Part shown: positions 1 through 64,000 of the stretch, one piece after another
Numbering within the stretch: the first letter of the stretch is position 1
How the letters are laid out: each line of letters begins with the position of its first letter
Assembly: GCA_964601935.1 (NCBI GenBank)
Contig: CAZROP010000001.1
Location: 185,867 to 249,866 of the forward strand
Length of the DNA: 64,000 nucleotides
DNA from: an uncultured Candidatus Saccharibacteria bacterium
Lineage (GTDB): Bacteria > Patescibacteriota > Minisyncoccia > Phycocordibacterales > UBA1006
Direction of reading: 5' to 3'
Notes under the pieces: generated by a model
What the model saw: only the letters and a program-made list of their open reading frames with translations
Databases searched by the model: none
What the model was told of the DNA's origin: nothing
Position numbers and translations under genes: made by a program

Positions 1-127
1 TATGACGAATGAATTAAAGCTATATTTTTATAATAAGTAGAATTATACCATACTGAATCGGGAAGAATGTTATTCCCGAACACATCGACTACCTGGATAA
101 TTAGGTAATCGATGAGTCAAATTCATA

Positions 128-1336
128 CTAATTCTCTTTGATAATAGGAATACCCTTTACTTTACTGCCAGCAGCACAGTTTGTGTTACCATTCAGTCCT
201 GCCTGCTCGCTCGGTGTACCTGGTAAATAGTTACCTGTCAGTACACAGCCGCTGTGACATGCATTATCTGCATGATCTGCCTTGGTATCTTCTGGGTCAG
301 TGTTGTCTATACTATCAGAACATTCAGTACAGCTAAACGTTCCCAGTGTTCGTGTAACAGGCGAGGTTTCTGCATCAGGGTTAGTACAGGTCATCGAGAG
401 CACTGTCGAAGAACTCGTAGGCGTAAAGGTGAATGTCCGACTCGTTTGCGCCAAGTTCACTGCCTGAGAAGGCTGCCCTGTCAAATTCCATGTACATGAA
501 GTTCCGGCCACAGGAGTCACAGTATAATTCACAGTAATTGTCTGAGAAACCGTGTTATAGGGAGGCGTTGACTGCCTACAAGCCCCATTCCAACCACTTG
601 TCGTCCCTGCAATCTCTACTTCAAAGGAATCACGCACAAGCACGGCCTTGAACAGGCTACCTGCAAAGTCGATAAATGACAAGCCGCCCCATCCTATGGG
701 TGTAGCACAGTCAGCAGGTGACGCAACGAGACCCGCAGCATTCCATGCATGCCCCTGACCTAGGTATGATCCTGGTACTCCTGCTATTTGCGGGAATCTC
801 ACTGCAAAACTGACTGGACACGCTGTCGTTGCTGATGATGCGGGCATACTTGCGTTATCAAAGTATATACAGCCATTCCAGTTCCCATGCGCAGTTACAT
901 TAGACCAGCCAAATGACGACTGCATCGGAGACAATGCGCGGGCGGTACCTGTAAGTTTATACCCTGTTCCATCCGTCACTAACCGTGAAGGAACAGCTGC
1001 ACTGACTGGTCCTTGGCAGGAAGGACCAATGATCAAATCTGCTTGGTTAAAACTGATCCACCCTATATTGGGCGACCAGGCATACCCAGAACCAAGCCCA
1101 GTCGTTGCATCAAACGTAACACCATAGAGAGAGGATCCTGGCTCCTCTACATCGGTTGGATATCCAGCAGAATCCATTTGTTTACTACTGAGTTTGATCC
1201 ATCCTGTAGTCCATGACCATGCCCAACCATGGAGCAACAAATTAGTAGAAGGAGTCTGCGCAAAGGCAAATGTTCCCCACGCCAGAGTAATAATGAGAGT
1301 AATTGCGAAAGTGAGCTTTTTCATAAAATAGTACAA
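128..1336 (-). CDS. secreted Cys/Thr/Ser/Gly-rich hypothetical protein (N-terminal signal peptide ending FAFAQ)
   Basis: 402-aa ORF with a hydrophobic N-terminus (MKKLTFAITLIITLAWGTFAFAQ), many Cys and a T/S/G-rich body; no recognisable catalytic motif. Confidence 0.5.
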   Translation of the reverse strand: MYYFMKKLTFAITLIITLAWGTFAFAQTPSTNLLLHGWAWSWTTGWIKLSSKQMDSAGYPTDVEEPGSSLYGVTFDATTGLGSGYAWSPNIGWISFNQADLIIGPSCQGPVSAAVPSRLVTDGTGYKLTGTARALSPMQSSFGWSNVTAHGNWNGCIYFDNASMPASSATTACPVSFAVRFPQIAGVPGSYLGQGHAWNAAGLVASPADCATPIGWGGLSFIDFAGSLFKAVLVRDSFEVEIAGTTSGWNGACRQSTPPYNTVSQTITVNYTVTPVAGTSCTWNLTGQPSQAVNLAQTSRTFTFTPTSSSTVLSMTCTNPDAETSPVTRTLGTFSCTECSDSIDNTDPEDTKADHADNACHSGCVLTGNYLPGTPSEQAGLNGNTNCAAGSKVKGIPIIKEN

Positions 1337-1414
1337 TATCAGTATACTAAATATTTACTACTAACACCCAATATTAATCCACTTATTCCTACTGACACCA
1401 GACATAAACATATA

Positions 1415-1440
1415 AAACAACCCCAAAGCGGGGTTGTTTT
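1415..1440 (-). terminator. intrinsic terminator downstream of rplL (hairpin aaaacaacccc/ggggttgtttt)
   Basis: perfect GC-cored hairpin flanked by A/T runs immediately after the rplL stop. Confidence 0.6.
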
Positions 1441-1460
1441 ATATTTACAACAGAAAAGGA

Positions 1461-1853
1461 TTACTTAATTTCAACCTTTCCTCCTGCCTCTTCGATCTGC
1501 TTTTTCAGAGACTCTGCCTCTTCTTTCTTGACTCCAGATTTTAGAACCGATGGGATACCATCTACCAAATCCTTTGCCTCCTTCAGACCCAGACCCAGAG
1601 CTTCTTTGACTACCTTCATAACAGCAATCTTTGCTCCACCGTCTGCTGTCAGATGTACGTCAAATTCGCTTTTCTCCTCTGCCTCTGCTGCTGGACCTGC
1701 TCCACCTACTGCAGCAACAGCCTGTGCTGATACTCCGAACTTCTGCTCAAAAATCTTTACCAACTGATGTAGTTCGAGAACTGACATTTTTTCGATTTTC
1801 TCCACGATATCTTTGAATTGTGAAGGGATTTCTACTTGTGTTTCTTCATTCAT
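1461..1853 (-). CDS. rplL: 50S ribosomal protein L7/L12
   Basis: 130 aa with the Ala/Glu-rich hinge ([15 protein letters not shown]) and a C-terminal domain ending KEAKDLVDG...GGKVEIK. Confidence 0.93.
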
Positions 1854-1883
1854 ATATTTTTTGTAAATAAACTAACCTAATAA

Positions 1884-2378
1884 TTATGATTGCTTTTCTG
1901 CAATCTTCCACAACGCGGTAGCCAACTGCTGAATAGGAGTATTGATGATATTCACGAACATTCCACGAAGTGTGTGTTGGTCAGGAATATTAGCAACCTC
2001 TGTCATTGCGGTACTATCCATGTAACGGGATTCAAATATACCTCCGAGGATCTGAACTTTTGGTGCGCGATCTTTGGATGCTTTTCGCCAAGCGAATAAT
2101 TCGCGGGCCGAAGCAGTAGGATCAGTACTCCAGGTAATAGCAATATTACCCTCGAGTGCAGGCATGGTGCCAGCAACATCAGATCCTAGAGCACGAGATA
2201 ACAGGGTCTTTTTGACAACCTGATATTCTACCCCTTCACTGCGTAACTGACGGCGCAAATCACTGACCTCTGCCACAGTTAGCGCATTGAATGATAGGAA
2301 TGTCACTGATCCAGCCTGCGCCAAATCCTGTGATAATTCAGATACCACTTCTACCTTTTTTTGTTTTGATATAGCCAT
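1884..2378 (-). CDS. rplJ: 50S ribosomal protein L10
   Basis: 164 aa, L10-like N-terminus (MAISKQKKVEVV...), directly upstream of rplL in the conserved order. Confidence 0.88.
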   Translation of the reverse strand: MAISKQKKVEVVSELSQDLAQAGSVTFLSFNALTVAEVSDLRRQLRSEGVEYQVVKKTLLSRALGSDVAGTMPALEGNIAITWSTDPTASARELFAWRKASKDRAPKVQILGGIFESRYMDSTAMTEVANIPDQHTLRGMFVNIINTPIQQLATALWKIAEKQS

Positions 2379-2722
2379 GTAATTATGGTGATAAAACGAG
2401 TATATAATTCGACCTGTACCAAAGAATTACGAACTAGCCGAGAAGCTGTTCGAACAAGAATCTCGGAAGGTCTTGCGCCATGCCCACAAACGTGGAGATG
2501 ACCGCCCTCTGTCTCTGATTCTTTGAATACCCTGCAAATCTACCATTTTTTTAGAGAAAGACAAGGACTTTGTGATTTAACCAAAGATACGAAATGACAC
2601 CCTTCTGTCACCCTGAATTTATTTCAGGGTTCATAGAGATAGCTGTACAGATGCTGAAATAAATTTATCTTGCCCTGTAGGTACAGCATGACACATCAAA
2701 GTTTGTTTTTATATTTAAACTT
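2379..2722 (-). promoter_or_regulatory. long 5' leader of rplJ-rplL, candidate L10 autoregulatory leader; contains the palindromic repeat element
   Basis: ~340-nt ORF-free region upstream of rplJ with several stem-loops; the L10 leader is a well-known regulatory RNA in bacteria. Confidence 0.3.
2597..2700. repeat. two inverted copies of the CCCTGAAATAAATT...CAGGGTGACAGA palindromic repeat family (locus A)
   Basis: left copy tgtcaccctgaatttatttcaggg, right copy gctgaaataaatttatcttgccctgtaggtacagcatgacaca; related copies at 33757 and 40106. Confidence 0.55.
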
Positions 2723-2995
2723 TTAAAACAACTTCTTCCCGAACAGTGTTCCAATAGCATCCTCGAATGGTTTGTGCAGAGTATTATAAATAATGAGAGC
2801 CAAAACAACCAAAACGGTCAGGGGAAGGATCAGGACTAGGCGCGTTATATTGCTTTTCAGGTCGCCATTTTCCTTTATCCACTTTTCCCATATTGGATAC
2901 AAATAGGCCATAACCCACATTGCAGGCAATACAATAGGTCCTAGTATAATCAGTTTCGTATACTGTACCCATTTAGGAGACGTCGCGGCTGCCAT
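2723..2995 (-). CDS. small integral membrane protein, hypothetical
   Basis: 90 aa with two hydrophobic helices. Confidence 0.4.
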   Translation of the reverse strand: MAAATSPKWVQYTKLIILGPIVLPAMWVMAYLYPIWEKWIKENGDLKSNITRLVLILPLTVLVVLALIIYNTLHKPFEDAIGTLFGKKLF

Positions 2996-3015
2996 ATCGT
3001 ACTATACTACCAAAG

Positions 3016-3498
3016 TTATACGCAGTATCGCAAGTGATAAAGCGCAATGGCTCCTGCAACACTAACATTGAAAGACTCTTTTGTGCCCTGCTGCGGGATT
3101 TCGATAACTCCATGGGCACTCTGCAAGACCTGCGCTGACACTCCGTCAATTTCATTACCTACAACCAGTGCAATAAACTCACCCATCAATGAAGATTTAC
3201 GTACAGCAGGAAGATTGATTGAATCATCGCTCTGTTCGAGTGCATATACGGACATTCCCTTCTCCTGCAAACCTGATAATGCTGCTGATATGTCAGGGTA
3301 GTATCTCCAAGGTATGATATCTTCTGCCCCCAGAGAAACCTTTGCGAAATCTTGTCGTTTTCTGCCAAATCTATCTATCGGCGTCGGCGTAGTGCCTACT
3401 AAATATAATTCTGCTACACCCAAACATTCTGCCGTACGAAACAGTGACCCGGTATTATGCACACTGCGTATATTCTCCAGTACCAGTGTTATATTCAT
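3016..3498 (-). CDS. SpoU/TrmH-family RNA 2'-O-methyltransferase
   Basis: 160 aa; motifs NTGSLFRTAECLG, YLVG, and GNEIDGVS are typical of the SPOUT MTase class. Confidence 0.7.
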   Translation of the reverse strand: MNITLVLENIRSVHNTGSLFRTAECLGVAELYLVGTTPTPIDRFGRKRQDFAKVSLGAEDIIPWRYYPDISAALSGLQEKGMSVYALEQSDDSINLPAVRKSSLMGEFIALVVGNEIDGVSAQVLQSAHGVIEIPQQGTKESFNVSVAGAIALYHLRYCV

Positions 3499-3505
3499 AT
3501 CAATG

Positions 3506-3578
3506 TCCCCCCGGTAGGGCTCGAACCTACGACCGTCTCCTTAAAAGGGAGCTGCTCTACCATCTGAGCTACAGGGGG
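3506..3578 (-). tRNA. tRNA-Lys (anticodon UUU)
   Basis: cloverleaf by eye on the minus strand: acceptor CCCCCTG/CGGGGGG, D-arm GCTCAGATGGTAGAGC, anticodon loop CTTTTAA, T-arm GTAGGTTCGAGCCCTAC. Confidence 0.8.
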
Positions 3579-3611
3579 ATTCTTGTTCCAAGCAGCAATA
3601 TAATACCAGCT

Positions 3612-4508
3612 TTAGCGGAAAAGTCTATACAAACCTTTTACAAACAAGCTCGGATATTCGTTCTGTACCCACAGTGTTGCACCATCTGTTACAACACTGA
3701 ATGTCCCCCTGTCACAGGTAGTATACACAGGGATATTTAGGTAATTATACCTATCAACTGCCTGCGTACTGGGGTGCCCATACGAGTTTTTGCACGCGAA
3801 CGATACAATACCCATTTCAGGGCGTACTACCTTTAGAAACTCAAGGCTGGATGAAAAACGTGAGCCATGATGCGGGATTTTCAGAACAGACACATCTAAA
3901 CTATCAGCGCCATATCTCTGTAGTAGTGACGACTCAACTGATGAATCCATATCACCAGTAAATAAATAAGAAATACTGCCGTAGGATAGCTTTAAAACCG
4001 TTGAATAATTATTCACCTCCTCCGATGTATAACCTACCGACGGGTGCAATACCTCGATAGTGACTCCTGATGGCAAATCCATGCGATCACCTGCATATAG
4101 AGCACGAACTTCTGCAACCTCGTCTTGTTCGTCTGCTCGCGCGCGTAACGCAGTATCAGTATCCTTGGCAACACGATTATCGGCAACCTGGTATACACGA
4201 TATACATCCAGAACAGATGATACACCTCCGATATGGTCAGCATCTGGGTGTGTGACGATCAGCATGTCCAAACTTTTGTCATACAGAGGAACAACTGATT
4301 CCAGAGCCTGCACAACCCCATCATCAGGTCCTGCGTCGATCAGTATCTGGAATCCATTTGGATCAGTGACCAGAATTGCATCGCCCTGCCCTACATTCAG
4401 CATAGATACCCGCAAATACTCGTTGTCGGCACAAGCACCCAGGTAATACACAGCACCGAGAAGAGCAAAAACGACACATCCGATCAAGAACTTATACTTT
4501 ACTGACAT
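3612..4508 (-). CDS. ComEC/Rec2-related metallo-beta-lactamase domain protein (membrane anchored)
   Basis: 298 aa with an N-terminal TM; MBL motifs LIDAGPDDG and THPDADHIGG. Confidence 0.65.
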   Translation of the reverse strand: MSVKYKFLIGCVVFALLGAVYYLGACADNEYLRVSMLNVGQGDAILVTDPNGFQILIDAGPDDGVVQALESVVPLYDKSLDMLIVTHPDADHIGGVSSVLDVYRVYQVADNRVAKDTDTALRARADEQDEVAEVRALYAGDRMDLPSGVTIEVLHPSVGYTSEEVNNYSTVLKLSYGSISYLFTGDMDSSVESSLLQRYGADSLDVSVLKIPHHGSRFSSSLEFLKVVRPEMGIVSFACKNSYGHPSTQAVDRYNYLNIPVYTTCDRGTFSVVTDGATLWVQNEYPSLFVKGLYRLFR

Positions 4509-4530
4509 GGTTGTAGTATAATCAAATTAT

Positions 4531-5136
4531 ATGGAAATAACACCCAAAACATTTACTATCCCAGCGAAACTGATCGGCAGCATAACCCCAACAACCATTG
4601 CAGAACATTTAAAGCTGTATCAAGGCTATGTTGCCAATGCAAACACTGTACTGACTAAAAAACAGGAATATATGAAGGACCCTGCAATGAATACCTACGA
4701 GATCAGCGAGCTCAATCGCCGACTATCATTCGAATATAACGGTATCACTAACCACGAACTTTATTTCGAACAAATAGAAGGCGGACCATCTGCCATTGAC
4801 ACCTCGAGTGCTCTCTATGCAAAAATAGTGGATCAATGGGGTTCATGGGACGCCTGGATCGCCGACTTTGTACAAACCGCAAAAACACGTGGTATCGGCT
4901 GGGCTATGCTGTATTATGATTCAGAGCGTGACTTCTTTATTAATTCCTGGGTAGATGAACAGCATATCGGCCATCTGGGATCATTGCACTGTATTTACGC
5001 TCTCGATATGTGGGAACACTCGTATGTATTGGATTATTTACCATCCGGCAAAGCATCCTACATACAGGACTACATGAGTAACACTAACTGGAATATACCT
5101 CAGGAACGGTATAACGCGATAACACATCAGGGTTAA
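4531..5136 (+). CDS. Fe/Mn superoxide dismutase-like protein
   Basis: 201 aa; C-terminal DMWEHSYVLDY and GWAMLYYD match the SOD Asp/His ligand region (DVWEHAYY). The N-terminal HHxKHH is reduced to a single His. Confidence 0.55.
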   Translation: MEITPKTFTIPAKLIGSITPTTIAEHLKLYQGYVANANTVLTKKQEYMKDPAMNTYEISELNRRLSFEYNGITNHELYFEQIEGGPSAIDTSSALYAKIVDQWGSWDAWIADFVQTAKTRGIGWAMLYYDSERDFFINSWVDEQHIGHLGSLHCIYALDMWEHSYVLDYLPSGKASYIQDYMSNTNWNIPQERYNAITHQG

Positions 5137-5246
5137 GACTTTTCATGTCGCAGTTTGACTACAGGTTTTCACGAACGAGTGAGTTCGGGTTATACCCAAC
5201 ATTGCACTCTAAGATATTTTTAGTATGGTGAGAATTATTACCTACT

Positions 5247-6344
5247 ATGTGTAACCTTCTGCATCATATGAAAAAGCATATACTTCTCATGCCGGGACGT
5301 AGTTTTGCATTTGTCATATGCGGAGTCTTTGCATGTGTAGGATTCTTGTTCTCTGTTGTCTTTGTAGGAATGAATGTGGGTCTGTTCAATGTTCGTGGGG
5401 CCGCAGCAGAACGCAATATATCAATAGGTATTACTACTCAGGCAAACGATCAGCCACAGACGAGAAGTGCGCTCTCCTGTATGATACATGCGCTCGATGC
5501 CGAGGCTCCTGATACTGCCCAGGCAATTTCGCAAACTCTATCGGTTACGAATGATATACCGCTCGCCACCACCATGACCCAACGCGCACTGGGCACAACA
5601 AAAAGCCTCCAGGCACAGAATATTATCACAGCATGCTCCGAGGTAGGACAGTTTATACAAGACAACATTCAGCGACGTACCTCCTATGTATGGGCAAATA
5701 GCCCAGAGTGGGCAACATTATCCGCAGCGCTGATTCGAGACCGCGAGCACATACAGCGTGCCGCCGCCGACGCACAAATCAACCCACGACTTATCGTCAC
5801 AGGCGTAATCGGCGAACAGTTCCGATTCTTTGCTGGGCAGCGCGAATCATTCAAACGATATTTTGAACCTCTCAAAATATTCGGCAGACTATCAAAATTC
5901 TCCTACGGTATAGCAGGGCTCAAACCTGATACCGTGCGACAGGTCGAATCCCATATCATAAATCCTGATAGTATCTTTTATCTAGGACCTCAATATGAAT
6001 CTATTATTCATTATACTGAATCAGAATTGGAACAATACGATGATCCACAGCTGGCTCGTATCACTGATCCTCATAATAATTACTATTCGTATCTCTACGT
6101 AGGATTATTTATGCGCCAGGCCATGCAGCAATGGGAACGATCAGGATTTCCTATCAATAATCAACCTGGGGTACTGGCAACCCTGTACAACCTAGGATTT
6201 AACCGGTCTTTACCTAAAAGTAATCCCGGCATAGGCGGAGCCATCATCAAAATTGGCAATACTGAATACACATTCGGACAAATCGGCGAAGAATTTTACT
6301 ACTCAGGAGAATTAGTATCAGAGTTTCCGTATCCTACTGAATAA
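5247..6344 (+). CDS. hypothetical membrane-anchored protein
   Basis: 365 aa with an N-terminal TM helix; no recognised domain. Confidence 0.45.
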   Translation: MCNLLHHMKKHILLMPGRSFAFVICGVFACVGFLFSVVFVGMNVGLFNVRGAAAERNISIGITTQANDQPQTRSALSCMIHALDAEAPDTAQAISQTLSVTNDIPLATTMTQRALGTTKSLQAQNIITACSEVGQFIQDNIQRRTSYVWANSPEWATLSAALIRDREHIQRAAADAQINPRLIVTGVIGEQFRFFAGQRESFKRYFEPLKIFGRLSKFSYGIAGLKPDTVRQVESHIINPDSIFYLGPQYESIIHYTESELEQYDDPQLARITDPHNNYYSYLYVGLFMRQAMQQWERSGFPINNQPGVLATLYNLGFNRSLPKSNPGIGGAIIKIGNTEYTFGQIGEEFYYSGELVSEFPYPTE

Positions 6345-6444
6345 TGGAGAGAAGCCTATGGAAAGAATCCATATTATCTCGTATAAAAAACATGACGCAA
6401 AGCATCATGGTTTCTTTTACTACGAACTACTGATTGAATACCTA

Positions 6445-7464
6445 CTAGCCCCCAATTACGATATCTTCAAGCGACTGAAATGCATTCTGTGCATTTGATA
6501 TTTGCTGCTTCAGACTTGATCGGTATTGATCCAGGAATTCCACCAGAGTGATCCCTTCTACCTCTACCTGAGTGGCAGCATTCGGGCCTACGTAACGCCA
6601 GTGCCAGGGTTCTGCACGGAATCCTGTGATAGCTTCTTTGCCCTCTGGATAACTGTTTACAAAACCAAATTCAGCAGCATTTTTATACAACCACTCTATT
6701 TGCTTGCCAGCTGTTAATGGAACACGCTTTCCATCTTCTTCTGCTGCGAAATCTGCTGATGTTCCCAGATTATGTTCGGACCGCCCTGGCAATGCTACAA
6801 TACGATGAGCATACTCTCCTATACGACGCACCATGACCTGTAGCAAGTAATCCTGCGAGTCTTCACCACGGTAGGATGAGGTTACATACAGGTTAACACC
6901 GTCATCTGCTGCTGCCTGGTACATACGCTTTAGCGCATGATAAGTTTCTGCCTCCAGACATACAGGACCATTAGAAGGTATCGAATTATCTAGTTCAAGG
7001 ACCAAATTGTTGGGTACATATTCACTCGGCAAGACACGTGCTTTATTCACATTATCCAGTCGGAAATCTGCTACATCGCGACTGGTCTGACCTACGGGGC
7101 AGTACAAAAAGGCATACAGCGAATTAATATTTTTCTTGGTCTCAGGTGCGAGCCATGCCTTGCCTGGTCCCTGGTGAACATTCAGAGTATCCCGCGTAAT
7201 TTTATCCCACACCCCAGAAGCATTGAGATCATACCCTCGCGAGCTCAGATAATGTTGAATTATCAGAATCTGCTGACGAGTGAGTTTTGAAGCATCTGAT
7301 GGAAAAGAAAAAGATGAATCCGTAGCTCTCCACGCATCCACCAATGAATAAGGTATATTCAAATATAATCGAGGATCAGTCTCGGTGTTCGTCACAGCAA
7401 AAGATATTCCTGGAACAGCCAATACCAAACAACATACAATAGAACACATCCGACGATACAACAT
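6445..7464 (-). CDS. D-alanyl-D-alanine carboxypeptidase (VanY/M15 family) with peptidoglycan-binding domain
   Basis: 339 aa with a signal peptide; PG-binding-like LTRQQILIIQHYLSSRGYDLNASGVWDKITRDTLNVHQ; M15 motif SEHNLGTSADF. Confidence 0.7.
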   Translation of the reverse strand: MLYRRMCSIVCCLVLAVPGISFAVTNTETDPRLYLNIPYSLVDAWRATDSSFSFPSDASKLTRQQILIIQHYLSSRGYDLNASGVWDKITRDTLNVHQGPGKAWLAPETKKNINSLYAFLYCPVGQTSRDVADFRLDNVNKARVLPSEYVPNNLVLELDNSIPSNGPVCLEAETYHALKRMYQAAADDGVNLYVTSSYRGEDSQDYLLQVMVRRIGEYAHRIVALPGRSEHNLGTSADFAAEEDGKRVPLTAGKQIEWLYKNAAEFGFVNSYPEGKEAITGFRAEPWHWRYVGPNAATQVEVEGITLVEFLDQYRSSLKQQISNAQNAFQSLEDIVIGG

Positions 7465-7562
7465 AGTACCTGTCGATTCTACCGCAGAGCAGGAAAAATC
7501 ACAAACTTATTACGGGGAAAGCACTGCTATCTATAGCAACTGAACTCTATCAATGCGTGAAT

Positions 7563-8072
7563 TTATTCAGAGACCTGCGACTCTCTATATACATTATAAG
7601 CCTCTACTAGCATCTCCCTCTTCTGGACTTCGTCAGGCCCTGCCAGAGCCTGCTGTATCATGCCCCAGACACTATGCAGCACTACTAGGGCTTCTTTTAT
7701 TTCTATAGCTAATTGTTCCTCCGTATCACCAGAAGCTATATATTGTTCAAATTCGGATATCTTTTCTTGTACGTCTTCTATAAACAACTGCATTTTTAGA
7801 GCAACGAATGCATCTTCTTTGTTATCAAATGTAGTTCTTTCACTATGTTTCGCTGTTTGAAACTGAAAGCGCATAGGATGCAGGTCACGCACATCAATCG
7901 GGCGCCAGCTATCATCCTGAAAATCCAGCCGCCATATCAAACCATCTGCATCTCCAAAGAATGCCTGTGTATCCGAAAAATACAACAATGCGACTTCTCC
8001 ATCCAGTAAACTCTCACATAAAGATGTGTCAAAAGGCACTATTTCGTTACTACCAGGTGTAGATTCGGTCAT
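7563..8072 (-). CDS. hypothetical protein
   Basis: 169-aa acidic soluble ORF with clean boundaries. Confidence 0.4.
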   Translation of the reverse strand: MTESTPGSNEIVPFDTSLCESLLDGEVALLYFSDTQAFFGDADGLIWRLDFQDDSWRPIDVRDLHPMRFQFQTAKHSERTTFDNKEDAFVALKMQLFIEDVQEKISEFEQYIASGDTEEQLAIEIKEALVVLHSVWGMIQQALAGPDEVQKREMLVEAYNVYRESQVSE

Positions 8073-8170
8073 AGCTAGTATTATATAGGTTACTACAGAC
8101 TCGGCAAATCAGGATAGATATACCAGGGCTGGTATATTGGTAGATTTTAGCAGCTTTGGCAGATAATTAC

Positions 8171-8923
8171 CTATCCGAGACTGTATAGAAATCCATTTCT
8201 ACTCCAAAACCACAGTGGCGGATGCATTTCGATAGGTGCAATTCCGCTGCCTTCGAGTAGTACTCGCCAGCGTTCCGATATCTGCTCTTTCGTCAACGTC
8301 AATGATTCGTCTTTTGTGATAACACCCAGAATAACTGAGCACTGTGTAATATGAGTATCGGGTGCGATATCAATATACTCTCTACTACTCAGCTGAATCT
8401 GACCATACTCACCTAATATGAACGACCAGTAGTTAAATATTTTCGGACCTGATAGATAGGGAAATTTCTTCTTGTGTGTACGCTGTACTATGTCTTTTAA
8501 TTTCAAGAAATCATACTCTGTTGCACGTATTAAATTAGTGAAGCTACCCCATTCCTGTTGTATAGTTGTCGCAATGGTCTTCCAGGTAGTAACATGTTTA
8601 TTTGGTTGTAATGCTAACTTGTATTTCATTAATTTCTGACGTAATTCATCTTCAGGCATGTGAGCAACAGAATGAACATCAAAAACATCTCGCGTCGCAC
8701 TATCATTCCATGTTTTGTGTGCAGCTTCCCATAATTTATAACTATCCCGTTGATAGTTCAGTGCCATAGGCAGCGTAAAATACGCCAGCCTCATTCCCTG
8801 CTCTGTGTCAGAGAATCCAGGATTGCTGTCTTCGGGCATTTTTGTCTGACCGAGCTGCCCCGCGCGGAACGCCTCCAATAGCAGCCGACAGTTTTGGTGT
8901 AATGTATTAGTCATAACGATCAT
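8171..8923 (-). CDS. hypothetical protein, weak resemblance to HhH-type DNA glycosylases
   Basis: 250 aa; the segment FPYLSGPKIFNYW resembles an HhH Gly-Pro-Lys turn. Assignment is weak. Confidence 0.3.
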   Translation of the reverse strand: MIVMTNTLHQNCRLLLEAFRAGQLGQTKMPEDSNPGFSDTEQGMRLAYFTLPMALNYQRDSYKLWEAAHKTWNDSATRDVFDVHSVAHMPEDELRQKLMKYKLALQPNKHVTTWKTIATTIQQEWGSFTNLIRATEYDFLKLKDIVQRTHKKKFPYLSGPKIFNYWSFILGEYGQIQLSSREYIDIAPDTHITQCSVILGVITKDESLTLTKEQISERWRVLLEGSGIAPIEMHPPLWFWSRNGFLYSLG

Positions 8924-8971
8924 CTATAGGATAGCACGCTAGAAACAGTTACATAAATCTGCTGGTTGCGC

Positions 8972-9637
8972 TCATATATTCTGCATAATAGCTTGGATAT
9001 CCTCGATCGCTTTTGGCATATTACGCTGCCCCATACCGACAGGATAATAGGTTGGGTGCACAGCAAATACTTTCCCATCAATGGTCAGGTCATATCTGCG
9101 ACATCTAGATTCCGAAACCTTGATCGGCTGCTGTAACAAATTTGATGCAACCTGATTACCAAACGCAATGATTACCCGGGGAGAAACCAATGCAATCTCT
9201 GCCAGGGTCACGTCTCTGCTCTCTCGAAATACCAGATCGGAAACATGGCGAGCATCACACTGAGTACAGCGTGCTAAGTTCGTTAGATAGTATTTATTCT
9301 TTGCGACCTGCTGATACAGCTGCTGCGCAAATTCGGGAGTCCATTCATGTGTTTTGAGTGCTTGAATATATGCATACGTTTTATCGTCAATGACACCTAA
9401 TCGATACATCAATTTCCAGGTATTTTTCAATCCTATCCATGGCGCACGCAATCCAGTCCACTCCTTTATTACAGTGATATTCCTCGCCGTCGGATTCATG
9501 AACAAAAACATCACGTCTGGATTGCGAATACAGCCCGTCCCATATAGTGCGGTATAATTACTATCGCCATATTTTGTCTGCAAGGAGTCTATTTCTGGCT
9601 TGAGACTATCTAATTGAAGCATACTTCGATTATACAC
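8972..9637 (-). CDS. uracil-DNA glycosylase superfamily-like protein
   Basis: 221 aa; motifs VMFLFMNPTARN, IIAFGNQVA, and VHPTYYPVG resemble UDG-superfamily motifs A and B. Confidence 0.4.
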   Translation of the reverse strand: MYNRSMLQLDSLKPEIDSLQTKYGDSNYTALYGTGCIRNPDVMFLFMNPTARNITVIKEWTGLRAPWIGLKNTWKLMYRLGVIDDKTYAYIQALKTHEWTPEFAQQLYQQVAKNKYYLTNLARCTQCDARHVSDLVFRESRDVTLAEIALVSPRVIIAFGNQVASNLLQQPIKVSESRCRRYDLTIDGKVFAVHPTYYPVGMGQRNMPKAIEDIQAIMQNI

Positions 9638-9694
9638 TAGTGACTACGTAGCTTACCCCCCTTCCCCTCCTCTATGTGATTAGGTCTTACTTTA

Positions 9695-10240
9695 CTACTT
9701 GTTTGTATCACTGATTCGGCCCAGTAGCAACTCAAGCGAATCGTTTGGCGTAAATATGATCGGATTCTCGCTCTCGGTGGGACGCTCAAACTTGTGAGTA
9801 TCAGTCTCCATCCATTCTGACGGCACATCGTGGCGAGTTTTGTTGAGTTTATTTTGCAATTTCCGCTCCCTTAACACCTCGAATGGAGTATCTACAAAAA
9901 TAAGTACCGTGTTCACTCCAGCCTTTGACGCAATACTCCTGAGCTCGTTACGTTGCTCCACATAAAAGCAATTATCATCAATAATGACCGAATCTCCTAA
10001 TAGGAGTTTATTTTTTACACCCTGAATCAGGAGTTGCCACAATGCACCTCTCCAAATAGCATCATCATCTTCATCAGGTGTAGATTCAAGTTCTAATGAT
10101 TGTTCGATCGCAAAATATATATCATCTCGACCAATTATTGGTATATTTAGAGTCTCAGCTAATTTCTTTGAAAGAGTCGATTTTCCAGAAAATGACTCTC
10201 CACAGAGAATAATCAATTTTTGTTTACTTGTAGAGTTCAT
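9695..10240 (-). CDS. P-loop NTPase / AAA_33-type putative kinase
   Basis: 181 aa with Walker A GESFSGKST. Confidence 0.6.
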   Translation of the reverse strand: MNSTSKQKLIILCGESFSGKSTLSKKLAETLNIPIIGRDDIYFAIEQSLELESTPDEDDDAIWRGALWQLLIQGVKNKLLLGDSVIIDDNCFYVEQRNELRSIASKAGVNTVLIFVDTPFEVLRERKLQNKLNKTRHDVPSEWMETDTHKFERPTESENPIIFTPNDSLELLLGRISDTNK

Positions 10241-10253
10241 AATATTTATAGTG

Positions 10254-10949
10254 TTAGCAAAAGGTTTCTAGTAATCTATTCCAAAGCTTTTCAATGTCTT
10301 TCTCTTCATTCCAAATGTCTTCAATTTGTTTTCTCAATTCTTGGTGCTGCGGATAACCGATATCAGGATTACGTCTGAACGTATCTGGAAACTCGATATT
10401 GAGCAGAACAGTCAGCGCTTCTTTGAGGTCATTGTATCTTTGTTTGCCCATAATCTTTTCATGGATGACGCCGAATTTGTACCACGTATAAAAATGCCAC
10501 AACTCGTGCATTATTATCCTATTTGGTATAGGCGAAGATATCGTCACAAAAAAGCTATTATTCTCGATATTGTATGGGCAACGATTATTTACCGTCAAAA
10601 ATACCGTAATATCCTTTGGTAAAATAACACCAAAAATACCCTCAGCTTTTGCCTGGTAGTTATCTCGTACAGACAACCAGTCGCTTTCACATTTCGCCAA
10701 TTTCTCATCGACATTGATTGCATTATCTTTCAGATATTCTACTACGAAATCATTGATCTGTTTTTCTGTTGGACTATCTCCATATTCTGTTACCAGTTTT
10801 TCGTATACCTGTGTGGGTGTTTTTGAATTATTCGAACTAGCCCCATAGTTTATGAGACACCAAACATCTCTATCCTTTTCATAGACAAAATTAAGTTTCA
10901 AAGGATTGCCCTCGAAACTCACTCCTGACACTGTTTCGAGAAATTCCAT
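10254..10949 (-). CDS. putative zinc metallopeptidase (HExxH)
   Basis: 231 aa with IIMHELWHFYTW, an HExxH zinc-binding motif. Confidence 0.45.
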   Translation of the reverse strand: MEFLETVSGVSFEGNPLKLNFVYEKDRDVWCLINYGASSNNSKTPTQVYEKLVTEYGDSPTEKQINDFVVEYLKDNAINVDEKLAKCESDWLSVRDNYQAKAEGIFGVILPKDITVFLTVNNRCPYNIENNSFFVTISSPIPNRIIMHELWHFYTWYKFGVIHEKIMGKQRYNDLKEALTVLLNIEFPDTFRRNPDIGYPQHQELRKQIEDIWNEEKDIEKLWNRLLETFC

Positions 10950-10951
10950 AA

Positions 10952-11026
10952 TGGGTGACCACAGGGAATCGAACCCTGATCAGAGGTACCACAAACCTCT
11001 GTGTTAACCGTTACACCATGGCCACC
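10952..11026 (-). tRNA. tRNA-His (anticodon GUG) with encoded G-1
   Basis: minus-strand cloverleaf: G-1 plus GTGGCCA acceptor, anticodon loop TTGTGGT, T-arm CAGGGTTCGATTCCCTG, discriminator C. Confidence 0.8.
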
Positions 11027-11142
11027 ATGACTACCCATTACAGGCATCAACCAGCAATATACCATACCCCGTTAGGGATTACCATACATCTATCGGTCCA
11101 TACGACGCCTGCTATCGATAACGCCCAACCCAGGCTTGTTCT

Positions 11143-12363
11143 TTATTCTGAAGAATTACCTTTCGCTACAATACCCTCCTGGTATTCATAACAGTATTTC
11201 AGGACCATCACCCATGCAATAATAATTGCTACAAAAATCAATATAAATGGCGCACGTATCCCAAATAACGAGGTAATACCCAGTAACAATGGACAGGCTG
11301 CGGCAGCCAATGCTGTATAGGCAGAGTCTACTCCTGATATATATCCCAATCCGTACTTGGTACCATAACTACTAATCATACTGACGCGATTCGCCATAGT
11401 CAGCCCATTCCATAAACAAAACCAGGCTAATGCTATATACAGATACTCTCGTGGAACAAATGCTAGTAGTACCGCTGCTAACGCAAATAGCGGCATAACA
11501 TGCTGCAAAACACGCCTGGGACGGATAAACTGTGCAACATATCTGACCACCAACCCCTGAACAACAGCGATACATACACCAGTGAACACAAAGGTATATC
11601 CCACTTCACGAACAGTCATACCAAAGTTAGTGTACAGATACAGCGACCAGTAGGTAGTGAATACTCCGAAACCTGCCACATATAGTACGCTGACGAGAAT
11701 ATGCGGAATCAGTTCGCGCTCTAGTCTGGGCAGTAACTTTGGTTTTATAGATTTGGTTGTATCCAAATTGGTGTTGGTTTCCCGGAAGAACCCTATAGTG
11801 ACCACCACCGACAGGAACGATAGCATAGCTGCAAATACGAGCGTGGATGACTCCATGGATAGGCCAAAGAGGTTAATACCGGCTCCCCCTACCAATGGAC
11901 CAATGACCATTCCAATACCGAACAAGGCCCCGACAATACCCAGTGCCTGTGTGCGCTTTTCAGGCTCTGCAATATCCAGCAAGGCTGCGCGTGCCACTGC
12001 AATATTTCCCGCTGTTCCACCATCAATAATACGTCCTACCGCTAGCAATAGTAATGATGATGCCTGCAAACCTATAATACTAAGGCCGTATCCAAGCACT
12101 GATCCACAGAAGGCAACCACTAGTACCCACTTCCGCCCTAATCTATCTGACAAGGTACCTAGAAATGGCGCCGAGAAGAATGCGCCGATAGGATGAAAGC
12201 CAATGACCAGGCTATACCAGATAATGGTGTTAATTTGCGTGTTGGTGCTAATAACAGGCAGGGTCATGGACTGGAATATAGCGGGTAGTACCGGGATCAA
12301 AATACCCAGAGACATTACATCTAATAAGATAATACCCAACAATATGGCCTTGTTACGTGTCAT
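11143..12363 (-). CDS. MFS transporter
   Basis: 406 aa with ~12 TM helices; MFS signature GTLSDRLGRKWVL. Confidence 0.8.
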   Translation of the reverse strand: MTRNKAILLGIILLDVMSLGILIPVLPAIFQSMTLPVISTNTQINTIIWYSLVIGFHPIGAFFSAPFLGTLSDRLGRKWVLVVAFCGSVLGYGLSIIGLQASSLLLLAVGRIIDGGTAGNIAVARAALLDIAEPEKRTQALGIVGALFGIGMVIGPLVGGAGINLFGLSMESSTLVFAAMLSFLSVVVTIGFFRETNTNLDTTKSIKPKLLPRLERELIPHILVSVLYVAGFGVFTTYWSLYLYTNFGMTVREVGYTFVFTGVCIAVVQGLVVRYVAQFIRPRRVLQHVMPLFALAAVLLAFVPREYLYIALAWFCLWNGLTMANRVSMISSYGTKYGLGYISGVDSAYTALAAAACPLLLGITSLFGIRAPFILIFVAIIIAWVMVLKYCYEYQEGIVAKGNSSE

Positions 12364-12451
12364 AAATTATGCGAATAGTATACCATATGAGTGGTTTTAA
12401 TAATATGAGTATTGCCTAAAATATTGCCAAATAGCAGGTCAAATACTACAA

Positions 12452-13147
12452 TTGAATATCTGCCCAAGACCCTTCTCTAGCTCTATGAAAAATCAAATCA
12501 CACAAGTTCTACCCCGTAGCGCATGGGAAAAGGTCATAATTCAAGAAAACAACGAACCGCTGGTTGAAATGAAAGAAATTGATCGTCTAAAAATAGGATT
12601 GGTTTCAAAGTCGTATACACCTTCATTTTTCGTCCGCCAAACTGTTGCGGAAAAACTATATAGGGTTTCTGAGACGCTGCCTCAAGAAATGCATCTCGTT
12701 CTAATCGAAGGATACCGAACTATGCAAGCTCAGCAATCAGAGTGGAATAGAGTCTTCCAAGAATTGCAGCAAGAAAACCCAACATGGACACACGATCAAA
12801 TTGAATTTCAAGTACGACAATATGTTGCCAAACCCGCACCACTTGCAAATCATCACTGTGGCGGTGCTATTGATGTGACTCTTTGCTATAGTAACGGCGT
12901 GCTGCTGGATATGGGATCCTCCTATATTTCCGAAGCCCCGATCACGGATAAGGTTAGATTTCCTATGTTCTCTAGCGAGATTACAAAAGAGCAGCATATG
13001 AATCGTAAGATACTGAGAGACGCCATGGAGTCCGAAGACTTTATCTGGTATCCAGGAGAATGGTGGCACTACTGCTGGGGCGATAGAATGTGGGCAGTCT
13101 ACTCTAATCAAATAGAGTGTTATTACGGCCCCGCCTATTTAGAATAG
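12452..13147 (+). CDS. D-Ala-D-Ala dipeptidase, VanX-like (peptidase M15D)
   Basis: 231 aa; HHCGGAIDVTL and EWWHYCW match the VanX zinc-ligand motifs. Confidence 0.65.
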   Translation: MNICPRPFSSSMKNQITQVLPRSAWEKVIIQENNEPLVEMKEIDRLKIGLVSKSYTPSFFVRQTVAEKLYRVSETLPQEMHLVLIEGYRTMQAQQSEWNRVFQELQQENPTWTHDQIEFQVRQYVAKPAPLANHHCGGAIDVTLCYSNGVLLDMGSSYISEAPITDKVRFPMFSSEITKEQHMNRKILRDAMESEDFIWYPGEWWHYCWGDRMWAVYSNQIECYYGPAYLE

Positions 13148-13202
13148 TAACGTATCTAAAAAACCGACAACTTATCAGTCATCGGTTTTTGTTTTGTCGA
13201 TG

Positions 13203-13286
13203 TGCGCAAGAGAGGACTTGAACCTCCAAGGGATTGCTCCCGCTACCACCTCAAGGTAGTGCGTCTACCAGTTTCGCCACCTGCGC
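13203..13286 (-). tRNA. tRNA-Leu (anticodon GAG), type II with long variable arm
   Basis: minus-strand cloverleaf: acceptor GCGCAGG/CTTGCGC, anticodon loop TTGAGGT, variable arm CGGGAGCAATCCC, T-loop TTCAAGT. Confidence 0.8.
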
Positions 13287-13369
13287 AGGCGTGCACACTA
13301 TATCAGAAAGACAATCTCTATACAATAGAATACAAAAATACCCCCGATTTGGGAGTATTTTTCGAAGAA

Positions 13370-13801
13370 CTATTCTGCTGATTCTGCCAGAGCCAATTCT
13401 GCCTCTGCTGCTAATTCCTTTTTAGATTTGGTATCAGCAACAAATGATACGAAATTGCGCATTTTGCGACGAATTTCGCGAGCAACCTTGGTACGGATGT
13501 AGTACAGTTTGCTACGGCGTACTACAGAACGCTTTACGACAGTGAATGATTCAATAGTTGTAGAATAGAGAGGAAATACACGCTCTACTCCGACACCATG
13601 TGAAATCTTGCGAACCGTGATGGTTGCGCCTGCCTCGCGGCCATGTTTGCGAGCTATGATAATACCTTCGAACGCCTGAAGACGGAAATTACCTCCTTTT
13701 TCTGGTACTTTTACCTGTACGCGAACAGTATCGCCCACACGAATATCCAGAGAAGCGCGCGCCTGTACTGATTCTGGCAAGTGAGTAATACTCGATGTCA
13801 T
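13370..13801 (-). CDS. rplS: 50S ribosomal protein L19
   Basis: the [10 protein letters not shown]...FEGIIIARK...[19 protein letters not shown] signature is unmistakable; the true start may be internal to the 143-aa ORF. Confidence 0.88.
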
Positions 13802-14062
13802 ATAGGACCAAAACTACCACAGAACAGGCGGTAATGCAAGAAATCTACGATGAACCCTGGAACTAATCAAATACCCTCTTCGCAAGAAAAGTGAGAAGTT
13901 TTTATAGGAAAACTTGCATACTTTCGAGAAAAGCGGCTCGCTCCGGTGCAGGCGAGAATGTGTGGGTTTTGATTAGCTCCGGGGTTTAAATTCGTAATAA
14001 ACGAGAGTATTATCGACCAATACAATTCTATACTGTTACTGTCCTATGATATACTACGCATT

Positions 14063-14635
14063 ATGATAGGATTTATTGCTGGCACCGTCCATTTTGTGCA
14101 TCCACGGATCAAATTGATAACTATTCTGACTACTGCTGGTATCGGCTACAACGTGCATGTACCCAATCAGGAATTCTATACCATAGGTGACTATGTCGAG
14201 CTGTATACCATCACCATAGTCCGTGAGGACGTACTCGACCTATATGGATTCGCATCCACCGAGGAGCGCGAGTTATGCGAACTCCTGATGAGTGTCAGTG
14301 GTGTTGGGCCCAAAACAGCTCTGAATATTACCAATAGCACTACCCCATCCCTGCTGGTTGATGCATTACGGACCAAAAATAGCACATTTATAGCAACACT
14401 GCCCGGTATCGGCAAAAAAAGCGCAGAAAAAATGATTATAGAATTACATGACAAGGTAAAGAACCTATCGTTCGAAGCAACAACATCGACCGTTCATAAT
14501 GATTTAATAGAAACACTGCTAGCAATGGGATATCAGCCGCGCGTTATCACAGAAACCATATCAGCACATGTATTCACAACAGAAACCCTCCAGGATCGTA
14601 TTCGTGAAGCCTTGGGCCTACTACAGAGAAATTAG
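14063..14635 (+). CDS. ruvA: Holliday junction branch-migration protein RuvA
   Basis: 190 aa; OB-fold N-terminus GIGYNVHVP and two HhH motifs (VSGVGPKTAL, LPGIGKKSAEK). Confidence 0.85.
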   Translation: MIGFIAGTVHFVHPRIKLITILTTAGIGYNVHVPNQEFYTIGDYVELYTITIVREDVLDLYGFASTEERELCELLMSVSGVGPKTALNITNSTTPSLLVDALRTKNSTFIATLPGIGKKSAEKMIIELHDKVKNLSFEATTSTVHNDLIETLLAMGYQPRVITETISAHVFTTETLQDRIREALGLLQRN

Positions 14636-14677
14636 CGAGATATTGGGTGGAATATACACTCTAATCTGAATAGACTA

Positions 14678-14974
14678 TTATCTTTGGTCCCCAATGTATG
14701 TATATGCAACTCTTTCTTCCATATTTCTAGTAAAGACCGTGACCTCAATACGTTTATATGAATTACCTTCATATATATCAATACTCTCCAAGGTGTTATC
14801 ATCGACTTCAGCCAGATAGCCACATACAATATCATAAGGATTTCCAGTATGAACCAACGAGATATAATGATAGTTAGTTGTTGTTATAGGGCTTTTACGG
14901 ATAACACATTTCCATCCGCGGACAAAAACACTCTGAATGGGTGTAATTTTAATCTTTGAAGAATCCAAAATCAA
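14678..14974 (-). CDS. gamma-glutamylcyclotransferase-like (AIG2/GGCT fold) protein
   Basis: GYLAEVDDNTLESIDIYEGNSYKRIEVTV matches the GxLYxV...LDxxEG..YxR motif; the N-terminus is probably truncated by start calling. Confidence 0.4.
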   Translation of the reverse strand: MILDSSKIKITPIQSVFVRGWKCVIRKSPITTTNYHYISLVHTGNPYDIVCGYLAEVDDNTLESIDIYEGNSYKRIEVTVFTRNMEERVAYTYIGDQR

Positions 14975-15010
14975 ACTACCCTAGGTAAATAAGTACATAT
15001 AACCAAGAAG

Positions 15011-16270
15011 CTACTCCAACCATTTTAACGTACCAGCAATGTCGTGTACCACCTCTGTCAATTCGGTACGCATTTTACATGCATAACCACCAGATTCTAT
15101 AGATTTAGGACTTATCACAATACGATACGGCATACCCATCAAATCTGCATCAGCCAGCTTCTGCCCTGCTCCTGCGTCACGATCATCTAGAATATAATCG
15201 ATAGCCATACTACGAAGATTATCTGTCAAAAGAGCTGTGTATTCTAATACACTCTCGTCCTCTGACATAAGTGCAACAATATGCACTGTATAAGGCGCAA
15301 TAGCACGTGGCCATACTAGTCCTTTATCATCAGACAGCAGTTCAGCAATAGCGCCGACGAGGCGGCTGACACCGATACCGTAACAACCCGCTATTATTGA
15401 CTGTTTTTCACCTTTTTCATCCGTGTAGTAGACATTCAGAGCATCAGTAAATCTACTCTCCAAAGGAAAGATATTTCCCACCTCGATAGCACGCTCTTCG
15501 GTTAATTCATCTGCTTTCCATCCTAATTTTTCAAGTATCTCATCATTGTATACCTCTTTGTTGATAGCACGACCGCTCGGGTGTACATAGATAGTATCTT
15601 CTCCAACAGGAGATAGTGTTTGATATTCATCACTAAAGCGTGTAGTAAATATTCCACCATCTGCATAGGTACGAATAGTTTTATCACCAATACCCAGACG
15701 ATTATATACACGTGTATATGCTGCAGCGATTAATTCATACAATTCCTCGTGCTCTTCCTGAGTACGTGAGAATGAATACATGTCCTTCATAACAAACTCA
15801 CGTCCGCGCAAGATTCCACTTTTGGCACGTAATTCATTGCGAAACTTGTTTTGAATCTGATACACCGAAAATGGTAAATCACGGTACGATGATACGTAAC
15901 TACTGATTGCGTCTACAATAGGTTCTTCATGGGTCAGCCCCATTCCCAACTCTGTACCATTGTTCAGCGTTGTTTTGAACCAATTATCTACCTTTGTGTC
16001 GTCCCATCGATCGGTAAGCTCAAAGATATCCTTTGACAACAATGTCGTCATGAATAATTCCTGGCCACCCACAGCGTTCATCTCTTCGCGGATTATAGTT
16101 TTTATCTTTTCCAGCACACGAAATCCGAGCGGCAGAAAAGCATATACCCCAGCAAGAACCTTGTGAATATACCCAGCACGTATCAATAATTGAGCGTTTC
16201 TGGATTGTTCATCTGCGGGAACCTCTTTGCGGGTTTTTGTGAATAATTGGGACATGCGGATATGACTCAT
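15011..16270 (-). CDS. proS: prolyl-tRNA synthetase (short form lacking editing insertion)
   Basis: 419 aa; ProRS-like N-terminus MSQLFTKTRKEVPADEQSRNAQLLIRAGYI, class II core, and a C-terminal class IIa anticodon-binding domain. Confidence 0.8.
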   Translation of the reverse strand: MSHIRMSQLFTKTRKEVPADEQSRNAQLLIRAGYIHKVLAGVYAFLPLGFRVLEKIKTIIREEMNAVGGQELFMTTLLSKDIFELTDRWDDTKVDNWFKTTLNNGTELGMGLTHEEPIVDAISSYVSSYRDLPFSVYQIQNKFRNELRAKSGILRGREFVMKDMYSFSRTQEEHEELYELIAAAYTRVYNRLGIGDKTIRTYADGGIFTTRFSDEYQTLSPVGEDTIYVHPSGRAINKEVYNDEILEKLGWKADELTEERAIEVGNIFPLESRFTDALNVYYTDEKGEKQSIIAGCYGIGVSRLVGAIAELLSDDKGLVWPRAIAPYTVHIVALMSEDESVLEYTALLTDNLRSMAIDYILDDRDAGAGQKLADADLMGMPYRIVISPKSIESGGYACKMRTELTEVVHDIAGTLKWLE

Positions 16271-16323
16271 ATGCGTGCATTATAGCATATATATGAATTT
16301 CCCCCACTTTTACAAAAAAAGTA

Positions 16324-16932
16324 CTATCTGTTGTCTTTTATATGAGTACAGTATCCTTCCTGCTGTTTTTTGCCGATCTGTGACCCCATAATCATAACAA
16401 AACCTTTTTTGACCTGCTCCCAGCGGTATACTAAAATATCGCATCCATCAGCTGTATCGTACTGCACGATGGAATGATTTTCCTTATCAAGGAAATAATT
16501 TGCTGTTGAGCTCTTTGTAAGGGTTAGCACCGTGCTCTGCCCTACAGAATCCTCTAACTTCATATAGCGGCGAGCCTCTGTAATAGAGTTATTTTCTCCC
16601 TGCATGAACATAACAAACTGATCTTTGCGATCGGTAGCATATACCCCTTCTGGAACACCATCACCCGTAATATCGAATGTATGTACTGGAGTTAATTTGG
16701 ATAGCTTTATTTTTAACTCTTCTGCTCTGGTACCCACCTTATCTTTCTCCTTTTCTATAAAGAATGTATTTTCTGTTAGAGGAATAGGAAACTTTTCATT
16801 ATCACTAGGTCCATTAGTTTTTTTAGAAGAGAGGGCGTAAAATGCAGCAACACCCACTACAACAACCGCTACACATAGTAAAGCTATTTTTTTCATTTTA
16901 TCATCACTACTCCATTTCTTATTCTTCTTCAT
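16324..16932 (-). CDS. hypothetical membrane-anchored protein
   Basis: 202 aa with an N-terminal TM (IALLCVAVVVVGVAAFYAL). Confidence 0.45.
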   Translation of the reverse strand: MKKNKKWSSDDKMKKIALLCVAVVVVGVAAFYALSSKKTNGPSDNEKFPIPLTENTFFIEKEKDKVGTRAEELKIKLSKLTPVHTFDITGDGVPEGVYATDRKDQFVMFMQGENNSITEARRYMKLEDSVGQSTVLTLTKSSTANYFLDKENHSIVQYDTADGCDILVYRWEQVKKGFVMIMGSQIGKKQQEGYCTHIKDNR

Positions 16933-17066
16933 ATATAATTCTATTGTATAGAGATTGATGCACTATTCAATCATGTCTGTGGATAGAGGTTCTAAGTTTC
17001 TTGGTTATACCAGAATAAAAGCCTTACTGCATCGCAGTAAGGCTTTTCTTAAAGTATCTACATACA

Positions 17067-17927
17067 CTACAGCGTGCAGAGAACGTACAGATTGAATGCT
17101 TGTGGATCCAGTGTCCAGGTAGCGACTACCTTCAGATTCACCATATGAATCTTCCAATTACGCTGTATGCCTGCCTGGATCTTCCATATATTAGGACCTT
17201 CTTTTTGATAAAAGCATCCTACGTCGGCAAATATCCTGTAGTCTTTCAATCCCGGAGCTGGTGCAGATATGAACACTCCTACCTCGCTATTTTTCGCCGA
17301 AATAAGTGCGAAAAATCTCTTATCTTCATACTGCATCGCGTATCCCCAACCAATAACTGTATCAGGTCGTACCCAGCCTGCGAATGTAAACCGGTTCCAT
17401 ACTGATATGACGTTGCGACCGAACTGACCTGCAAGATGGTATTCGGGCTTGAAGTTACGCAAGTGTACTCCTCCTAACACCCTGCCCGCTGAGTATTGAT
17501 ATTGTGCTCGCAGACCGGGAGCTTTCCCGGTAATCCGACTTTGTGCGGTTACTTCGAATTGACCACTACCTGTTACAGGCAACGGTCGCAACAGTGCAGC
17601 CGCAGGTGATGGAATATCCCCCAGGCTAAATGTCCAATGTGCATTGGGTTTCCAGTTAATACCCAGACTCAACGCTGGTTGCACACCCGAATCCCAGTAA
17701 CCCCAACCAGCCAGCAACACGTTGCCACCTAGCGACACCTCAAATCCGATACCAATTCTAATATCCCCAACTGTGGAGTTTTTGGTAGTGTCGAGCCGGT
17801 ATTGGTTCCCACCCAGAATACCAGCATATATATCAAGCTTCTTCCCCAAGGTATCAATAACAGTCAGTTGCGCGATTGCTGTATACCCTAGGCATACGCA
17901 AAGAATAGAAGAAATGATACTTTTCAT
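17067..17927 (-). CDS. secreted beta-rich hypothetical protein
   Basis: 286 aa with a signal peptide MKSIISSILCVCLGYTAIAQ and alternating hydrophobic, Gly/Trp-rich beta-strand-like segments. Confidence 0.5.
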   Translation of the reverse strand: MKSIISSILCVCLGYTAIAQLTVIDTLGKKLDIYAGILGGNQYRLDTTKNSTVGDIRIGIGFEVSLGGNVLLAGWGYWDSGVQPALSLGINWKPNAHWTFSLGDIPSPAAALLRPLPVTGSGQFEVTAQSRITGKAPGLRAQYQYSAGRVLGGVHLRNFKPEYHLAGQFGRNVISVWNRFTFAGWVRPDTVIGWGYAMQYEDKRFFALISAKNSEVGVFISAPAPGLKDYRIFADVGCFYQKEGPNIWKIQAGIQRNWKIHMVNLKVVATWTLDPQAFNLYVLCTL

Positions 17928-19008
17928 TACACATGGTTTTTAATATTGAACAATCTTGCTTAAAAAACAAAACCGAACAAAACCAAGGAATAGGATCTAG
18001 AGCGCGAACGAATCCGCACACTATCCTATCGATGTAATGAAAAAATATTTTTCCTCTCCTCTCTGTATAGCTATGTGCCTCATACGGAACAACAATGTAT
18101 ACGTCATTGTAACAGTCTGGTGGCGGATGATAGATATCCGCAACAATTATCGTAGTAATATCCATACTGATTACTGTACTCATTTGTGCCGAAACACGTA
18201 GCGAACACACAACCGATAGAGATACCAACATCCCATGTCGCAGTATATGTCCTTGATTCAGAAGCAATTGAAATCCTTGGAGAATACCTAACCGTTTGGT
18301 TGGTAACTCCCTTACCAACAATCTCTCAGTTTTCGTCAGAGTACCTGTCAGCGATTTTTTGGTTCGTCGGACAAGTGTTTCTGCTACTATGCTGAAGTAA
18401 TGATCCTCAAACTTTCGTTTCAGGACCAGCCACAAGAACAAGGGCCAGAGTAATGTAACAAACAGAAGCTTGATAGGACTACCTGCGAATCGCCGGAAGT
18501 ATGGGTTTTCGTACACCCACAAACAGAACAATAATCCAACGAACGGCAATCCAAACAAGTACTGACGAAGCAACCAACTCAAGAGAGCTAACCATGCTGC
18601 TTTCCAATTAATCGGCTCCGCATCATCCAATTCTGGAAAATACTTGCTGCGTGCAGCATCAATGCTTGCCCGAGACGGGTTCTGTCTTTCCATAACTCGC
18701 ATGACTTCATTCTGTAGCAGTATAAATGCTGGTAGATTATCGGATCCCGTAAGATCATACCAGATCTGTTTCGCCGTATACAAATCGGCGAAATAACAAT
18801 CAGGGGTGTAGCTGTAGTATGCTGGTTCTGTGGCAGTAATCTTATGCAGTCTGCCCTTCCAGAACCTTTGAAGAGAGTCTATTGCAAACTGTGCGGTACC
18901 TGACGGTATCTCGTTTGCAGGTATATTGTATGTGTGCCAAAAACTCGTTGGCATACCAGTGTTCCAGATTAGCATCAGAAACACGGCAAGTTTGATAAAC
19001 TTTTTCAT
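17854..19008 (-). CDS. hypothetical polytopic membrane protein
   Basis: 384 aa with a signal peptide and several TMs; its 3' end overlaps the next gene by 74 nt. Confidence 0.45.
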   Translation of the reverse strand: MKKFIKLAVFLMLIWNTGMPTSFWHTYNIPANEIPSGTAQFAIDSLQRFWKGRLHKITATEPAYYSYTPDCYFADLYTAKQIWYDLTGSDNLPAFILLQNEVMRVMERQNPSRASIDAARSKYFPELDDAEPINWKAAWLALLSWLLRQYLFGLPFVGLLFCLWVYENPYFRRFAGSPIKLLFVTLLWPLFLWLVLKRKFEDHYFSIVAETLVRRTKKSLTGTLTKTERLLVRELPTKRLGILQGFQLLLNQGHILRHGMLVSLSVVCSLRVSAQMSTVISMDITTIIVADIYHPPPDCYNDVYIVVPYEAHSYTERRGKIFFHYIDRIVCGFVRALDPIPWFCSVLFFKQDCSILKTMCNEKYHFFYSLRMPRVYSNRATDCY

Positions 19009-19174
19009 GTTTCTGATGTTTTGAATTAAGAAATGTAATAATTATTGGGTTCATACTACGTCAGTCTGGATATATGTCAATAACTATCCTTATGAGTTTC
19101 GAGACTGTTATTAACCCAGCTCATCACAAAAAACACCCTATTCGGGTGGTTTTTGTTGTATTTAGTACTGCGTA

Positions 19175-19600
19175 TTATTCCGCGATCTTTACTCCCATCG
19201 AACGACAGGTTCCTTCTATCATCTTTATCACAGCATCGATGTCATTTGCATTAGAATACTGCATTTTCTCCTGTGCAATTTCTTCCATCTGCTTGCGAGT
19301 GATCTTACCTACGAATGATGAAGCATTTTTACCACTGCCTTTTGCTATGCCCAGTTTTGCTTTTATTAGCGCTGACATAGGAGAAGACTTGATAACATAA
19401 TCAAAAGAACGATCATCGTATGCCTGGAGAATAACATTCATGAGCATACCGTTTTTATCAGCGGTTTCTGCATTGAATTGCTTGATAAATTCACCGATAT
19501 TGACTCCCGCACCGCCCAATACTGGTCCCAAGGGAACTCCTGGAGCAGCCTTGCCACCTGGTACTACTAATTTGATTGTTTTTGTTGCTTTTTTTGCCAT
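19175..19600 (-). CDS. rplK: 50S ribosomal protein L11
   Basis: 141 aa with the L11 signature MAKKATKTIKLVVPGGKAAPGVPLGPVLG. Confidence 0.92.
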   Translation of the reverse strand: MAKKATKTIKLVVPGGKAAPGVPLGPVLGGAGVNIGEFIKQFNAETADKNGMLMNVILQAYDDRSFDYVIKSSPMSALIKAKLGIAKGSGKNASSFVGKITRKQMEEIAQEKMQYSNANDIDAVIKMIEGTCRSMGVKIAE

Positions 19601-19779
19601 AACACTGCTATATAATTACCTCTTCGTTGATTCGGCAGGTGAGAAGCATGGACCCTAGAAGAGGTTGTAAGGTACCATTCCTGACGAACTAAGATATTCA
19701 CTATAATGCCATATATTTAAATAAATGCAATATTTTAAACCTGCAATTACCGATGAGTATTGAAAATATTTTGATTATA

Positions 19780-20325
19780 TTATTTTTCTCGCCCACCCTT
19801 AAGAACCTCTGCGTACCATACAAGCTCCTTAACCATTAAAGCAATCTTTTCCTTGTATGAAAGGTCGATGATTTGACCATCAACATCAAACAAATTTTGA
19901 GCCACAGGAAACGGTAAAGAAGGGGAAATGGGGACCATACCCAAAGTGATAAGTGTCGGCAGGATAGCCTCCGCCATTCTTGAACCACCCCATTTCCCAC
20001 TTGATACACCAACAATAGCAACAGGCTTCTTTATATACTCCTCATCAAGAGAATCAATAAGTATTTTAAGCTCCCCAGGTATACCACGATTATATTCTGG
20101 ACTAACGATAATAAGTCCATCTGCTCTAGCCATAATATCTTGCCACGGTTTTACCATTTCGGAATATCCTACAGTTTTTCCAAACAGAAAATCTCGCACA
20201 TCAACAAATTGAGTTTCAAACGCGTTTAGATCGGATATTTCTTTGAAGACGTACTGAGCAACCTTTTCAGAAACGCGACCCTCACGCGCAGTACCAAGTA
20301 TTATGGGTATAAAAAGTTTCTTCAT
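19780..20325 (-). CDS. NAD(P)H-dependent FMN reductase (flavodoxin-like fold)
   Basis: 181 aa; motifs LIIVSPEYNRGIPGELK and AIVGVSSGKWGG are typical of the FMN_red family. Confidence 0.7.
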   Translation of the reverse strand: MKKLFIPIILGTAREGRVSEKVAQYVFKEISDLNAFETQFVDVRDFLFGKTVGYSEMVKPWQDIMARADGLIIVSPEYNRGIPGELKILIDSLDEEYIKKPVAIVGVSSGKWGGSRMAEAILPTLITLGMVPISPSLPFPVAQNLFDVDGQIIDLSYKEKIALMVKELVWYAEVLKGGREK

Positions 20326-20423
20326 AAATTAATAGGTATATTATAGCTTGGATGTAGAATTTAAGTAATAAGGTTACCCTACATTCGTAGACACTCGGGT
20401 TTGCTTTTAATTATCACTACTTT

Positions 20424-20443
20424 TGCGGAGATGGCGGGATTCG
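20424..20443. repeat. partial copy of tRNA-Ser 3' end (TGCGGAGATGGCGGGATTCG), direct repeat of 20594-20613
   Basis: a 19-20-nt exact duplicate of the T-loop/acceptor 3' half of the adjacent tRNA-Ser; the upstream part does not fold as a tRNA. Confidence 0.6.
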
Positions 20444-20595
20444 GTCACGCCGCATAGTCGCTCGATGCTCTCCTTCGATTCCTCAGGATCATATTCGCTC
20501 CTTGCAGCTCGACCCCTAATTCGAATCTGCCGTTTCCGTTTATCAAATATACTACAAATGCTCCTATGGGTCGCATTCATAGCATTTTGCTAATG

Positions 20596-20680
20596 CGGAG
20601 ATGGCGGGATTCGAACCCGCGAGGGGTTGCCCCCTGCTACCTTTCCAAGGTAGTGCACTCGACCACTATGCGACATCTCC
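20596..20680 (-). tRNA. tRNA-Ser (anticodon GGA), type II
   Basis: minus-strand cloverleaf: acceptor GGAGATG/CATCTCC, anticodon loop TTGGAAA, long variable arm CAGGGGGCAACCCCTCG, T-arm GCGGGTTCGAATCCCGC. Confidence 0.8.
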
Positions 20681-20727
20681 AATCAACCTAGAGATACTAG
20701 CATAGTGTTAACGGTGTAACAATGGAA

Positions 20728-23700
20728 TTACGCTGCTTCTTGTAATTCTTCTCTTCCTTGCTCATTCAATGGAACAACTTTTGTACCGCTAGTTCTTTTA
20801 CGAGATAAAAAGTCTTTGAAATCTCTACCATTTTTTATTCGATCGACATGACTCTTTATCTGTTCATTAGTAGTACTCATTGATTCTACAACTTCTGGAG
20901 TAGTACTATTCTCCCGACCACGAGCTCTTCTTGCCAGCTGAGCTTGTATTTGCTCTGTAGTAGGACTTTTATTTTCTCTTGGTTTAGCATTTTCTATCCT
21001 TCTGCTCTGCCAAGAAGCTGTGGCTCTTTTTAGTGCAGGAGTAACGAATGCAGTACTTTGAAGCTGACCCTCCTCTTCTTTAGGTTTATCAAACACGCCA
21101 TCCCAGAAACTATCCCATCTATGTTCCTGTGTAAGGGTTTGAGATTCTGCGACGGGGGCTACATTTGCTTCTATTACACTTGATGTAGCAGAGGTTTGAT
21201 TGGTTTCTTCACCTGCAATAGGGGTATCAAACCCAAAGAATGAGGAATCATAACTCTGATTAGTAGTATTATTAATCGTCTGAGAGTTATTATCTTCAGC
21301 TTGCAGCCTATTACCTTGATTAGTATTATTAAGCTGTTCTCTATTATTTTCACCATCTCGAGCAAGAGAACGATCTCTCTGTAGAGTCCGCCTCTCATCA
21401 TTATCAGGCGTACGGCCTGGTTCTTGGTCTGGGTGTTTTTCCTTGTAGTCATCTGTCGGCCCCATAAATCGCTGGGCATGTATAGGTTGCACATGTATAT
21501 CAGTATCATATACATTAGGTGCTTCGTAGTCTATATCAAGGATTGGTTGATTCGAAAAGTTCTCACCCTGTATACGAGCCAACGAGCGTACATTGTACGG
21601 CATAGTATCTGAACCATCTCCCTCTAATACTTCTACTGCCAGTATCTGCCCTTTCAATTCGAATTTTCCATCTTCAGTCACATGAAGGAATTCAGAGTTA
21701 ACACCAGTATTCGGAATAAATGCCTTACCATTTTTATCAAATTCTATAAATACAGCACCTTTGTTACCGATACTATCACTTGTTACTAATTTTTCGCTTC
21801 CCTCGTAGAGCATTAACTTTATTTTTCCTTTTCCTACCATTTCTTTTATTTGATCTCCTGTCAGTTTATTACTACCAAATGTTGACTCATCGTTAAACAT
21901 GTCTGCAATCGACATTTCGTATCCCTTCACATTTCCATCAGCATCCCATATTACACCTGATCCATTTGGTCCTCCCCATTTTAGATCCAATTCATTGCGC
22001 GCAAATTCTTTGGTATCATAATCATAATAATTGTCCATTCGAACAGATTTGAATTCAGCTGGACGCTCTGCTCCATTATAAGAATCAAAATATGAACCTG
22101 GGACAGGTGTCTCTGTTATCGTGAATCCTTTCCCTGCTAATGCTTTCTGTATATCGTCCTGACCTATTACACCATCACCTGCGGCATCTGGTATAGAAAT
22201 GTTTACGCCATTCGGTCCTGTTAGTGCAACACCATTTCCCTGCTGCTCCAGACAGAACCCATCCGGTAGACGCACATCTGCAGATACCTTGCCATCTATA
22301 CCCTGGATGATAGAACTGTGAGACATGGTAGTCGTGCCTCCGCCTGTTATCAGATTTTTTAACTGCATCAGGAGTGTTGCCTTTTTCTCGGAATCTCGTT
22401 CTGTGAACCAACTTTCTACCAAACCCATCGTAGAATCATCTATCAATGCCCATATTTCAGCAGTTGCAATACCGAATGCAAATGATAGTGCAAATACGGC
22501 TGAACCTGTTATCGCTGCCTCTTTTGCGAGCATTGATTTCACCCCCCTCTTATGTTTAGAAATACTTTCTATCAACTCCTTTCTAGTTTTTGAAATCTCA
22601 GGATTTTCACGTGCATTTTGTAGAGCATTATTAAATTCATTACCAAGTTCTTTTTTTAATCCTGCACGTAGACGTGCCATTAGAACAGCAATTTCACGAT
22701 GTTGTGCTTCTACCTGACCCGGATCATACTGAATTAATTCTACCTTTTTAATATTACCTGACTTTATAAGATCTTCATAACGGATCAATAATTCCAGTTT
22801 TGATTCTAGGGGATACTCCTGACCAGCACGTAATTCGCTGATAATAGATTGTGCTGGTTGCAAATCCATGCTAAATTTTTCAAACTTTGCAGCAACTTTA
22901 TCATTACTATAGGTTTCTCCTGCAGCAGTGTTCTGGTAATACTGCTGTGCCTCGGTGGTTCTACGATTATACTGCGCTGATCCTGCGAATGCTCCACCTA
23001 TAACTGAACCTACGACTGGCACAGCTAATGTTGCTTCTGCTGCCTTTTTCGAAACTATTTTTGCGACTGATGCCGCAGCACCCGCGAGGACAGCCAGCGT
23101 TGTTCCATTAAACACTCTTGTGACTTTTATTTTTTCACACCATCTACCAAATCTACCTTTGTATTTCGATGATAACGAATGTTCTGCAATCGCTATTTTC
23201 AGAGAAATATGAAGTTCGTTTATATATCTAGCTTTCTCATCAGCGCTCAAACCCTCAAATAGAGACTTGACTTCTCTGCAGACCACAAAGAAATTATGAG
23301 CAGTTATTGTTTCCTGACCACCTCCTTGGATTCTGCGTAGTGTATCGAGCTGCTGATTTACTAACTCCTGATACGTAATTGTTTGACCTGTGGGTACTTC
23401 TGATCTGAAACTATCGATATCTTCCTGAGATTTCAGAAATTCTATCAAAAATGTTCTGAGATTTTCTGATACCTGTGCCTGTCGAGTTTCATTATTATCT
23501 ACATTATAGACCTTTTCACCTGCGCTCAAGATACTATCGTCACCACTAATCACACGATCAGCTGCTGATTCGTACAGTGCACGTGTTCTTGCCTCGCCAT
23601 CATCCTCACCCAAAAACACATTACGCTGTTCTGCTGTTTCCCGTAGTGCAGCAACACGGTGTTTTGCCTGTCGATACTCATGAACTATTGCATTTTTAGC

Positions 23701-23871
23701 TCTTGTGAACTGTCGTGCGATCCAGTTCTTTTTTTCTGCTGACTGTTCCTGAGCCCCTAATCGTTCTGCTGCCAATTTACGAGCATACTGTCGTTGAATA
23801 TCAGTCACATCAGCAATACCTACATTAACTTCTGTAGGTATTTCTTCAAAACTTGTTTCTCTGAGCAACAT
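20728..23871 (-). CDS. large surface/membrane protein: N-terminal coiled-coil domain, two TM helices, large C-terminal extracytoplasmic domain with Q/N/T-rich tail
   Basis: 1047 aa with Gly/Ala-rich TMs (LAVPVVGSVIGGAFAGSAQY; AITGSAVFALSFAFGIATAEIW); no known catalytic motifs; paralogous in architecture to 52969..55047. Confidence 0.5.
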   Translation of the reverse strand: MLLRETSFEEIPTEVNVGIADVTDIQRQYARKLAAERLGAQEQSAEKKNWIARQFTRAKNAIVHEYRQAKHRVAALRETAEQRNVFLGEDDGEARTRALYESAADRVISGDDSILSAGEKVYNVDNNETRQAQVSENLRTFLIEFLKSQEDIDSFRSEVPTGQTITYQELVNQQLDTLRRIQGGGQETITAHNFFVVCREVKSLFEGLSADEKARYINELHISLKIAIAEHSLSSKYKGRFGRWCEKIKVTRVFNGTTLAVLAGAAASVAKIVSKKAAEATLAVPVVGSVIGGAFAGSAQYNRRTTEAQQYYQNTAAGETYSNDKVAAKFEKFSMDLQPAQSIISELRAGQEYPLESKLELLIRYEDLIKSGNIKKVELIQYDPGQVEAQHREIAVLMARLRAGLKKELGNEFNNALQNARENPEISKTRKELIESISKHKRGVKSMLAKEAAITGSAVFALSFAFGIATAEIWALIDDSTMGLVESWFTERDSEKKATLLMQLKNLITGGGTTTMSHSSIIQGIDGKVSADVRLPDGFCLEQQGNGVALTGPNGVNISIPDAAGDGVIGQDDIQKALAGKGFTITETPVPGSYFDSYNGAERPAEFKSVRMDNYYDYDTKEFARNELDLKWGGPNGSGVIWDADGNVKGYEMSIADMFNDESTFGSNKLTGDQIKEMVGKGKIKLMLYEGSEKLVTSDSIGNKGAVFIEFDKNGKAFIPNTGVNSEFLHVTEDGKFELKGQILAVEVLEGDGSDTMPYNVRSLARIQGENFSNQPILDIDYEAPNVYDTDIHVQPIHAQRFMGPTDDYKEKHPDQEPGRTPDNDERRTLQRDRSLARDGENNREQLNNTNQGNRLQAEDNNSQTINNTTNQSYDSSFFGFDTPIAGEETNQTSATSSVIEANVAPVAESQTLTQEHRWDSFWDGVFDKPKEEEGQLQSTAFVTPALKRATASWQSRRIENAKPRENKSPTTEQIQAQLARRARGRENSTTPEVVESMSTTNEQIKSHVDRIKNGRDFKDFLSRKRTSGTKVVPLNEQGREELQEAA

Positions 23872-23885
23872 ACCGATATAGAAAT

Positions 23886-24233
23886 CTATTGAGACACCTC
23901 TGTCGGGGACACAGGTTCTTGCGACGATGAATTATCTGGGATGTAGAGTCTTCTGAACTCTAACATTTCTTTCGTAAGAAGCTCTGCCATATTAGGAACA
24001 TGTGCTGCGCAGAATTCCTGAATTTCAGCATCTGATGCTGTTTCTGTCATAGCATCGAATGTATCTAGTTTGTCTTTCGGTAATGCTGTAAAAATAGCAA
24101 CCTGAATACGCGTTTCCAATTGCTGCATAAAATCAGCTTTCATTTCGGCATAAATTTCCGGCTCTAGATCGCCAAAATTTTTGTCGTGCAGTATCTCGTC
24201 TATAAAATTTCCTAAAATTTCATCAGTGTTCAT
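23886..24233 (-). CDS. small acidic protein, paralog of 55096..55419 (possible dedicated chaperone/partner)
   Basis: 115 aa, highly acidic, 15 nt upstream of the 1047-aa gene; the C-terminal half aligns with the 107-aa ORF (LD.FDAM....DAEI.EF....P..AE...EM). Confidence 0.5.
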   Translation of the reverse strand: MNTDEILGNFIDEILHDKNFGDLEPEIYAEMKADFMQQLETRIQVAIFTALPKDKLDTFDAMTETASDAEIQEFCAAHVPNMAELLTKEMLEFRRLYIPDNSSSQEPVSPTEVSQ

Positions 24234-24419
24234 AAGTACTATAAGGTGGAATTATACAATAACACCATCAGTATACACTGAACATAGATTATTGTATTGT
24301 GTATAACATTATAGTATTTATCGAAGAAACATTTGAAGATTGTGAATATAACTAAGTATAAAAGTATAAAAAACAAAACACCCTTACGGGTGTTTTGTTT
24401 TAGGTATTCTCAGAGAGAA

Positions 24420-24641
24420 TTACTGAGCAGGTACAACAACGTCTGTTGATACTTCAACAGGCTGTACTGCTGGCGCAGGCTGGATGTCTGTAACTGGTGC
24501 TCCCTCTACTGGAACTTCTTCTACAGCCTTGTTCTTCTTTCCGGTTACGATGATAATGATGATTATCACGATTACTGCAACAGCGATAAGGCTAGTTACG
24601 ATTGTATTTCCTTTGATCATAATAAATATAGATTCTTTCAA
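24420..24641 (-). CDS. small single-pass membrane protein
   Basis: 73 aa with one strongly hydrophobic helix (IAVAVIVIIIIIIVTG) followed by a Pro/Val-rich tail. Confidence 0.4.
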   Translation of the reverse strand: MKESIFIMIKGNTIVTSLIAVAVIVIIIIIIVTGKKNKAVEEVPVEGAPVTDIQPAPAVQPVEVSTDVVVPAQ

Positions 24642-24792
24642 ATGTTTTTAATAAAGTTGACATACCCTTTCCCCACAACAGAAGGGTGGATACGTATCTA
24701 TCGTATATCTTTACCCCAAAAATGCAACGGTCGTACGTGGAAAACAATAATTCCCGAGAAATGTCTACTTCGAGACCTCTGAAAATCCTTAT

Positions 24793-26427
24793 TTATACAT
24801 CGACCAACGGAGGTTTTGGACGGTACTGCAACGCATCCAGTATATGCCGGTCTTCAATAGTAGGAGACGATTCCATATCTGCAATCGTACGACCAATACG
24901 TATTACGCGATGATAGGCACGCGGTGACAAGTGCAGTTTTTCCGCGCTTTTCATCAATAACGTTCGTGCGCTATCTGACAAACCTACGGAATTCATATCA
25001 CGCGCCTGAATCAATGCATTAGGTGATCGTAATCCTGCAGACCCTGCACGTGTACTACCAAACGCACGTGCCTGTATGATATTTTGCCTGATCTGTGCAC
25101 TAGTTTCTCCTATAGAACTGTTATCATGCAAAGTTTCGTAGGAAATATGCTCTACCGGAACCCAGAGATCAATACGATCAACCAGAGGTCCTGATAGCTT
25201 TTTCCTATATTTTCGTATCTGAATTTCGCTACAGGTACAGCGTTTGACCCGTGACCCTGCAAATCCACATGGACAAGGATTCATAGCTGCAACTAATATA
25301 AAATTAGCAGGAAATTCTATTGTTCCTCGGGCACGCGATACAGTTACCACCTTATCCTCCAGCGGTTGCCGTAAACTTTCTAATACTTTTAGGTCAAATT
25401 CAGGGAATTCATCCAAAAACAACACACCGCGGTGCGCGAGACTCACTTCGCCAGGGCGTGGCACCGTGCCCCCACCTACTAATGCCACATAACTACTAGT
25501 ATGGTGCGGACTACGAAATGGCGGGTAATTAATAAATGACCCTTGTAGTGTTCCTGCGACTGAATGAATCCCTGTTACCTCTATGGCATCATCCAGTGAT
25601 AACTGAGGTAATAACCCAGTAAACGCACGGGCGAGCATGGTTTTGCCCGTTCCGGGCGGTCCGAACAAGGCAATACTATGGCCGCCTGCGGCGGCTATTT
25701 CTAACGCCCGTTTTGCCGATTCCTGACCTCGCACTGTCGATATGTCAGGATACTGTGGTGATTGTCGTAATAATGACTCGTCGAACTGGGCTATGGTAAT
25801 ATTCTGTACCTCTGTAGGTAGTTTTTGTTCCCGCATCATGCGTTCGAAACCATTCGTATCAATATGCGCTACAATATCCCGCAGATGATGTACGCCATAT
25901 ACGGTGATACCTTCCACTACCGATGCCTCATTGGCGTTTTCTTGCGGCACATATATGTCGGTATATCCCTGGTTCCGAGCCTCGATAGTCAACGGTAACA
26001 CCCCGCGTACTGACTGAATATCTCCATTCAGTGATAACTCACCTAAAAACAAGGACTTGTCACACTCACCCTGTATCGATCCGCTCGCTATCAAATACCC
26101 TATAGCTATTGCAATATCGTAATATGACCCTTCTTTGCGTAATTCTGCGGGCGATAACGATACAATTGTTTTTTGATTAGCATGTTTTGGCGACGGAAAA
26201 CCGCTATTATGCAACGCGGTGCCCACGCGCCCTCGAGATTCATCCACTGATTTATCAGGTACACCAATAATATCGAATTTATTAAGAGTATTATGAACAA
26301 TATCTACCTCGACCGTAACAACACTACCCGTAATACCTCGTGGCTGCGCCGAATGTACCCGTGCAAATGACGGCTTTTTCATAGATAGCCAGTACTGTAA
26401 CACAAATAATTGTAATATCAAAAACAC
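24793..26427 (-). CDS. comM: Mg-chelatase-like AAA+ ATPase YifB/ComM
   Basis: 544 aa; Lon-like N-terminal domain; Walker A FGPPGTGKTM; FLDEFPEF; C-terminal Zn motif VKRCTCS. Confidence 0.8.
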   Translation of the reverse strand: MFLILQLFVLQYWLSMKKPSFARVHSAQPRGITGSVVTVEVDIVHNTLNKFDIIGVPDKSVDESRGRVGTALHNSGFPSPKHANQKTIVSLSPAELRKEGSYYDIAIAIGYLIASGSIQGECDKSLFLGELSLNGDIQSVRGVLPLTIEARNQGYTDIYVPQENANEASVVEGITVYGVHHLRDIVAHIDTNGFERMMREQKLPTEVQNITIAQFDESLLRQSPQYPDISTVRGQESAKRALEIAAAGGHSIALFGPPGTGKTMLARAFTGLLPQLSLDDAIEVTGIHSVAGTLQGSFINYPPFRSPHHTSSYVALVGGGTVPRPGEVSLAHRGVLFLDEFPEFDLKVLESLRQPLEDKVVTVSRARGTIEFPANFILVAAMNPCPCGFAGSRVKRCTCSEIQIRKYRKKLSGPLVDRIDLWVPVEHISYETLHDNSSIGETSAQIRQNIIQARAFGSTRAGSAGLRSPNALIQARDMNSVGLSDSARTLLMKSAEKLHLSPRAYHRVIRIGRTIADMESSPTIEDRHILDALQYRPKPPLVDV

Positions 26428-26461
26428 CCTCTATAGGGTGTTTTATCAAATTAAACTAGTA

Positions 26462-26935
26462 TTACCACTCGTAATAATTATAGTCGTAGCTGGAATTATT
26501 GTAGTTATTATTATAATTACGCCCACAATAGTAACATCGGTTAGCACTTGAATTATTACGTCGCGCATTTCTCTGCTGATTACATGCGCGATTAGTACAG
26601 ACTACTTGATCATTGTATCCGCCGTAGTTGCGATAATTATTGGTATTACACGAATATCCACAATTTGATTGGTATCGTGTTGTAGGGCGATAGTTATTAC
26701 AGCCACTATAACCACAATTACCGTTATAATACCCATTATTATAGCTGTAATCTATACTAAAGTCGACGTAGCTATAGTTACTACCATAATAGTAATCATC
26801 GTAATAACAATTAGAGTAATAATCACATGCAAAGGTAAGGCTCGGTAGTACGAAGCCGCCTGCGAGAATGATCATGAATGTTGATATAATCTTTTTCATA
26901 TGAGTTAAGTGTATAGCTATATTATAAAAATGCAA
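26462..26935 (-). CDS. secreted Tyr/Asn/Cys-rich low-complexity mini-protein
   Basis: signal peptide MKKIISTFMIILAGGFVLPSLTFA (probable start at the internal Met, ~26896); the mature ~120 aa is roughly a quarter Tyr, a quarter Asn, with 10 Cys. Confidence 0.45.
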   Translation of the reverse strand: MHFYNIAIHLTHMKKIISTFMIILAGGFVLPSLTFACDYYSNCYYDDYYYGSNYSYVDFSIDYSYNNGYYNGNCGYSGCNNYRPTTRYQSNCGYSCNTNNYRNYGGYNDQVVCTNRACNQQRNARRNNSSANRCYYCGRNYNNNYNNSSYDYNYYEW

Positions 26936-27154
26936 TAGATATTGATGTTATCGCGTATTTATCAACCAGTGATAGGGCGACAAGTATATCCGAGAAGTAC
27001 TAAAAACCATACGTATTTTAGAATCGTTTCGTGACTTGTAAGTTCTAAAACTACAAATGCGCAACGATACTCTATTTACTAAACTTGATATATATGGCGA
27101 TATATTCATATCATAGTGAATAATACACTATATTATTAATATGTCAAATTATAA

Positions 27155-27188
27155 AACAAAAAACTCCTTTTTAATAAGGAGTTTTTTG
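27155..27188 (-). terminator. bidirectional intrinsic terminator after nusG
   Basis: hairpin aaaaaactcc/ggagtttttt with A/T runs on both sides. Confidence 0.6.
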
Positions 27189-27205
27189 TTTCTCTTGCAT
27201 AAGTA

Positions 27206-27751
27206 CTACAATGCCTTGATATGCGTAAAATCCAGATCTACAGGAGTTTCGCGACCAAACATCGAGATAATGACTCGTGCACGTCCTGTTTCTGGGGATA
27301 GCTCGCTAATAACCCCATACTGGTCCTTGAACGGTCCTTCGAGCACACGAACCTTGTCATGTACCGCAAAGTCCGATTGATAGGTCACAGCGGTGTTTTC
27401 TGCCCGCTGCATGATGCGATTGAGCTCGTCCTCGGTAATCGGCACAGGCTGCGTTCCTGACCCCACAAAGCCCGTCACACGCGGTGTATTACGCACAATG
27501 TACCAGGAATCGTCGTCTACGATCATTTCTACTAGAACATACCCTGGATAGACCTTTTCATCCACAGTCTGCTTCTTTGCGCCCTTTATTTTTACCGTTT
27601 TTTCATGAGGAACCAGTACACTGAATATTTTATCCTGATATCCCAGAGATTCCACACGCTGACGCAAATTACGCGCCACAGCATCCTCGTAACCAGAATA
27701 AGTGTGTACTACATACCATGCACGCTGCCCTGAACTTTGTTGGCGAGACAT
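27206..27751 (-). CDS. nusG: transcription termination/antitermination factor NusG
   Basis: 181 aa; NGN domain (WYVVHTYSGYE) and KOW domain (GDKVRVLEGPFKDQYGVI). Confidence 0.88.
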   Translation of the reverse strand: MSRQQSSGQRAWYVVHTYSGYEDAVARNLRQRVESLGYQDKIFSVLVPHEKTVKIKGAKKQTVDEKVYPGYVLVEMIVDDDSWYIVRNTPRVTGFVGSGTQPVPITEDELNRIMQRAENTAVTYQSDFAVHDKVRVLEGPFKDQYGVISELSPETGRARVIISMFGRETPVDLDFTHIKAL

Positions 27752-27754
27752 ATA

Positions 27755-28108
27755 TTATTGATTAGGGTTATCGGTTGTTGTAGTAATCGGGTTTGAAATC
27801 TGCTGCTGTATTAAGGAATTGATATCGATAGGATTACCGTTTTCATCAGTAACACTCGCTCCAGTTGGGAGGAATGACGGCTGCTCGGTAACAGTTTCTG
27901 TACCTACGAGTGTTCGCAAACCCTTCAAACCTGCCAAAAATCCTGCATCTACCAGGCTAATAAAATATGAAAACCCGATAACGCACAGAATAACCAACGC
28001 CGTGAATGCAGCTACTTTACGTGGACGAGGCCAGGTTACATTACGTAATTCTGCATATACCTCGCGGAAAAACGTGAATTTAGGTAGTGCCATAGATAGT
28101 TTTGCCAT
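27755..28108 (-). CDS. secE: preprotein translocase subunit SecE
   Basis: REVYAELRNVTWPRPRKV followed by a single TM; conserved secE-nusG adjacency. Confidence 0.75.
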   Translation of the reverse strand: MAKLSMALPKFTFFREVYAELRNVTWPRPRKVAAFTALVILCVIGFSYFISLVDAGFLAGLKGLRTLVGTETVTEQPSFLPTGASVTDENGNPIDINSLIQQQISNPITTTTDNPNQ

Positions 28109-28376
28109 ATACGCGTTATAATACTATAGATAGCGCATTTTTCAAGTAGTCTCACTATTTTAAACCGACATTTTCAATGTTATACACTTTTTTAAGGGTT
28201 TTCCCCAGGTATATACACAGAAATGTCGTTTATTAGTCTTTTATTACCCCCGTCTATTCAAAATAAAGACACTTTCGCAAGAGAAATAGGTAGTTATGTT
28301 TATTGTATAAGATGGGTAGTTCTCGAAATTTCTATGAACTTATTACGTTTCAACCTGAATGCTACAATAGTAGTCT

Positions 28377-28868
28377 ATGAAAGTTAGAGCATTTATATGT
28401 GCAATTTATAACCAGGAAAGCGAAAATGAGCTCTCTAGGTTTATTCTAAATCTAGAGAAAAATGGATATTCTGTACTAAATACTTGGGATAACAACGTAT
28501 GGGAAGCTCCAAAAGAGTATATTCAAGAGACAGGGGATACGCTGGAAAACAGAATTTTAATTATAAATAGCTTGTCTCTATCTGAAATTAGTAAATTAAA
28601 GCTATTTCTAATGGAACAGGAAGTAGAGTTTACAAAAAATAACAGAAGAACTCTCAATCTCAACCCTGGATACTTGTCTCCGAAAGGTATGTTCTTGATA
28701 ACACATAAAGACAACCCATATCGCAAAAGAGAAGAAATTGCGAATAATCTCTGGCAAGAAAAACAGTATGCCTACAACGGTTCAACATTTGAGATACTTG
28801 ATAATACTTTTTCTGAATACAGGGATAACGAAAGAATTGCTAAATTTACTAAATTATTTGACGAATAG
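28377..28868 (+). CDS. hypothetical protein
   Basis: 163-aa soluble ORF with no confident family assignment. Confidence 0.4.
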   Translation: MKVRAFICAIYNQESENELSRFILNLEKNGYSVLNTWDNNVWEAPKEYIQETGDTLENRILIINSLSLSEISKLKLFLMEQEVEFTKNNRRTLNLNPGYLSPKGMFLITHKDNPYRKREEIANNLWQEKQYAYNGSTFEILDNTFSEYRDNERIAKFTKLFDE

Positions 28869-28953
28869 AGCTCATTACTGCACACTGATATTGCTACATA
28901 GTGAAAAACATCCATAGTTCGGGAGTTATCGTGGAAAACATGGTGCTTAAACT

Positions 28954-29226
28954 CTATCTAATAATCACATCATTGATACTAAACTCGTGGGGATTACTGT
29001 TAATATACTGAACCAATCCATCCATACTGCAACGCGTTTGGAGTACCGTTTGTTCCGCAAAGGTTAAGTGTTGCAGTAATACCACCGTCTGCCCTATAAC
29101 AACCTGACGATTATTCAACGACATGCCTGTGCTATGACCTATATATTCCAAAGCTAGATCCTTTAAAACCTGGTCTCGCGACACAGTTTGTGCAAACATA
29201 TTCACCATTTCACTGATATGCTTCAT
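28954..29226 (-). CDS. hypothetical protein
   Basis: 90-aa ORF tightly packed upstream of dnaN. Confidence 0.35.
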   Translation of the reverse strand: MKHISEMVNMFAQTVSRDQVLKDLALEYIGHSTGMSLNNRQVVIGQTVVLLQHLTFAEQTVLQTRCSMDGLVQYINSNPHEFSINDVIIR

Positions 29227-29247
29227 ATACTATTAGATTTTTTCTTA

Positions 29248-30354
29248 TTATCGGCCTACCGGCATTAATAATGCTCTAAAATAGATATCATCTGGCGAGG
29301 TAACCATGATAGGGCGCATTGGATCTATACAGGAAAATACCACCCTATCCACAGACAGTACGTTCATTATTTTCATAATATTATCAGCATTTACGCGTAT
29401 CATGAGGTTTTCCTCGATATCTCCGACTATCAACGCTCTAAATGATGATTTACCCCGTCCACGGTCGTTATAATCCGTTTCGCAGACACACATACTCTCG
29501 TCTGTATTGGGCTTTAGCATTATTTTAGGGAACTGAGGGTCGGCGAATGGCTGTACTGTACGTAGTGCAGTACGTACCTCGTCACGTGTGGTCTCTATGG
29601 TAATAGGAAATTCTTTGGGAATGATTTGTTCATACTGAGGATACGAACCTGTGATAGTGCGTATTATCAATGTGTAATTTCCTGACTGAAACTGACAACT
29701 GCCTTCTGTCGCCACACAATCGACCTTTCCACTATTTCCTAGGCAATGTAGCACATGAGGCGTGTATTTATTAGGTAACAACACTGTCCCCTCCTCTAGC
29801 TCACAAGGTACTCGAGTCTCAGCCAGGTAAAAACTATCTGTCGCAGCAGCTACTAAAAACCCTTGTTTTATTGACAAAAACACCGATGCAAGCTCCGGTC
29901 GTATATCAGAAACCGCACAGGCGAATGACACCCGTTTGATAACATCAGATAGTAATGTAGACGATCCTGTATACCAAGTATCTCCAACGAGTTCAGCGAA
30001 CTCCTGAACAGTTTCATGGGGATAGGTTTTAATGTCCGCCTCCGAATCCCCTGAAACGACATGTACCACACCTTCTACTATCTCCAATGTCACTTCGCCG
30101 AGGTTTTTGATAGTACTCAGAAACCCTATCAGGACATTCTGATCGATAGCGACACGTCCTGCATCATCAACAGATACAAACGGTATGATGACGCGTCCCG
30201 ATACCCCTAGACCATGCGCCAGCACCTCTACGTGATCTGTGGCAACAGTGAGACACGTGTACGCTAGGATAGGTTGCGCTGGATGGCGTGTTGGTAATTT
30301 TGATACTGATTGTAGCGCATCCAGTAGAGTTTTCCCCTGCAAGGTCAGTTTCAT
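29248..30354 (-). CDS. dnaN: DNA polymerase III beta sliding clamp
   Basis: 368 aa; N-terminus MKLTLQGKTLLDALQSVSKLPTRHPAQPILAYTCLTV matches the DnaN pattern; length and three-domain periodicity fit. Confidence 0.65.
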   Translation of the reverse strand: MKLTLQGKTLLDALQSVSKLPTRHPAQPILAYTCLTVATDHVEVLAHGLGVSGRVIIPFVSVDDAGRVAIDQNVLIGFLSTIKNLGEVTLEIVEGVVHVVSGDSEADIKTYPHETVQEFAELVGDTWYTGSSTLLSDVIKRVSFACAVSDIRPELASVFLSIKQGFLVAAATDSFYLAETRVPCELEEGTVLLPNKYTPHVLHCLGNSGKVDCVATEGSCQFQSGNYTLIIRTITGSYPQYEQIIPKEFPITIETTRDEVRTALRTVQPFADPQFPKIMLKPNTDESMCVCETDYNDRGRGKSSFRALIVGDIEENLMIRVNADNIMKIMNVLSVDRVVFSCIDPMRPIMVTSPDDIYFRALLMPVGR

Positions 30355-30590
30355 AGTAGGTATAGTTAACCATGAAAAAGAAAAAGTTATTATTATTAGG
30401 GGTGTGGGTTATGGGGATTGAGCACTACACCCTTATCAGTATAGAGATAATAGAGATGCTTCATACTGGATAACTATGGGTAGATTGCTCAATACTCGGG
30501 GAAAACCTCACTATATACCGATACTATCAGGTTGTTGTGGGTAACTGATAGGGTATATCCCCAGGAAGAGTACGGGTTATCACCAGGGTG

Positions 30591-33305
30591 CTAGGGTGCG
30601 CACAGGGTGTTCGCTCTATCACGAGTTAGGCTATCCCAAATACCAGGAGGCTCCTCTAGTCCGCGCGGCTGCATAATAGTGGTGTAGTTCTGTAGTTGGA
30701 AATCTTTTACTGCTTCTTCGGTTTTGGATTCAAAAGTGCCGGTGACTTCTATACTATAGCCTTGTTGTACTAGAAAGAGTTGTACTCGCTGGATCTCTGA
30801 AGTGTCAGTGCTATCACGGGTGAGTTCAGTGATAAATGGTGCCGAGCATGCCGATACGGACTGTTCGCCCAGGGCGACCTGTTCTATTGTCGATACGCGG
30901 GGTTCTGTATCGGGGATATCCAATTCCTGTAGCCCGGTACGCACTCGTACATCATTGAGGACTTTATTTGCTTTACCTCGACTGAATTTGAAGAAGTTGC
31001 CAGTAGCGTGACCTACTCCAGCCTGGATCAGAATATCGCTGTCGTTGTTCTGATAGGTGTTCACGGCCTGGGTAGTTTCAGGTCCGAAGTATCCATTCAC
31101 CTCGAGATCAGTGCCAAGATAGTAGTTGAGGAATTCTTGAATACGTTTTACTTCTTCAGGATAAGTTGGTCCGAGGTTCTGGTTCATGTCTTTGAGAAAT
31201 AGATACTCTTCCAGAGATTGTGGTAGCGGTTTGTTTGTGTTGAATGGGGATGTCTCTATCGTTTCTTTTGTTATAGAAGGCTGATTTTTTGATACCTCTT
31301 TGATACTTTCTTTTGTAGTTGTCGTTTTTATCGTGGTGTTCGTAGTCAGAGAAGGTACAGTAGTTGGTGTTTTTTCTGCTGTTGAACTTACCGCGGTGGT
31401 ACTTGATTTTGAAAGAGGATTGTAAGTATCTACGGAAGTAGCCAAAGCCAATCGAATCGAACCTCTGTCGAGAGCGGTACCTTGTGATAATGAATCGGAC
31501 AGAGTTCTGCTGTCTGTTATGAGTACACCGTCCATTGATCCGAGGATTGGTAGATTAAATGCATCAGAACTTTCCGGTATAAATCCTGTACTACCTGATG
31601 CTAATAATAGTAGGAGTGTAGCAATAGTCGCCTTTTTGACATGTTTTTTTGCTACCTGATGACGTACTTTTTTGTGAATCTGTTTATGTACCGGTATCGA
31701 TTTGTTTTCTGGTTTGCTACTGCTGAATAGTGCTTGTATGAGAGCTATTACAATAGTACTACCTAGTACTATTGCTCCTATGGATGCAAGGAGGAAGAGT
31801 AATTGGTTGATAGAGATATCAGTATACATATAGTAGGTCACTATTCGTGTATACATAACGTATCCACCGAGTGCGATACACCCTATCAGACCTATAAATA
31901 TAGTGAATAATAGGAAATTACTTGTAGGTTTTGTAGTATGTACCGATGTTGTGATTCGTTTCATACGCATAACGGTTGGTGTCCGCGTATCTTTGTGCTT
32001 CATAGATGCATACTGCCCCCATAATGTGCCCAGCATATAGAATAACCCTCCTATCATCAATGTGAATCCTATATCAGATAAAATATCTCCTGTTAGTGAC
32101 CAGGTATAGGGCAGCTTTTCGATTACATGTGCAGAAGAAGCACTGTACGCCTGAACATTTTGTACAAAGGGTACCACTAATGCTACAACAAATAAAACAT
32201 AGTTTGCGATATGGAGAGCCGCTGTTTCAGGGGATCGTGTGCTTCCTTTGTGTGCTTTATGATGGAGTAGTGTAGCAATACAGAGCACTGCCAAGAATCC
32301 TAGTGTTATAGGTAATAACTCATAAGTTTCTATAAATGTTCGTAGAGAGGTTTTCCAGTCTACGTTTTGCAGCGAACGTGTTTGTATAGCGTTTTCTTCT
32401 TCTGGTGTTGTTATGACTTTGGTGCCGAGTGCCAGACGTAATGGCTCTGTACTCTGTGTGTAATAATGATCGCCTGCTGGTGTGATAATAGTGGTAATGG
32501 ATGTTTCAGTATTAGGTAATAGAGATGCTAATACATCAGGAGTCAGTGATGCCATACGAAGCCTGTGCCCAGATAGGTTACTCGATTCAGAAATATATTG
32601 AACGGTTTCTCTATTTGCAGTAAAAGGAGTAATTTCTGATAGTGAAGGTAGCTCACCATTCTGTAGTGCATACGCGGAAGCAGGTATAAATACTAATGTA
32701 CATACTGCAACAGCAACTAATTTATACCAAGAGTTGGATAACTGCATTAATACTTGTGCAGTATTTTTGAATAGAGAGAAATCTTGTGAATACTTTAGGG
32801 GTCTACGTCTGTCAGGTTCTCCATCATCAAGACACAAGCCATCCTGTGGGCTCGATGAGCTGGAAACACATACTGCACGCTCTCCTGAATAGGAAGATGG
32901 TGTTGCAGATGTATTTCCGGTAGAAGCTATAAGGTATGGAGACTGGATATATGTTGATGTAGATACTGTGCGACCACTGCGTGTTGCAGTTTTTGGTGCT
33001 GTTGCATAAACATGACTGCGTTCCTGTCGGATACGACTAGAAAGAGTACGTGGAGATTTCGATGTGATAGTTGTACGAGAATCCATCAGAGAACTTTGTG
33101 TTTGCGCACGCTGCGATACTGCGCGCTTGAACTCACCAGAAATATCTTTCTTTTGTGCAGTAACCGTTGTGGCGCGATTCCATACCTGTACAATCGGTGA
33201 CGGAGTTGCAGCGTGTGTGAACTTCTGTGTCTTTGATCGTGCACGAGAAGTACGTACGGACGACTGGGTGTTCATATGAACATGAGAGAGAGTTGATGTG
33301 CTCAT
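30591..33305 (-). CDS. large polytopic membrane protein with two C-terminal peptidoglycan-binding (PG_binding_1-like) domains and S/T-rich N-terminus
   Basis: 904 aa; at least 8 TM helices in the middle; two C-terminal repeats (EFLNYYLGTDLEVNGYFGPETTQAVNTYQ and LFLVQQGYSIEVTGTFESKTEEAVKDFQ) fit the PG-binding motif. Confidence 0.5.
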   Translation of the reverse strand: MSTSTLSHVHMNTQSSVRTSRARSKTQKFTHAATPSPIVQVWNRATTVTAQKKDISGEFKRAVSQRAQTQSSLMDSRTTITSKSPRTLSSRIRQERSHVYATAPKTATRSGRTVSTSTYIQSPYLIASTGNTSATPSSYSGERAVCVSSSSSPQDGLCLDDGEPDRRRPLKYSQDFSLFKNTAQVLMQLSNSWYKLVAVAVCTLVFIPASAYALQNGELPSLSEITPFTANRETVQYISESSNLSGHRLRMASLTPDVLASLLPNTETSITTIITPAGDHYYTQSTEPLRLALGTKVITTPEEENAIQTRSLQNVDWKTSLRTFIETYELLPITLGFLAVLCIATLLHHKAHKGSTRSPETAALHIANYVLFVVALVVPFVQNVQAYSASSAHVIEKLPYTWSLTGDILSDIGFTLMIGGLFYMLGTLWGQYASMKHKDTRTPTVMRMKRITTSVHTTKPTSNFLLFTIFIGLIGCIALGGYVMYTRIVTYYMYTDISINQLLFLLASIGAIVLGSTIVIALIQALFSSSKPENKSIPVHKQIHKKVRHQVAKKHVKKATIATLLLLLASGSTGFIPESSDAFNLPILGSMDGVLITDSRTLSDSLSQGTALDRGSIRLALATSVDTYNPLSKSSTTAVSSTAEKTPTTVPSLTTNTTIKTTTTKESIKEVSKNQPSITKETIETSPFNTNKPLPQSLEEYLFLKDMNQNLGPTYPEEVKRIQEFLNYYLGTDLEVNGYFGPETTQAVNTYQNNDSDILIQAGVGHATGNFFKFSRGKANKVLNDVRVRTGLQELDIPDTEPRVSTIEQVALGEQSVSACSAPFITELTRDSTDTSEIQRVQLFLVQQGYSIEVTGTFESKTEEAVKDFQLQNYTTIMQPRGLEEPPGIWDSLTRDRANTLCAP

Positions 33306-33756
33306 AATAGTTATTGATAAAGATGGATTGTTAATAATAAAGTATCACATCGAGTGTAGAGAATTATGTCCTATACACTTCGATAGTACGAGTATACATG
33401 TCTATTACTAAGTAACGCAAAACAACTGTGTGGATAAAAGACATATTAATGTGGTAAAACAGGTGGATAGACTGAGTATAGTGTCTTTTATAATGTGCAG
33501 ATACTAGTGCACTAGTGTGGAGAGAGCTAATCCAAAGTTACTAGAAATATATTCAACTAATACTTTGTTGTCTTGGATGCTTTTTGGTTATGTCTTTTAA
33601 TATTCTGTCTTCACAGGTCCCGACCTGGGGTTATAAAAACAAGGAGTATAACGACTATGTTTTTCTATGCAAGGCCCAGGAATTAGAAAGATAGCAGGAC
33701 TTCGTAAGCGTATACCTCCCAGAATAAGCTTAAAGTGATAATATAGTCTCTATAGG

Positions 33757-33782
33757 CCCTCAAATAAATTCAGGGTGACAGA
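33757..33782. repeat. CCCTCAAATAAATTCAGGGTGACAGA repeat copy (locus B)
   Basis: 26/27 identical to the reverse complement of 2605..2629. Confidence 0.55.
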
Positions 33783-33827
33783 TCAAAGTGATTTTTCCTT
33801 AAAAATATGTATCCTGGGATGACAAAG

Positions 33828-33857
33828 TAAAACCCCTGCCGTATAGAGAGGGGTTTT
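33828..33857 (-). terminator. bidirectional terminator downstream of pnp
   Basis: hairpin aaaacccctgcc/ggggttttt flanked by A and T runs. Confidence 0.6.
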
Positions 33858-33887
33858 TAGATGAGAGCACGGTACGACAGAGGAACC

Positions 33888-36137
33888 TTAAGCTGTACCA
33901 GACAATCTCTTCATAGAAAGACCGATACGATCTCGTTCTTTGTCTACAGAAACAATGATTGCTTCTACGGATTGTCCTTGCGATAGCTTATCGCTTACAC
34001 GTGAAACGCGATCTTTGGATATTTCAGAGATATGAATCATACCTGAAGTATTCCCCCACTCTACAATGGCGCCTGTTTCGTCAATAATTTTAACTACCAC
34101 TGCTGTTACACGCTCACCTACAACCCATTCATGAGTCATGTCCTCTATAATTTTGCGTGCCGCAGAAGGTCCTGAAAAAGATTGGCTTGTTTCAGCTAGT
34201 CCTTTTTCTGGGTGACCAGTAATAAATATTCTTCCGTCGTCCTCAATGCTGATAGTGGTTTTTGTGTCCTTTTGAATCTTTTGGATAGTCTTACCTCCGC
34301 CACCTATAACCAAACCTATCTTTTCTGGATCAATTTGTAGTATTTCAATACGCGGTGCGTATGGTGATAATATAGGTCGAGGTACAGAAATAGCATCAGT
34401 AATCGTCTTTAAAAGCGTTTCATGTGCAACACGGGCCGCTCGAACTGCCTCGCGACACACAGAAACAGGGATACTCGCTAATTTTATATCCATCTGGATG
34501 GCAGTGATACCTGCACTTGTTCCTGCAACTTTGAAATCCATATCTCCATGATGATCCTCGGGGCCCTGAATATCGGTCAATAAAGCATATTTGCTAGTAA
34601 CTGCATCCATCATGAGTCCTATAGAAATTCCAACTACCGGTCGGGTAATAGGTACTCCAGCATCCATTAGAGCCAGAGTTGCAGCACAAACACTGGCCTG
34701 ACTGGTTGATCCGTTAGATGAAAGACATTCTGATACTACACGGATAGTATAGGGAAATAGGTCTACATTAGGGATAACTGGCTCGAGAGCCTTCTGAGCC
34801 AGAGCTCCATGGCCCAATTCGCGTCTGCCAGTTGATCCTATACGACCAGTTTCTCCTGTGCTGTAGGGAGGAAAGTTGTAGTGATGCCAAAATCGCTCCT
34901 CTCCGGCACTATCCATAGATTCATGCATCAAATTACTATCGGGTCCAGCCAGTGTTGCAACTGACAGTACATGTGTTTCACCGCGGTAGAATATGCCACT
35001 ACCATGTAATCTGTCGGATATACCTCCTGCCTGGGCATATAATGGACGTACTTCATCCATTTTTCGACCATCAGCACGTTTTTTGTCTTGTAGTGCTGCA
35101 GTGTGGAGGACTTCATCAATCTTGTGATCCAAAAAGTCACTAGAATTGTGAAAGGGATCAGATTCTTTTTCTATTTGTGGGTTTTCTTCAGTAACTTTTT
35201 TATATTCTTTTCGTTCTTCCTCGATTATCTCCTTCCAGGTAGTGAATATCTGTCCTATACGAGATTTACTGTCAGTACCAAACAGATCGCGTTCTATAAT
35301 CAGTCGCATACGTGTCTCGTATATGTCTGATAATTTTTGAGAAAATACCGGGAATTCGATTACTTTTTTTGTTTTTCCTACTGTAGTACGTAATTCAGTT
35401 ATCCAGGATGTCCATTGTGCTGTAATAGACACAGTCGTGTCTAATAATTGATCAAATAGCTCAGGAGATACCTCAGCAGAGCCCATTTCTATCATGTTTA
35501 CTGCTGTACCATTGCCACATACCAGTAGATCTGCAGATAGAAAAGGCGTAATCGACATATTAGGTTGATAGGGGTTAATAGATATTTCTTGAGAATTTGA
35601 ATTCAATAATACACCACTACGAGCACAGCCAATAGGTCCATTCCACGGAATGTCTGATATGTGTAACGCCATAGATGCTGCGTTTGTAGCCAAGACAACA
35701 GGATCGTAATCTCCAACAGAAAGTACGGTTACGATGATTTGTACGGAGTTTTTGATACGGCTATCGAATAAAGGACGTAATGTTCTGTCTATAATACGTG
35801 ATGCTAACGTTGCATTCAGGCTGGGACGTCCCTCGCGACGCTGGTAAGGACCGCCAGCTATTTTGCCAGATGCATAGAATCGCTCGGTATATTCGACAGT
35901 CAAATTGAAATATCCAGGATTCTTGTGTGTATCATCACCCATAGTGATCGCAGCCAGCACTACTGTTCCGTTTGCTGATAGCATTATTGACCCGTTTGCC
36001 TGTCCTGCTAAATCGGTGAGGTGCGCCGTAACTGTGGTTCCTGATATGTCCTTTATATAGGTTGTGTGTTTCATAGATGGTTCTGTTATGTCGAGTAATA
36101 AAGTATTGATTAGATTAATCAATAGATCTGTAACCAA
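33888..36137 (-). CDS. pnp: polyribonucleotide nucleotidyltransferase (PNPase)
   Basis: 749 aa; two RNase PH domains (RREGRPS...RPLF), a KH domain (KIGLVIGGGGKTIQKI), and a C-terminal S1 domain. Confidence 0.88.
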   Translation of the reverse strand: MVTDLLINLINTLLLDITEPSMKHTTYIKDISGTTVTAHLTDLAGQANGSIMLSANGTVVLAAITMGDDTHKNPGYFNLTVEYTERFYASGKIAGGPYQRREGRPSLNATLASRIIDRTLRPLFDSRIKNSVQIIVTVLSVGDYDPVVLATNAASMALHISDIPWNGPIGCARSGVLLNSNSQEISINPYQPNMSITPFLSADLLVCGNGTAVNMIEMGSAEVSPELFDQLLDTTVSITAQWTSWITELRTTVGKTKKVIEFPVFSQKLSDIYETRMRLIIERDLFGTDSKSRIGQIFTTWKEIIEEERKEYKKVTEENPQIEKESDPFHNSSDFLDHKIDEVLHTAALQDKKRADGRKMDEVRPLYAQAGGISDRLHGSGIFYRGETHVLSVATLAGPDSNLMHESMDSAGEERFWHHYNFPPYSTGETGRIGSTGRRELGHGALAQKALEPVIPNVDLFPYTIRVVSECLSSNGSTSQASVCAATLALMDAGVPITRPVVGISIGLMMDAVTSKYALLTDIQGPEDHHGDMDFKVAGTSAGITAIQMDIKLASIPVSVCREAVRAARVAHETLLKTITDAISVPRPILSPYAPRIEILQIDPEKIGLVIGGGGKTIQKIQKDTKTTISIEDDGRIFITGHPEKGLAETSQSFSGPSAARKIIEDMTHEWVVGERVTAVVVKIIDETGAIVEWGNTSGMIHISEISKDRVSRVSDKLSQGQSVEAIIVSVDKERDRIGLSMKRLSGTA

Positions 36138-36359
36138 TCGCCAGTATTCATAAGGGTATTCATACTAATAGCATAACCAGAATGCCAGAGTAGTGTATTT
36201 CACGACTCTGATAGTGATTATGTGAATTAATATTCAGAGTATGAAGAGCCTGAGAATACGAGCAGGTTGGTGGATCAAGTACGAGTATAGCATATAGACG
36301 AGTGACTACCTAATCAGTGGATACAGAGAGGTTTTTCGGGTAATCGGCTGTTGAATAAA

Positions 36360-36403
36360 CAAAAACATCTCGTTTCCATAATGGAAACGAGATGTTTTTG
36401 TTA
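36360..36403 (-). terminator. intrinsic terminator (15-bp perfect stem) between pilin array and pnp
   Basis: aaacatctcgtttcc-ataat-ggaaacgagatgttt followed by a T-run on the minus strand. Confidence 0.65.
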
Positions 36404-36454
36404 TTAGATAAAGTATACGCATACTTTTCACTCCTGCGAGTAGTTTCTCCACAA

Positions 36455-36490
36455 ACAAAAAACCACTGTCATGACGCAGTGGTTTTTGTA
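36455..36490 (-). terminator. intrinsic terminator immediately after pilin gene 1
   Basis: aaccactg-tcatgacg-cagtggtt followed by a T-run. Confidence 0.6.
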
Positions 36491-36511
36491 GATACTAACT
36501 AGATAAACCTA

Positions 36512-37012
36512 TTATGGACATTTCACAGTCGCAGGTGTTCCAGCAGCAGCAGCAATAGTTACTACACTGGATGAAGCAGCAATCTGTTTGTTGGATCCTG
36601 CTGAGTCAGCACACCATGCAGTACTACCTGCACCACTCTTCAATAATGTGACCGCAGCCCAAGAAACTGAGTTACTAGAACATGCAGTTGCCACTGTTGT
36701 TGATGTTGAAACGGCAGCACCTGCTGTACTTGCAGCTACTGTTGTCGCAGGTAAGTAGGCCTGTCCTGCTGCCAACACTCCATCATATGTCTTACTTGTA
36801 GTAGCACATACAGTTTGATAACCTGTTGTTGTTTCATCGTAAATAACTTCTGCCGAAGCTCTCACATTAGATATATTACCCTTGATCGCAGCATCAGCAC
36901 CTTTCACACGCGCACTGTTTACTGAACCAATCACTACTGTTGCAAGAACACCAATGATGGCAATAACCACGAGAAGCTCTATCAGAGTAAAACCTCGTAA
37001 TTTTATACTCAT
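36512..37012 (-). CDS. type IV pilin / pseudopilin (class III signal peptide), copy 1
   Basis: 166 aa starting MSIKLRG|FTLIELLVVIAIIG (prepilin peptidase site); conserved C-terminus IAAAAGTPATVKCP. Confidence 0.85.
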   Translation of the reverse strand: MSIKLRGFTLIELLVVIAIIGVLATVVIGSVNSARVKGADAAIKGNISNVRASAEVIYDETTTGYQTVCATTSKTYDGVLAAGQAYLPATTVAASTAGAAVSTSTTVATACSSNSVSWAAVTLLKSGAGSTAWCADSAGSNKQIAASSSVVTIAAAAGTPATVKCP

Positions 37013-37069
37013 AGTATATTAAATTGTTAAGTTGATAATATGATAGAGAATTTACGTATTATTCTCTAT
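36783..37069. repeat. 287-bp block (pilin 5' coding region plus leader plus operator) 100% identical to 37531..37817
   Basis: direct base-by-base comparison of the two segments. Confidence 0.85.
37043..37069. promoter_or_regulatory. 9-bp perfect inverted repeat ATAGAGAAT-N9-ATTCTCTAT about 31 nt upstream of pilin copy 1 start (candidate operator)
   Basis: identical element upstream of all three pilin genes. Confidence 0.5.
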
Positions 37070-37183
37070 CATGTAACAATCATATCAGTCATTACTAAGT
37101 TTTCATTATGAATAATTGGGTAAACTGTGGAGATCTAGTATGGGTATACGCACCAATTTAGTATGTGTGACATAGTGAGTACA

Positions 37184-37218
37184 CTAGCTCTGGAAAATAC
37201 AAAGACCACTGTCGATTG
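37184..37218 (-). terminator. intrinsic terminator after pilin gene 2
   Basis: gaccactgtc-gatt-gacagtggtc with a T-run on the minus strand. Confidence 0.6.
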
Positions 37219-37253
37219 ACAGTGGTCTCGGTAAATACTAGTTATGTAACACA

Positions 37254-37760
37254 CTATGGACATTTCACAGTAGCTGGCGTCCCAGCTGCCGCGGCAATAG
37301 ATACTGTATAAGCTGTGGTCAGTGTAATCTGCTCATTAGACCCCGATGAATCAGCGCACCATGCTGTTAACCCTGCTGTTCCTCGTAGTGGTACCGCTGC
37401 AACCCAAGAAATCCCATTACTAACACATACACCCAGTGTTGTTGGTGCGCCAGTATTAGTTGCAGTACCGCTTGTATTGGCGGTTACTGTCGCGTCAGAT
37501 CTGTGTACCTTTGCTGCCGCTAATACCCCTTCATATGTCTTACTTGTAGTAGCACATACAGTTTGATAACCTGTTGTTGTTTCATCGTAAATAACTTCTG
37601 CCGAAGCTCTCACATTAGATATATTACCCTTGATCGCAGCATCAGCACCTTTCACACGCGCACTGTTTACTGAACCAATCACTACTGTTGCAAGAACACC
37701 AATGATGGCAATAACCACGAGAAGCTCTATCAGAGTAAAACCTCGTAATTTTATACTCAT
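37254..37760 (-). CDS. type IV pilin / pseudopilin, copy 2
   Basis: 168 aa; first 75 residues identical to copy 1, divergent middle, shared C-terminus ...GTPATVKCP. Confidence 0.85.
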   Translation of the reverse strand: MSIKLRGFTLIELLVVIAIIGVLATVVIGSVNSARVKGADAAIKGNISNVRASAEVIYDETTTGYQTVCATTSKTYEGVLAAAKVHRSDATVTANTSGTATNTGAPTTLGVCVSNGISWVAAVPLRGTAGLTAWCADSSGSNEQITLTTAYTVSIAAAAGTPATVKCP

Positions 37761-37790
37761 AGTATATTAAATTGTTAAGTTGATAATATG

Positions 37791-37817
37791 ATAGAGAATT
37801 TACGTATTATTCTCTAT
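37791..37817. promoter_or_regulatory. inverted repeat ATAGAGAAT-N9-ATTCTCTAT upstream of pilin copy 2
   Basis: exact copy of the element at 37043. Confidence 0.5.
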
Positions 37818-37893
37818 ATAGCTGTATAATAACAGACTTAATAACTGTTTATATTTAATTTTCTCGAACCCTGTGGAGATCTAGAACAATATA

Positions 37894-37923
37894 AAAACTA
37901 CTATCTGTCGATAGTAGTTTTTA
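37894..37923 (-). terminator. intrinsic terminator after pilin gene 3
   Basis: aaaaactactatc-tgtc-gatagtagttttt. Confidence 0.55.
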
Positions 37924-37933
37924 TTATTCATAC

Positions 37934-38431
37934 TTATGGACATTTCACGGTAGGAGGCGTCCCAGCTGCGGCGGCGATGGTTACACTACCAACAACGGCA
38001 GGTACTGATTTGTTAGACCCCGATGAATCAGCGCACCATGCAGTCGAATAGTTTGCTCCTTTGAGAGGAGAAACAGCAGCCCATGATACTCCATTACTAA
38101 CGCAAACAGCTAATATCCCTGATGCCGTATTTGCTGCTGCACCAGTTGTGTTGGATGCTACGGTTATAGTAGATCCGTGTACTTTCGCTGCGGCGAGAAC
38201 ACCTTCGTATCCTTTGCTGGTAGTAGCACATACACTCGTGTAATTACCTGTTTCATCATAAATAGTTTCTGCTGTAGTGCGTACATTCGATATATTCCCC
38301 TTGATAGCTGCGTCTGCTGCTTTTACTCTTGCACTGTTTACTGAACCAATCACTACTGTTGCAAGAACACCAATGATGGCAATAACCACGAGAAGCTCTA
38401 TCAGAGTAAAACCTCGTAATTTTATAATCAT
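37934..38431 (-). CDS. type IV pilin / pseudopilin, copy 3
   Basis: 165 aa starting MIIKLRGFTLIELLVVIAIIG; about 80% identical N-terminus, variable middle, C-terminus ...GTPPTVKCP. Confidence 0.85.
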   Translation of the reverse strand: MIIKLRGFTLIELLVVIAIIGVLATVVIGSVNSARVKAADAAIKGNISNVRTTAETIYDETGNYTSVCATTSKGYEGVLAAAKVHGSTITVASNTTGAAANTASGILAVCVSNGVSWAAVSPLKGANYSTAWCADSSGSNKSVPAVVGSVTIAAAAGTPPTVKCP

Positions 38432-38470
38432 ACGTTTCTAATATTACCATTGTTAAGTTTATAAAATCTG

Positions 38471-38497
38471 ATAGAGAATTTACGTATTATTCTCTAT
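38471..38497. promoter_or_regulatory. inverted repeat ATAGAGAAT-N9-ATTCTCTAT upstream of pilin copy 3
   Basis: third exact copy of the palindrome. Confidence 0.5.
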
Positions 38498-38639
38498 ATA
38501 TCTATGGTATCAGAATAATTCTGTGAAAGGCTGGATAGTATCTGTTAATTGTGGAGAATGTGAAATCTAGTTGTGAGTAGATTTATTGATACCTTACAAG
38601 AATTAATCTATTTTAGATTCTTGATTTGCTGATTAACTA

Positions 38640-38676
38640 TAACAAACCCCTGAACAGTTGTTCAGGGGTTTGTTTG
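38640..38676 (-). terminator. intrinsic terminator after rpsO
   Basis: aaacccctgaac-agtt-gttcaggggttt. Confidence 0.6.
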
Positions 38677-38688
38677 GAAGAGGTAGTA

Positions 38689-38973
38689 CTATTTTCGCAG
38701 TTCCAGTTTTTCGATCAGAGCAGTGTAGGCTGCGACATCATGCTTTTTTATGTAGTTTAGCATACGGCGGCGAGTTGAAACGAGTTTCACTAATCCCATT
38801 CTACTCGACAGATCTTTCTTGTGGATCTTGAGGTGCTCGGTGAGCTCCTTTATGCGAGCAGTCAGGAGAGCAACCTGTACGGGAGCAGATCCTGTATCGT
38901 TCGTCGATTTCTGATGAGGCTTGATAATTCTGGTTTTTGTTTTTGAAGTCATCATAGATGGTTCGCGAGACAA
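38689..38973 (-). CDS. rpsO: 30S ribosomal protein S15
   Basis: 94 aa with S15 signatures [27 protein letters not shown] and TRRRMLNYI. Confidence 0.85.
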
Positions 38974-39011
38974 CTAGTTGTGTAACCGATTGTTCGTATT
39001 AGTTTGTAACA

Positions 39012-39992
39012 ATGCTATACTATAGCCATATTATAGTTATGTCAAGTCATGCTGCTTTGCGCCAATTCTTGGAACATTTAGAAATCGAACGTGGTCGATC
39101 CTCGCTCACTCTGCGTAACTATGAACATTATTTGACCACACTGTTCAATGTGATGAAGATCGAGTCTGTGGCTCAGATCGATGCAGATGTTATTCGCGAG
39201 TTTCGGTTGTGGTTGAATCGTCAGCCAGGCGCACGAGCACGAGGTCAGACAGATTCTCTGATGAAACGACGCACTCAAAATTACTACCTCATCGCTCTGC
39301 GATCATTCCTACGGTATGCGATGAAACGGGGTTGGACGCAGTTTGCTCCTGACAATATCGAACTCGCCCGTGTCGGTGATCGTCACATTGATATGATATC
39401 TGCTGATGAGCTTTCCAGAATAATGTCATCATTTGATACGACTACTCGTTCAGGTGTTCGGGACCGAGCTATACTCGAACTCCTCTACTCGACCGGATTG
39501 CGTGTATCAGAATTGGTGTCACTAAACTGTGACCTGGATCTATCCCGCGATGAACTGTCGATTCGCGGTAAGGGTGACAAGGTGCGACTCGTATTCGTTT
39601 CACCAGATGCTCGCATATGGTTGAAAAAATACCTCGGACTTCGTGCCGATGCACAGGATGCTCTGTTCGTCGATGAGCGTGCCAGCGCCGCAGAGTCATC
39701 GGATCGCGAGGCACGCCTAACGCCTCGATCTGTGGAACGTATTGTCGCCGCCGCCGCGGTACGTGCTGGTATCGGAAAGAAGGTGACCCCACATATCATT
39801 CGTCATTCGTTCGCGACAGGTCTATTGGAAAATGGCGCGGACATTCGTTCGGTGCAGACACTGCTCGGTCATGCGCATATCGGGACAACGCAGATCTACA
39901 CGCATGTCACTGACAAACATCTAAAAGATGTATTCAAAAAATTTCACAAACCGACAGATACCTCGGTTACAGAAAAAACCTCTGACACGTAG
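39012..39992 (+). CDS. xerC: tyrosine site-specific recombinase (XerC/XerD family)
   Basis: 326 aa; C-terminal catalytic box HIIRHSFATGLLENGADIRSVQTLLGHAHIGTTQIYTHV (R..H..Y). Confidence 0.75.
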   Translation: MLYYSHIIVMSSHAALRQFLEHLEIERGRSSLTLRNYEHYLTTLFNVMKIESVAQIDADVIREFRLWLNRQPGARARGQTDSLMKRRTQNYYLIALRSFLRYAMKRGWTQFAPDNIELARVGDRHIDMISADELSRIMSSFDTTTRSGVRDRAILELLYSTGLRVSELVSLNCDLDLSRDELSIRGKGDKVRLVFVSPDARIWLKKYLGLRADAQDALFVDERASAAESSDREARLTPRSVERIVAAAAVRAGIGKKVTPHIIRHSFATGLLENGADIRSVQTLLGHAHIGTTQIYTHVTDKHLKDVFKKFHKPTDTSVTEKTSDT

Positions 39993-40105
39993 TCGGAGGT
40001 TTTTTGTTTCATTATCCCTTCTCTTTCCGTCATTCTGAGTTTATCTTAGAATCCACAAACTCTCACTCCCAGATTAAACTTATGTAATACTGCAACCTCT
40101 CTGGA

Positions 40106-40149
40106 CCCTGAAATGAATTTATCATGCCCTATGGGTACAGGGTGACAGA
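40106..40149. repeat. CCCTGAAATGAATTTATCATGCCCTATGGGTACAGGGTGACAGA repeat copy with expanded loop (locus C)
   Basis: about 80% identical to 2653..2695 over 44 nt and shares both ends with the other copies. Confidence 0.55.
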
Positions 40150-40300
40150 GAGTGTAGTGATGAGCTATTCCAGTACACGTGTGTAACCCAATAAAACAAG
40201 CGTTACACTCGCCTATATAATCAGTGCAAATAAATAAGCCAACTACCCGAGGAGTAGTTGGCCGTAATAGTTATACTGGTTTTTCATTAGATTCTATTCC

Positions 40301-41716
40301 TTAGCTGGTCTTCAGTCGTTGTGAGAGACCTAGAACAATCGCAAGTATTCCTGTTAGCAGAGCGACAGTAGTTGGTTGCCAGTCATAGTGTTTTATCGCT
40401 AACATAATACTGAGCGATATCAGGAGTCCTGCCAGTGCAACCCTTGTTTCATAAATCGACAACATGGTCGTTCCATATTGTCGGCGTAGCTTGTTCGGTA
40501 TGCTGCCGGCTATAGATCCTGCATGCACTCGTCCAAATATGCCTGCAGTAGTAAAGATGCTCAGTATTATTCCGGCAACTAAAAGCCCATCTATAAATTT
40601 TGTGCAGATCATAAGAACTCCGATCAGTACGATTGATGACTTCAGTACAAGAAACTCCATTCTTGTTTGTCCTTCATCGTTGCGACGTTTGTAGTTGTTC
40701 GTTTTTTCAAACATAACAACAAACATGCCGCCAATAACACTGAATAGAATTGTCGCTGCTGTCACAACCCAAATGGGTATATGATGGATCAACGCGATTG
40801 GTTCTGTTATGGGTACCCAGATCAATTTCACTACCTGGGCAATTGTTGCGAATGATAAACCAATGAGAACAAATGATCTCACTGATTTTTCTTTGCGTAA
40901 TGTTACCCAGCTTGCAACTAGTATTTCCTTCCAGGGAAGCTTACTCTGCACCTGGATGGGTATCGTCTGATGATACATATGCCACCACACGTATCCAACG
41001 AGTAGAGCACAAATCCCTGCTCCGACTAGCCATACCCCAGCAGGATTCCAGCTAGTTGCTAGGAATCCTCCGGCAGTCCCAGTTGCAAACATAAATACCG
41101 ATATGAAACCAAATACTTCTTTTGCTGATTTGCGACAAAAGTTATTTGATTCCAACTCTATAAGGGCTGTATCGATTCCTTCTTTGTTCCGGTTCTGAAG
41201 CTTCGCCTTGAGGTGGTAGGTGTTTTCGATAATATTGCGGTACCATACACCGAGTACGCCAGACACGCACGCGCCTGCGATACCGAATGTGATTTCAGCC
41301 AATACTGATGTAGTCCATGTACCTATTCCATACAATAAGTATGAGAATAGGAACATCGTCGTTCCGAACAAATATACTTTCCTTCGCCCAAGTCTACTAT
41401 CCGCCAAAATTCCAAAAGGAATGTTTAATAGAAAATAGGTAGCGTGGTAGATTGCCTGTAGCGTTGCTGCACCCTGAAATCCAAATGTCTGCTGTACGAA
41501 TACTGCATACATACCGGCTTTCAGTCCGACCGCAATCGCTAGTATTATTTGCGAGTTCCGGAAAAATACCGATACTCGTCGTCTATGACCTTTGAGGTCT
41601 TTCTGTAGTCGCTGGATTTCCAGCTCGCTCAAATCTTCGCCCTCAACAAAATCAAATTCCTCTGTTTTCTTAAAGGTGAAGATTTTGCTGTACTCATGCA
41701 AGAGATACTTCTTCAC
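40301..41716 (-). CDS. MFS-type transporter with cytoplasmic N-terminal extension
   Basis: 471 aa, ~12 TM, motif GILADSRLGRRKVYLFG (MFS motif A). Confidence 0.65.
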   Translation of the reverse strand: MKKYLLHEYSKIFTFKKTEEFDFVEGEDLSELEIQRLQKDLKGHRRRVSVFFRNSQIILAIAVGLKAGMYAVFVQQTFGFQGAATLQAIYHATYFLLNIPFGILADSRLGRRKVYLFGTTMFLFSYLLYGIGTWTTSVLAEITFGIAGACVSGVLGVWYRNIIENTYHLKAKLQNRNKEGIDTALIELESNNFCRKSAKEVFGFISVFMFATGTAGGFLATSWNPAGVWLVGAGICALLVGYVWWHMYHQTIPIQVQSKLPWKEILVASWVTLRKEKSVRSFVLIGLSFATIAQVVKLIWVPITEPIALIHHIPIWVVTAATILFSVIGGMFVVMFEKTNNYKRRNDEGQTRMEFLVLKSSIVLIGVLMICTKFIDGLLVAGIILSIFTTAGIFGRVHAGSIAGSIPNKLRRQYGTTMLSIYETRVALAGLLISLSIMLAIKHYDWQPTTVALLTGILAIVLGLSQRLKTS

Positions 41717-41812
41717 GTGACGTTAGTGCTTTATGTGTGAATCAAATTTGTTTAGATATGAGTTTCACCATACCTTATTTATAGATTATGTCAAATTATT
41801 GAACCAGGATAT

Positions 41813-42742
41813 ATGGCTATCATGCTATACTGCATCCATATGAAATTTGTATCATGGAATGTGAACGGTCTGCGTGCCGTGACGAAAAAAGGATTCTTCC
41901 CCACCTACGTCGCGAGTGGAGAATATGATGTGATATTTCTAATGGAGACAAAATCAGAAATCGGTCAGCTATCTGATGAGGTAATATCGATTTCGGGATA
42001 CTCGTTCATGTTGCAGCCGAGTACCTACAAAAAAGGATACGCAGGTGTCGGCATGTATGTCCGCGATGGATTGTCGGCTGTGATCGAGACCGGATTTTCT
42101 CATGACTGTGCATTGCATGACGAGGAGCGCATTATGACTGTATCACTCGTACATCCTATTCACGGACGGATTGCGATCACAGGAGCATACTTCCCGAACG
42201 GTGCGCGCGGCAGTGTAAAGAGGGGTGGAGATGTAGAGACTAATAATCGAGTTTCTGATGAGTCAAACCCCCTCCCGACCTCCCCCTTTTCTAGTGGGAG
42301 GAGCTTGAAAACAGCTGCAGACTTCGGATCGAACCTGGAATACAAGCTGGCATTTTTTACCGAGTTTCAGAATCACATGGAGCACCTGGAGAAATCCCAT
42401 GATCATGTACTAGTTTGTGGTGACATCAATATTGCACACCACCCTATTGATCTGGCACGACCCGAGTCGAACAAAAATTCTGTAGGATTCTTGCCGGTCG
42501 AGCGTGCGCGACTAGATGCATGGCATAGCGATGGGTGGAGAGATATATGGCGAGAACTGCATAGCGATGAAGTGGTATACAGTTGGTGGGATGTTATCAG
42601 TGGTGCGCGTGCACGCAATGTTGGATGGCGTATTGATGCATGGTGGATGCGGCAGTCATCACTACCGATCATCGACGAGATCAGATACGATACAGAACAA
42701 ATGGGTTCGGATCATTGTCCTGTGGTGGTAATTCTGAAATAA
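41813..42742 (+). CDS. xth: exodeoxyribonuclease III / AP endonuclease (EEP fold)
   Basis: 309 aa; N-terminus WNVNGLRA, then CGDINIAHHPIDL, WWD, and C-terminal SDHCPVVV; contains a ~55-aa insertion. Confidence 0.8.
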   Translation: MAIMLYCIHMKFVSWNVNGLRAVTKKGFFPTYVASGEYDVIFLMETKSEIGQLSDEVISISGYSFMLQPSTYKKGYAGVGMYVRDGLSAVIETGFSHDCALHDEERIMTVSLVHPIHGRIAITGAYFPNGARGSVKRGGDVETNNRVSDESNPLPTSPFSSGRSLKTAADFGSNLEYKLAFFTEFQNHMEHLEKSHDHVLVCGDINIAHHPIDLARPESNKNSVGFLPVERARLDAWHSDGWRDIWRELHSDEVVYSWWDVISGARARNVGWRIDAWWMRQSSLPIIDEIRYDTEQMGSDHCPVVVILK

Positions 42743-42761
42743 CGGAGATTCATTTCAGCAG

Positions 42762-42806
42762 AAAAACCACCCGCACTGCGTAGCAATGCGGGTGGTTTTG
42801 TTTTAG
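42762..42806 (+). terminator. intrinsic terminator after xth
   Basis: aaaaccacccgcactgcg-tagcaa-tgcgggtggtttt followed by a T-run. Confidence 0.6.
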
Positions 42807-42901
42807 CCATTAAAGTCTTCATTATCTAACCCAAAATGAAATCCGCCAGCATCAGAATGATGTGGCGGATCCGAACGGACTAGTATGAAAAAAATCTTTC
42901 G

Positions 42902-43118
42902 TTAGTTCGATTCCGGAAGATCTGGAATCTTTTTGTTTTTGAAGCCATCAATCTTTTCTAGGGAATCTTGTCTCTGATCCAGCTCTTTTTGGTGAAGAGC
43001 TTTTTCGATGGCGTTCTTCTCCTCCGTTGTCTTTTTGATCTGCTGGTCATAATAAGGGTCGCAGCTTCCGAGGACTAAGATACAAACTGCCAGAAATACA
43101 ACAGTAGTAAGTTACTTC
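42902..43118 (-). pseudogene. small lipoprotein gene with in-frame TAA at codon 3 (MK*LTTVVFLAVCILVLGSC...)
   Basis: translation by hand: ATG AAG TAA, then 70 sense codons giving a lipobox signal (LVLGSC) and a charged mature peptide; no alternative ATG is present. Confidence 0.4.
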
Positions 43119-43286
43119 ATGATGTTTATGTTTTGTATTAAACTAGCATTCATCTGAGTATTTGTCAAATACTATAGTTGCTGTATATGTTCGTGGGTCC
43201 TAGGGTCTATCACAAGAAAAAATCCGTGAACAGTCAAATTGACTGTTCACGGACTTTCAAGGATTTACTGTATCAGGCTTGCTTAA

Positions 43287-44021
43287 TCAGAAAGGATACT
43301 CTTGCAAGAGGCTATCCGGGTTACTCACTAATAAGGCCGTTTGCTCTGCCGACAACTGTGTCAGAGTATACCAGGCTACTTTTTCCTGCCAGGTGCTTCC
43401 TTTCGCCTTATCCTGTATTGCAAACTTTATGCGGTAGTAGTTATCGGCTTCTGGTTGTGTGTCCGAGTCGCCGAGTGCTGCAATCAGAAATTCATCAAGA
43501 GTAGAAAAATATTCCATGCTTTGAGTTGATATAACCCAGGTGAAAGATTCACATGGGTTTTTTGTCAACCCATTGAGTGGTGTAAAGTGCGGCATATAGA
43601 GCGCCTCTTCACTGGTCTGTAATAAGTACCAGGTGTTGTAGTATAAGTAATTCTCGAAAGAATCCACGTACACCCTACCTGTTAATGCGATTTCTGTAAA
43701 AGGTACTTCAGGTGTTTCAACATCGTTCCAGTCCTTAACATATAACGGTGTCGTTGGTGTACCTATATACACGGGTACATTACTGTATCGTACATAGTAT
43801 ACCGCCCCTGTATCTTCTATCGTTGTATTCAGCGAGTCTCGTAATGAGAGCGCAACGCTATCCATCATTTCTGCAAAGCCTTTGACTGTTGATGATTGAT
43901 ATTGATAGTCGGTGGGTTTTGCGATACTTCCTAATCCAAGAAAGATGAAAAATAGAAGTAAACAAATACCCGAGAACTGTACAAACCCGGATGGGTCTGC
44001 GATGTTAAAGAGCTTACTCAT
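43287..44021 (-). CDS. hypothetical membrane-anchored protein
   Basis: 244 aa with an N-terminal TM (GICLLLFFIFLGLGSI). Confidence 0.45.
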   Translation of the reverse strand: MSKLFNIADPSGFVQFSGICLLLFFIFLGLGSIAKPTDYQYQSSTVKGFAEMMDSVALSLRDSLNTTIEDTGAVYYVRYSNVPVYIGTPTTPLYVKDWNDVETPEVPFTEIALTGRVYVDSFENYLYYNTWYLLQTSEEALYMPHFTPLNGLTKNPCESFTWVISTQSMEYFSTLDEFLIAALGDSDTQPEADNYYRIKFAIQDKAKGSTWQEKVAWYTLTQLSAEQTALLVSNPDSLLQEYPF

Positions 44022-44143
44022 TGTTTTTCGATTTTTATATATGAATGATTATATACTACTCTCCATATAAAAATGTTGTTGTCAATTGTGTATTCCTACC
44101 CGAAAGCTCGTATATTGACTATTCCCTACTATCATAGTAGTGT

Positions 44144-44680
44144 TTGCGCAAACAAATAAAATATTTTGCCATGAAGAAGAATATCTTGTATACCGTTGCG
44201 ATGGTGCTCGGGTTGAGTACATTCACAGTGCCGCTGGCGGCACAAACTGAAATGATTTCCGTTAATGGATTGGAGCCCACTCCATCCTATGTAGCCGCGG
44301 GCTACATGATGCAGGGTGTTGGTAACCCGCTGGTTCCCCGGATTTACCACACAACCCAGGGAGATACTGAATTTATCGCCAATATTCGCTGGAACTCTGA
44401 GGCTCAAGAGTGGAGCCTTGTACTGTATCAAAGCTGCCTCGGGAACCTGCGCCTGGACAAGGGTGAAAGCCCAGCAGATGGGTGCTGGTCTATCCCGTTG
44501 GCGGCGTTCTACATGTCGCAGCGAGCGGATGGCGGGCTGCATTATGCCGCTCAATCGGGAGCGGTACCCTGGAACTCCGTAGAGATAACCGCGCTAGTTC
44601 TCCAGTTCTGGATCGAGCTTTCCCAGTACCAGTGGAACGGTAGCCCATCAGTTATACACGCACCATTCGCGGGTGGTTAG
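44144..44680 (+). CDS. secreted hypothetical protein
   Basis: 178 aa with signal peptide MKKNILYTVAMVLGLSTFTVPLAAQ. Confidence 0.5.
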   Translation: MRKQIKYFAMKKNILYTVAMVLGLSTFTVPLAAQTEMISVNGLEPTPSYVAAGYMMQGVGNPLVPRIYHTTQGDTEFIANIRWNSEAQEWSLVLYQSCLGNLRLDKGESPADGCWSIPLAAFYMSQRADGGLHYAAQSGAVPWNSVEITALVLQFWIELSQYQWNGSPSVIHAPFAGG

Positions 44681-44868
44681 CGGGTAGATGCAATTATGGG
44701 TTATCTCTAAAACCTTTGTTGAAGTATTGGTTATTGTACGATATGTACACAAACCAGGAATCAACAAGGGTTTTTTGATTTGTCAGGGTAGATAGGGAAA
44801 TTAAGTACATATACTTGACCTAATAGACATTATATGTTAATATAGATTCAAACAAAAAAACTAAATCA

Positions 44869-45312
44869 ATGAAGAAAGTAAATTTTGTTCTTGCGATCGT
44901 TGCATTTGTAACTCTGGCTAATCCACTTGCTGGGCAAATGGACCAGTATAATTTTTTAACCACTGCTGCGTTGGCCACGGTTACTTTGGCTGATACTGCA
45001 GAAACAGGAATGAATATTGTGAAAGTATGGCCCTACAACAACCCGTTTCAGGTTGAGAAAACCACTATCCGTCATGAGATGGGGACAGAAGTTTGGTACG
45101 AAGTCCAATGTTACTTCTGGCTGTTCTACCGCGGAAAAGTTCGCGTGGAGTGGAACGTCAGTGTAGCAATCCTACCTTGGAATGCTAACAGCGACGGAGG
45201 CAGGTTATTCAGTACCAATCTGGATGCCGGAGTTGGGAGAAAACTCACTAATAAAGAGAAGAAGCTAATCTCGCAAGGTATCCTGTATCTCCTTATCGAA
45301 AGCAAGATGTAA
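44869..45312 (+). CDS. secreted hypothetical protein
   Basis: 147 aa with signal peptide MKKVNFVLAIVAFVTLANPLAGQ. Confidence 0.5.
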   Translation: MKKVNFVLAIVAFVTLANPLAGQMDQYNFLTTAALATVTLADTAETGMNIVKVWPYNNPFQVEKTTIRHEMGTEVWYEVQCYFWLFYRGKVRVEWNVSVAILPWNANSDGGRLFSTNLDAGVGRKLTNKEKKLISQGILYLLIESKM

Positions 45313-45468
45313 TGGTCCTGTAATTTTGATAAACTGTTAATCCTATACACCGCATGTATGCGTGTCACTGGGATTAACAGTTTTCATTTTGTTGGGACTT
45401 CCCTGTTTGATATGTTCTGTCTTCTGTATGTAGTATAAAACCCCTGATTAATCAGGGGTTGTTCGTTA

Positions 45469-45918
45469 TTATTGTTGAAAGGTTTGGATATTCTTGCCTA
45501 TGCTTGCCTGATCCTCGTTGTGTAACTGTATTGTCTGGACGAGCTGTTCCAGGGCATCAATACGTTCAATAAAACCAGGAATAACCTCACGGACTTCGGA
45601 CAGGTGTCCTAACCTGTCTGCCTCGCTGAGAGCATCCAGGTCCACTGATAACTGAACCAGTATATTCTGCCAGTCTTGCAGTGATCCATTGAGTTGTTGT
45701 GCTCTGCGTTCATAGTTTCCTGGATGAGAGAAGAAATCCAGTACCAGACCCATGCGCTGAGACATGTTCTGTTCATAGTTTGCTGACTTATACGTGGCAG
45801 ACTCGTCCAGTCGTTGGAGGATGTTCGCCATACGCTGTCGGCATTTTGTTACAGATTCTGCAAATTGTGCCATTGCTTGGTCAAATAAAGATATCTCGCT
45901 CGGTTGTGATTCGGTCAT
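45469..45918 (-). CDS. hypothetical coiled-coil protein
   Basis: 149-aa acidic helical ORF. Confidence 0.4.
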   Translation of the reverse strand: MTESQPSEISLFDQAMAQFAESVTKCRQRMANILQRLDESATYKSANYEQNMSQRMGLVLDFFSHPGNYERRAQQLNGSLQDWQNILVQLSVDLDALSEADRLGHLSEVREVIPGFIERIDALEQLVQTIQLHNEDQASIGKNIQTFQQ

Positions 45919-46047
45919 ATACCAGTATTGTTACATGATGATTATACAGGTGCAAGCAGTCTGGATTGTGGGTGATTATTCGGCCGATCTGGTCCAAAAC
46001 AAAACCACCCCTTGCGGAGTGGTCTGTTTGATTTCATCGATAAATGG

Positions 46048-46443
46048 TTAGTAACCACCACCGAATCCACCACTGTTCTGGTCGTTACCATAGTCACGGC
46101 GAGGAGCACGCTGGCCACCACCGAATCCACCACGGTCACCTCCACCAAAGCCTCCTGAACGTCCACCTCCACCGTTAAAATCACGGCGCTGTGGGCGATC
46201 GGTCATAGGACGAGCCTCGTTGACCATAATATTGCGTCCCATGAATTCTGTATTATTCAAGGCAGCTATTGCAGCGTTTGCTTCTGCATCAGGCATTTCC
46301 ACGAATGCGATACCGCGTGAACGGGTTGGATTATCGCGCTCCATGATGATGGTTGCTGTTTCTACAGTACCGAATGCGCTGAATAATTCGCGAAGATCTT
46401 CTTCACGAGACTGCCAAGAAAGGTTGCCTACGTATATTTTCAT
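46048..46443 (-). CDS. RRM-type RNA-binding protein with Gly-rich C-terminal tail
   Basis: RNP-2 KIYVGNLS, RNP-1 RGIAFVEM, then a GGGGRSGGFGGG tail. Confidence 0.85.
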   Translation of the reverse strand: MKIYVGNLSWQSREEDLRELFSAFGTVETATIIMERDNPTRSRGIAFVEMPDAEANAAIAALNNTEFMGRNIMVNEARPMTDRPQRRDFNGGGGRSGGFGGGDRGGFGGGQRAPRRDYGNDQNSGGFGGGY

Positions 46444-49064
46444 AGAAAATGAGGGAAATTAGGTTATATAGTTCAGAGAGCTATAGTTCCTAGATTCCAA
46501 GGGTTGTACTGACTGTTTCATGCGAAACGAGTCGATTTGTTTTTATAATCGACATGTTGTCTCGCGTTACTTGTTACCTGTCTCTTTACCCAGTACTGAC
46601 GTCATGACTCGCCTGTACCAATAAACTCACATTCTCAAAAACCAGCCAGAGATACTATGTCGCGCATAGTGTATCATGCGTGGGGTGTAAAAGCAAAGTT
46701 ATTGACCTTTTTTCTTCCGTCTTCCCAGGCGTAGCGATAGCGGAGATCTGGGATACAGGATTAGAAAAACTCACTGGAGTGTTGTAAGTATGCTGAATCC
46801 TGGATCCCGGGTTGACTATTCATATAGTCGGACCTTGTCCTTCCTTATGAATATGTCCCCCGGGAAGACAGGAAGATTTACGCAAAGCCTTGCGCATTCG
46901 TATAATATGGGTTATTGTGAATTAAATTTCATTAAAATCCACACGGTTATGAGAAAGTTATACATTTTTTTCTGTACCAAATTTGTTAGTTTGACTACGT
47001 GGGCGATGTGCTGGCATTATATTTATTCAGGAGCTGCCCTTCCTGTGAAGAAGGTGGTCAAGACACACTCCTATCACAAAAGGTTAAAGCGTTGGTGGCA
47101 TTGTCGAAAGCTACGATTGCGTATTTGGGTCGACAAAGTGATCTGGGGTAAGGAAGAGGAGATTATACTTGGTGCCGACAGTTCGGTACATCAGGTGCGT
47201 CCTCCAGATGGTTATACTCAAATAAATAAGGATAATTTCCCCCGCCCCGCATTACCTGATTGAAGGACGCTAGTGTTAGAACTAAAAGACCTGATTTTAC
47301 CGAACATATCGATATATTCGATTGTTGCAGTAAGATCAGGTTTTTCTTTTGTTGGATATAAAAATACCCGATAATCTTTATGATTACGGGTGGTTTTATG
47401 ACTAAAGCTAGTTTCTAAAAAAGTGCAGGGTCTTTCCTGGAGGTATGAGGAGAGGACCAGGAGACCCTGCGCGAGTATAGCTTGTTATTCAGTAGTGTAC
47501 TCCGTATAGATAATTATGCAAGGGAGTATTAAAAAACTGCTATGTCCTTTCAGATCAGATATAGCAGTAGTTGGTCCAGAGGGTCCTCCCCGAATTCCCC
47601 TAATCTGTAACTTGTGAGGGAGGCCCTTGTTCCCTCTGGATTTTTTTTGAAAAGTCGGCACCCAGCGCCACAGCGACCCCTGTACCACGTTGTTGTTCTG
47701 GGTCAGGGCACTAGGTGCTCAACTTTTCTATTTGTTCATAGTGTTGAGCCCTACACTACTAGTATTTATTGCAAAGTCAACAGTAACCAGTCATCCTGAT
47801 CATTTTGGAATAATAAAAAACTGCTGTCATCTCGGAGAGAAACAGCAGCTTGTTGCGGCGATCATTCATCATGACCCCCTAATATAACCCCAAAAAACCA
47901 AATGAAAACTTCTTTCGGTGCTGTAACTAAACGCTACGGCACTGAAAGAATGATTTTCTATAAAAAATATGCTCTCTGGAATTTACACCTAGTATATACC
48001 CTCTTGATTCATTGTCAAGAACGCCTGTTCATATTCAGGGTATCTTTGTAAGTATTGTCAAAATAAAAAGTCCCAGAATGGTTACAACGGGCGCTGTGTC
48101 ATCCTCTCTCACGGAGATACAAAAAACCGCTCGCAGATTTTGTACCGAAGGAAAACTGTCCTAGGGGCTAAAAATGGAGCGGCTTCACATGAAACAAATT
48201 TACGTCTTGAGGGTTTCGGTATTAAAGAGAGGTCGACCACTGCTGCCAGTATCGACCTCCCGAAAAACACCTAAAACCCTATTTTTTTCTGTATCATTCG
48301 GTTCGAACGGATTAGCATAATTATATGCTTATAATCCTACATCGTCAATATAATTCAAATAAAAAGGCTGACTCGAAAACATAAAAAGAATTCGGGTCAG
48401 ACTGTGTATGAGAGGATAATCAACGAATGAAATAATAAAAAATCCCCCTTTTGCTGGCCCACTCTACACCCGATTGCGGATTTGTCCAATAGGTATTAAA
48501 AAACGGGAGCCACTGGTGATCTTTGTGGCCCCGTTCAGGGTTGTTGCGCCTCTGGTAGAGTCCGCAACGGGTATATGTGGAGTGAGCTCGTTTTCTTTGA
48601 ATTAGGTCGGGACCTGAATACTGTCCCGACCAGTATATTCAAAAAACAGCAGGTATAGGGTCAATTGAGTAATAGTATAGAGACATGTTCCGGTTTGTCA
48701 ACCCTAGACGGTAATAAAAACCCCTGCAAGGTCACCCATGGGGTAACTACTGCAAGGATCGAGGTTTCGCCTTCTGAAGCTATAAAAGTGTAGTCAGATT
48801 TCCAGTATACTGAAAATATAATGCGTGACTATTGTGGTGGGGTTATAAAAAACCGCTTCATCGGGAGTCTCGGTCGCTAAAACGAGTGATGAAGCGGAGT
48901 AATATCTGGGCGCATGGCATTAGGTGGGGCGCCCAGAACAAAAAACGTATGACGATCTAATAGTGAGGCGTAGCCTACAGGAATTATCGGGCATTGTCAA
49001 GAATTGCAGATGTTAATCGGGTACACATTGTCCTATAACGTCGTATTGTCAAACACCGTGTCTC
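46444..49064. other. ~2.6-kb ORF-poor, stem-loop-dense region (candidate cluster of ncRNAs or a large structured RNA)
   Basis: no ORF over 160 aa; the only ORF (46790..47263) has an implausible W/C/H-rich composition; many perfect 7-11-bp hairpins; + strand terminators at ~47288-47350, 47366-47397, and 47577-47649; minus-strand terminators at ~47815-47850 and 48845-48897. Confidence 0.5.
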
Positions 49065-50576
49065 TTAGGAGACACGGTGTTTTTGTCGTAACAGGGCTAT
49101 TTCTTCTGCCTCGCGAATTTCGCGCTCTCGTTTCCCTGCTTCACCGAGGTTTTTCAGTTCGCTGTCGGATAGATTTTGTAGTTCCGTCACACGTGTACCC
49201 AGATATTCACGTGTATTACGAGTATCGTCATCCAAGACCTCTTCTAGGAGCGTGTTCAGTATCCATCCCAGACGTGGCCCTGGGTTCACATGAAACTCGT
49301 TCATCAGATCGTTGCCGTTCAGCGCCAGCATGGTGACCGACAGTGGACTGCGCAGTGCCTCCTCTATCATTGCCTCATATTTACGTAGTCGATAGGGTTC
49401 TGCGTCCTTTTTGCCCATTCCTATGCGATCGCTGCGCCGTACACGCATGAGATCCCATATCAAATCCTCACCTACGTTGACTATCATACGGCGTACGGCA
49501 GATAGTGTGATAGTTTCTGTATCCGAAAAGAACATATGATATCGGACAAGCTTCTCTACTTTGTCCGATAGATCTCGAGGATATTTCATGCGCTCCATTA
49601 TTTTGCGTACCATTTTGGCGCCAATAACCTCGTGTCCATAAAATGTCCATATTCCAGCCTGTTCATCGCGTCTACGGCTGCGTGGTTTTCCTATATCGTG
49701 GAATAGCGCAGCCAGGCACACGTGCAGCGGCCATTCCTGCCATACCGCATTCTGACAGGCATTCAAATTATGAGTAAATACATCATAGATATGGCTTCGG
49801 GATTGCTCGCAACCATGGCCTTCTAGCAATTCAGGGAGAATAATGGCGAGCAATCCAGTTTCATGTGCAACCTCTATCCCCTTTTTGGGCTCCGCAGACA
49901 TAACCATTTTGGTGAATTCATCACGAATACGTTCTATAGAGACGGTCTTTGTTTCGTCCATGAGTTGTTTCATAGCGTATGCGGTCTCTGGTTCAATGGT
50001 AAATCCGAGCTGGGCTGAAAATCGTATCGCTCGCATAATTCGTAATGGGTCTTCTGAAAAACGCTCAAACGGACTGCCTATGGTGCGAATAGTCTTGGAT
50101 AATATGTCAGAAACTCCGCCTGTATTGTCGTGTAACAGATGTTTCACTGTGTCATACACTAATGCATTCATCGTAAAGTCTCGCCGAGAGAGATCATCCA
50201 TCAGATTGGTACTAAAAGACACATTATCAGGATGACGTTTATCGCTATACTCTGACTCTGTCCTGTATGGAGTTGCATGAATTTCGCGTAGTCCGGACGA
50301 CTGTTCGTTATCAGGGAATATAAAAGACACAGTACCAAAGGGGTTTTCGTATACGACACGAATACTAGAAGATTCTGCTACAGCTATCATCTGATCGGGT
50401 GTGGCAGAGGTGGTGATATCCCAGTCGTGAGGATCACGATTCATCAGCAGGTCGCGCACGCAGCCACCAACGAGAAATGCCTCGTGTCCATTAGATTGTA
50501 GTAATTCTATAACACGTGCTGGTTCTGTAGGGATATCGAATTGAATTGCAACCGAATTGGTATCAGGAGTAGTCAT
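49065..50576 (-). CDS. cca: CCA-adding tRNA nucleotidyltransferase with HD domain
   Basis: 503 aa; Pol-beta NTase head GGCVRDLLM...DWD; HD motif LFHDIGKP. Confidence 0.8.
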   Translation of the reverse strand: MTTPDTNSVAIQFDIPTEPARVIELLQSNGHEAFLVGGCVRDLLMNRDPHDWDITTSATPDQMIAVAESSSIRVVYENPFGTVSFIFPDNEQSSGLREIHATPYRTESEYSDKRHPDNVSFSTNLMDDLSRRDFTMNALVYDTVKHLLHDNTGGVSDILSKTIRTIGSPFERFSEDPLRIMRAIRFSAQLGFTIEPETAYAMKQLMDETKTVSIERIRDEFTKMVMSAEPKKGIEVAHETGLLAIILPELLEGHGCEQSRSHIYDVFTHNLNACQNAVWQEWPLHVCLAALFHDIGKPRSRRRDEQAGIWTFYGHEVIGAKMVRKIMERMKYPRDLSDKVEKLVRYHMFFSDTETITLSAVRRMIVNVGEDLIWDLMRVRRSDRIGMGKKDAEPYRLRKYEAMIEEALRSPLSVTMLALNGNDLMNEFHVNPGPRLGWILNTLLEEVLDDDTRNTREYLGTRVTELQNLSDSELKNLGEAGKREREIREAEEIALLRQKHRVS

Positions 50577-50732
50577 AATGTCCTTTTAGTATAGGTGAAT
50601 TATATCATGGGTAGAGTAGGTTGTCAGGAAGGTGTGCAGGGCATGACTATTGTTGTAGTCTGCACATGGATTGGTGTCATTGTGTGGATACAATCACCAG
50701 GAATATGGACAACTAGAGTAAAATAGTGGTAT

Positions 50733-52802
50733 ATGAGTGAACGCACGCCCGGAGAAGAAATCCTAGAAAACGCCGAGAATACTCCAGAAAGATTAATAAA
50801 TGCTCATATATTGAACGATATAGAGTTACAGTATGCATTACAGTTATTCCCTGTAGAAACTCTAGAATCTGTGCAAGAGAAAAGTCACGAAAAGATAGTA
50901 GATGAGCGAGTAACAATGCTGAACCGTTCGTGCATGTATGACGAGGTCAAGCCAGGAGAGGAGGGTATGCATCGACCAGAGCGTGCATATACTCCATTTT
51001 CGAAACTACGGTTCATAGCACCTCCTACTGAAGAGGTTGCAAATGAACTGCGATCACTGGGGGTGGTTCATGTGAAACAGTCTCTCGAGGCAACGAGACA
51101 GGCCCAAGATCTAGCACAATTTACCGAAATGGTCGAATGGTACGAAACACAAGAGCAGGCAAAACAGGAATGTTTAGAAGTTCTTCGTTCTTTACAAGAG
51201 AGCGCACAAGATGATTTACATGAGCTGGCTTTGCTCTTTCAGAAGATAGAGACTTCTTCTTCGGAGGCTGGTCACATGAATTACGAGCACGCGCAGAAAT
51301 GGGCGTACCAACTACTGATGGGAGGGCCTCTCACGAACAGTGTACAGTCGAGCGGAGGAGGACTGCGCGATACCTTCGAGGCATACATTTCTAATGTAGA
51401 GAACCTAAGGCAGCCGGCATACTACACCGATTTGTTGGTTGAAATACAAAATCACCAACGTGCTATAGAAATACTGAAGAGTTTGCCAGCGGCTACAGAC
51501 CCAGGATTGCAGGAGAAGTATAGAATCTGGCGGCAGATGAATACTCTTTTCAGAGGAGATGTAGAGGATAAGGTCTATACGTTCATGACCGAACAGGTAG
51601 GATATAATCAGACAAAACAGGGTATCCACATCCACAATCGTGTACCCAAAAGCTATCAACCTACACGTGGTCAGTATTCTCCTAAATACGGGTACAATGA
51701 TGCAAAGAATAAGCAACAAGAACTAATGCCTCGGGTGGAGCTTGCTCTGGAGAGCGCAACTCGATTCGTCGATACGACAGTCGCTCGTGCGCAGATGGAG
51801 TACGAAGTACTGCATCTGCCCGCGACAGAAACAAAATACGTTTCACCTGATGACGCGGCGAAGTATCTGAAACACGAGAAAGACAAGCGAGTAATAGAAG
51901 CACGAAAAGCAGCTGAGTTATTAGGTCGTAGACCAGAGACGTTTGCGCGGACTGTGGTTGATGCGGGGAACTTTACAGGAGAAGTCAGCTTTACTCTGAG
52001 GCCAAGAGATATGTTACCTGATATACATGCTGAGATACAAGAGCTAGAGAGACAAATCGTGGATTTGGGGATCGAGATAGGTAAATTGACGAAATCGGCT
52101 GATTCCATGAAAGATTCATTGGAAAAGGGTAGGGCGTATGATAGTTCGTCTAAACTTTATAAATTGGTTGTGTCACCTCCTATTGTTAACACAACCTGGA
52201 CTGAGCATGGCAACAAGCTTGATGATATAAAAAACTTAACATCAAAAAAGACAGACATAGAGCAAAATCTCGAGGTATTGCAAGCAGAATTAGAAACACA
52301 ATCACGACACCAATCTAATATATCGTTTGACTGGGAAAATGAGTGTATAAATATGATTACTAGAGGTGAATACCTGGGTTATGATATGAAACAGGGCGAA
52401 GTATCGGATATAGGGGCAGATTTTGATGTGGTGGCGTTCAAAAGATCACTATATAATCGTCTGTCTGGTGGTAGTAAGTCTATTTCAGAATTAGAACTGC
52501 GTAATTTGCAGAATGATATTGTTACATTCCTAGGCTTGGTATCCCGATGGGGGTTGTCGCCTGCAGAACAAACAGCATTAGACCATTATGATTCTGTGTT
52601 GCAGCGAGTCAGTAAAGGCGAATCGCGTACTCCAGAATGGTTACAGGGCGTGCCATTTGATGCGAAACAGGTGTACGAACATGCACTCGATGTTGTAATG
52701 CCTGCACAGGAAGCAGCTTTGGGTGTTGTAGATGGAAATGTATCTGTTGAAGTAGTGGCTGACGCGTATATGCGGTTGTACGGCGATAATAATGAAAAGT
52801 AA
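50733..52802 (+). CDS. large soluble coiled-coil hypothetical protein (first gene of + strand module)
   Basis: 689 aa, acidic and helical, no TM. Confidence 0.45.
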   Translation: MSERTPGEEILENAENTPERLINAHILNDIELQYALQLFPVETLESVQEKSHEKIVDERVTMLNRSCMYDEVKPGEEGMHRPERAYTPFSKLRFIAPPTEEVANELRSLGVVHVKQSLEATRQAQDLAQFTEMVEWYETQEQAKQECLEVLRSLQESAQDDLHELALLFQKIETSSSEAGHMNYEHAQKWAYQLLMGGPLTNSVQSSGGGLRDTFEAYISNVENLRQPAYYTDLLVEIQNHQRAIEILKSLPAATDPGLQEKYRIWRQMNTLFRGDVEDKVYTFMTEQVGYNQTKQGIHIHNRVPKSYQPTRGQYSPKYGYNDAKNKQQELMPRVELALESATRFVDTTVARAQMEYEVLHLPATETKYVSPDDAAKYLKHEKDKRVIEARKAAELLGRRPETFARTVVDAGNFTGEVSFTLRPRDMLPDIHAEIQELERQIVDLGIEIGKLTKSADSMKDSLEKGRAYDSSSKLYKLVVSPPIVNTTWTEHGNKLDDIKNLTSKKTDIEQNLEVLQAELETQSRHQSNISFDWENECINMITRGEYLGYDMKQGEVSDIGADFDVVAFKRSLYNRLSGGSKSISELELRNLQNDIVTFLGLVSRWGLSPAEQTALDHYDSVLQRVSKGESRTPEWLQGVPFDAKQVYEHALDVVMPAQEAALGVVDGNVSVEVVADAYMRLYGDNNEK

Positions 52803-52968
52803 GTTTGCAGTCTTTAGCAAGACAGAACAAAACCCGCTGCCAAGGGCAGCGGGTTTTGTTCTACGTGAAACCTGTATCGGTGTCATAGTACAGTGGATAA
52901 TGCCTGAAATTACAAGCAATTGATTGATATACTGGGTTAGACATCGGTATGCGCCGATCTTGTAGTGT

Positions 52969-55047
52969 ATGACATCACCAGAAAATACTGTTCCACAAAG
53001 AGATCCGATTCCAGGTGTAGGACATCCGGACGGGCTTTTGCCTGAGGAACAGGATTGGTGGAACGCACTACAGCGAGAAAAAGCGTCTCTAGCGCAAAAT
53101 GAGGGTATGGTATTGTCGCCTGTGATAGCACAATCTTCGCGTAGTTGGGATTCAGTTCAGATCCCGAAAGGTCGTAGAGAAGGCGGGCGATCTGCATCTA
53201 CTCTCGAAACATTGCGAACCAAAGGGGTTCATTCAGGCTCTGCGCTGGAACAAAAGATCTTAAATTCAGTTAGCGCTCCTACGAGTCCTATTACCTGGGA
53301 AGCAGTTGTTGCGACAAGAGCTCGATTAACTCCTCGATTAGAACAGGCTTTGGCAGCAGCAGATCCGCACCTGGCGTATGTATACGAGAGGTCACTGTCT
53401 CGTTCAGCCGCGAATATTACCTCGAACGATACATCAGCACGAACTGCAAAAATCATACCAATAGGCCAACCTCTAGGGGTAAGTTTGCGTGAGGCGGCGC
53501 TTGTAGATGACCAGGATGGTATCGAGATGCCTCAGATGCAGATTGCTTCGGTAGCAGCATCTGCCGATGTACCCGATGTAGAAACAGTCGGCGAGCCTGT
53601 TGCACCAGCGGCAGTAGCACCAGAGGTACATTCTGATGAGCCTATTTCTCTGCAGGAATTGGTTGATAGGGTAAACAGAAATGTATCAACTGTACAGGAG
53701 TCTCTGGATCTTGCAATAGAGCCTGTTGCACCAGCAATAGAAGAAGACCATAACTGGGCAGAACAGGTGCATCTATCAACTGAACGGTATTCTAGTACAC
53801 TAGAATCTGCGTACAATGAAGCATATTTGAATCTTCATAGAGGGGCGCATTGCAGTTGGTTATCGAATTCTACACATAGAGAAACATTACTCAATCAGGA
53901 GTGTCAGATAGCGCGTCGTGAATTGGTACTGGCTCTCGTGAATCAACGCCGGCAGCAGAATAACGGCGTACTCAGTCGTGCTGACCTGATTCAGATAGAA
54001 CAGAGCGTGGTACAGCAAGAGCGTATCACATTGGATACTCTTGGACAGCAGTATGCGCAACACGCAGACATGCGCATGGTTCGTAATGTTCCAGAATTGG
54101 CAAATATTGCGCGTGCTCGCGGTGCAGCAGTGATGGAACGAGGCAGACAAGGTGTCACACGTGTAACAGGTATGTTGTCGAGATTATGGACTAGAACTGC
54201 AGGGCAGAGTGATACCGTACAGAGAGCACAAGAATCCATGACGGCACACAGTCGTCGCGTGCGCGGTTGGGTGGATAGGCGATTGGGATCAGAGCGAGTT
54301 GCACAGATGCAGCATGTAGCGGTGCGTATTGCTGTACCTACTGTATTTACCATTGCTACGGGTGGAGCACTGCTGCCGGTGATAGCAGGTGCAACAGTGG
54401 CTACGGCTACGGGTGCTGGTATTGATGCCGGATATCGTGCAGTCACTAGGTCGCAGAATCGTGCCGACCAGAGCATACCCATTGCTCCTGAAAATGTAGA
54501 CGCAATGTTAGTTGATGCGCAACAGGAAGCGGCAATTAGGAATCGGGAGCGACGTATTGCGCGCTGGGTGTCTACCATTACATCCTCTCTCGTGGGAATA
54601 GTAACAGGGCATTGGACAGCAGATGCGATGCAGGCTCACACTAATACGCCAACATCTGGGCCTGCACCGAAACCAACGCAGCCTATTATCGAAAAACCAC
54701 CCATCCCATTTATAGAACACACTGTTGCTATTCAAAATGGGTCAGGCGAAGGGTTTACTCAGGCGGTTAATCGCTTATTATCAGTGACGCCAACAGATCA
54801 AGTGCCAGCATTGATTACTGACTTCGCACGAGTACATAATGTACCTATCGTTAACGGTCATTATCAGATGACTCCAGAACAGGCGCGAGCGTTTGCCGAA
54901 CAGGTACGTGCAATCGATACATTCGGTCGTTCAATCATTATGCAGCCGGGTGATACAGTAGGATTCGATGCGGAAGGACAGCTGGTACATACACATGCAG
55001 GAGTGAGCCGCGCAGTAACAGGCGCATTACGCGGGAAATGGATGTAG
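52969..55047 (+). CDS. large two-TM membrane protein, architectural paralog of 20728..23871
   Basis: 692 aa; ~450-aa cytoplasmic N-domain; Gly/Ala-rich TM pair (IAVPTVFTIATGGALLPVIAGATVATATGAGIDAGY; VSTITSSLVGIVTGHW); ~150-aa C-terminal domain. Confidence 0.5.
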   Translation: MTSPENTVPQRDPIPGVGHPDGLLPEEQDWWNALQREKASLAQNEGMVLSPVIAQSSRSWDSVQIPKGRREGGRSASTLETLRTKGVHSGSALEQKILNSVSAPTSPITWEAVVATRARLTPRLEQALAAADPHLAYVYERSLSRSAANITSNDTSARTAKIIPIGQPLGVSLREAALVDDQDGIEMPQMQIASVAASADVPDVETVGEPVAPAAVAPEVHSDEPISLQELVDRVNRNVSTVQESLDLAIEPVAPAIEEDHNWAEQVHLSTERYSSTLESAYNEAYLNLHRGAHCSWLSNSTHRETLLNQECQIARRELVLALVNQRRQQNNGVLSRADLIQIEQSVVQQERITLDTLGQQYAQHADMRMVRNVPELANIARARGAAVMERGRQGVTRVTGMLSRLWTRTAGQSDTVQRAQESMTAHSRRVRGWVDRRLGSERVAQMQHVAVRIAVPTVFTIATGGALLPVIAGATVATATGAGIDAGYRAVTRSQNRADQSIPIAPENVDAMLVDAQQEAAIRNRERRIARWVSTITSSLVGIVTGHWTADAMQAHTNTPTSGPAPKPTQPIIEKPPIPFIEHTVAIQNGSGEGFTQAVNRLLSVTPTDQVPALITDFARVHNVPIVNGHYQMTPEQARAFAEQVRAIDTFGRSIIMQPGDTVGFDAEGQLVHTHAGVSRAVTGALRGKWM

Positions 55048-55095
55048 GGTGTAATTCTTGCTCTTGAATCTAGTTGGGTATGATATACTAATTCT

Positions 55096-55419
55096 ATGAC
55101 AAATTTGCATGACATTACTAGTGCGTTCGCGCAGGTGTACGGATTCGATCCTGTCGATACCAGTGATAACGGTGCAGGATTGACAGGACAGCTGCTGGTG
55201 ACGTTGATGGAGCGTTTAGTAGCACGATCATACAGCTATCTAGGTGTTGACGATCAACGCATACTGGATGATATGCTGGACGCTGATGCAGAACCGGATG
55301 CTGTGATTGGATTTTTGTCGCAGCGTATTCCTGTATTTGCACAAGTAGTAATGGAGATTATCACAGAGATGAAGAACTCTATAGATGAAGTAGAGAAGAT
55401 TGCAGAGAGTGTAGTATAA
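55096..55419 (+). CDS. small acidic protein, paralog of 23886..24233
   Basis: 107 aa, pI about 4, aligns with the 115-aa ORF next to the other large membrane protein. Confidence 0.5.
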   Translation: MTNLHDITSAFAQVYGFDPVDTSDNGAGLTGQLLVTLMERLVARSYSYLGVDDQRILDDMLDADAEPDAVIGFLSQRIPVFAQVVMEIITEMKNSIDEVEKIAESVV

Positions 55420-55442
55420 TTCTTTGAATAGTGTGAGTATGC

Positions 55443-55476
55443 AAAAACCACCTGTAGCATCAGGTGGTTTTTTGTA
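55443..55476 (+). terminator. intrinsic terminator after 55096..55419
   Basis: aaaaaccacctg-tagcat-caggtggtttttt. Confidence 0.65.
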
Positions 55477-55487
55477 ATGATGTTATT

Positions 55488-55529
55488 GGTAAAAAATAAC
55501 GCCTATCTGGAAAAATTCCAGATAGGCGG
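55488..55529 (-). terminator. intrinsic terminator after cmk
   Basis: 11-bp perfect stem cgcctatctgg/ccagataggcg followed on the minus strand by TTATTTTTT. Confidence 0.6.
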
Positions 55530-55548
55530 CATATACTGTCCTGTACTC

Positions 55549-56403
55549 TTATATAGATACAACCAACTGCTCAGGCTTTGGCAGTTGAGCGATCAGCTGC
55601 TGCACTGTTGCTTCCATTGGTCCATCATTCATGACCGTGGTCATATCAACAGTTTTTACGAGAGGGTGTATTTCTCTAGAGCCATCGAGTTGATCACGCC
55701 GGGTCAGCTTTAGATGGAGTTCGTTATACTCATCTGGTTTGTTTTCCCAGTCAGGAAGTATTCGCATGATCCTTATGTGTAAGCTACATGTAAGAAAAAA
55801 CTTTGCATAGGCGTTAGGAAACAATGCAGATCCGATATGACGACCTTCCACAACCAATACTTTATTGCCGTACACGAACACCTGTTCAATACAGGCTTGT
55901 AGTAGTATCAAGTCTGCGAGGAGTCTTACCTCCAGATCCTGTGCATACTCCGCGACACTGTTTGTCACGAATTTGCTCTGTAGTTCTGCTTCATGTTGCC
56001 CTAACTCTTTGGGGCTCGGGTAGTATATATCGTCTGTAGCCACTCCTCTGAGCCTGTGTAGTGTAATCCACCGGAAATAGTCCCCGGTAGACAGTGCGAC
56101 CCCGCCCAGTTGTCGAGCTGCTTCGGTGCTGACGGCACCTTTACCGCTTTTCCCTGGGCCGTCCAAGGTAATAATCTGGACACCCATAAGTTGCAGTAAG
56201 TGGGCTGTTACCAAACCCGCAAAATCAGCTAGCTGAGGTTTATCGGGGCACTCGAAATCTTCTGGGAACCCCTCGTTTCTTTTTTGGTTAAAAATCGCAA
56301 GATCTCCCCATACATGTTGGAGCAGTAGTAACTGCTGCTCACAAACTTGTTTGGGACCATTAATCCACGCCCATATAGGTGTTGTTTTTTGCATGATTCG
56401 CAA
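55549..56403 (-). CDS. cmk: cytidylate kinase (probable true start internal at MGVQIITLDGPGKSGKG, ~56190)
   Basis: P-loop ITLDGPGKSGKG followed by ALSTGDYFR; the N-terminal ~70 aa of the ORF is probably upstream read-through. Confidence 0.65.
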   Translation of the reverse strand: MRIMQKTTPIWAWINGPKQVCEQQLLLLQHVWGDLAIFNQKRNEGFPEDFECPDKPQLADFAGLVTAHLLQLMGVQIITLDGPGKSGKGAVSTEAARQLGGVALSTGDYFRWITLHRLRGVATDDIYYPSPKELGQHEAELQSKFVTNSVAEYAQDLEVRLLADLILLQACIEQVFVYGNKVLVVEGRHIGSALFPNAYAKFFLTCSLHIRIMRILPDWENKPDEYNELHLKLTRRDQLDGSREIHPLVKTVDMTTVMNDGPMEATVQQLIAQLPKPEQLVVSI

Positions 56404-56568
56404 AAATTAAATGAAAAAATATTGTTCTAATACTAAAATCCCATTCTAGTGTGTTGTGGCGCAAAGTCAATCTTATGGATGTCGGGCAGATGGGTGTTAA
56501 TGCGGTCAGGGTTATTTGCGTTTGGGGCTGGTTTCGGTATACTAGAATCTGTAGGTAATTAGTCTATT

Positions 56569-56639
56569 GCGGTCATAGTTTATTGGTAAAACACGTCCTT
56601 GCCAAGGATGAGAGCGGAGTTCGATTCTCCGTGGCCGCA
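56569..56639 (+). tRNA. tRNA-Gly (anticodon GCC)
   Basis: acceptor GCGGTCA/TGGCCGC, D-arm GTTTATTGGTAAAAC, anticodon loop TTGCCAA, T-arm CGGAGTTCGATTCTCCG. Confidence 0.8.
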
Positions 56640-56650
56640 CAAATAACAAG

Positions 56651-56682
56651 AAAAAACGCGACCTCAGAAGCGTTTTTTCTTG
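56651..56682 (+). terminator. intrinsic terminator after tRNA-Gly
   Basis: aaaaacgc-gacctcagaa-gcgttttt followed by a T-run. Confidence 0.55.
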
Positions 56683-56801
56683 TATATTTTGCGGAAACCA
56701 CCACGGAGAATTGAACCGGGGTCGCGAAATACTCTGCGAATATGGGCGTAAGCGAATACCGAGTATAGATATTTTGTTGGCCGCACACTGGTTCTGTTCC
56801 C

Positions 56802-56820
56802 TCCCCTCGCAAAGGGGAGA
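56802..56820. repeat. palindromic hairpin TCCCCTCGCAAAGGGGAGA flanking the DUF559 gene on the left
   Basis: the same stem (CCCCT/AGGGG) reappears at 57253..57273. Confidence 0.45.
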
Positions 56821-56876
56821 GTTAGGGTGGGGTTTGATTACTCACGAGCATTATATTAGAGTAGCAAGTATATTGT

Positions 56877-57302
56877 ATGGCTATTTTTACGAAACAGAAC
56901 TCTGCCTATTTGGAAAAACGCAGGCACTTGCGAATCAATATGACTCCAGAAGAGCGTACACTTTGGTACTATCTAAAGCATCAGCAAACAGGATATAAAT
57001 GGCGCAGGCAATACAGTGTTGATAATTATATTGTTGACTTTGCTTGTATACAGCAACGTCTAATTATAGAGATTGACGGCGGGGATCATTTGATGAAGCA
57101 AGAATACGATGCAGTCCGCCAAGAGTATATTCAATCTTTAGGGTGGTGTGTACTCAGGTTTGGAAACAATGAAGTGCGAGAACAACTAGAAAGTGTTGTT
57201 AGTAGGATATACGAGTTATTGTATCAACTGTACGACCAAACCCCACCTCAATCCTCCCCTTTGCTAGGGGAGGAACCCCGAACACCGAAACCAGAAATAT
57301 AG
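56877..57302 (+). CDS. DUF559 (Vsr-like) endonuclease domain protein
   Basis: 141 aa; the DUF559 signature MTPEERTLWYYLK....YKWRRQY.V..YIVDFAC....LIIEIDGG.H......YD..R...L...GW.VLRF.NNEV. Confidence 0.7.
   Translation: MAIFTKQNSAYLEKRRHLRINMTPEERTLWYYLKHQQTGYKWRRQYSVDNYIVDFACIQQRLIIEIDGGDHLMKQEYDAVRQEYIQSLGWCVLRFGNNEVREQLESVVSRIYELLYQLYDQTPPQSSPLLGEEPRTPKPEI
57253..57273. repeat. palindromic hairpin CCTCCCCTTTGCTAGGGGAGG, right flank inside the 3' end of the DUF559 ORF
   Basis: 19/20 match to the reverse complement of the left hairpin. Confidence 0.45.
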
Positions 57303-57395
57303 TTTTTGCATACGTGGTGATGGACAATAAACAACCTTTGTGGCAGTATGGACATAAAATTCTGAAACCAATTTTTTAAAATAAAAGCAGAGGCT

Positions 57396-57944
57396 ATGCG
57401 TCATTATGAGGATTACTTAATCATCGGGAGCCTTTTAGTTATTCTCCTATTGATTATCAGATGTTTAAAGCGTCGTCATGCGCGCTTGGCTGATCTTGTG
57501 CGGGTTTACCAGCAGGATAATGGTAGGGGAAATCAGATCGCCGCAGGCACGGAGCTATTCAACGGATACCAGGTTCTTCGTGAAATGGATGGACAATTGG
57601 TTATGCAGTATACTGATCCATCCTCGGGCAAAATCACAGTACTGATCCGGTGTTATCAGCTTTGGCAGCTGACATCTGGTCGGAACGAGATCCTGGTTGT
57701 CGGCTACGATCTAGAGGGGTGCATCGTGGATGTTTTACAGGTACAGGCTCGAGAAGATGATTTTGGCGAAATCGCCCTGGTTTCTATAGACTTCTCGACG
57801 AAAGAACCAATCGACTATATTTATATACTCGATGGCGGGGGTTTGTGCGTTTGCGAGAAAGGTAGTGAAGAACAGGTGCTGTGGCCAGAAGGTCGGATAC
57901 AGGATGCTTTTGGCGAGCACCAGTTGAGAATGTCGGAAGGGTAG
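57396..57944 (+). CDS. hypothetical membrane-anchored protein
   Basis: 182 aa with an N-terminal TM. Confidence 0.4.
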   Translation: MRHYEDYLIIGSLLVILLLIIRCLKRRHARLADLVRVYQQDNGRGNQIAAGTELFNGYQVLREMDGQLVMQYTDPSSGKITVLIRCYQLWQLTSGRNEILVVGYDLEGCIVDVLQVQAREDDFGEIALVSIDFSTKEPIDYIYILDGGGLCVCEKGSEEQVLWPEGRIQDAFGEHQLRMSEG

Positions 57945-58079
57945 AATCCTACCAATTGCAACACCTTGTGAGCTTTATTGTAAGCTCACAAGGTGTTTTG
58001 TCTACATTGTTCCAATGGTATCTAGTGCCACGTGAAACGGAGGGATAGTGAGGAGGGTTCGGGTAGGGTGAATGGGTAA

Positions 58080-58955
58080 TTGGGCAGAAATGTACACTTG
58101 ACATATATACACTCAAATGCGATAATATTTGGTAATTTGTACGGATCGTTTCTATCTGTAGGACAGTCCAAACAAGGCTTGAAAATATTTCCAAAACCGT
58201 ATCAGGTGATGAGCCTGGTCACAATACTGATCGCCATGAACGCGAAAAAAATCATTCTTATCGCTGGAATTTGTATTTTCGCAGTAGCTGCAACCCTGTT
58301 GGCTACCAATATCGCCCCGAACAGTTTCCTGGGCGACATCCGCGAGGATGTCTTTGGTAAGCGAACAGGACTGTTCGCTGCCACTACAGCGCCCAACACG
58401 GGCCCTCAAAGCTTTTTGGAAGCAGAGCAGACTCGGTATATTACAGAGCGCGCTGCCCTCGGCGATCACACGGTTACCGTTGGCGACAATTCCATCGGGA
58501 ATGCGGCTACTACCACCCGCGATCCCGAGGTTGTGGAGGTTGAAGGGGATGCCGCGGCAGACCCCAGGGATCGGCGACCCGAGGAGGCAAGAGAATTAAC
58601 CGACGCCGATTTGGCAGCAGGAGTGGGTGACCGCACCCATGAAGGGGAGAAAATGCTGGAAGATATGACGGTAGGAACTAAGATTACCCGGATCTCCGAT
58701 GGTAAAAGCCTAAAGGTTGTTGGCCTGAGCGCTAATGGCCGGGTCGTGGAAGTGACATTCCGAGATGGGTACGGCGGGGAGCCTGTATTCCAGCTGACTC
58801 TTAAGGGCACTGTCTATACTGGCCCTGGCTTGTCCGACAAGGGGATGACGGATATCAACCTCTCCGAGACAGAAGAGGGTGTGCTCATCCTGTCGTGGAC
58901 GAATAGTCTGGGTGGAGACTCGGAGGTTCGGTTCCCGCTCGCCGACGTTCGCTGA
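58080..58955 (+). CDS. secreted/membrane-anchored hypothetical protein (likely start at Met 58206)
   Basis: the internal Met precedes a TM/signal (MSLVTILIAMNAKKIILIAGICIFAVAATLLA); acidic Gly/Asp-rich body. Confidence 0.45.
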   Translation: MGRNVHLTYIHSNAIIFGNLYGSFLSVGQSKQGLKIFPKPYQVMSLVTILIAMNAKKIILIAGICIFAVAATLLATNIAPNSFLGDIREDVFGKRTGLFAATTAPNTGPQSFLEAEQTRYITERAALGDHTVTVGDNSIGNAATTTRDPEVVEVEGDAAADPRDRRPEEARELTDADLAAGVGDRTHEGEKMLEDMTVGTKITRISDGKSLKVVGLSANGRVVEVTFRDGYGGEPVFQLTLKGTVYTGPGLSDKGMTDINLSETEEGVLILSWTNSLGGDSEVRFPLADVR

Positions 58956-59258
58956 AAGAGTATCAAGAGTTTTCTCAAAAACGCATTAGTAATTGTACAC
59001 GAGCAGTATACATCACCCTCTGGGGTTGGTGGCACTACGTTCTGTATCAATTGCTGATGCGTTTTTACTTTTTCTTCGTCTTACCAGCCTTCGAATTGGG
59101 ATGTGTAAAGGAGAGGGCGGGTACCCCCTTGACAATCGTCGAATAATCTGTAGCTTGGTGATTAGTATCAATCTGGGTTAATGCTCAGAAAGAACATAAA
59201 ATAAACTATTTTTTTCACTGCTGGCGCATATACACGCTGGCTAAAATATGACAAAGCC

Positions 59259-60419
59259 ATGAGGGCATTTCTCTATTCATTATTTTTGTTGTTTGCTACT
59301 ACTCTGACAACAACAAGTACGAACGCACAGACGACCGCTACTACAATTTTTGAATCTTTGACTGCGCAAGGGCTGGACCAGCTCACTGAATATCGCAAGG
59401 GGTTAAATCCTCGTATCTGGCTCTTGCAGAAAGGTGGCATCGAGAAGACCAAAGAAGTCTCCGAAGGTGGAAACTTTACTGCAACCTATCTTTACCTGGG
59501 AGAAAAAAAGAAATTCACTGGCACATGGCTTTGGGGAGTGAAAGCGAACGGACGCGAAGTTGCCGCAAGCCTGAACCCGGAAGCCTACACTGCAACAAAA
59601 AGTAGCACTGGGTTTATGCCGGTCAAGAAACCGAAAGCTGCAACTCCGTCTAAAGAGGACAACCTGAGCCCTCTCGAAACTGAGATAGACGTTCAGGCTG
59701 CACTGTTTACAGCAGCGCTCTCTATTACTGCGCTGAGCGAACAGAATGCGGATCAGCAACTCCGGATTGAGGACTTGGAAGAAGAAAATCGGGGGCAGGC
59801 GGAAGATATCTTATTCCTGGAGACCTTGCTACTCGATCATGACAGCTTGATCTATTTGTTGCTACGGCAGCAGGCTCAGGCTGCCCAAGGAAAAACTTCA
59901 GCCCAGCCTAAAACTTTCTGTTCCAGGGCTCCTCGCAGCGGTTTCATTGGAGCACAGTATAGCCAAGGGATGGTTAAAGGAATGGAGGGGCTGGGTCTGG
60001 CTGAAAGCGCTGACTTTGAGACCTATGGAATCAATGTAGGTGGGGCATTTCCAATCCAAGGACGCGTGTCGGTATCGGCAGGTCTCAGTGGTACTGTAGG
60101 GAAAATGGTTCCTCGGGGCGCTGAACTCCAGCCGGGTGAAAAACTTACAGCACAAGTAATAGGCGCAACGCTGGGATTCAACTATGAAGTCGCAGGCAGG
60201 CTGTATGTAGGTGCAGGGGGAGAGGTCAGGATCGCTCACTGGAAGTATCAGTACTCTGATTTCAATGCTCTCAATCTCACAGGAAGTGTAGTGTCAGTTG
60301 CACCATATGCCCAACTGGGCTACTGGGGTCGAGGATTTGGTATCTGGGGTCGCTACGACAGTGACAAAACACTGAGCGCAGGGATCGCTTACCATGTCCC
60401 GTACAAAATAAAAAATTAA
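59259..60419 (+). CDS. secreted protein with central coiled coil and C-terminal Gly-rich beta domain
   Basis: 386 aa with signal peptide MRAFLYSLFLLFATTLTTTSTNAQ; C-terminus ...GIAYHVPYKIKN. Confidence 0.5.
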   Translation: MRAFLYSLFLLFATTLTTTSTNAQTTATTIFESLTAQGLDQLTEYRKGLNPRIWLLQKGGIEKTKEVSEGGNFTATYLYLGEKKKFTGTWLWGVKANGREVAASLNPEAYTATKSSTGFMPVKKPKAATPSKEDNLSPLETEIDVQAALFTAALSITALSEQNADQQLRIEDLEEENRGQAEDILFLETLLLDHDSLIYLLLRQQAQAAQGKTSAQPKTFCSRAPRSGFIGAQYSQGMVKGMEGLGLAESADFETYGINVGGAFPIQGRVSVSAGLSGTVGKMVPRGAELQPGEKLTAQVIGATLGFNYEVAGRLYVGAGGEVRIAHWKYQYSDFNALNLTGSVVSVAPYAQLGYWGRGFGIWGRYDSDKTLSAGIAYHVPYKIKN

Positions 60420-60603
60420 GGCAAAAGGATAGTCCTATTGCTACAATTCATAAACGCGTTGGCGAGATCAGGTGTGCAGTTGCATGCAGGATCATTCGCC
60501 AACGCGTTTTTTTATTCTTCCTATTTATGATTTCAATAGTACGCGCGAGCAGTCATAATAATTCATTTTTCTTCCTCAGGTTATATGATATACTCGTGTT
60601 TCT

Positions 60604-61119
60604 ATGTCACTACTCCACAAATATTTACCCGAGGTGGTCTACGGATCCATTGATGGAACGGTAACTACATTCGCTATTATTGCGGGCGCTGCGGGCGCGG
60701 GATTCCCACCAGCGGTGATGTTGGTGTTGGGGGTATCCAACGTTCTGGCGGACGCATGGTCTATGGCGTCATCCAATTATCTATCCGCCAAATCAGAATC
60801 TCAGCGTGATGGCGATGATCATTCGCATCATAACGCGCTGTCATCTGCTGCGGCAACATTCGCATCATTCGTCCTGGTAGGATGTATTCCGCTGCTATCA
60901 TATATTGCATCATTCGCGTTCGGTATCGGGCAGGGGCATGAATTCGTATCATCAATCATACTTACGGGTGCTGCATTCATATTCATTGGTACTATGCGTG
61001 GTCGTGTTGCAGGCGTGTCAGTGGTGCGCGCTGCTGTGGAGACATTAGTGATTGGTGCAGTTGCCGCCAGTGTTGCCTATTTCGTAGGATCATGGATAGA
61101 AGTGCTGATACGCGGATAG
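60604..61119 (+). CDS. VIT1/CCC1-family (PF01988) Fe/Mn transporter
   Basis: 171 aa; N-terminus VVYGSIDGTVTTFAIIAGAAGAGF is characteristic of the VIT family, plus multiple TM helices. Confidence 0.65.
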   Translation: MSLLHKYLPEVVYGSIDGTVTTFAIIAGAAGAGFPPAVMLVLGVSNVLADAWSMASSNYLSAKSESQRDGDDHSHHNALSSAAATFASFVLVGCIPLLSYIASFAFGIGQGHEFVSSIILTGAAFIFIGTMRGRVAGVSVVRAAVETLVIGAVAASVAYFVGSWIEVLIRG

Positions 61120-61209
61120 TCTCTCTGCAATAAACTGTACATCACAAAAAACAGCCTCGTCGAGAACTCTCGACGAGGCTGTTGTATAATAGGGTTCTTC
61201 CTTTGTAGA

Positions 61210-63438
61210 CTATTGGCGGACCTTGGTCTTATCGTTAGAACTCCTGCCTATTTCATGGATCCAATTGAGCATCCGTTGGCGGCGTGTGAGAGGTGCTTCT
61301 GCTAGTGTGTCAGGATTCTGGATCCGTTCTTGGATCCGTCGTTTCAGTGTTGTTAATGCAGCATTGTAGTCTTCTCCCTCATTCAACATTCGGAAGAATT
61401 CGATAAAATCATTCGGTTGTGCGTACTGAATGCCGTAACGGTCTCCTGCATCACGCTCGCTGTCCGTCGAGTTCTCCTGGGTCTGCTCTTTTATATTCTC
61501 GTAACCTCGGTTGGTTAGAATAGGTGCTAGTTCTTGTAGCACGAGCACTGACCACAGTTTTCTGTCAGAGAATGTCCGGTGCCAGGTTGTAATAGATAGA
61601 ACATAATTCAGCAGAGCACCCAAGAGCGCTTCTAATTGTTCAGCGGCCTTTGCTCTTGTCCAAAAGGAATTGTTGCAGGTAGTTGCAGGTAGGACCGTGA
61701 TACTCCTACTAGCTTCCAACTTTTCCGCAATATACTCCTCAATTCGGAATACCCACTGCTCGTGTTCCCAGAACCGATACTCTTTGAGCAACAGTATGAG
61801 CGTAGAGAGACTGGTAATTATAGAAATGATTCCTATCGTCATGCAGAAGTACATATACCAGGCAGGAACTTCTGTGTCAGACAGAACCCTCATCGCATAC
61901 TGAGTCACTAGGATGCTTCCAATGAATCCAATAAACACTATTCTTCTTACTTCATATACAAAATAGCGTCTTCCCATTCGGTGACTTTTGATCATAATCT
62001 GAGTAACCCATAATGTGGCGGCAGCCAGAATGATAATGATTGTTCCACTGGGAGACAGTATAAATCCGTGGACCAGTGCTATCGCCATGGTTGCTGCACA
62101 GGGAATGAATATGGTGACCAGTGCAATCATCGGGTCCTTCTTCCAGTTCACTAGTTTGTCTACACCCCGTGCTAGCATATAGGCAATGATTGTAGCAATG
62201 GTGAAGCTGATAACCCCAGGGATGCCAACGTCCATAGTCAGAACCAGACCTGTCCATACTGCAGGTGCTCCTACCAGCACCACTGTCAGGAGCATGATGC
62301 CGAGTACTGCGAAAGTGGCGCTAGCTAGGGCCCAGGCATGCGCCTTGGCCACTGTCCGTGCTGCTTTGCGTTCCTCATGCAGGTTGTAGTTCAATTCTGC
62401 AACTTCTATTAAGCAGGCTGCTGCACTTTCTGCTACAATTTCCCCGATATCATTTCTATTGAGCAATAGTTCTACCCACGCCGATAAATCAGCGCACTCT
62501 ATATACTGCAGTGTGTGAGAGCACTCATGCGAACTCAAAGCTGTCGCGATCTCCTCCAGTTTCTGGATTTCCTCGGTCGTGATAGTAGGCGCATACTTCT
62601 TCGTCAGGACTAATGCCCAATGGTTCCGTCCTTGGAAACGTTCATCGCAAGTTGCTATTCGGTAGAGGACTTGTGCAAGTTGCTTTACCGTTTCAACAGG
62701 TACGGTGCTCATCCTGTTCGTGTTCAGCCTGATTCTGTAGTGCGGCATAGTTAATGCCTCTGCCAGTTCGTACTTCATCTTGAGCATCCTTCGCCCTGGG
62801 AAAAACCCATGCTGGTTCAGCAGTCTTGTGGTTGCCCAGAGCGATGCTGCGCCAGCGAGATGCGCTAGGATTAGAATCCATATACCTATGCCACTCCCCT
62901 GGATACTACTGATCAATATAGCACCTGCAGATATCATGAGCATTAACATAGTGCATGCTACTATAAACCAATAGTAGTATTCCCCCAATCCGTAACGTTG
63001 TTTGCCATAGCGATGGATCGCTATGGCTGCAACGTAGGTCGCGATACCCATACCTGTTACAATCAGTCCTGCTCCAATCCAGGGCATAGTGTGCATCATG
63101 AACGTCAAGTCATGCATCCAGCCAGACTGGTAGGTATTCAGTAACGGTAGTACTATCCAGTGCCAGAGCAGGCTCAGGGCTGCGGTTACGTAGATCAGTT
63201 CTTGTACGTCCGTGACCCAGAATGGATCTTGGAATTTTACTTTGCGCTTCAGTCCGGCATAGCCGATACTGGCAATTGTTGCAGTAGTAATCGCAGCAGA
63301 TGCTGCGGACAGTCCTAATAGTCCCCATAGGAAAACTCCTATGATTGTCGCAATAATACCTGCGACAATTGCCAGTGCGATTGCAAACGCGCTGGCTGGA
63401 CTAGGACTGTCAATCATGGAGTCCATCAACTTCTTCAT
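61210..63438 (-). CDS. large polytopic membrane protein, hypothetical
   Basis: 742 aa, at least 12 TM helices with cytoplasmic helical inserts. Confidence 0.45.
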   Translation of the reverse strand: MKKLMDSMIDSPSPASAFAIALAIVAGIIATIIGVFLWGLLGLSAASAAITTATIASIGYAGLKRKVKFQDPFWVTDVQELIYVTAALSLLWHWIVLPLLNTYQSGWMHDLTFMMHTMPWIGAGLIVTGMGIATYVAAIAIHRYGKQRYGLGEYYYWFIVACTMLMLMISAGAILISSIQGSGIGIWILILAHLAGAASLWATTRLLNQHGFFPGRRMLKMKYELAEALTMPHYRIRLNTNRMSTVPVETVKQLAQVLYRIATCDERFQGRNHWALVLTKKYAPTITTEEIQKLEEIATALSSHECSHTLQYIECADLSAWVELLLNRNDIGEIVAESAAACLIEVAELNYNLHEERKAARTVAKAHAWALASATFAVLGIMLLTVVLVGAPAVWTGLVLTMDVGIPGVISFTIATIIAYMLARGVDKLVNWKKDPMIALVTIFIPCAATMAIALVHGFILSPSGTIIIILAAATLWVTQIMIKSHRMGRRYFVYEVRRIVFIGFIGSILVTQYAMRVLSDTEVPAWYMYFCMTIGIISIITSLSTLILLLKEYRFWEHEQWVFRIEEYIAEKLEASRSITVLPATTCNNSFWTRAKAAEQLEALLGALLNYVLSITTWHRTFSDRKLWSVLVLQELAPILTNRGYENIKEQTQENSTDSERDAGDRYGIQYAQPNDFIEFFRMLNEGEDYNAALTTLKRRIQERIQNPDTLAEAPLTRRQRMLNWIHEIGRSSNDKTKVRQ

Positions 63439-63582
63439 TACTCGTATATTTTTTATGTGTAAAAGATGAATTTAAATTTCCCTCAAACTACCACGTATGA
63501 ATATCCCGGTCAAGAAAAAACCTCCCAAAACACACACGTGTGTTCCAGGAGGCTTGTACAAAACATACTATGAAAACTAGTC

Positions 63583-63918
63583 TTAATTGCGCAGATACAG
63601 CTTTCTTGCTCCTACGAGCAGTAATACTGCTGCAACCAATCCAGATAATACCCAGATCCTCACCCCTGTGTCTACGGGATAAAAGGCATGGAAGGTTTCA
63701 ATCATGGAATAGATCAGGAGCATTATTGCTATGATCACAATACGCTCTTTGCGATCCGTTGGCGCGACCCGTTCAGCAGTTATTGCCGCGCCTATATAGG
63801 TGGCAGCTCCTCCAGCGGCAAAGGCATCGATACTAGAATAACCTAACCACAAGACAGTTGTAATACCACCTCTCCCGACAGTACAGGCACCACATACCAG
63901 AACGTGCTTCGCATCCAT
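63583..63918 (-). CDS. small membrane protein, hypothetical
   Basis: 111 aa with 3 TM helices. Confidence 0.4.
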   Translation of the reverse strand: MDAKHVLVCGACTVGRGGITTVLWLGYSSIDAFAAGGAATYIGAAITAERVAPTDRKERIVIIAIMLLIYSMIETFHAFYPVDTGVRIWVLSGLVAAVLLLVGARKLYLRN

Positions 63919-64000
63919 TCTGTTTTGCTCTGTCGCTTGAGTAATTGGTCATGTCGTGTCTGTGCTTGCTTCAGGATCTCCTTTACAGGAAGCATGACTT

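What the first reader, a model, noticed from the sequence alone, without database searches (positions are those of the whole stretch)
46444..49064. 2.6-kb ORF-poor island densely packed with stem-loops and inward-facing terminators: candidate large structured RNA or ncRNA cluster
In an otherwise tightly packed genome this region has no credible ORF; the single ORF, 46790..47263, is W/C/H-rich and overlaps a long-range helix (ttcttccgtcttccc at ~46713 pairing with gggaagacaggaaga at ~46865). It contains at least 12 perfect 7-11-bp GC-rich hairpins. Several are preceded by A-runs, so they read as hairpin plus U-tract terminators on the minus strand (47815-47850, 48845-48897), while others are canonical + strand terminators (47288-47350, 47577-47649 with an 8-T tract). 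This suggests convergent transcription of non-coding RNAs. Size and structure density resemble large ncRNA classes such as ROOL, GOLLD, or OLE, but no identity can be asserted.
Basis: seen in the sequence. Interest (0 to 1): 0.7.

Follow-up and report, generated by a model that had tools for sequence, protein, structure and literature searches.

The report
Small-RNA gene cluster with a borrowed RNA
The gene-free island in this tiny-genome (CPR) bacterium looks like a row of separately transcribed small RNA genes beside an RNA-binding-protein gene, not one big RNA, and one of them carries a 24-base core identical to a small RNA found in many copies in an unrelated group (Saprospirales) and their viruses.

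Summary
The ORF-poor island is real. It is the longest ORF-free stretch in the window, and its only sizeable ORF has no homolog among 1.84 billion proteins. It is not a ROOL/GOLLD/OLE-type large RNA: Rfam finds nothing, and the region is cut up by internal promoters and terminators. On the minus strand (the strand of both flanking genes, CCA-adding enzyme and an RRM-1 RNA-binding protein) there are 11 hairpin+U-run terminators, against 0.76±0.92 in shuffles. Three of the window's six best sigma-70 promoter matches are also there. Together they delimit about 10 structured units of 60-220 nt.

The proximal ~250 nt is the conserved 5' leader of the RRM gene.

Unit U7 (47812-47984, minus strand) contains GUUUUCAUUUGGUUUUUUGGGGUU. 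The same 24-mer sits at the syntenic site in two related CPR genomes. It also occurs in at least 119 Saprospiraceae/Lewinellaceae/Chitinophagales genomes, there behind Bacteroidota-type promoters and in several copies per genome, and in 38 viral contigs. This family is not in Rfam. Its architecture resembles the RbpB-bound FopS sRNAs of Bacteroides.

Transcription and function remain untested.

The parts
46444..46690 (-). Promoter region and long (~220 nt) 5' leader of the RRM-1 RNA-binding-protein gene (46048-46443, minus strand). It has conserved blocks UCUCUGGCURGUUUUUG and CAAGUAACGCGAGACA...AUGUCGAUUA.
   Evidence: Aligned with the region upstream of the RRM gene in L012, L013 and L011. 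The -10-like box TACACT (46673-46668) lines up with TACAAT and TAGACT in the relatives (read from alignment A1). Long regulatory 5' UTRs are reported for Bacteroides rbp genes (PMC13370968).
46712..46878 (-). Its core is AACCCGGGAUCCAGGAUU (minus-strand reading). Function unknown and strand not settled.
   Evidence: Fold z = -8.3 (minus) and -5.2 (plus). Related copies are at L012 855-975 and L011 19775-19925, with a partial copy at L011 ~5505. The consensus fold is -16.0 kcal/mol in minus orientation against -10.3 in plus, with 3-5 compensatory pairs among only 3 sequences. There is a single copy in the window and none in viral contigs.
46949..47263 (+). Orphan ORF of 104 aa as called by gene finders (157 aa if started at 46790). 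Probably not a conserved gene. It is followed by the bidirectional hairpin.
   Evidence: It matches only itself in 1.84e9 representative proteins. No family hit. A sigma-70-like site, TTTACG-18-TATAAT, lies at 46877-46906.
47280..47358 (.). U11: long imperfect hairpin (arms 47285-47312 / 47318-47345) with a T-rich run after it on the + strand (TTTTTCTTTT) and only a weak one on the - strand (TCTTTTAG). It could terminate on either strand.
   Evidence: I1. One search gives -21.5 kcal/mol on the plus strand. One search gives z = -6.9 (minus) and -7.6 (plus).
47359..47415 (-). U10: short hairpin plus U-run (T-run 47364-47360).
   Evidence: z = -3.7.
47416..47500 (-). U9: GC-rich hairpin (47425-47470) with a CU-rich loop, plus a U-run (47422-47417).
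   Evidence: -25.0 kcal/mol; z = -4.5; perfect 9-bp stem.
47530..47746 (-). U8: unit of about 215 nt with a weak promoter (TTGACT 47780-47775, 16 nt, TAGTGT 47758-47753) and a terminator (T-run 47536-47531). Its internal hairpin 47578-47640 reads as a plus-strand terminator with a T8 run.
   Evidence: Sequence read. (z = -5.9 minus, -4.1 plus). (plus-strand terminator 47616-47636).
47812..47984 (-). U7: sRNA gene. Promoter TTGACA-16-TATACT at 48018-47991. A 5' hairpin, then the invariant core GUUUUCAUUUGGUUUUUUGGGGUU(A) at 47909-47886(5), a small hairpin, and the terminator 47852-47821 with U-run 47820-47815.
   Evidence: Promoter 11/12. Fold -62.9 kcal/mol, z = -7.7. Core identical in L011 7788-7811 and L012 1-25. 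A model built only from Saprospirales copies hits 47874-47915 with 41 bits, E 1.4e-11. At least 119 Saprospirales loci and 38 viral contigs carry the core.
48064..48313 (-). U5 (+U6): promoter TTGACG-17-TATAAT at 48348-48320, a structured RNA of about 190 nt, terminator with U-run 48126-48121, then a second hairpin plus U-run (48069-48065).
   Evidence: 11/12; z = -5.2 minus, -2.8 plus.
48358..48454 (-). U4: weak promoter TGGACA-16-TAGAGT at 48488-48461, a unit of about 95 nt, terminator with U-run 48365-48361.
   Evidence: 9/12; z = -2.4.
48497..48667 (-). U3: promoter TTGACA-16-TATACT at 48701-48674, a unit of about 170 nt with three hairpins, terminator with U-run 48503-48498.
   Evidence: 11/12; z = -5.4 minus, -2.7 plus.
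48715..48797 (-). U2: promoter TAGTCA-16-TATACT at 48831-48804, a unit of about 80 nt, terminator with U-run 48720-48716.
   Evidence: 9/12; -21.7 kcal/mol; z = -2.9 minus, -1.0 plus.
48846..48965 (-). U1: promoter TTGACA (49000-48995), 17 nt, TAGGCT (48977-48972). A single-stranded U-rich 5' part, hairpin 48937-48905, terminator 48897-48853 with U-run 48852-48847.
   Evidence: Sequence read. Searches (-17.5 kcal/mol; z = -4.1).
49051..49082 (.). Perfect 14-bp palindromic hairpin across the stop codon of the CCA-adding-enzyme gene (49065-50576, minus strand). It marks the upstream boundary of the island.
   Evidence: I9; -18.8 kcal/mol; PolyA_pol + HD domains.

Best explanation
The island is a composite non-coding region in a Patescibacteria (CPR, Paceibacteria-like) genome. 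Reading the minus strand downstream from the CCA-adding-enzyme gene, it holds:
1. A head-to-tail array of about 10 small, independently terminated transcription units (U1-U11, 60-220 nt). At least five have sigma-70-type promoters. None has a credible ORF.
2. An orphan plus-strand ORF.
3. A conserved ~170-nt structured element.
4. The long 5' leader of the adjacent RRM-1 RNA-binding-protein gene.

Inference: the units are small regulatory RNAs expressed by the CPR cell.

Shown: U7 is homologous to a previously uncatalogued sRNA family. The family is defined by a 24-nt invariant G/U-rich core followed by an intrinsic terminator. It is present in several copies per genome in Saprospirales (Bacteroidota) and is carried by their phages.

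Inference: the CPR lineage obtained the core+terminator module by horizontal transfer and placed it behind a consensus sigma-70 promoter.

Most likely mode of action, by analogy with the RbpB-bound FopS sRNAs of Bacteroides and not tested here: the single-stranded core either pairs with A-rich translation-initiation regions (its complement reads ...AAAAAACCAAAUGAAAAC and contains an AUG), or serves as a binding platform for the glycine-rich RRM protein encoded next door, or does both.
For: HOST AND SETTING.
- Homologs of the CCA-adding enzyme carry only Patescibacteria names where a name is given.
- The flanking genes are a PolyA_pol/HD enzyme and an RRM_1 protein.
- More distant relatives (L005, L006, L007) lack the island and the RRM block altogether. 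Closer relatives (L011, L012) carry promoter/terminator units upstream of the RRM gene.

ARRAY.
- 11 minus-strand terminator-like sites against 0.76 in shuffles.
- Three of the six sigma-70 matches of at least 11/12 in the window lie here on the minus strand. The same consensus sits just upstream of the CCA gene.
- Every unit folds better than its shuffles (z from -2.4 to -8.1). For most multi-hairpin units (U2, U3, U5, U7, U8) the minus strand folds better than the plus strand.
- No ORF appears under any genetic code tried.

U7.
- The 24/25-mer is identical in three CPR genomes, each 1.2-2.2 kb upstream of the RRM gene, while the flanking sequence differs.
- The L011 copy has a perfect 12/12 promoter.
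- All 119 hits in the genome collection are Saprospiraceae, Lewinellaceae or Chitinophagales, including cultured isolates.
- In those genomes Bacteroidota promoters (TAnnTTTG) lie 5-150 nt upstream, a hairpin with U-run follows, and there are several copies per genome.
- 38 viral contigs carry the core, and terminase, major head protein or head maturation protease genes lie near it in three of the five checked.
- A model built from Saprospirales copies alone finds one hit each in the window, L011 and L012, and none in L005, L006 or L010.
- The terminators of L011 and L012 resemble one Saprospirales subtype (37/48 and 35/48 matches, against medians of 27 and 19.5).

ANALOGY.
- FopS sRNAs are 14 copies of 65-70 nt, with a 5' single-stranded seed and a terminator. 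They are bound by the RRM-1 protein RbpB and repress susC translation-initiation regions (PMC11697453).
Against: - There is no transcript evidence of any kind. Promoters and terminators are consensus matches only.
- Apart from U7, the RRM leader and the 46712-46878 element, nothing in the island is conserved in the only two informative relatives. The other units could therefore be non-functional.
- Several units (U6, U9, U10, U11) have a terminator but no convincing promoter. They may be tandem terminators or parts of longer transcripts.
- In the predicted primary transcripts of the window and L011 the core is mostly base-paired (unpaired probability 0.18 and 0.35, against 0.80 if the RNA starts at the core). 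A free seed would therefore need processing or unfolding.
- No target was found. The best duplex in the window is within chance. Translation-initiation regions near the Saprospirales copies pair no better with the core than with shuffled cores.
- No RRM gene lies within 8 kb of the Saprospirales or phage copies.
Confidence: 0.65

Rival explanations
1. The island is one large structured non-coding RNA (ROOL, GOLLD, OLE or HEARO-like, or a new class) spanning most of the 2.6 kb.
For: High hairpin density and strongly negative fold z-scores throughout. A long-range helix at 46712/46878.
Against: No Rfam match at gathering score, and only noise at E<=10. About 11 internal hairpin+U-run terminators and three near-consensus promoters on the same strand. 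No sequence conservation across the region in relatives that share the flanking genes. The long-range helix encloses only 167 nt.
Confidence: 0.03
2. The island is the debris of a recombination or insertion hot spot. It holds leftover promoters, terminators and gene fragments from mobile elements, and only the RRM leader (and perhaps U7) is functional.
For: The CCA-to-RRM interval is variable. It is absent in L005, L006 and L007. In L011 it is a 9-kb stretch with GIY-YIG genes, a MazE/PIN pair and small hypothetical genes. Most units have no homolog elsewhere. One metagenome assembly breaks inside the island.
Against: Decay should not produce a one-stranded array of strong terminators alternating with 11/12 promoter matches. 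It should not leave the stronger folding on one strand (minus) for U2, U3, U5, U7 and U8. No pseudogene-like ORF remnants or protein-family traces were found. In a streamlined CPR genome, 2 kb of junk would be unusual.
Confidence: 0.2
3. The region encodes small or unusual proteins: the 104/157-aa plus-strand ORF, the 49-aa ORF at 47902-48051, or micro-ORFs in each unit.
For: Gene callers predicted the 104-aa and 49-aa ORFs. The 104-aa ORF has a sigma-70-like site upstream and a terminator downstream.
Against: The ORF has no homolog in 1.84e9 proteins. The 49-aa ORF starts at the ATG on the complement of the invariant U7 core. The equivalent ORFs in other copies, translated by hand from the flanks printed, run only about 6-15 codons and are not conserved beyond 'MKT'. 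Minus-strand ORFs run through terminators. Alternative codes do not help.
Confidence: 0.07
4. The 24-nt core acts at the DNA level (an attachment site, operator or similar) shared by mobile elements, rather than as an RNA.
For: It occurs in phages, sometimes 1-10 nt after a tRNA or tRNA-like gene, a classic integration landmark. It sits in a variable region of the CPR genomes.
Against: It always has the same orientation relative to an upstream promoter of the host's own type (sigma-70 in CPR, TAnnTTTG in Bacteroidota) and a downstream hairpin+U-run whose stem covaries. No integrase or repeat pair flanks it in the window. In Saprospirales it lies in many unrelated chromosomal contexts.
Confidence: 0.05

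Closest known systems
FopS / GibS sRNA family of Bacteroides thetaiotaomicron (ligands of the RRM-1 protein RbpB; PMC11697453)
   Same: A Bacteroidota sRNA family present in several copies per genome. Short RNAs built from a conserved single-stranded stretch followed directly by a Rho-independent terminator. Transcribed from canonical Bacteroidota promoters. The conserved stretch is complementary to start-codon regions. In the CPR genomes the family member lies next to an RRM-1 gene.
   Different: No sequence similarity. The FopS 5' region, read from the published northern probe, is GUAUUAGAUUUAAGGUUAACAAA, against GUUUUCAUUUGGUUUUUUGGGGUU here. No Rfam family, so none for FopS, matched the copies; whether this Rfam release holds a FopS model was not checked. 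The taxon differs (Saprospirales, their phages and CPR). Many copies, including the CPR ones, carry a 30-100-nt 5' extension. Protein binding and targets are untested.
Tandem or clustered sRNA genes in other bacteria (recalled examples: Listeria LhrC1-5, Pseudomonas PrrF1/F2, Vibrio Qrr)
   Same: Several short, separately promoted and terminated non-coding units lie head to tail in one intergenic region.
   Different: Those clusters are paralogs that share a seed. The units here share no detectable sequence with one another.
sRNAs derived from tRNA 3' trailers (recalled example: E. coli 3'ETS-leuZ) and phage-borne regulatory RNAs
   Same: In eight viral contigs the core lies downstream of a tRNA or tRNA-like gene, and in five of them only 1-10 nt after it. 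tRNA 3' processing there would release an RNA that begins at or close to the core.
   Different: This applies to phage copies only. The window copy has its own promoter and a 5' hairpin. Processing is inferred, not shown.
Large bacterial ncRNAs ROOL, GOLLD, OLE, HEARO
   Same: A kilobase-scale ORF-free stretch with dense secondary structure.
   Different: No model match. The region is interrupted by terminators and promoters. It is not conserved as a unit.
Long regulatory 5' UTRs of bacterial cold-shock and RRM-1 genes (cspA; Bacteroides rbpA/B/C, PMC13370968)
   Same: The 46444-46690 segment is a conserved leader of more than 200 nt in front of a small glycine-rich RRM protein gene.
   Different: No sequence relation was tested. 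Regulation is unproven here.

Membership tests
ROOL / GOLLD / OLE / HEARO and all other Rfam 15 families | Match to the family covariance model at its gathering score | tested here: not met
   cmscan of the whole window returns only 5 tRNAs, all outside the island. At E<=10 within 46300-49200 there are only sub-threshold chance matches.
ROOL / GOLLD / OLE / HEARO-type large ncRNA | One continuous transcript, conserved as a unit across relatives | tested here: not met
   11 internal minus-strand terminators and internal consensus promoters. Only three short blocks are shared with syntenic relatives. Transcript continuity itself cannot be tested here.
Saprospirales 24-nt-core sRNA family (unnamed, defined here) | Invariant core GUUUUCAUUUGGUUUUUUGGGGUU | tested here: met
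   Exact match at 47909-47886 on the minus strand. A model built from 100 Saprospirales copies scores 41 bits, E 1.4e-11.
Saprospirales 24-nt-core sRNA family (unnamed, defined here) | Intrinsic terminator (GC hairpin plus U-run) directly 3' of the core | tested here: inconclusive
   L011 and L012 have it 3-8 nt after the core, with similarity to one Saprospirales subtype. In the window the terminator (47852-47815) lies about 33 nt downstream, after an extra small hairpin.
Saprospirales 24-nt-core sRNA family (unnamed, defined here) | Own promoter upstream and no coding potential | tested here: met
   TTGACA-16-TATACT (11/12) at 48018-47991, and 12/12 in L011. This is the sigma-70 type, not the TAnnTTTG type seen in Saprospirales. 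The opposite-strand ORFs starting in the core are not conserved (read).
Saprospirales 24-nt-core sRNA family (unnamed, defined here) | Several copies per genome | tested here: not met
   One copy in the 64-kb window and one each in L011 and L012. The rest of the genome was not available.
FopS / GibS (Bacteroides) | R1/R1' seed sequence at the 5' end | tested here: not met
   The FopS 5' sequence deduced from probe AWO-590 is unrelated to the core.
FopS / GibS (Bacteroides) | Binding by an RRM-1 protein (RbpB) and repression of susC-type translation-initiation regions | not testable with these tools
   Only adjacency to an RRM-1 gene in three CPR genomes is known. No target was found.
Intrinsic (Rho-independent) terminators | GC-rich hairpin followed at once by a run of at least 5 U | tested here: met
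   11 minus-strand sites with hairpin dG <= -10 kcal/mol. Termination itself was not tested.

The most novel reading that the evidence does not exclude
This uncultured CPR lineage lives on or with Saprospirales hosts. It strongly expresses a copy of the host's own regulatory sRNA, present in several copies per host genome, as the host's phages also do. The copy would either be delivered into the host to reprogram it (an inter-bacterial RNA effector) or would soak up a shared RRM-type RNA-binding protein. The remaining units of the island could be further effector or mimic RNAs whose counterparts I could not search for. On this reading the shared sRNA core would also be the first sequence-based pointer to the host of this CPR lineage.
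Probability: 0.1. Interest if true: 0.95.

Novelty: new variant of a known kind. Interest (0 to 1): 0.72.

Why it matters
- Small-RNA regulation in CPR/Patescibacteria is essentially uncharted. In my searches of the held paper library I found no description of an sRNA gene cluster in a CPR genome and no occurrence of the core sequence. A 2-kb block of candidate sRNA genes beside an RRM-type RNA-binding-protein gene gives a concrete, testable entry point.
- The U7 result defines an sRNA family that is not in Rfam and is present in at least 119 Saprospirales genomes and 38 viral contigs.
- The same family's 24-nt core, and in two of the three CPR genomes its terminator too, sits in CPR genomes behind a promoter of a different type. 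That is a clear case of cross-phylum sRNA transfer.
- It may indicate who the CPR organism associates with.
- It suggests that parasites (phages and possibly epibionts) copy host regulatory RNAs.

Tried and rejected
- Rfam at permissive thresholds on the island, on 15 related loci and on a Saprospirales copy: nothing.
- Two metagenome scans with degenerate patterns from the RRM leader, to find more CPR relatives: zero hits, and both scans are now spent.
The spread of the core in Patescibacteria, and any counterparts of the other units, could therefore not be checked.
- k-mer comparison of the island, L011 and L012 against all Saprospirales and viral loci: only the U7 core is shared.
- Viral scans with single-stranded segments of U1 and U5 and with the 46796 motif. 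U1 gave 4 hits in unrelated hairpin contexts, judged to be chance. The others gave none.
- Target hunting led nowhere. No near-complementary sites exist in the Saprospirales loci fetched by then. The best duplex in the window, at ~33640 on the minus strand (-26.7 kcal/mol), rests on a 10-11-nt match that is expected by chance. Translation-initiation regions of 653 genes near the Saprospirales copies pair no better than with shuffled cores. The top hits have unrelated or no Pfam families.
- RRM genes are not linked to the family in Saprospirales or phages.
- No universal neighbouring gene exists.
- Cultured-phage and plasmid collections hold no copy.
- The literature holds no occurrence of the core sequence and no established Patescibacteria-Saprospiraceae association.
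- RNAalifold on the mixed 100-sequence alignment gave no consensus pairs because the variable hairpins were misaligned, so model R1 is sequence-only. A single-subtype alignment recovers the terminator stem.
- Other CPR RRM loci (L171-L174) have gaps of only 200-270 nt upstream, so the island is specific to this lineage.
Full report
SETTING

The island lies between two minus-strand genes. One is a CCA-adding/poly(A)-polymerase-type enzyme with an HD domain (49065-50576). The other is a 131-aa RRM_1 protein with a glycine-rich tail (46048-46443). Homologs of the enzyme that carry a name are all Patescibacteria: Pacebacteria, Nomurabacteria, Campbellbacteria, Minisyncoccia. The window is therefore from a CPR bacterium.

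The same sequence was assembled independently from two sequencing runs (L001-L004, 100% identical). In relatives whose enzyme is about 60% identical, the enzyme gene is followed directly by the Exo_endo_phos, integrase and S15 genes (L005-L007). The island, the RRM gene and four hypothetical genes are thus a lineage-specific insertion.

Two closer relatives keep the RRM gene at this place. In L011 (a 423-kb contig), 9 kb of variable DNA with GIY-YIG genes, a MazE/PIN pair and small ORFs lies between the enzyme and RRM genes. L012 is a short contig.

CHECKING THE OBSERVATION

- ORF-poor: the island is the longest ORF-free stretch in the window (1713 nt, against at most 592 nt elsewhere). Reassigning any stop codon does not create a gene.
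- The 157-aa ORF is an orphan. In a search of 1.84 billion representative proteins it found only its own 104-aa gene call, and it has no family hit.
- Rfam finds nothing in the island at curated thresholds and only noise at E<=10.
- The count of 'perfect' hairpins is 7 rather than 12 under strict criteria.
- The terminators are overwhelmingly on one strand, not convergent. There are 11 minus-strand sites, against 0.76 +/- 0.92 in dinucleotide shuffles, and 2 plus-strand sites by the same scan (3 with the long 47578-47640 hairpin that the scan missed).

ANATOMY

Read on the minus strand, the region from 49000 to 47280 is a series of units. Each is a TTGACA-type promoter, then 60-220 nt of highly structured RNA, then a hairpin with a U-run.

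- Three promoters match the sigma-70 consensus at 11 of 12 positions (48701, 48348, 48018). Only six such sites exist in the 64 kb (binomial P 1.3e-3 for three of six falling in the island). Another of the six sits 23 nt upstream of the enzyme gene's start codon, so the consensus is used at a real gene start in this organism.
- All units fold better than their shuffles (z from -2.4 to -8.1).
- U2, U3, U5, U7 and U8 fold clearly better on the minus strand. That is expected if G-U pairs contribute.
- No unit has a plausible minus-strand ORF.
- The units share no sequence with each other beyond terminator tails.

Closer to the RRM gene there are three further features:
- A bidirectional hairpin (47285-47345).
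- The orphan plus-strand ORF.
Copies of this element occur in L012 and twice in L011. A few compensatory changes support a consensus helix, which is more stable in the minus orientation.

The final ~250 nt (46444-46690) align with the region upstream of the RRM gene in L011, L012 and L013. I read this as the gene's promoter and long 5' leader. Leaders of 122-155 nt with feedback regulation are reported for Bacteroides RRM-1 genes (PMC13370968).

THE UNEXPECTED PART: UNIT U7

A blastn and k-mer comparison with the relatives showed one perfectly conserved block inside the array. It is GTTTTCATTTGGTTTTTTGGGGTT(A) at 47909-47885 on the minus strand, identical in L011 and L012. Coding DNA of the same genomes is only about 70-80% identical.

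In all three genomes it lies 1.2-2.2 kb upstream of the RRM gene. In the window and in L011 it sits between a non-homologous 5' hairpin and a terminator; L012's contig begins at the core, so only its terminator is seen. The two hairpins are different sequences that both end in the conserved AAGA(A/U)U just before the core. L011 has a perfect TTGACA-16-TATAAT promoter.

Every one is in Saprospiraceae, Lewinellaceae or other Chitinophagales (Bacteroidota). They include the isolates Flavilitoribacter nigricans, Lewinella sp., Neolewinella aquimaris and N. litorea.

In those genomes:
- The core is followed within a few bases by a GC hairpin and U-run. The base of the hairpin is conserved within subtypes and its upper stem varies freely.
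- The core is preceded, 5 to about 150 nt upstream, by the Bacteroidota -7 promoter motif TAnnTTTG in 38 of 118 copies by exact match.
- Several genomes hold two to four loci, or tandem copies.
- Neighbouring genes differ between subclades.
- No Rfam family matches.

A scan of viral contigs found 38 more copies. Of five viral contigs checked, three carry phage hallmark genes next to the RNA: a terminase in L163 and L158, a major head protein in L163 and a head maturation protease in L144. In eight viral contigs the core lies downstream of a tRNA or tRNA-like gene, and in five of them the gap is only 1-10 nt. tRNA 3' processing there would release an RNA that starts at or close to the core. In others a Bacteroidota promoter abuts the core.

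A sequence model built only from 100 Saprospirales copies finds exactly one hit each in the window (41 bits, E 1.4e-11), L011 (50 bits, including the terminator) and L012 (37 bits). It finds none in the more distant CPR loci. The terminators of L011 and L012 resemble one Saprospirales subtype well above the family median. Homology therefore extends over the whole ~70-nt module.

Chimeric assembly cannot explain this. Both flanks are syntenic CPR genes in three species, and the window sequence was assembled independently from two sequencing runs.

INTERPRETATION

Shown:
- U7 is a member of a widespread and so far uncatalogued sRNA family of Saprospirales and their phages.
- The CPR copies carry sigma-70-type promoters instead of Bacteroidota ones.

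Inferred:
- The module entered this CPR lineage by horizontal transfer, most simply once, before the three genomes diverged.
- It is kept by selection, and it is expressed by the CPR cell.

The family's design is a conserved single-stranded stretch followed by a terminator, present in several copies per genome and driven by a housekeeping promoter. This is the design of the FopS sRNAs of Bacteroides thetaiotaomicron. Those are bound in their 5' part by the RRM-1 protein RbpB and block translation of susC-type mRNAs (PMC11697453). The sequences are unrelated, so this is analogy, not membership.

Two non-exclusive mechanisms follow:
- Antisense pairing to A-rich start regions. The complement of the core is AACCCCAAAAAACCAAAUGAAAAC.
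- Binding of the neighbouring glycine-rich RRM protein.

For the second there is a weak hint. The most conserved block of the RRM leader (GGCURGUUUUUGNGG) resembles the core's UGGUUUUUUGGGG. This is a lead only.

I could not find a target. In the predicted full-length CPR transcripts the core is largely paired with the RNA's own 5' end. Processing or protein-assisted opening would be needed to free it.

The other units have good promoter, terminator and folding signals but no comparative support. I rate the 'array of expressed sRNAs' reading at about two in three. The main rival is debris from a recombination hot spot.

NOVELTY

sRNA clusters and phage-borne sRNAs are known kinds. Three things are new here:
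- An sRNA gene island beside an RRM gene in a CPR genome.
- The definition of the Saprospirales/phage family.
- The sharing of that family across phyla, with a swap of promoter type.

The boldest reading still allowed is that the CPR organism, like the phages, copies a host regulatory RNA in order to act on a Saprospirales host. It has no direct support. The library searches I ran turned up no report of such an association. I give it about 10%.

Noticed in passing
window 46712-46878; L012 855-975; L011 19775-19925 and ~5505: A conserved, strongly folding (~170 nt, z = -8.3) multi-helix element with the invariant core AATCCTGGATCCCGGGTT. In L011 one copy lies directly upstream of a NYN-domain (RNase-like) gene on the same strand. 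In the window it lies upstream of the RRM leader. In L012 its orientation relative to the RRM gene is reversed. There is no Rfam match.
   Followed up: partly
window 46630-46650 versus 47886-47900 (minus strand): The most conserved block of the RRM gene leader (UCUCUGGCURGUUUUUGNGNAU) resembles the 3' half of the U7 core (UGGUUUUUUGGGGUU). GGT(5-6)G occurs 5 times on the minus strand of the window, and 3 of these are in the island. This may be a shared protein-binding motif, but the numbers are small.
   Followed up: partly
L144 1764-1865; L145 2250-2348; L150, L167, L170: In these viral contigs the 24-nt core starts 1-10 nt after the 3' end of a tRNA or tRNA-like gene. This suggests the core RNA is released as a tRNA 3' trailer.
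   Followed up: partly
L151, L156, L157, L158 (viral contigs, GC 38-41%): Here the hairpin after the core is not followed by a U-run. It is followed by TTACCCAAAACCAAAG, which is complementary to the core, so the core would be locked into a long stem. This variant has a different architecture.
   Followed up: no
L049 (upstream of the two tandem copies at 3252-3496); L060 (minus strand, ~1.4 kb from the end of the reverse-complemented locus): Degenerate sister copies that keep AGATTGTTTTCATT but diverge in the rest of the core (for example GTTTTCATTAGTTACACAACC...). The family seems to diversify its conserved stretch within a genome.
   Followed up: no
L011 8560-8640 and 8950-9045: Two copies of a long palindromic element (GTAGCTAGGACCGTCCTACCTA...TAGGTAGGACGGTCCTAGCTAC) in the variable region upstream of the RRM gene. 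It looks like a miniature mobile element.
   Followed up: no
window 2427-3018, 24252-24795, 33345-33890, 38438-39002, 42740-43289: Five other ORF-free stretches of about 550 nt. Terminator-like sites on both strands cluster at 42766-43380 and 36365-36483. They could hold further small RNAs or long leaders.
   Followed up: no
window ~47042-47070 (L002 / L004 ends): The assembly from run SRR13208889 breaks inside the island. Its two contigs overlap by about 29 nt, whereas run SRR13208906 assembles straight through. Strain variation or a repeat at this point is possible.
   Followed up: no
L011 1-1075: The CCA-adding-enzyme gene of this relative is called as two ORFs (331+ aa and 174 aa). It may be a frameshift, a pseudogene or an assembly error.
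   Followed up: no
L008/L009 (contig ends 18 nt after the enzyme gene); L010 2262-2285: Contigs of the closest relatives of the enzyme gene (80% and 74% identical) end right after the gene. L010 ends in a TTGCTTG-type short tandem repeat. The downstream region may be hard to assemble in these relatives too.
   Followed up: no
window 47902-48051 (+): A 49-aa ORF predicted by gene callers starts at the ATG that lies on the complement of the invariant U7 core and runs through the U7 hairpin and promoter. It is almost certainly a false gene call.
   Followed up: yes

Follow-up and report, generated by a model that had tools for sequence, protein, structure and literature searches.

DUF559/YcjD proteins make up a very common nuclease family, and to our knowledge no function has been established for its short, stand-alone YcjD subfamily. 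The repeat called BoxC in Escherichia coli is the same element as the TMECO intrastrand-triplex motif (Holder et al. 2015, PMC4666352) and as the HPG1/HPG2 G-quadruplex-hairpin-duplex switch (Kaplan et al. 2016, PMC5100583). Although inventories of such repeats exist for E. coli and many other bacteria, these two papers assign them no origin, enzyme or function, and neither connects the motif with DUF559 or ycjD: the word "endonuclease" is absent from PMC4666352, and in PMC5100583 ycjD is merely the name of a neighbouring gene. Loci with TMECO repeats were described as unstable by Holder et al. (PMC4666352).

A pairing of enzyme gene and dispersed repeat is known from the RAYTs, which, according to 10.1101/2022.05.22.493013 and PMC3337134, are single-copy genes, inherited vertically, whose products act on REPINs. 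Their repeat is a short palindrome found at many places in the genome, frequently in inverted doublets, as are the DUF559-associated repeats reported here. Taken over the family at large, the latter system likewise has a single-copy, position-stable enzyme gene between inverted copies of a dispersed repeat, with our own locus showing the flanking pair only. However, RAYTs are HUH/Y1 single-strand transposases, whereas DUF559 is a PD-(D/E)XK nuclease without known strand-transfer activity, and the resemblance is therefore organizational only. The repeats differ as well, that framing DUF559 genes having a G-tract tail and lacking the GTAG/CGTC tag of REPs.

Homing endonucleases of the I-Bth0305I type (EDxHD) have a related nuclease fold and are grouped with DUF559 (PMC3424549), but they reside in phage genes, within group I introns or inteins, and no inverted repeats frame them. 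Vsr itself is not reported as repeat-framed either; Caulobacter has a DUF559 protein, VsrA, that damages DNA (PMC12907096). Finally, MITEs and other small transposons with terminal inverted repeats (TIRs) resemble the locus described below in the length of those repeats (approximately 40 nt), in small size and, in some genomes, in having geneless paired derivatives; they differ from it in that our module has no target-site duplication and no DDE or serine/tyrosine recombinase, and no multi-copy identical insertions were seen.

A DUF559 gene nested in an inverted repeat pair

The window, i.e., the whole 64-kb stretch of DNA analysed, contains the following module:

56796 to 57276, plus strand: whole module (481 bp), consisting of left repeat arm, DUF559 gene and right repeat arm
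56796 to 56836, plus strand: left arm, a BoxC/TMECO-type repeat whose layout fits the consensus in PMC4666352, with a C-rich stem (56801-56807), the loop CGCAA, a G-rich stem (56813-56819), the second loop AGTTA and the G tail GGGTGGGG (56825-56832)
56877 to 57302, plus strand: open reading frame (ORF) of 141 amino acids for a DUF559 nuclease (YcjD family, Vsr-like PD-(D/E)XK; Pfam PF04480)
57237 to 57276, minus strand: right arm, the same repeat inverted, with a hairpin (57252-57274) and a C-rich tail (57240-57248)

The first-pass annotation had a pair of near-identical hairpins bracketing the DUF559 gene. Both hairpins exist, and in each arm a C-rich/G-rich hairpin is followed by a TTA-GGGTGGGG tail, that of the left arm being directed at the gene. 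They are, however, the inner parts of one inverted repeat of 37 nt (41 nt with one gap), 86% complementary with the G-rich tail included, and the right arm does not follow the ORF but lies within its 3' end as called, so that the final ~20 residues result from reading on into that arm. This is a point of annotation more generally, as many DUF559 proteins in databases are extended at the N or C terminus by tails that are not genuine but translated repeat sequence.

Aligned as an inverted repeat, the two arms scored 50, against a shuffle maximum of 29. The sequence CCTCCCCTCGCAAAGGGGAG at 56800-56819 has a one-mismatch copy on the minus strand at 57254-57273 and no further copy in the 64-kb window (0 expected). 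Besides the two flanking arms, a third candidate copy of the repeat, at 58050-58069, formed no hairpin and was taken as a degenerate G-tract. The right-arm hairpin folds at -9.9 kcal/mol (z = -4.6), and single-strand folding of the module brings the two arms together as a panhandle of ~40 bp (z = -5.45). Homologous modules elsewhere span 400 to 500 bp.

The arms are built like BoxC/TMECO: a C-rich stem of ~9 nt is separated by a loop of 3 to 6 nt from the G-rich stem that pairs with it, and a further loop of 3 nt (TTA in the left arm of the window) leads to another G-rich block. The E. coli repeats, too, occur in inverted pairs, and they are intergenic. Both arms passed a scan for this architecture and their hairpins fold, but the strict consensus, CCCTCNCCC N3-6 GGGNGAGGG N3 GGGNGAGGG, is not matched by the window arms (CCCTCCCCT...AGGGGAGAG-TTA-GGGTGGGGT), each block deviating at several positions; the window also differs from E. 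coli in having two copies only in 64 kb. No Rfam family matched over the arms. Judged by their sequence, then, the arms are a divergent BoxC/TMECO variant, like most non-enterobacterial arms.

The ORF was already called a Vsr-like DUF559 endonuclease in the first reading, and its membership in the family is clear: residues 14 to 115 match positions 6 to 108 of the 109 positions in the PF04480 profile (E = 5.5e-35), and the Vsr-like PD-(D/E)XK fold of this family has been described previously (PMC3424549). Further matches were found to NCBIfam PRK09767 (YcjD; E = 5e-26, under the equivalog cut-off) and to the homologue with PDB entry 3hrl (E = 1e-22). All 16 invariant family residues are kept, and the putative catalytic residues D54, E65, D67 and H71 (the D of YIVDF and E-x-D-G-x-x-H) are present; on the basis of these residues and the homology to 3hrl, nuclease activity is likely. 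Phage homologues of the protein show 32 to 36% similarity and are annotated as homing endonucleases. PADLOC gave no hit that would place the gene in a defence system, and in the neighbouring ORFs that were examined we noted no cytosine methylase that could be its partner.

The same pair around DUF559 genes of many phyla

In a set of DUF559 loci from many phyla, with a 10-sequence alignment as the query of the related-locus search, an inverted arm pair scoring at least 36 was present at 52 of the 77 testable loci, compared to 1 of 284 displaced control windows. The hairpin pair that the first reading had proposed to look for at other DUF559 genes is thus there, and the module is widespread over bacterial phyla. 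Other measures gave the same picture: the inverted-repeat score exceeded that of a locus's own shuffles in 61 of 81 cases, motif density was 3.59 per kb beside the DUF559 gene versus 0.093 per kb at distances above 500 nt (39-fold), and a tail-in repeat pair was found at 43 of 82 loci. The result was replicated in independently selected metagenome contigs, where four of seven DUF559 genes were framed. About a fifth of the DUF559 loci are free of repeats, and orientation varies, tail-out pairs, doublets and arrays also being found. At three loci (L023, L025 and L052), the arms are near-identical to the E. coli 36-mer, one being of type A and the other of type B, the combination that E. coli pairs also show.

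Could BoxC-type repeats simply insert or persist more readily near DUF559 genes with no involvement of the protein, for example through a local preference for sequence or structure? Repeat number does vary at orthologous loci (L020 has one extra copy compared to L034), indels fall right at the arm ends (L023 versus L025), and such loci are reported to be unstable (PMC4666352). Yet a passive association does not sit well with the 39-fold enrichment, with a preferred inverted tail-in geometry that recurs over many phyla or with arms that accompany the gene into unrelated contexts, and we give it a very slim probability.

Boundaries and transfer of the module

The closest homologue, at locus L003, shows 65% identity and has the same arms among unrelated neighbours, DUF559 itself being the sole protein in common within the flanks. 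In pairs of non-syntenic copies (L071/L044 and L077/L069), similarity ends 0 to 8 nt from the arm ends and the flanks are unrelated; the boundaries of the module are the outer ends of the repeats. The earlier suggestion that gene and hairpins form a discrete, transferable unit is borne out by these copies amid unrelated neighbours and by the pairs at 52 of 77 loci, and the single copy in the window probably arrived by horizontal transfer. No sign of target-site duplication was found at 55 modules, for which the distribution of best direct repeats equalled that of mismatched flanks.

Recent mobility is a different matter. Within a species, the module is single-copy and has one fixed position; identical proteins (P0041, P0013) were in no case found in different contexts, the context always being the same, and carriage was rare on plasmids (46 of 72,556) and phages (7 of 50,697), these being mostly chromids or mislabelled chromosomes. 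Recent mobility was therefore not seen.

The structure of the arms invites yet another explanation, in which they are cis-acting elements that control or insulate a potentially toxic nuclease gene, either as two-sided terminators or as an mRNA 5'-3' panhandle limiting translation or inviting RNase III, with a protein that does not act on the repeats. The fold of the arms into a ~40-bp panhandle is consistent with this, as are compact loci such as L206, in which the left arm reaches right up to the start codon and its right counterpart borders directly on the following gene; moreover, a Caulobacter DUF559 protein induces the SOS response when its partner methylase is absent (PMC12907096). Pairing alone, however, needs no conservation of sequence across phyla such as that of C3TCNC3 and G3NGAG3-N3-G3NGAG3, and control in cis would explain neither the boundaries at the arm ends of non-syntenic copies nor the dispersed, geneless copies of the motif described below. 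We regard this explanation as rather improbable.

The neighbouring tRNA-Gly gene

Upstream of the module lie three features:

56569 to 56640, plus strand: tRNA-Gly(GCC) (ARAGORN; Rfam, 63 bits), adjoining the module, with membership in it not supported
56619 to 56716, no strand: long imperfect palindrome (-37.8 kcal/mol, z = -10.5, folded as DNA), made up of the 3' 22 nt of the tRNA plus a 21-nt trailer (56619-56659), a 10-nt loop and an inverted copy with a 6-nt insert (56670-56716)
56778 to 56787, plus strand: 10-nt direct repeat of the tRNA 3' end, TGGCCGCACA, 8 nt before the left arm; the other copy is at 56632-56641

The first-pass annotation described an inverted 3'-end fragment of the tRNA-Gly that does not fold into a full tRNA. 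Such a fragment exists: the inverted copy of the T-arm and acceptor at 56701-56716 agrees with GTTCRATTCTCCGTGG at 15 of 16 positions. This degenerate pattern, allowing at most 2 mismatches, has three matches in the window (0.03 expected), namely, the tRNA-Gly site, the inverted copy and a 2-mismatch match within tRNA-His (10959-10974). A full minus-strand pseudo-tRNA was considered and rejected, ARAGORN and Rfam being silent and the 5' half of the tRNA showing no similarity (the first 50 nt scored 10 against the sequence beyond the inverted copy, with a shuffle mean of 14.4). What did not hold was the extent given to the fragment. The copy is longer, running past the acceptor end and across the trailer, and the fragment first described is the outer end of a separate palindrome with 47-nt arms, in which 41 of 48 aligned columns are identical.

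From the fragment and the genes downstream, an islet integrated at the 3' end of tRNA-Gly had been proposed, comprising DUF559 and the membrane or secreted hypothetical proteins that follow, with the inverted fragment as a scar. Extra copies of the tRNA 3' end are indeed nearby, one inverted and one direct, and most downstream ORFs tested had no Pfam match of any kind. Site-specific integration leaves a direct repeat, however, not an inverted one. The only direct repeat, TGGCCGCACA, has exactly two copies in the window (0.07 expected), which enclose 136 nt and precede the module; the DUF559 unit is therefore not enclosed, and no more direct-repeat copies of the tRNA 3' end were found up to 10 kb downstream, over the last 7 kb of the window and the 3.3 kb past its end. 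Neither the ORFs tested between 52969 and 63438 nor the precomputed matches for the genes of L001 included a Pfam match to an integrase or recombinase, and there is no step in base composition at the locus. Since ORFs without a Pfam match are frequent across the whole window, they are no marker of an island. The islet proposal is not supported and is, in our estimate, very unlikely; we take the DUF559 module to be independent of the tRNA-Gly gene and its 3'-end palindrome. As for close relatives of the locus, the best non-self match of the neighbouring cytidylate kinase (cmk) among 5.8 billion proteins was 31% identical, and the only other contigs of the same organism were 100% identical to the window.

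Dispersed repeats and the case of E. coli

Repeats of the same type are scattered in genomes that bear DUF559, mostly distant from any DUF559 gene, and these distal copies resemble the gene-adjacent ones of their own locus (0.85 identity, versus 0.72 across loci). When the search started from the motif, only 3 of 125 metagenomic hairpin copies proved to have a DUF559 gene no more than 250 nt away. The association thus runs in one direction: DUF559 genes come with repeats, whereas most repeats are not accompanied by the gene.

In E. coli K-12, the repeat has been mapped to 23 sites and ycjD is present once. TMECO #9 lies 168 nt downstream of ycjD, and the gene was found in 3,378 of 5,426 E. coli genomes. 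TMECO counts were 13 to 30 in strains of phylogroups A, B1 and C and 1 to 2 in B2 strains, with each strain counted placed in the phylogroup to which we take it to belong. The ycjD gene occurs in phylogroups A, B1 and C (PMC12817139), and D, E and F strains have 6 to 15 copies despite most of them lacking ycjD, as inferred at the level of the group (PMC12817139). Within groups D and E, ST69 and ST182 do carry ycjD, unlike their sister lineages. Repeat counts in E. coli thus appear to track the presence of ycjD, in a correlation with very few independent evolutionary events behind it. Tail-in repeat pairs without a gene exist in E. coli as well. We considered these as internal-deletion derivatives of the module and rejected that origin, the spacers being alike among themselves and showing no clear match to the inner flanks of the module.

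Several of these observations would also fit a selfish, homing-type element, in which the nuclease cuts "empty" repeat pairs and repair copies the gene in by homology of the arms; the module would then be an autonomous parasite, and geneless pairs would be either the sites it targets or degenerate remnants of it. A true homing endonuclease family, that of I-Bth0305I, is found among the Vsr-like nucleases (PMC3239194; group 58 in PMC3424549), and the module is discrete, without target-site duplications and present in unrelated contexts. The geneless tail-in pairs of E. coli agree with this scenario, as do three DUF559-containing repeats of Legionella pneumophila that act as recombination hotspots (PMC12308824). 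A polymorphism of occupied versus empty sites was not found, however; the gene is single-copy and stable in position within species, with plasmid or phage carriage rare, the spacers of the E. coli pairs are unlike the inner flanks of the module, and ~40 nt of arm is little homology for recombinational repair. Homing is, in our view, an unlikely account of the module.

The nuclease as a candidate partner of the repeats

The framing found in most of the bacteria examined suggests, by analogy with known gene-repeat systems, that the nuclease may be the long-missing partner enzyme of BoxC repeats. We see a roughly even chance that the locus represents a conserved ~480-bp module, a Vsr-like nuclease gene nested in an inverted BoxC/TMECO pair, whose product acts on the repeats in trans. 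The DUF559 nuclease would recognize and cut the structured repeat, and so could spread, homogenize or maintain the dispersed copies. In function, the nuclease would then correspond to a RAYT transposase acting with REP/REPIN repeats, albeit with another enzyme fold. Being a nuclease only, the enzyme would leave the copying of repeats to host recombination and repair rather than cut and paste, which would account for the absence of target-site duplications. With regard to the substrate, we speculate, from inspecting E. coli repeats of type "A mm" by eye, that pairing of the C-arm with the second G block might yield a G.T mismatch, a substrate of the Vsr type.

More tentatively, and at somewhat less than an even chance, the analogy may extend to YcjD-type DUF559 proteins as the cognate enzymes of BoxC/TMECO repeats in hundreds of bacterial genomes, nicking the folded or mismatched repeat and thereby driving its spread, homogenization and local instability. 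This would be a gene-repeat symbiosis of the RAYT/REPIN type that evolved a second time, independently, on a Vsr-like fold. In the literature, DUF559 genes are 14-fold enriched among predicted inversion targets (PMC9881135).

Since the physical association of DUF559 genes with the repeats is consistent, it provides a candidate partner for each, and the link is directly testable in E. coli K-12. If real, it would account for the genomic instability at BoxC/TMECO repeats and would provide a second, mechanistically different case of a long-lived partnership between a repeat and an enzyme.

A DUF559 gene framed by a single inverted repeat

The gene downstream of tRNA-Gly had been read in the first-pass annotation as encoding a DUF559 (Vsr-like) endonuclease and as lying between two matching hairpins. 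The former assignment holds: the open reading frame (ORF) matches PF04480 convincingly, and its product retains all invariant residues of the family. The hairpins are likewise both present, but they are not separate elements, forming instead the inner parts of a single 37-nt inverted repeat, which reaches 56796 and 57276 when one gap is allowed.

56877-57302: DUF559 ORF (PF04480, E = 5.5e-35; PRK09767 [YcjD], E = 5e-26; PDB 3hrl, E = 1e-22)
56800-56836 and 57237-57273: left and right arms of the inverted repeat, 37 nt each, 86% complementary

In each arm, a 5-nt loop separates a C-rich from a G-rich stem, after which a second loop of ~3 to 5 nt with TTA or ATT leads on to a G-tract (left arm, CCCTCCCCT-CGCAA-AGGGGAG-AGTTA-GGGTGGGG). 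Since the right arm falls within the 3' end of the ORF as called, the last ~20 codons represent repeat read-through; in the closest homologue (P0002), the ORF ends ahead of the arm. As a single strand, the module folds into a panhandle of ~40 bp (z = -5.45), a point in favor of a rival explanation in which the arms are cis-regulatory or insulating elements. No further copy of the hairpin 20-mer was found within the 64 kb of the window, nor any evidence of dispersed repeat copies there. An intergenic G-rich tract (GGAGGGATAGTGAGGAGGGTTCGGGTAGGGTGAATGGG, 58032-58077) resembles the G-tail of the repeat, without a hairpin, and may be either a decayed solo copy or unrelated.

The 3' end of tRNA-Gly

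56569-56640: tRNA-Gly(GCC), called by both ARAGORN and Rfam
56619-56659 and 56670-56716 (~56615-56719): imperfect palindrome from the DNA fold, arms of ~47 nt, 6-nt insert
56632-56641 and 56778-56787: direct repeat of the tRNA 3' end, TGGCCGCACA, 10 nt
56701-56716, minus strand: inverted T-loop/acceptor copy, GTTCAATTCTCCGTGG, 61 nt downstream of tRNA-Gly

The inverted tRNA fragment reported at first pass is real, being identical to the T-loop/acceptor of tRNA-Gly at 15 of 16 positions, and its inability to fold into a full tRNA was confirmed: neither ARAGORN nor Rfam calls a tRNA at 56701-56716, which was rejected as such, and the sequence beyond it bears no similarity to the 5' 50 nt of tRNA-Gly (score, 10; shuffle mean, 14.4). 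With up to 2 mismatches allowed, the degenerate pattern GTTCRATTCTCCGTGG is matched at three places in the window (0.03 expected), namely, the tRNA-Gly site, the inverted copy, and a 2-mismatch site within tRNA-His. The fragment is, however, longer than had been noted, running on through acceptor end and discriminator into 21 nt of trailer, so that 56619-56659 and 56670-56716 make up one palindrome (-37.8 kcal/mol as DNA; z = -10.5). Its tRNA portion is made up of the acceptor and one half of the T-arm; if transcribed, the palindrome would compete with the folding of these parts of tRNA-Gly. The tRNA-Gly gene encodes no CCA; a CCA-adding enzyme gene is located at 49065-50576.

The direct repeat, which consists of the last 8 nt of tRNA-Gly and 2 more, has just these two copies in the window (0.07 expected). 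They enclose 136 nt, the second one ending 8 nt ahead of the left arm, and may be left over from a former integration or deletion at the tRNA. A contig of the same strain from an independent assembly (L001; Logan SRR13208889_368798) ends at window position 56786, coinciding exactly with the direct repeat adjoining the palindrome, which suggests that this region is hard to assemble.

An islet integrated at the tRNA-Gly 3' end, as originally proposed, finds little support in this arrangement. The tRNA fragment is inverted, the sole direct repeat of the tRNA 3' end is placed ahead of the DUF559 module, and no integrase, distal tRNA repeat, or base-composition step was found. Nor can the downstream hypothetical genes serve as a sign of an islet, as ORFs without a Pfam match are common over the whole window. 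Many of these are large (402, 365, 1,047, 692, and 742 aa).

Repeat pairs accompany DUF559 genes across bacteria

We sampled 80 DUF559 loci from GTDB species genomes (Gamma-, Beta-, and Alphaproteobacteria, Desulfobacterota, Chloroflexota, Cyanobacteria/Melainabacteria, several Patescibacteria, Bacteroidota, Elusimicrobiota, Dadabacteria, and Bdellovibrionota) and, locus by locus, aligned the upstream flank to the reverse-complemented downstream flank. In 61 of 81 loci, the inverted pair scored more than 6 units above the highest of 20 shuffles. With same-sized windows shifted by 1.7 or 2.4 kb at the same loci as an empirical null, a score of at least 36 was reached at 52/77 real DUF559 genes versus 1/284 displaced controls; the search for other DUF559 genes with the same hairpin pair, put forward at first pass, was thus successful. 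Nearly all inverted pairs had the hairpin-plus-G-tract architecture. In a separate scan, motif density was 3.59 per kb in the ~200 nt next to the gene ends, compared to 0.093 per kb at distances above 500 nt (39-fold). One motif per side with the G-tails directed toward the gene was the commonest geometry (43/82 loci, including mixed cases), while tails pointed outward in a few loci and 17 had no motif in the strict scan. Among seven additional DUF559 genes, on metagenome contigs chosen for another reason, four had the canonical pair. The module in the window is one ordinary member of a widespread module.

Many database homologues have N-terminal 'PSPLAGEGG...' or C-terminal '...SPARGEG' tails, which are translated repeats and probably gene-calling artifacts. 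In DUF559 proteins of 160 to 190 aa (P0049, P0052, P0062, P0070, P0003, P0012, and P0028), the extra length consists of such tails, following the pattern 'PSPLAGEGGP.GRV.G' (N-terminal) or 'P..SPARGEG' (C-terminal). Inverted repeats overlapping DUF559 genes would also be expected to produce the reported 14-fold enrichment of 'DUF559 domain-containing protein' among predicted programmed-inversion targets (Milman et al. 2023; PMC9881135).

The arms are BoxC/TMECO-type repeats

A literature search with the G-tract sequence matched the arm architecture to the BoxC repeat of E. coli, renamed the 'TMECO' intrastrand-triplex motif by Holder et al. 2015 (PMC4666352; consensus, CCCTCNCCC N3-6 GGGNGAGGG N3 GGGNGAGGG; 23 copies in MG1655 and 3,610 across 262 proteobacterial genomes) and described as a G-quadruplex-hairpin-duplex switch by Kaplan et al. 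2016 (PMC5100583). The window arms are a divergent variant of this repeat type. Both papers leave the function and origin of the repeat open and do not mention DUF559, and the word 'endonuclease' is absent from the former. Repeat family and protein family are each already known; we found no paper linking DUF559 or ycjD to BoxC/TMECO repeats, in a search covering mainly open-access literature, and an earlier description may exist.

The single DUF559 gene of MG1655, ycjD (1351407-1351760, minus strand), is followed on the same strand by TMECO #9, at a distance of 168 nt; given 18 repeat loci and a few thousand intergenic regions, we estimate the chance of adjacency to a given gene at ~1%. Within this locus (L085, 1351040-1351410), a degenerate repeat hairpin has the ycjD stop codon in its loop; next come a second copy of ~70 nt from the ycjD 3' end and, after it, the complete TMECO #9, an order that suggests repeated rearrangement. 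ycjD is present in 3,378 of 5,426 complete E. coli genomes. The fabI-sapF interval is filled by ycjD in phylogroups A, B1, and C, plus ST69 and ST182, and by eefRABCD in other lineages (PMC12817139). TMECO counts (PMC4666352) are 13 to 30 in K-12, B, HS, W, SE11, IAI1, 55989, E24377A, O104:H4, and APEC O78; 12 to 15 in 042 and UMN026; 10 to 11 in O157:H7 and O55:H7; 6 to 7 in IAI39 and SMS-3-5; and 1 to 2 in CFT073, UTI89, S88, IHE3034, SE15, and other B2 strains. This trend, comprising very few independent events, fits a role of ycjD in repeat abundance. However, some TMECO copies are kept by strains from groups mostly without ycjD.

Most repeats have no adjoining gene. In a metagenome scan, the window-type hairpin CCTCCCCTNGNAAAGGGGAG was found 125 times, on 120 contigs. 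A DUF559 domain lay within 250 nt of just 3 of these copies, and many copies were doublets or variants bearing an additional GC hairpin. Within the DUF559 loci, repeats more than 500 nt from the gene had a best identity of 0.85 to those beside the gene (across loci, 0.72); arms within a pair had an identity of 0.78 (between loci, 0.68). In locus L214 (2863-3473), a two-subtype doublet flanks the gene on either side with its orientation unchanged, (-X)(+Y) gene (-X)(+Y), and Rouxiella locus L046 (3955-4338) has five tandem copies at 87- to 88-nt spacing. Repeat arrays lie downstream of the DUF559 gene in L059 (SAR202, Chloroflexota; 3370-3625).

Gene and arms form a discrete module

P0002, the closest non-self homologue of the window protein (65% identity), is encoded on a metagenome contig between the genes for a hypothetical protein of 187 aa and for a SPOUT methyltransferase. 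The same arms (GGCCTCCTCCCCTAGAAAAGGGGAGGACTGAGGAGGGGTTTGA and its complement) flank it there, and apart from DUF559 that contig has no protein in common with L001. The adjacent cytidylate kinase (cmk) of the window has a best non-self match of 31% identity among 5.8 billion proteins, and this difference in sequence identity suggests that the module was acquired horizontally. The window organism has no sampled relatives.

In the nonsyntenic locus pairs L071/L044 and L077/L069, which have no flanking ORF in common within 3 kb, DNA similarity of ~78% starts and stops 0 to 8 nt from the outer ends of the arms; in syntenic orthologues (two Neisseria loci; L023, L025, and L052), the alignment continues through the flanks. 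Module length is 400 to 500 bp across loci, and target-site duplications at modules did not exceed the level in mismatched flanks. Two exact DUF559 sequences recur on 8 and 12 contigs, always in the same context, the window organism's two other contigs match the window at 100% identity, and homologues are rare on plasmids (46/72,556) and phages (7/50,697). The module is discrete, yet it has no visible mobility today; a selfish homing element with bare repeat pairs as its targets is a rival explanation. At L206 (2964-3378), from a metagenome lineage, the module sits between radical-SAM and MutY-like glycosylase genes with zero spare bases, its arms running directly up to the ATG of the DUF559 gene (left) and that of the mutY-like gene (right).

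A candidate enzyme for the repeats

DUF559 genes and their repeats share the organization described for RAYT transposases and REP/REPIN repeats: the enzyme gene is mostly single copy and positionally stable, a short structured repeat frames it as an inverted pair, further copies of that repeat, often doublets, are scattered over the genome, and repeat abundance tracks the gene. Since a nuclease is all that the DUF559 protein provides, host repair or recombination would have to carry out any copying, which fits the absence of target-site duplications. Besides the regulatory and homing readings, passive build-up of repeats is a rival explanation. As our best explanation, we tentatively infer that YcjD-type DUF559 nucleases may well be the cognate enzymes of BoxC/TMECO-type repeats.
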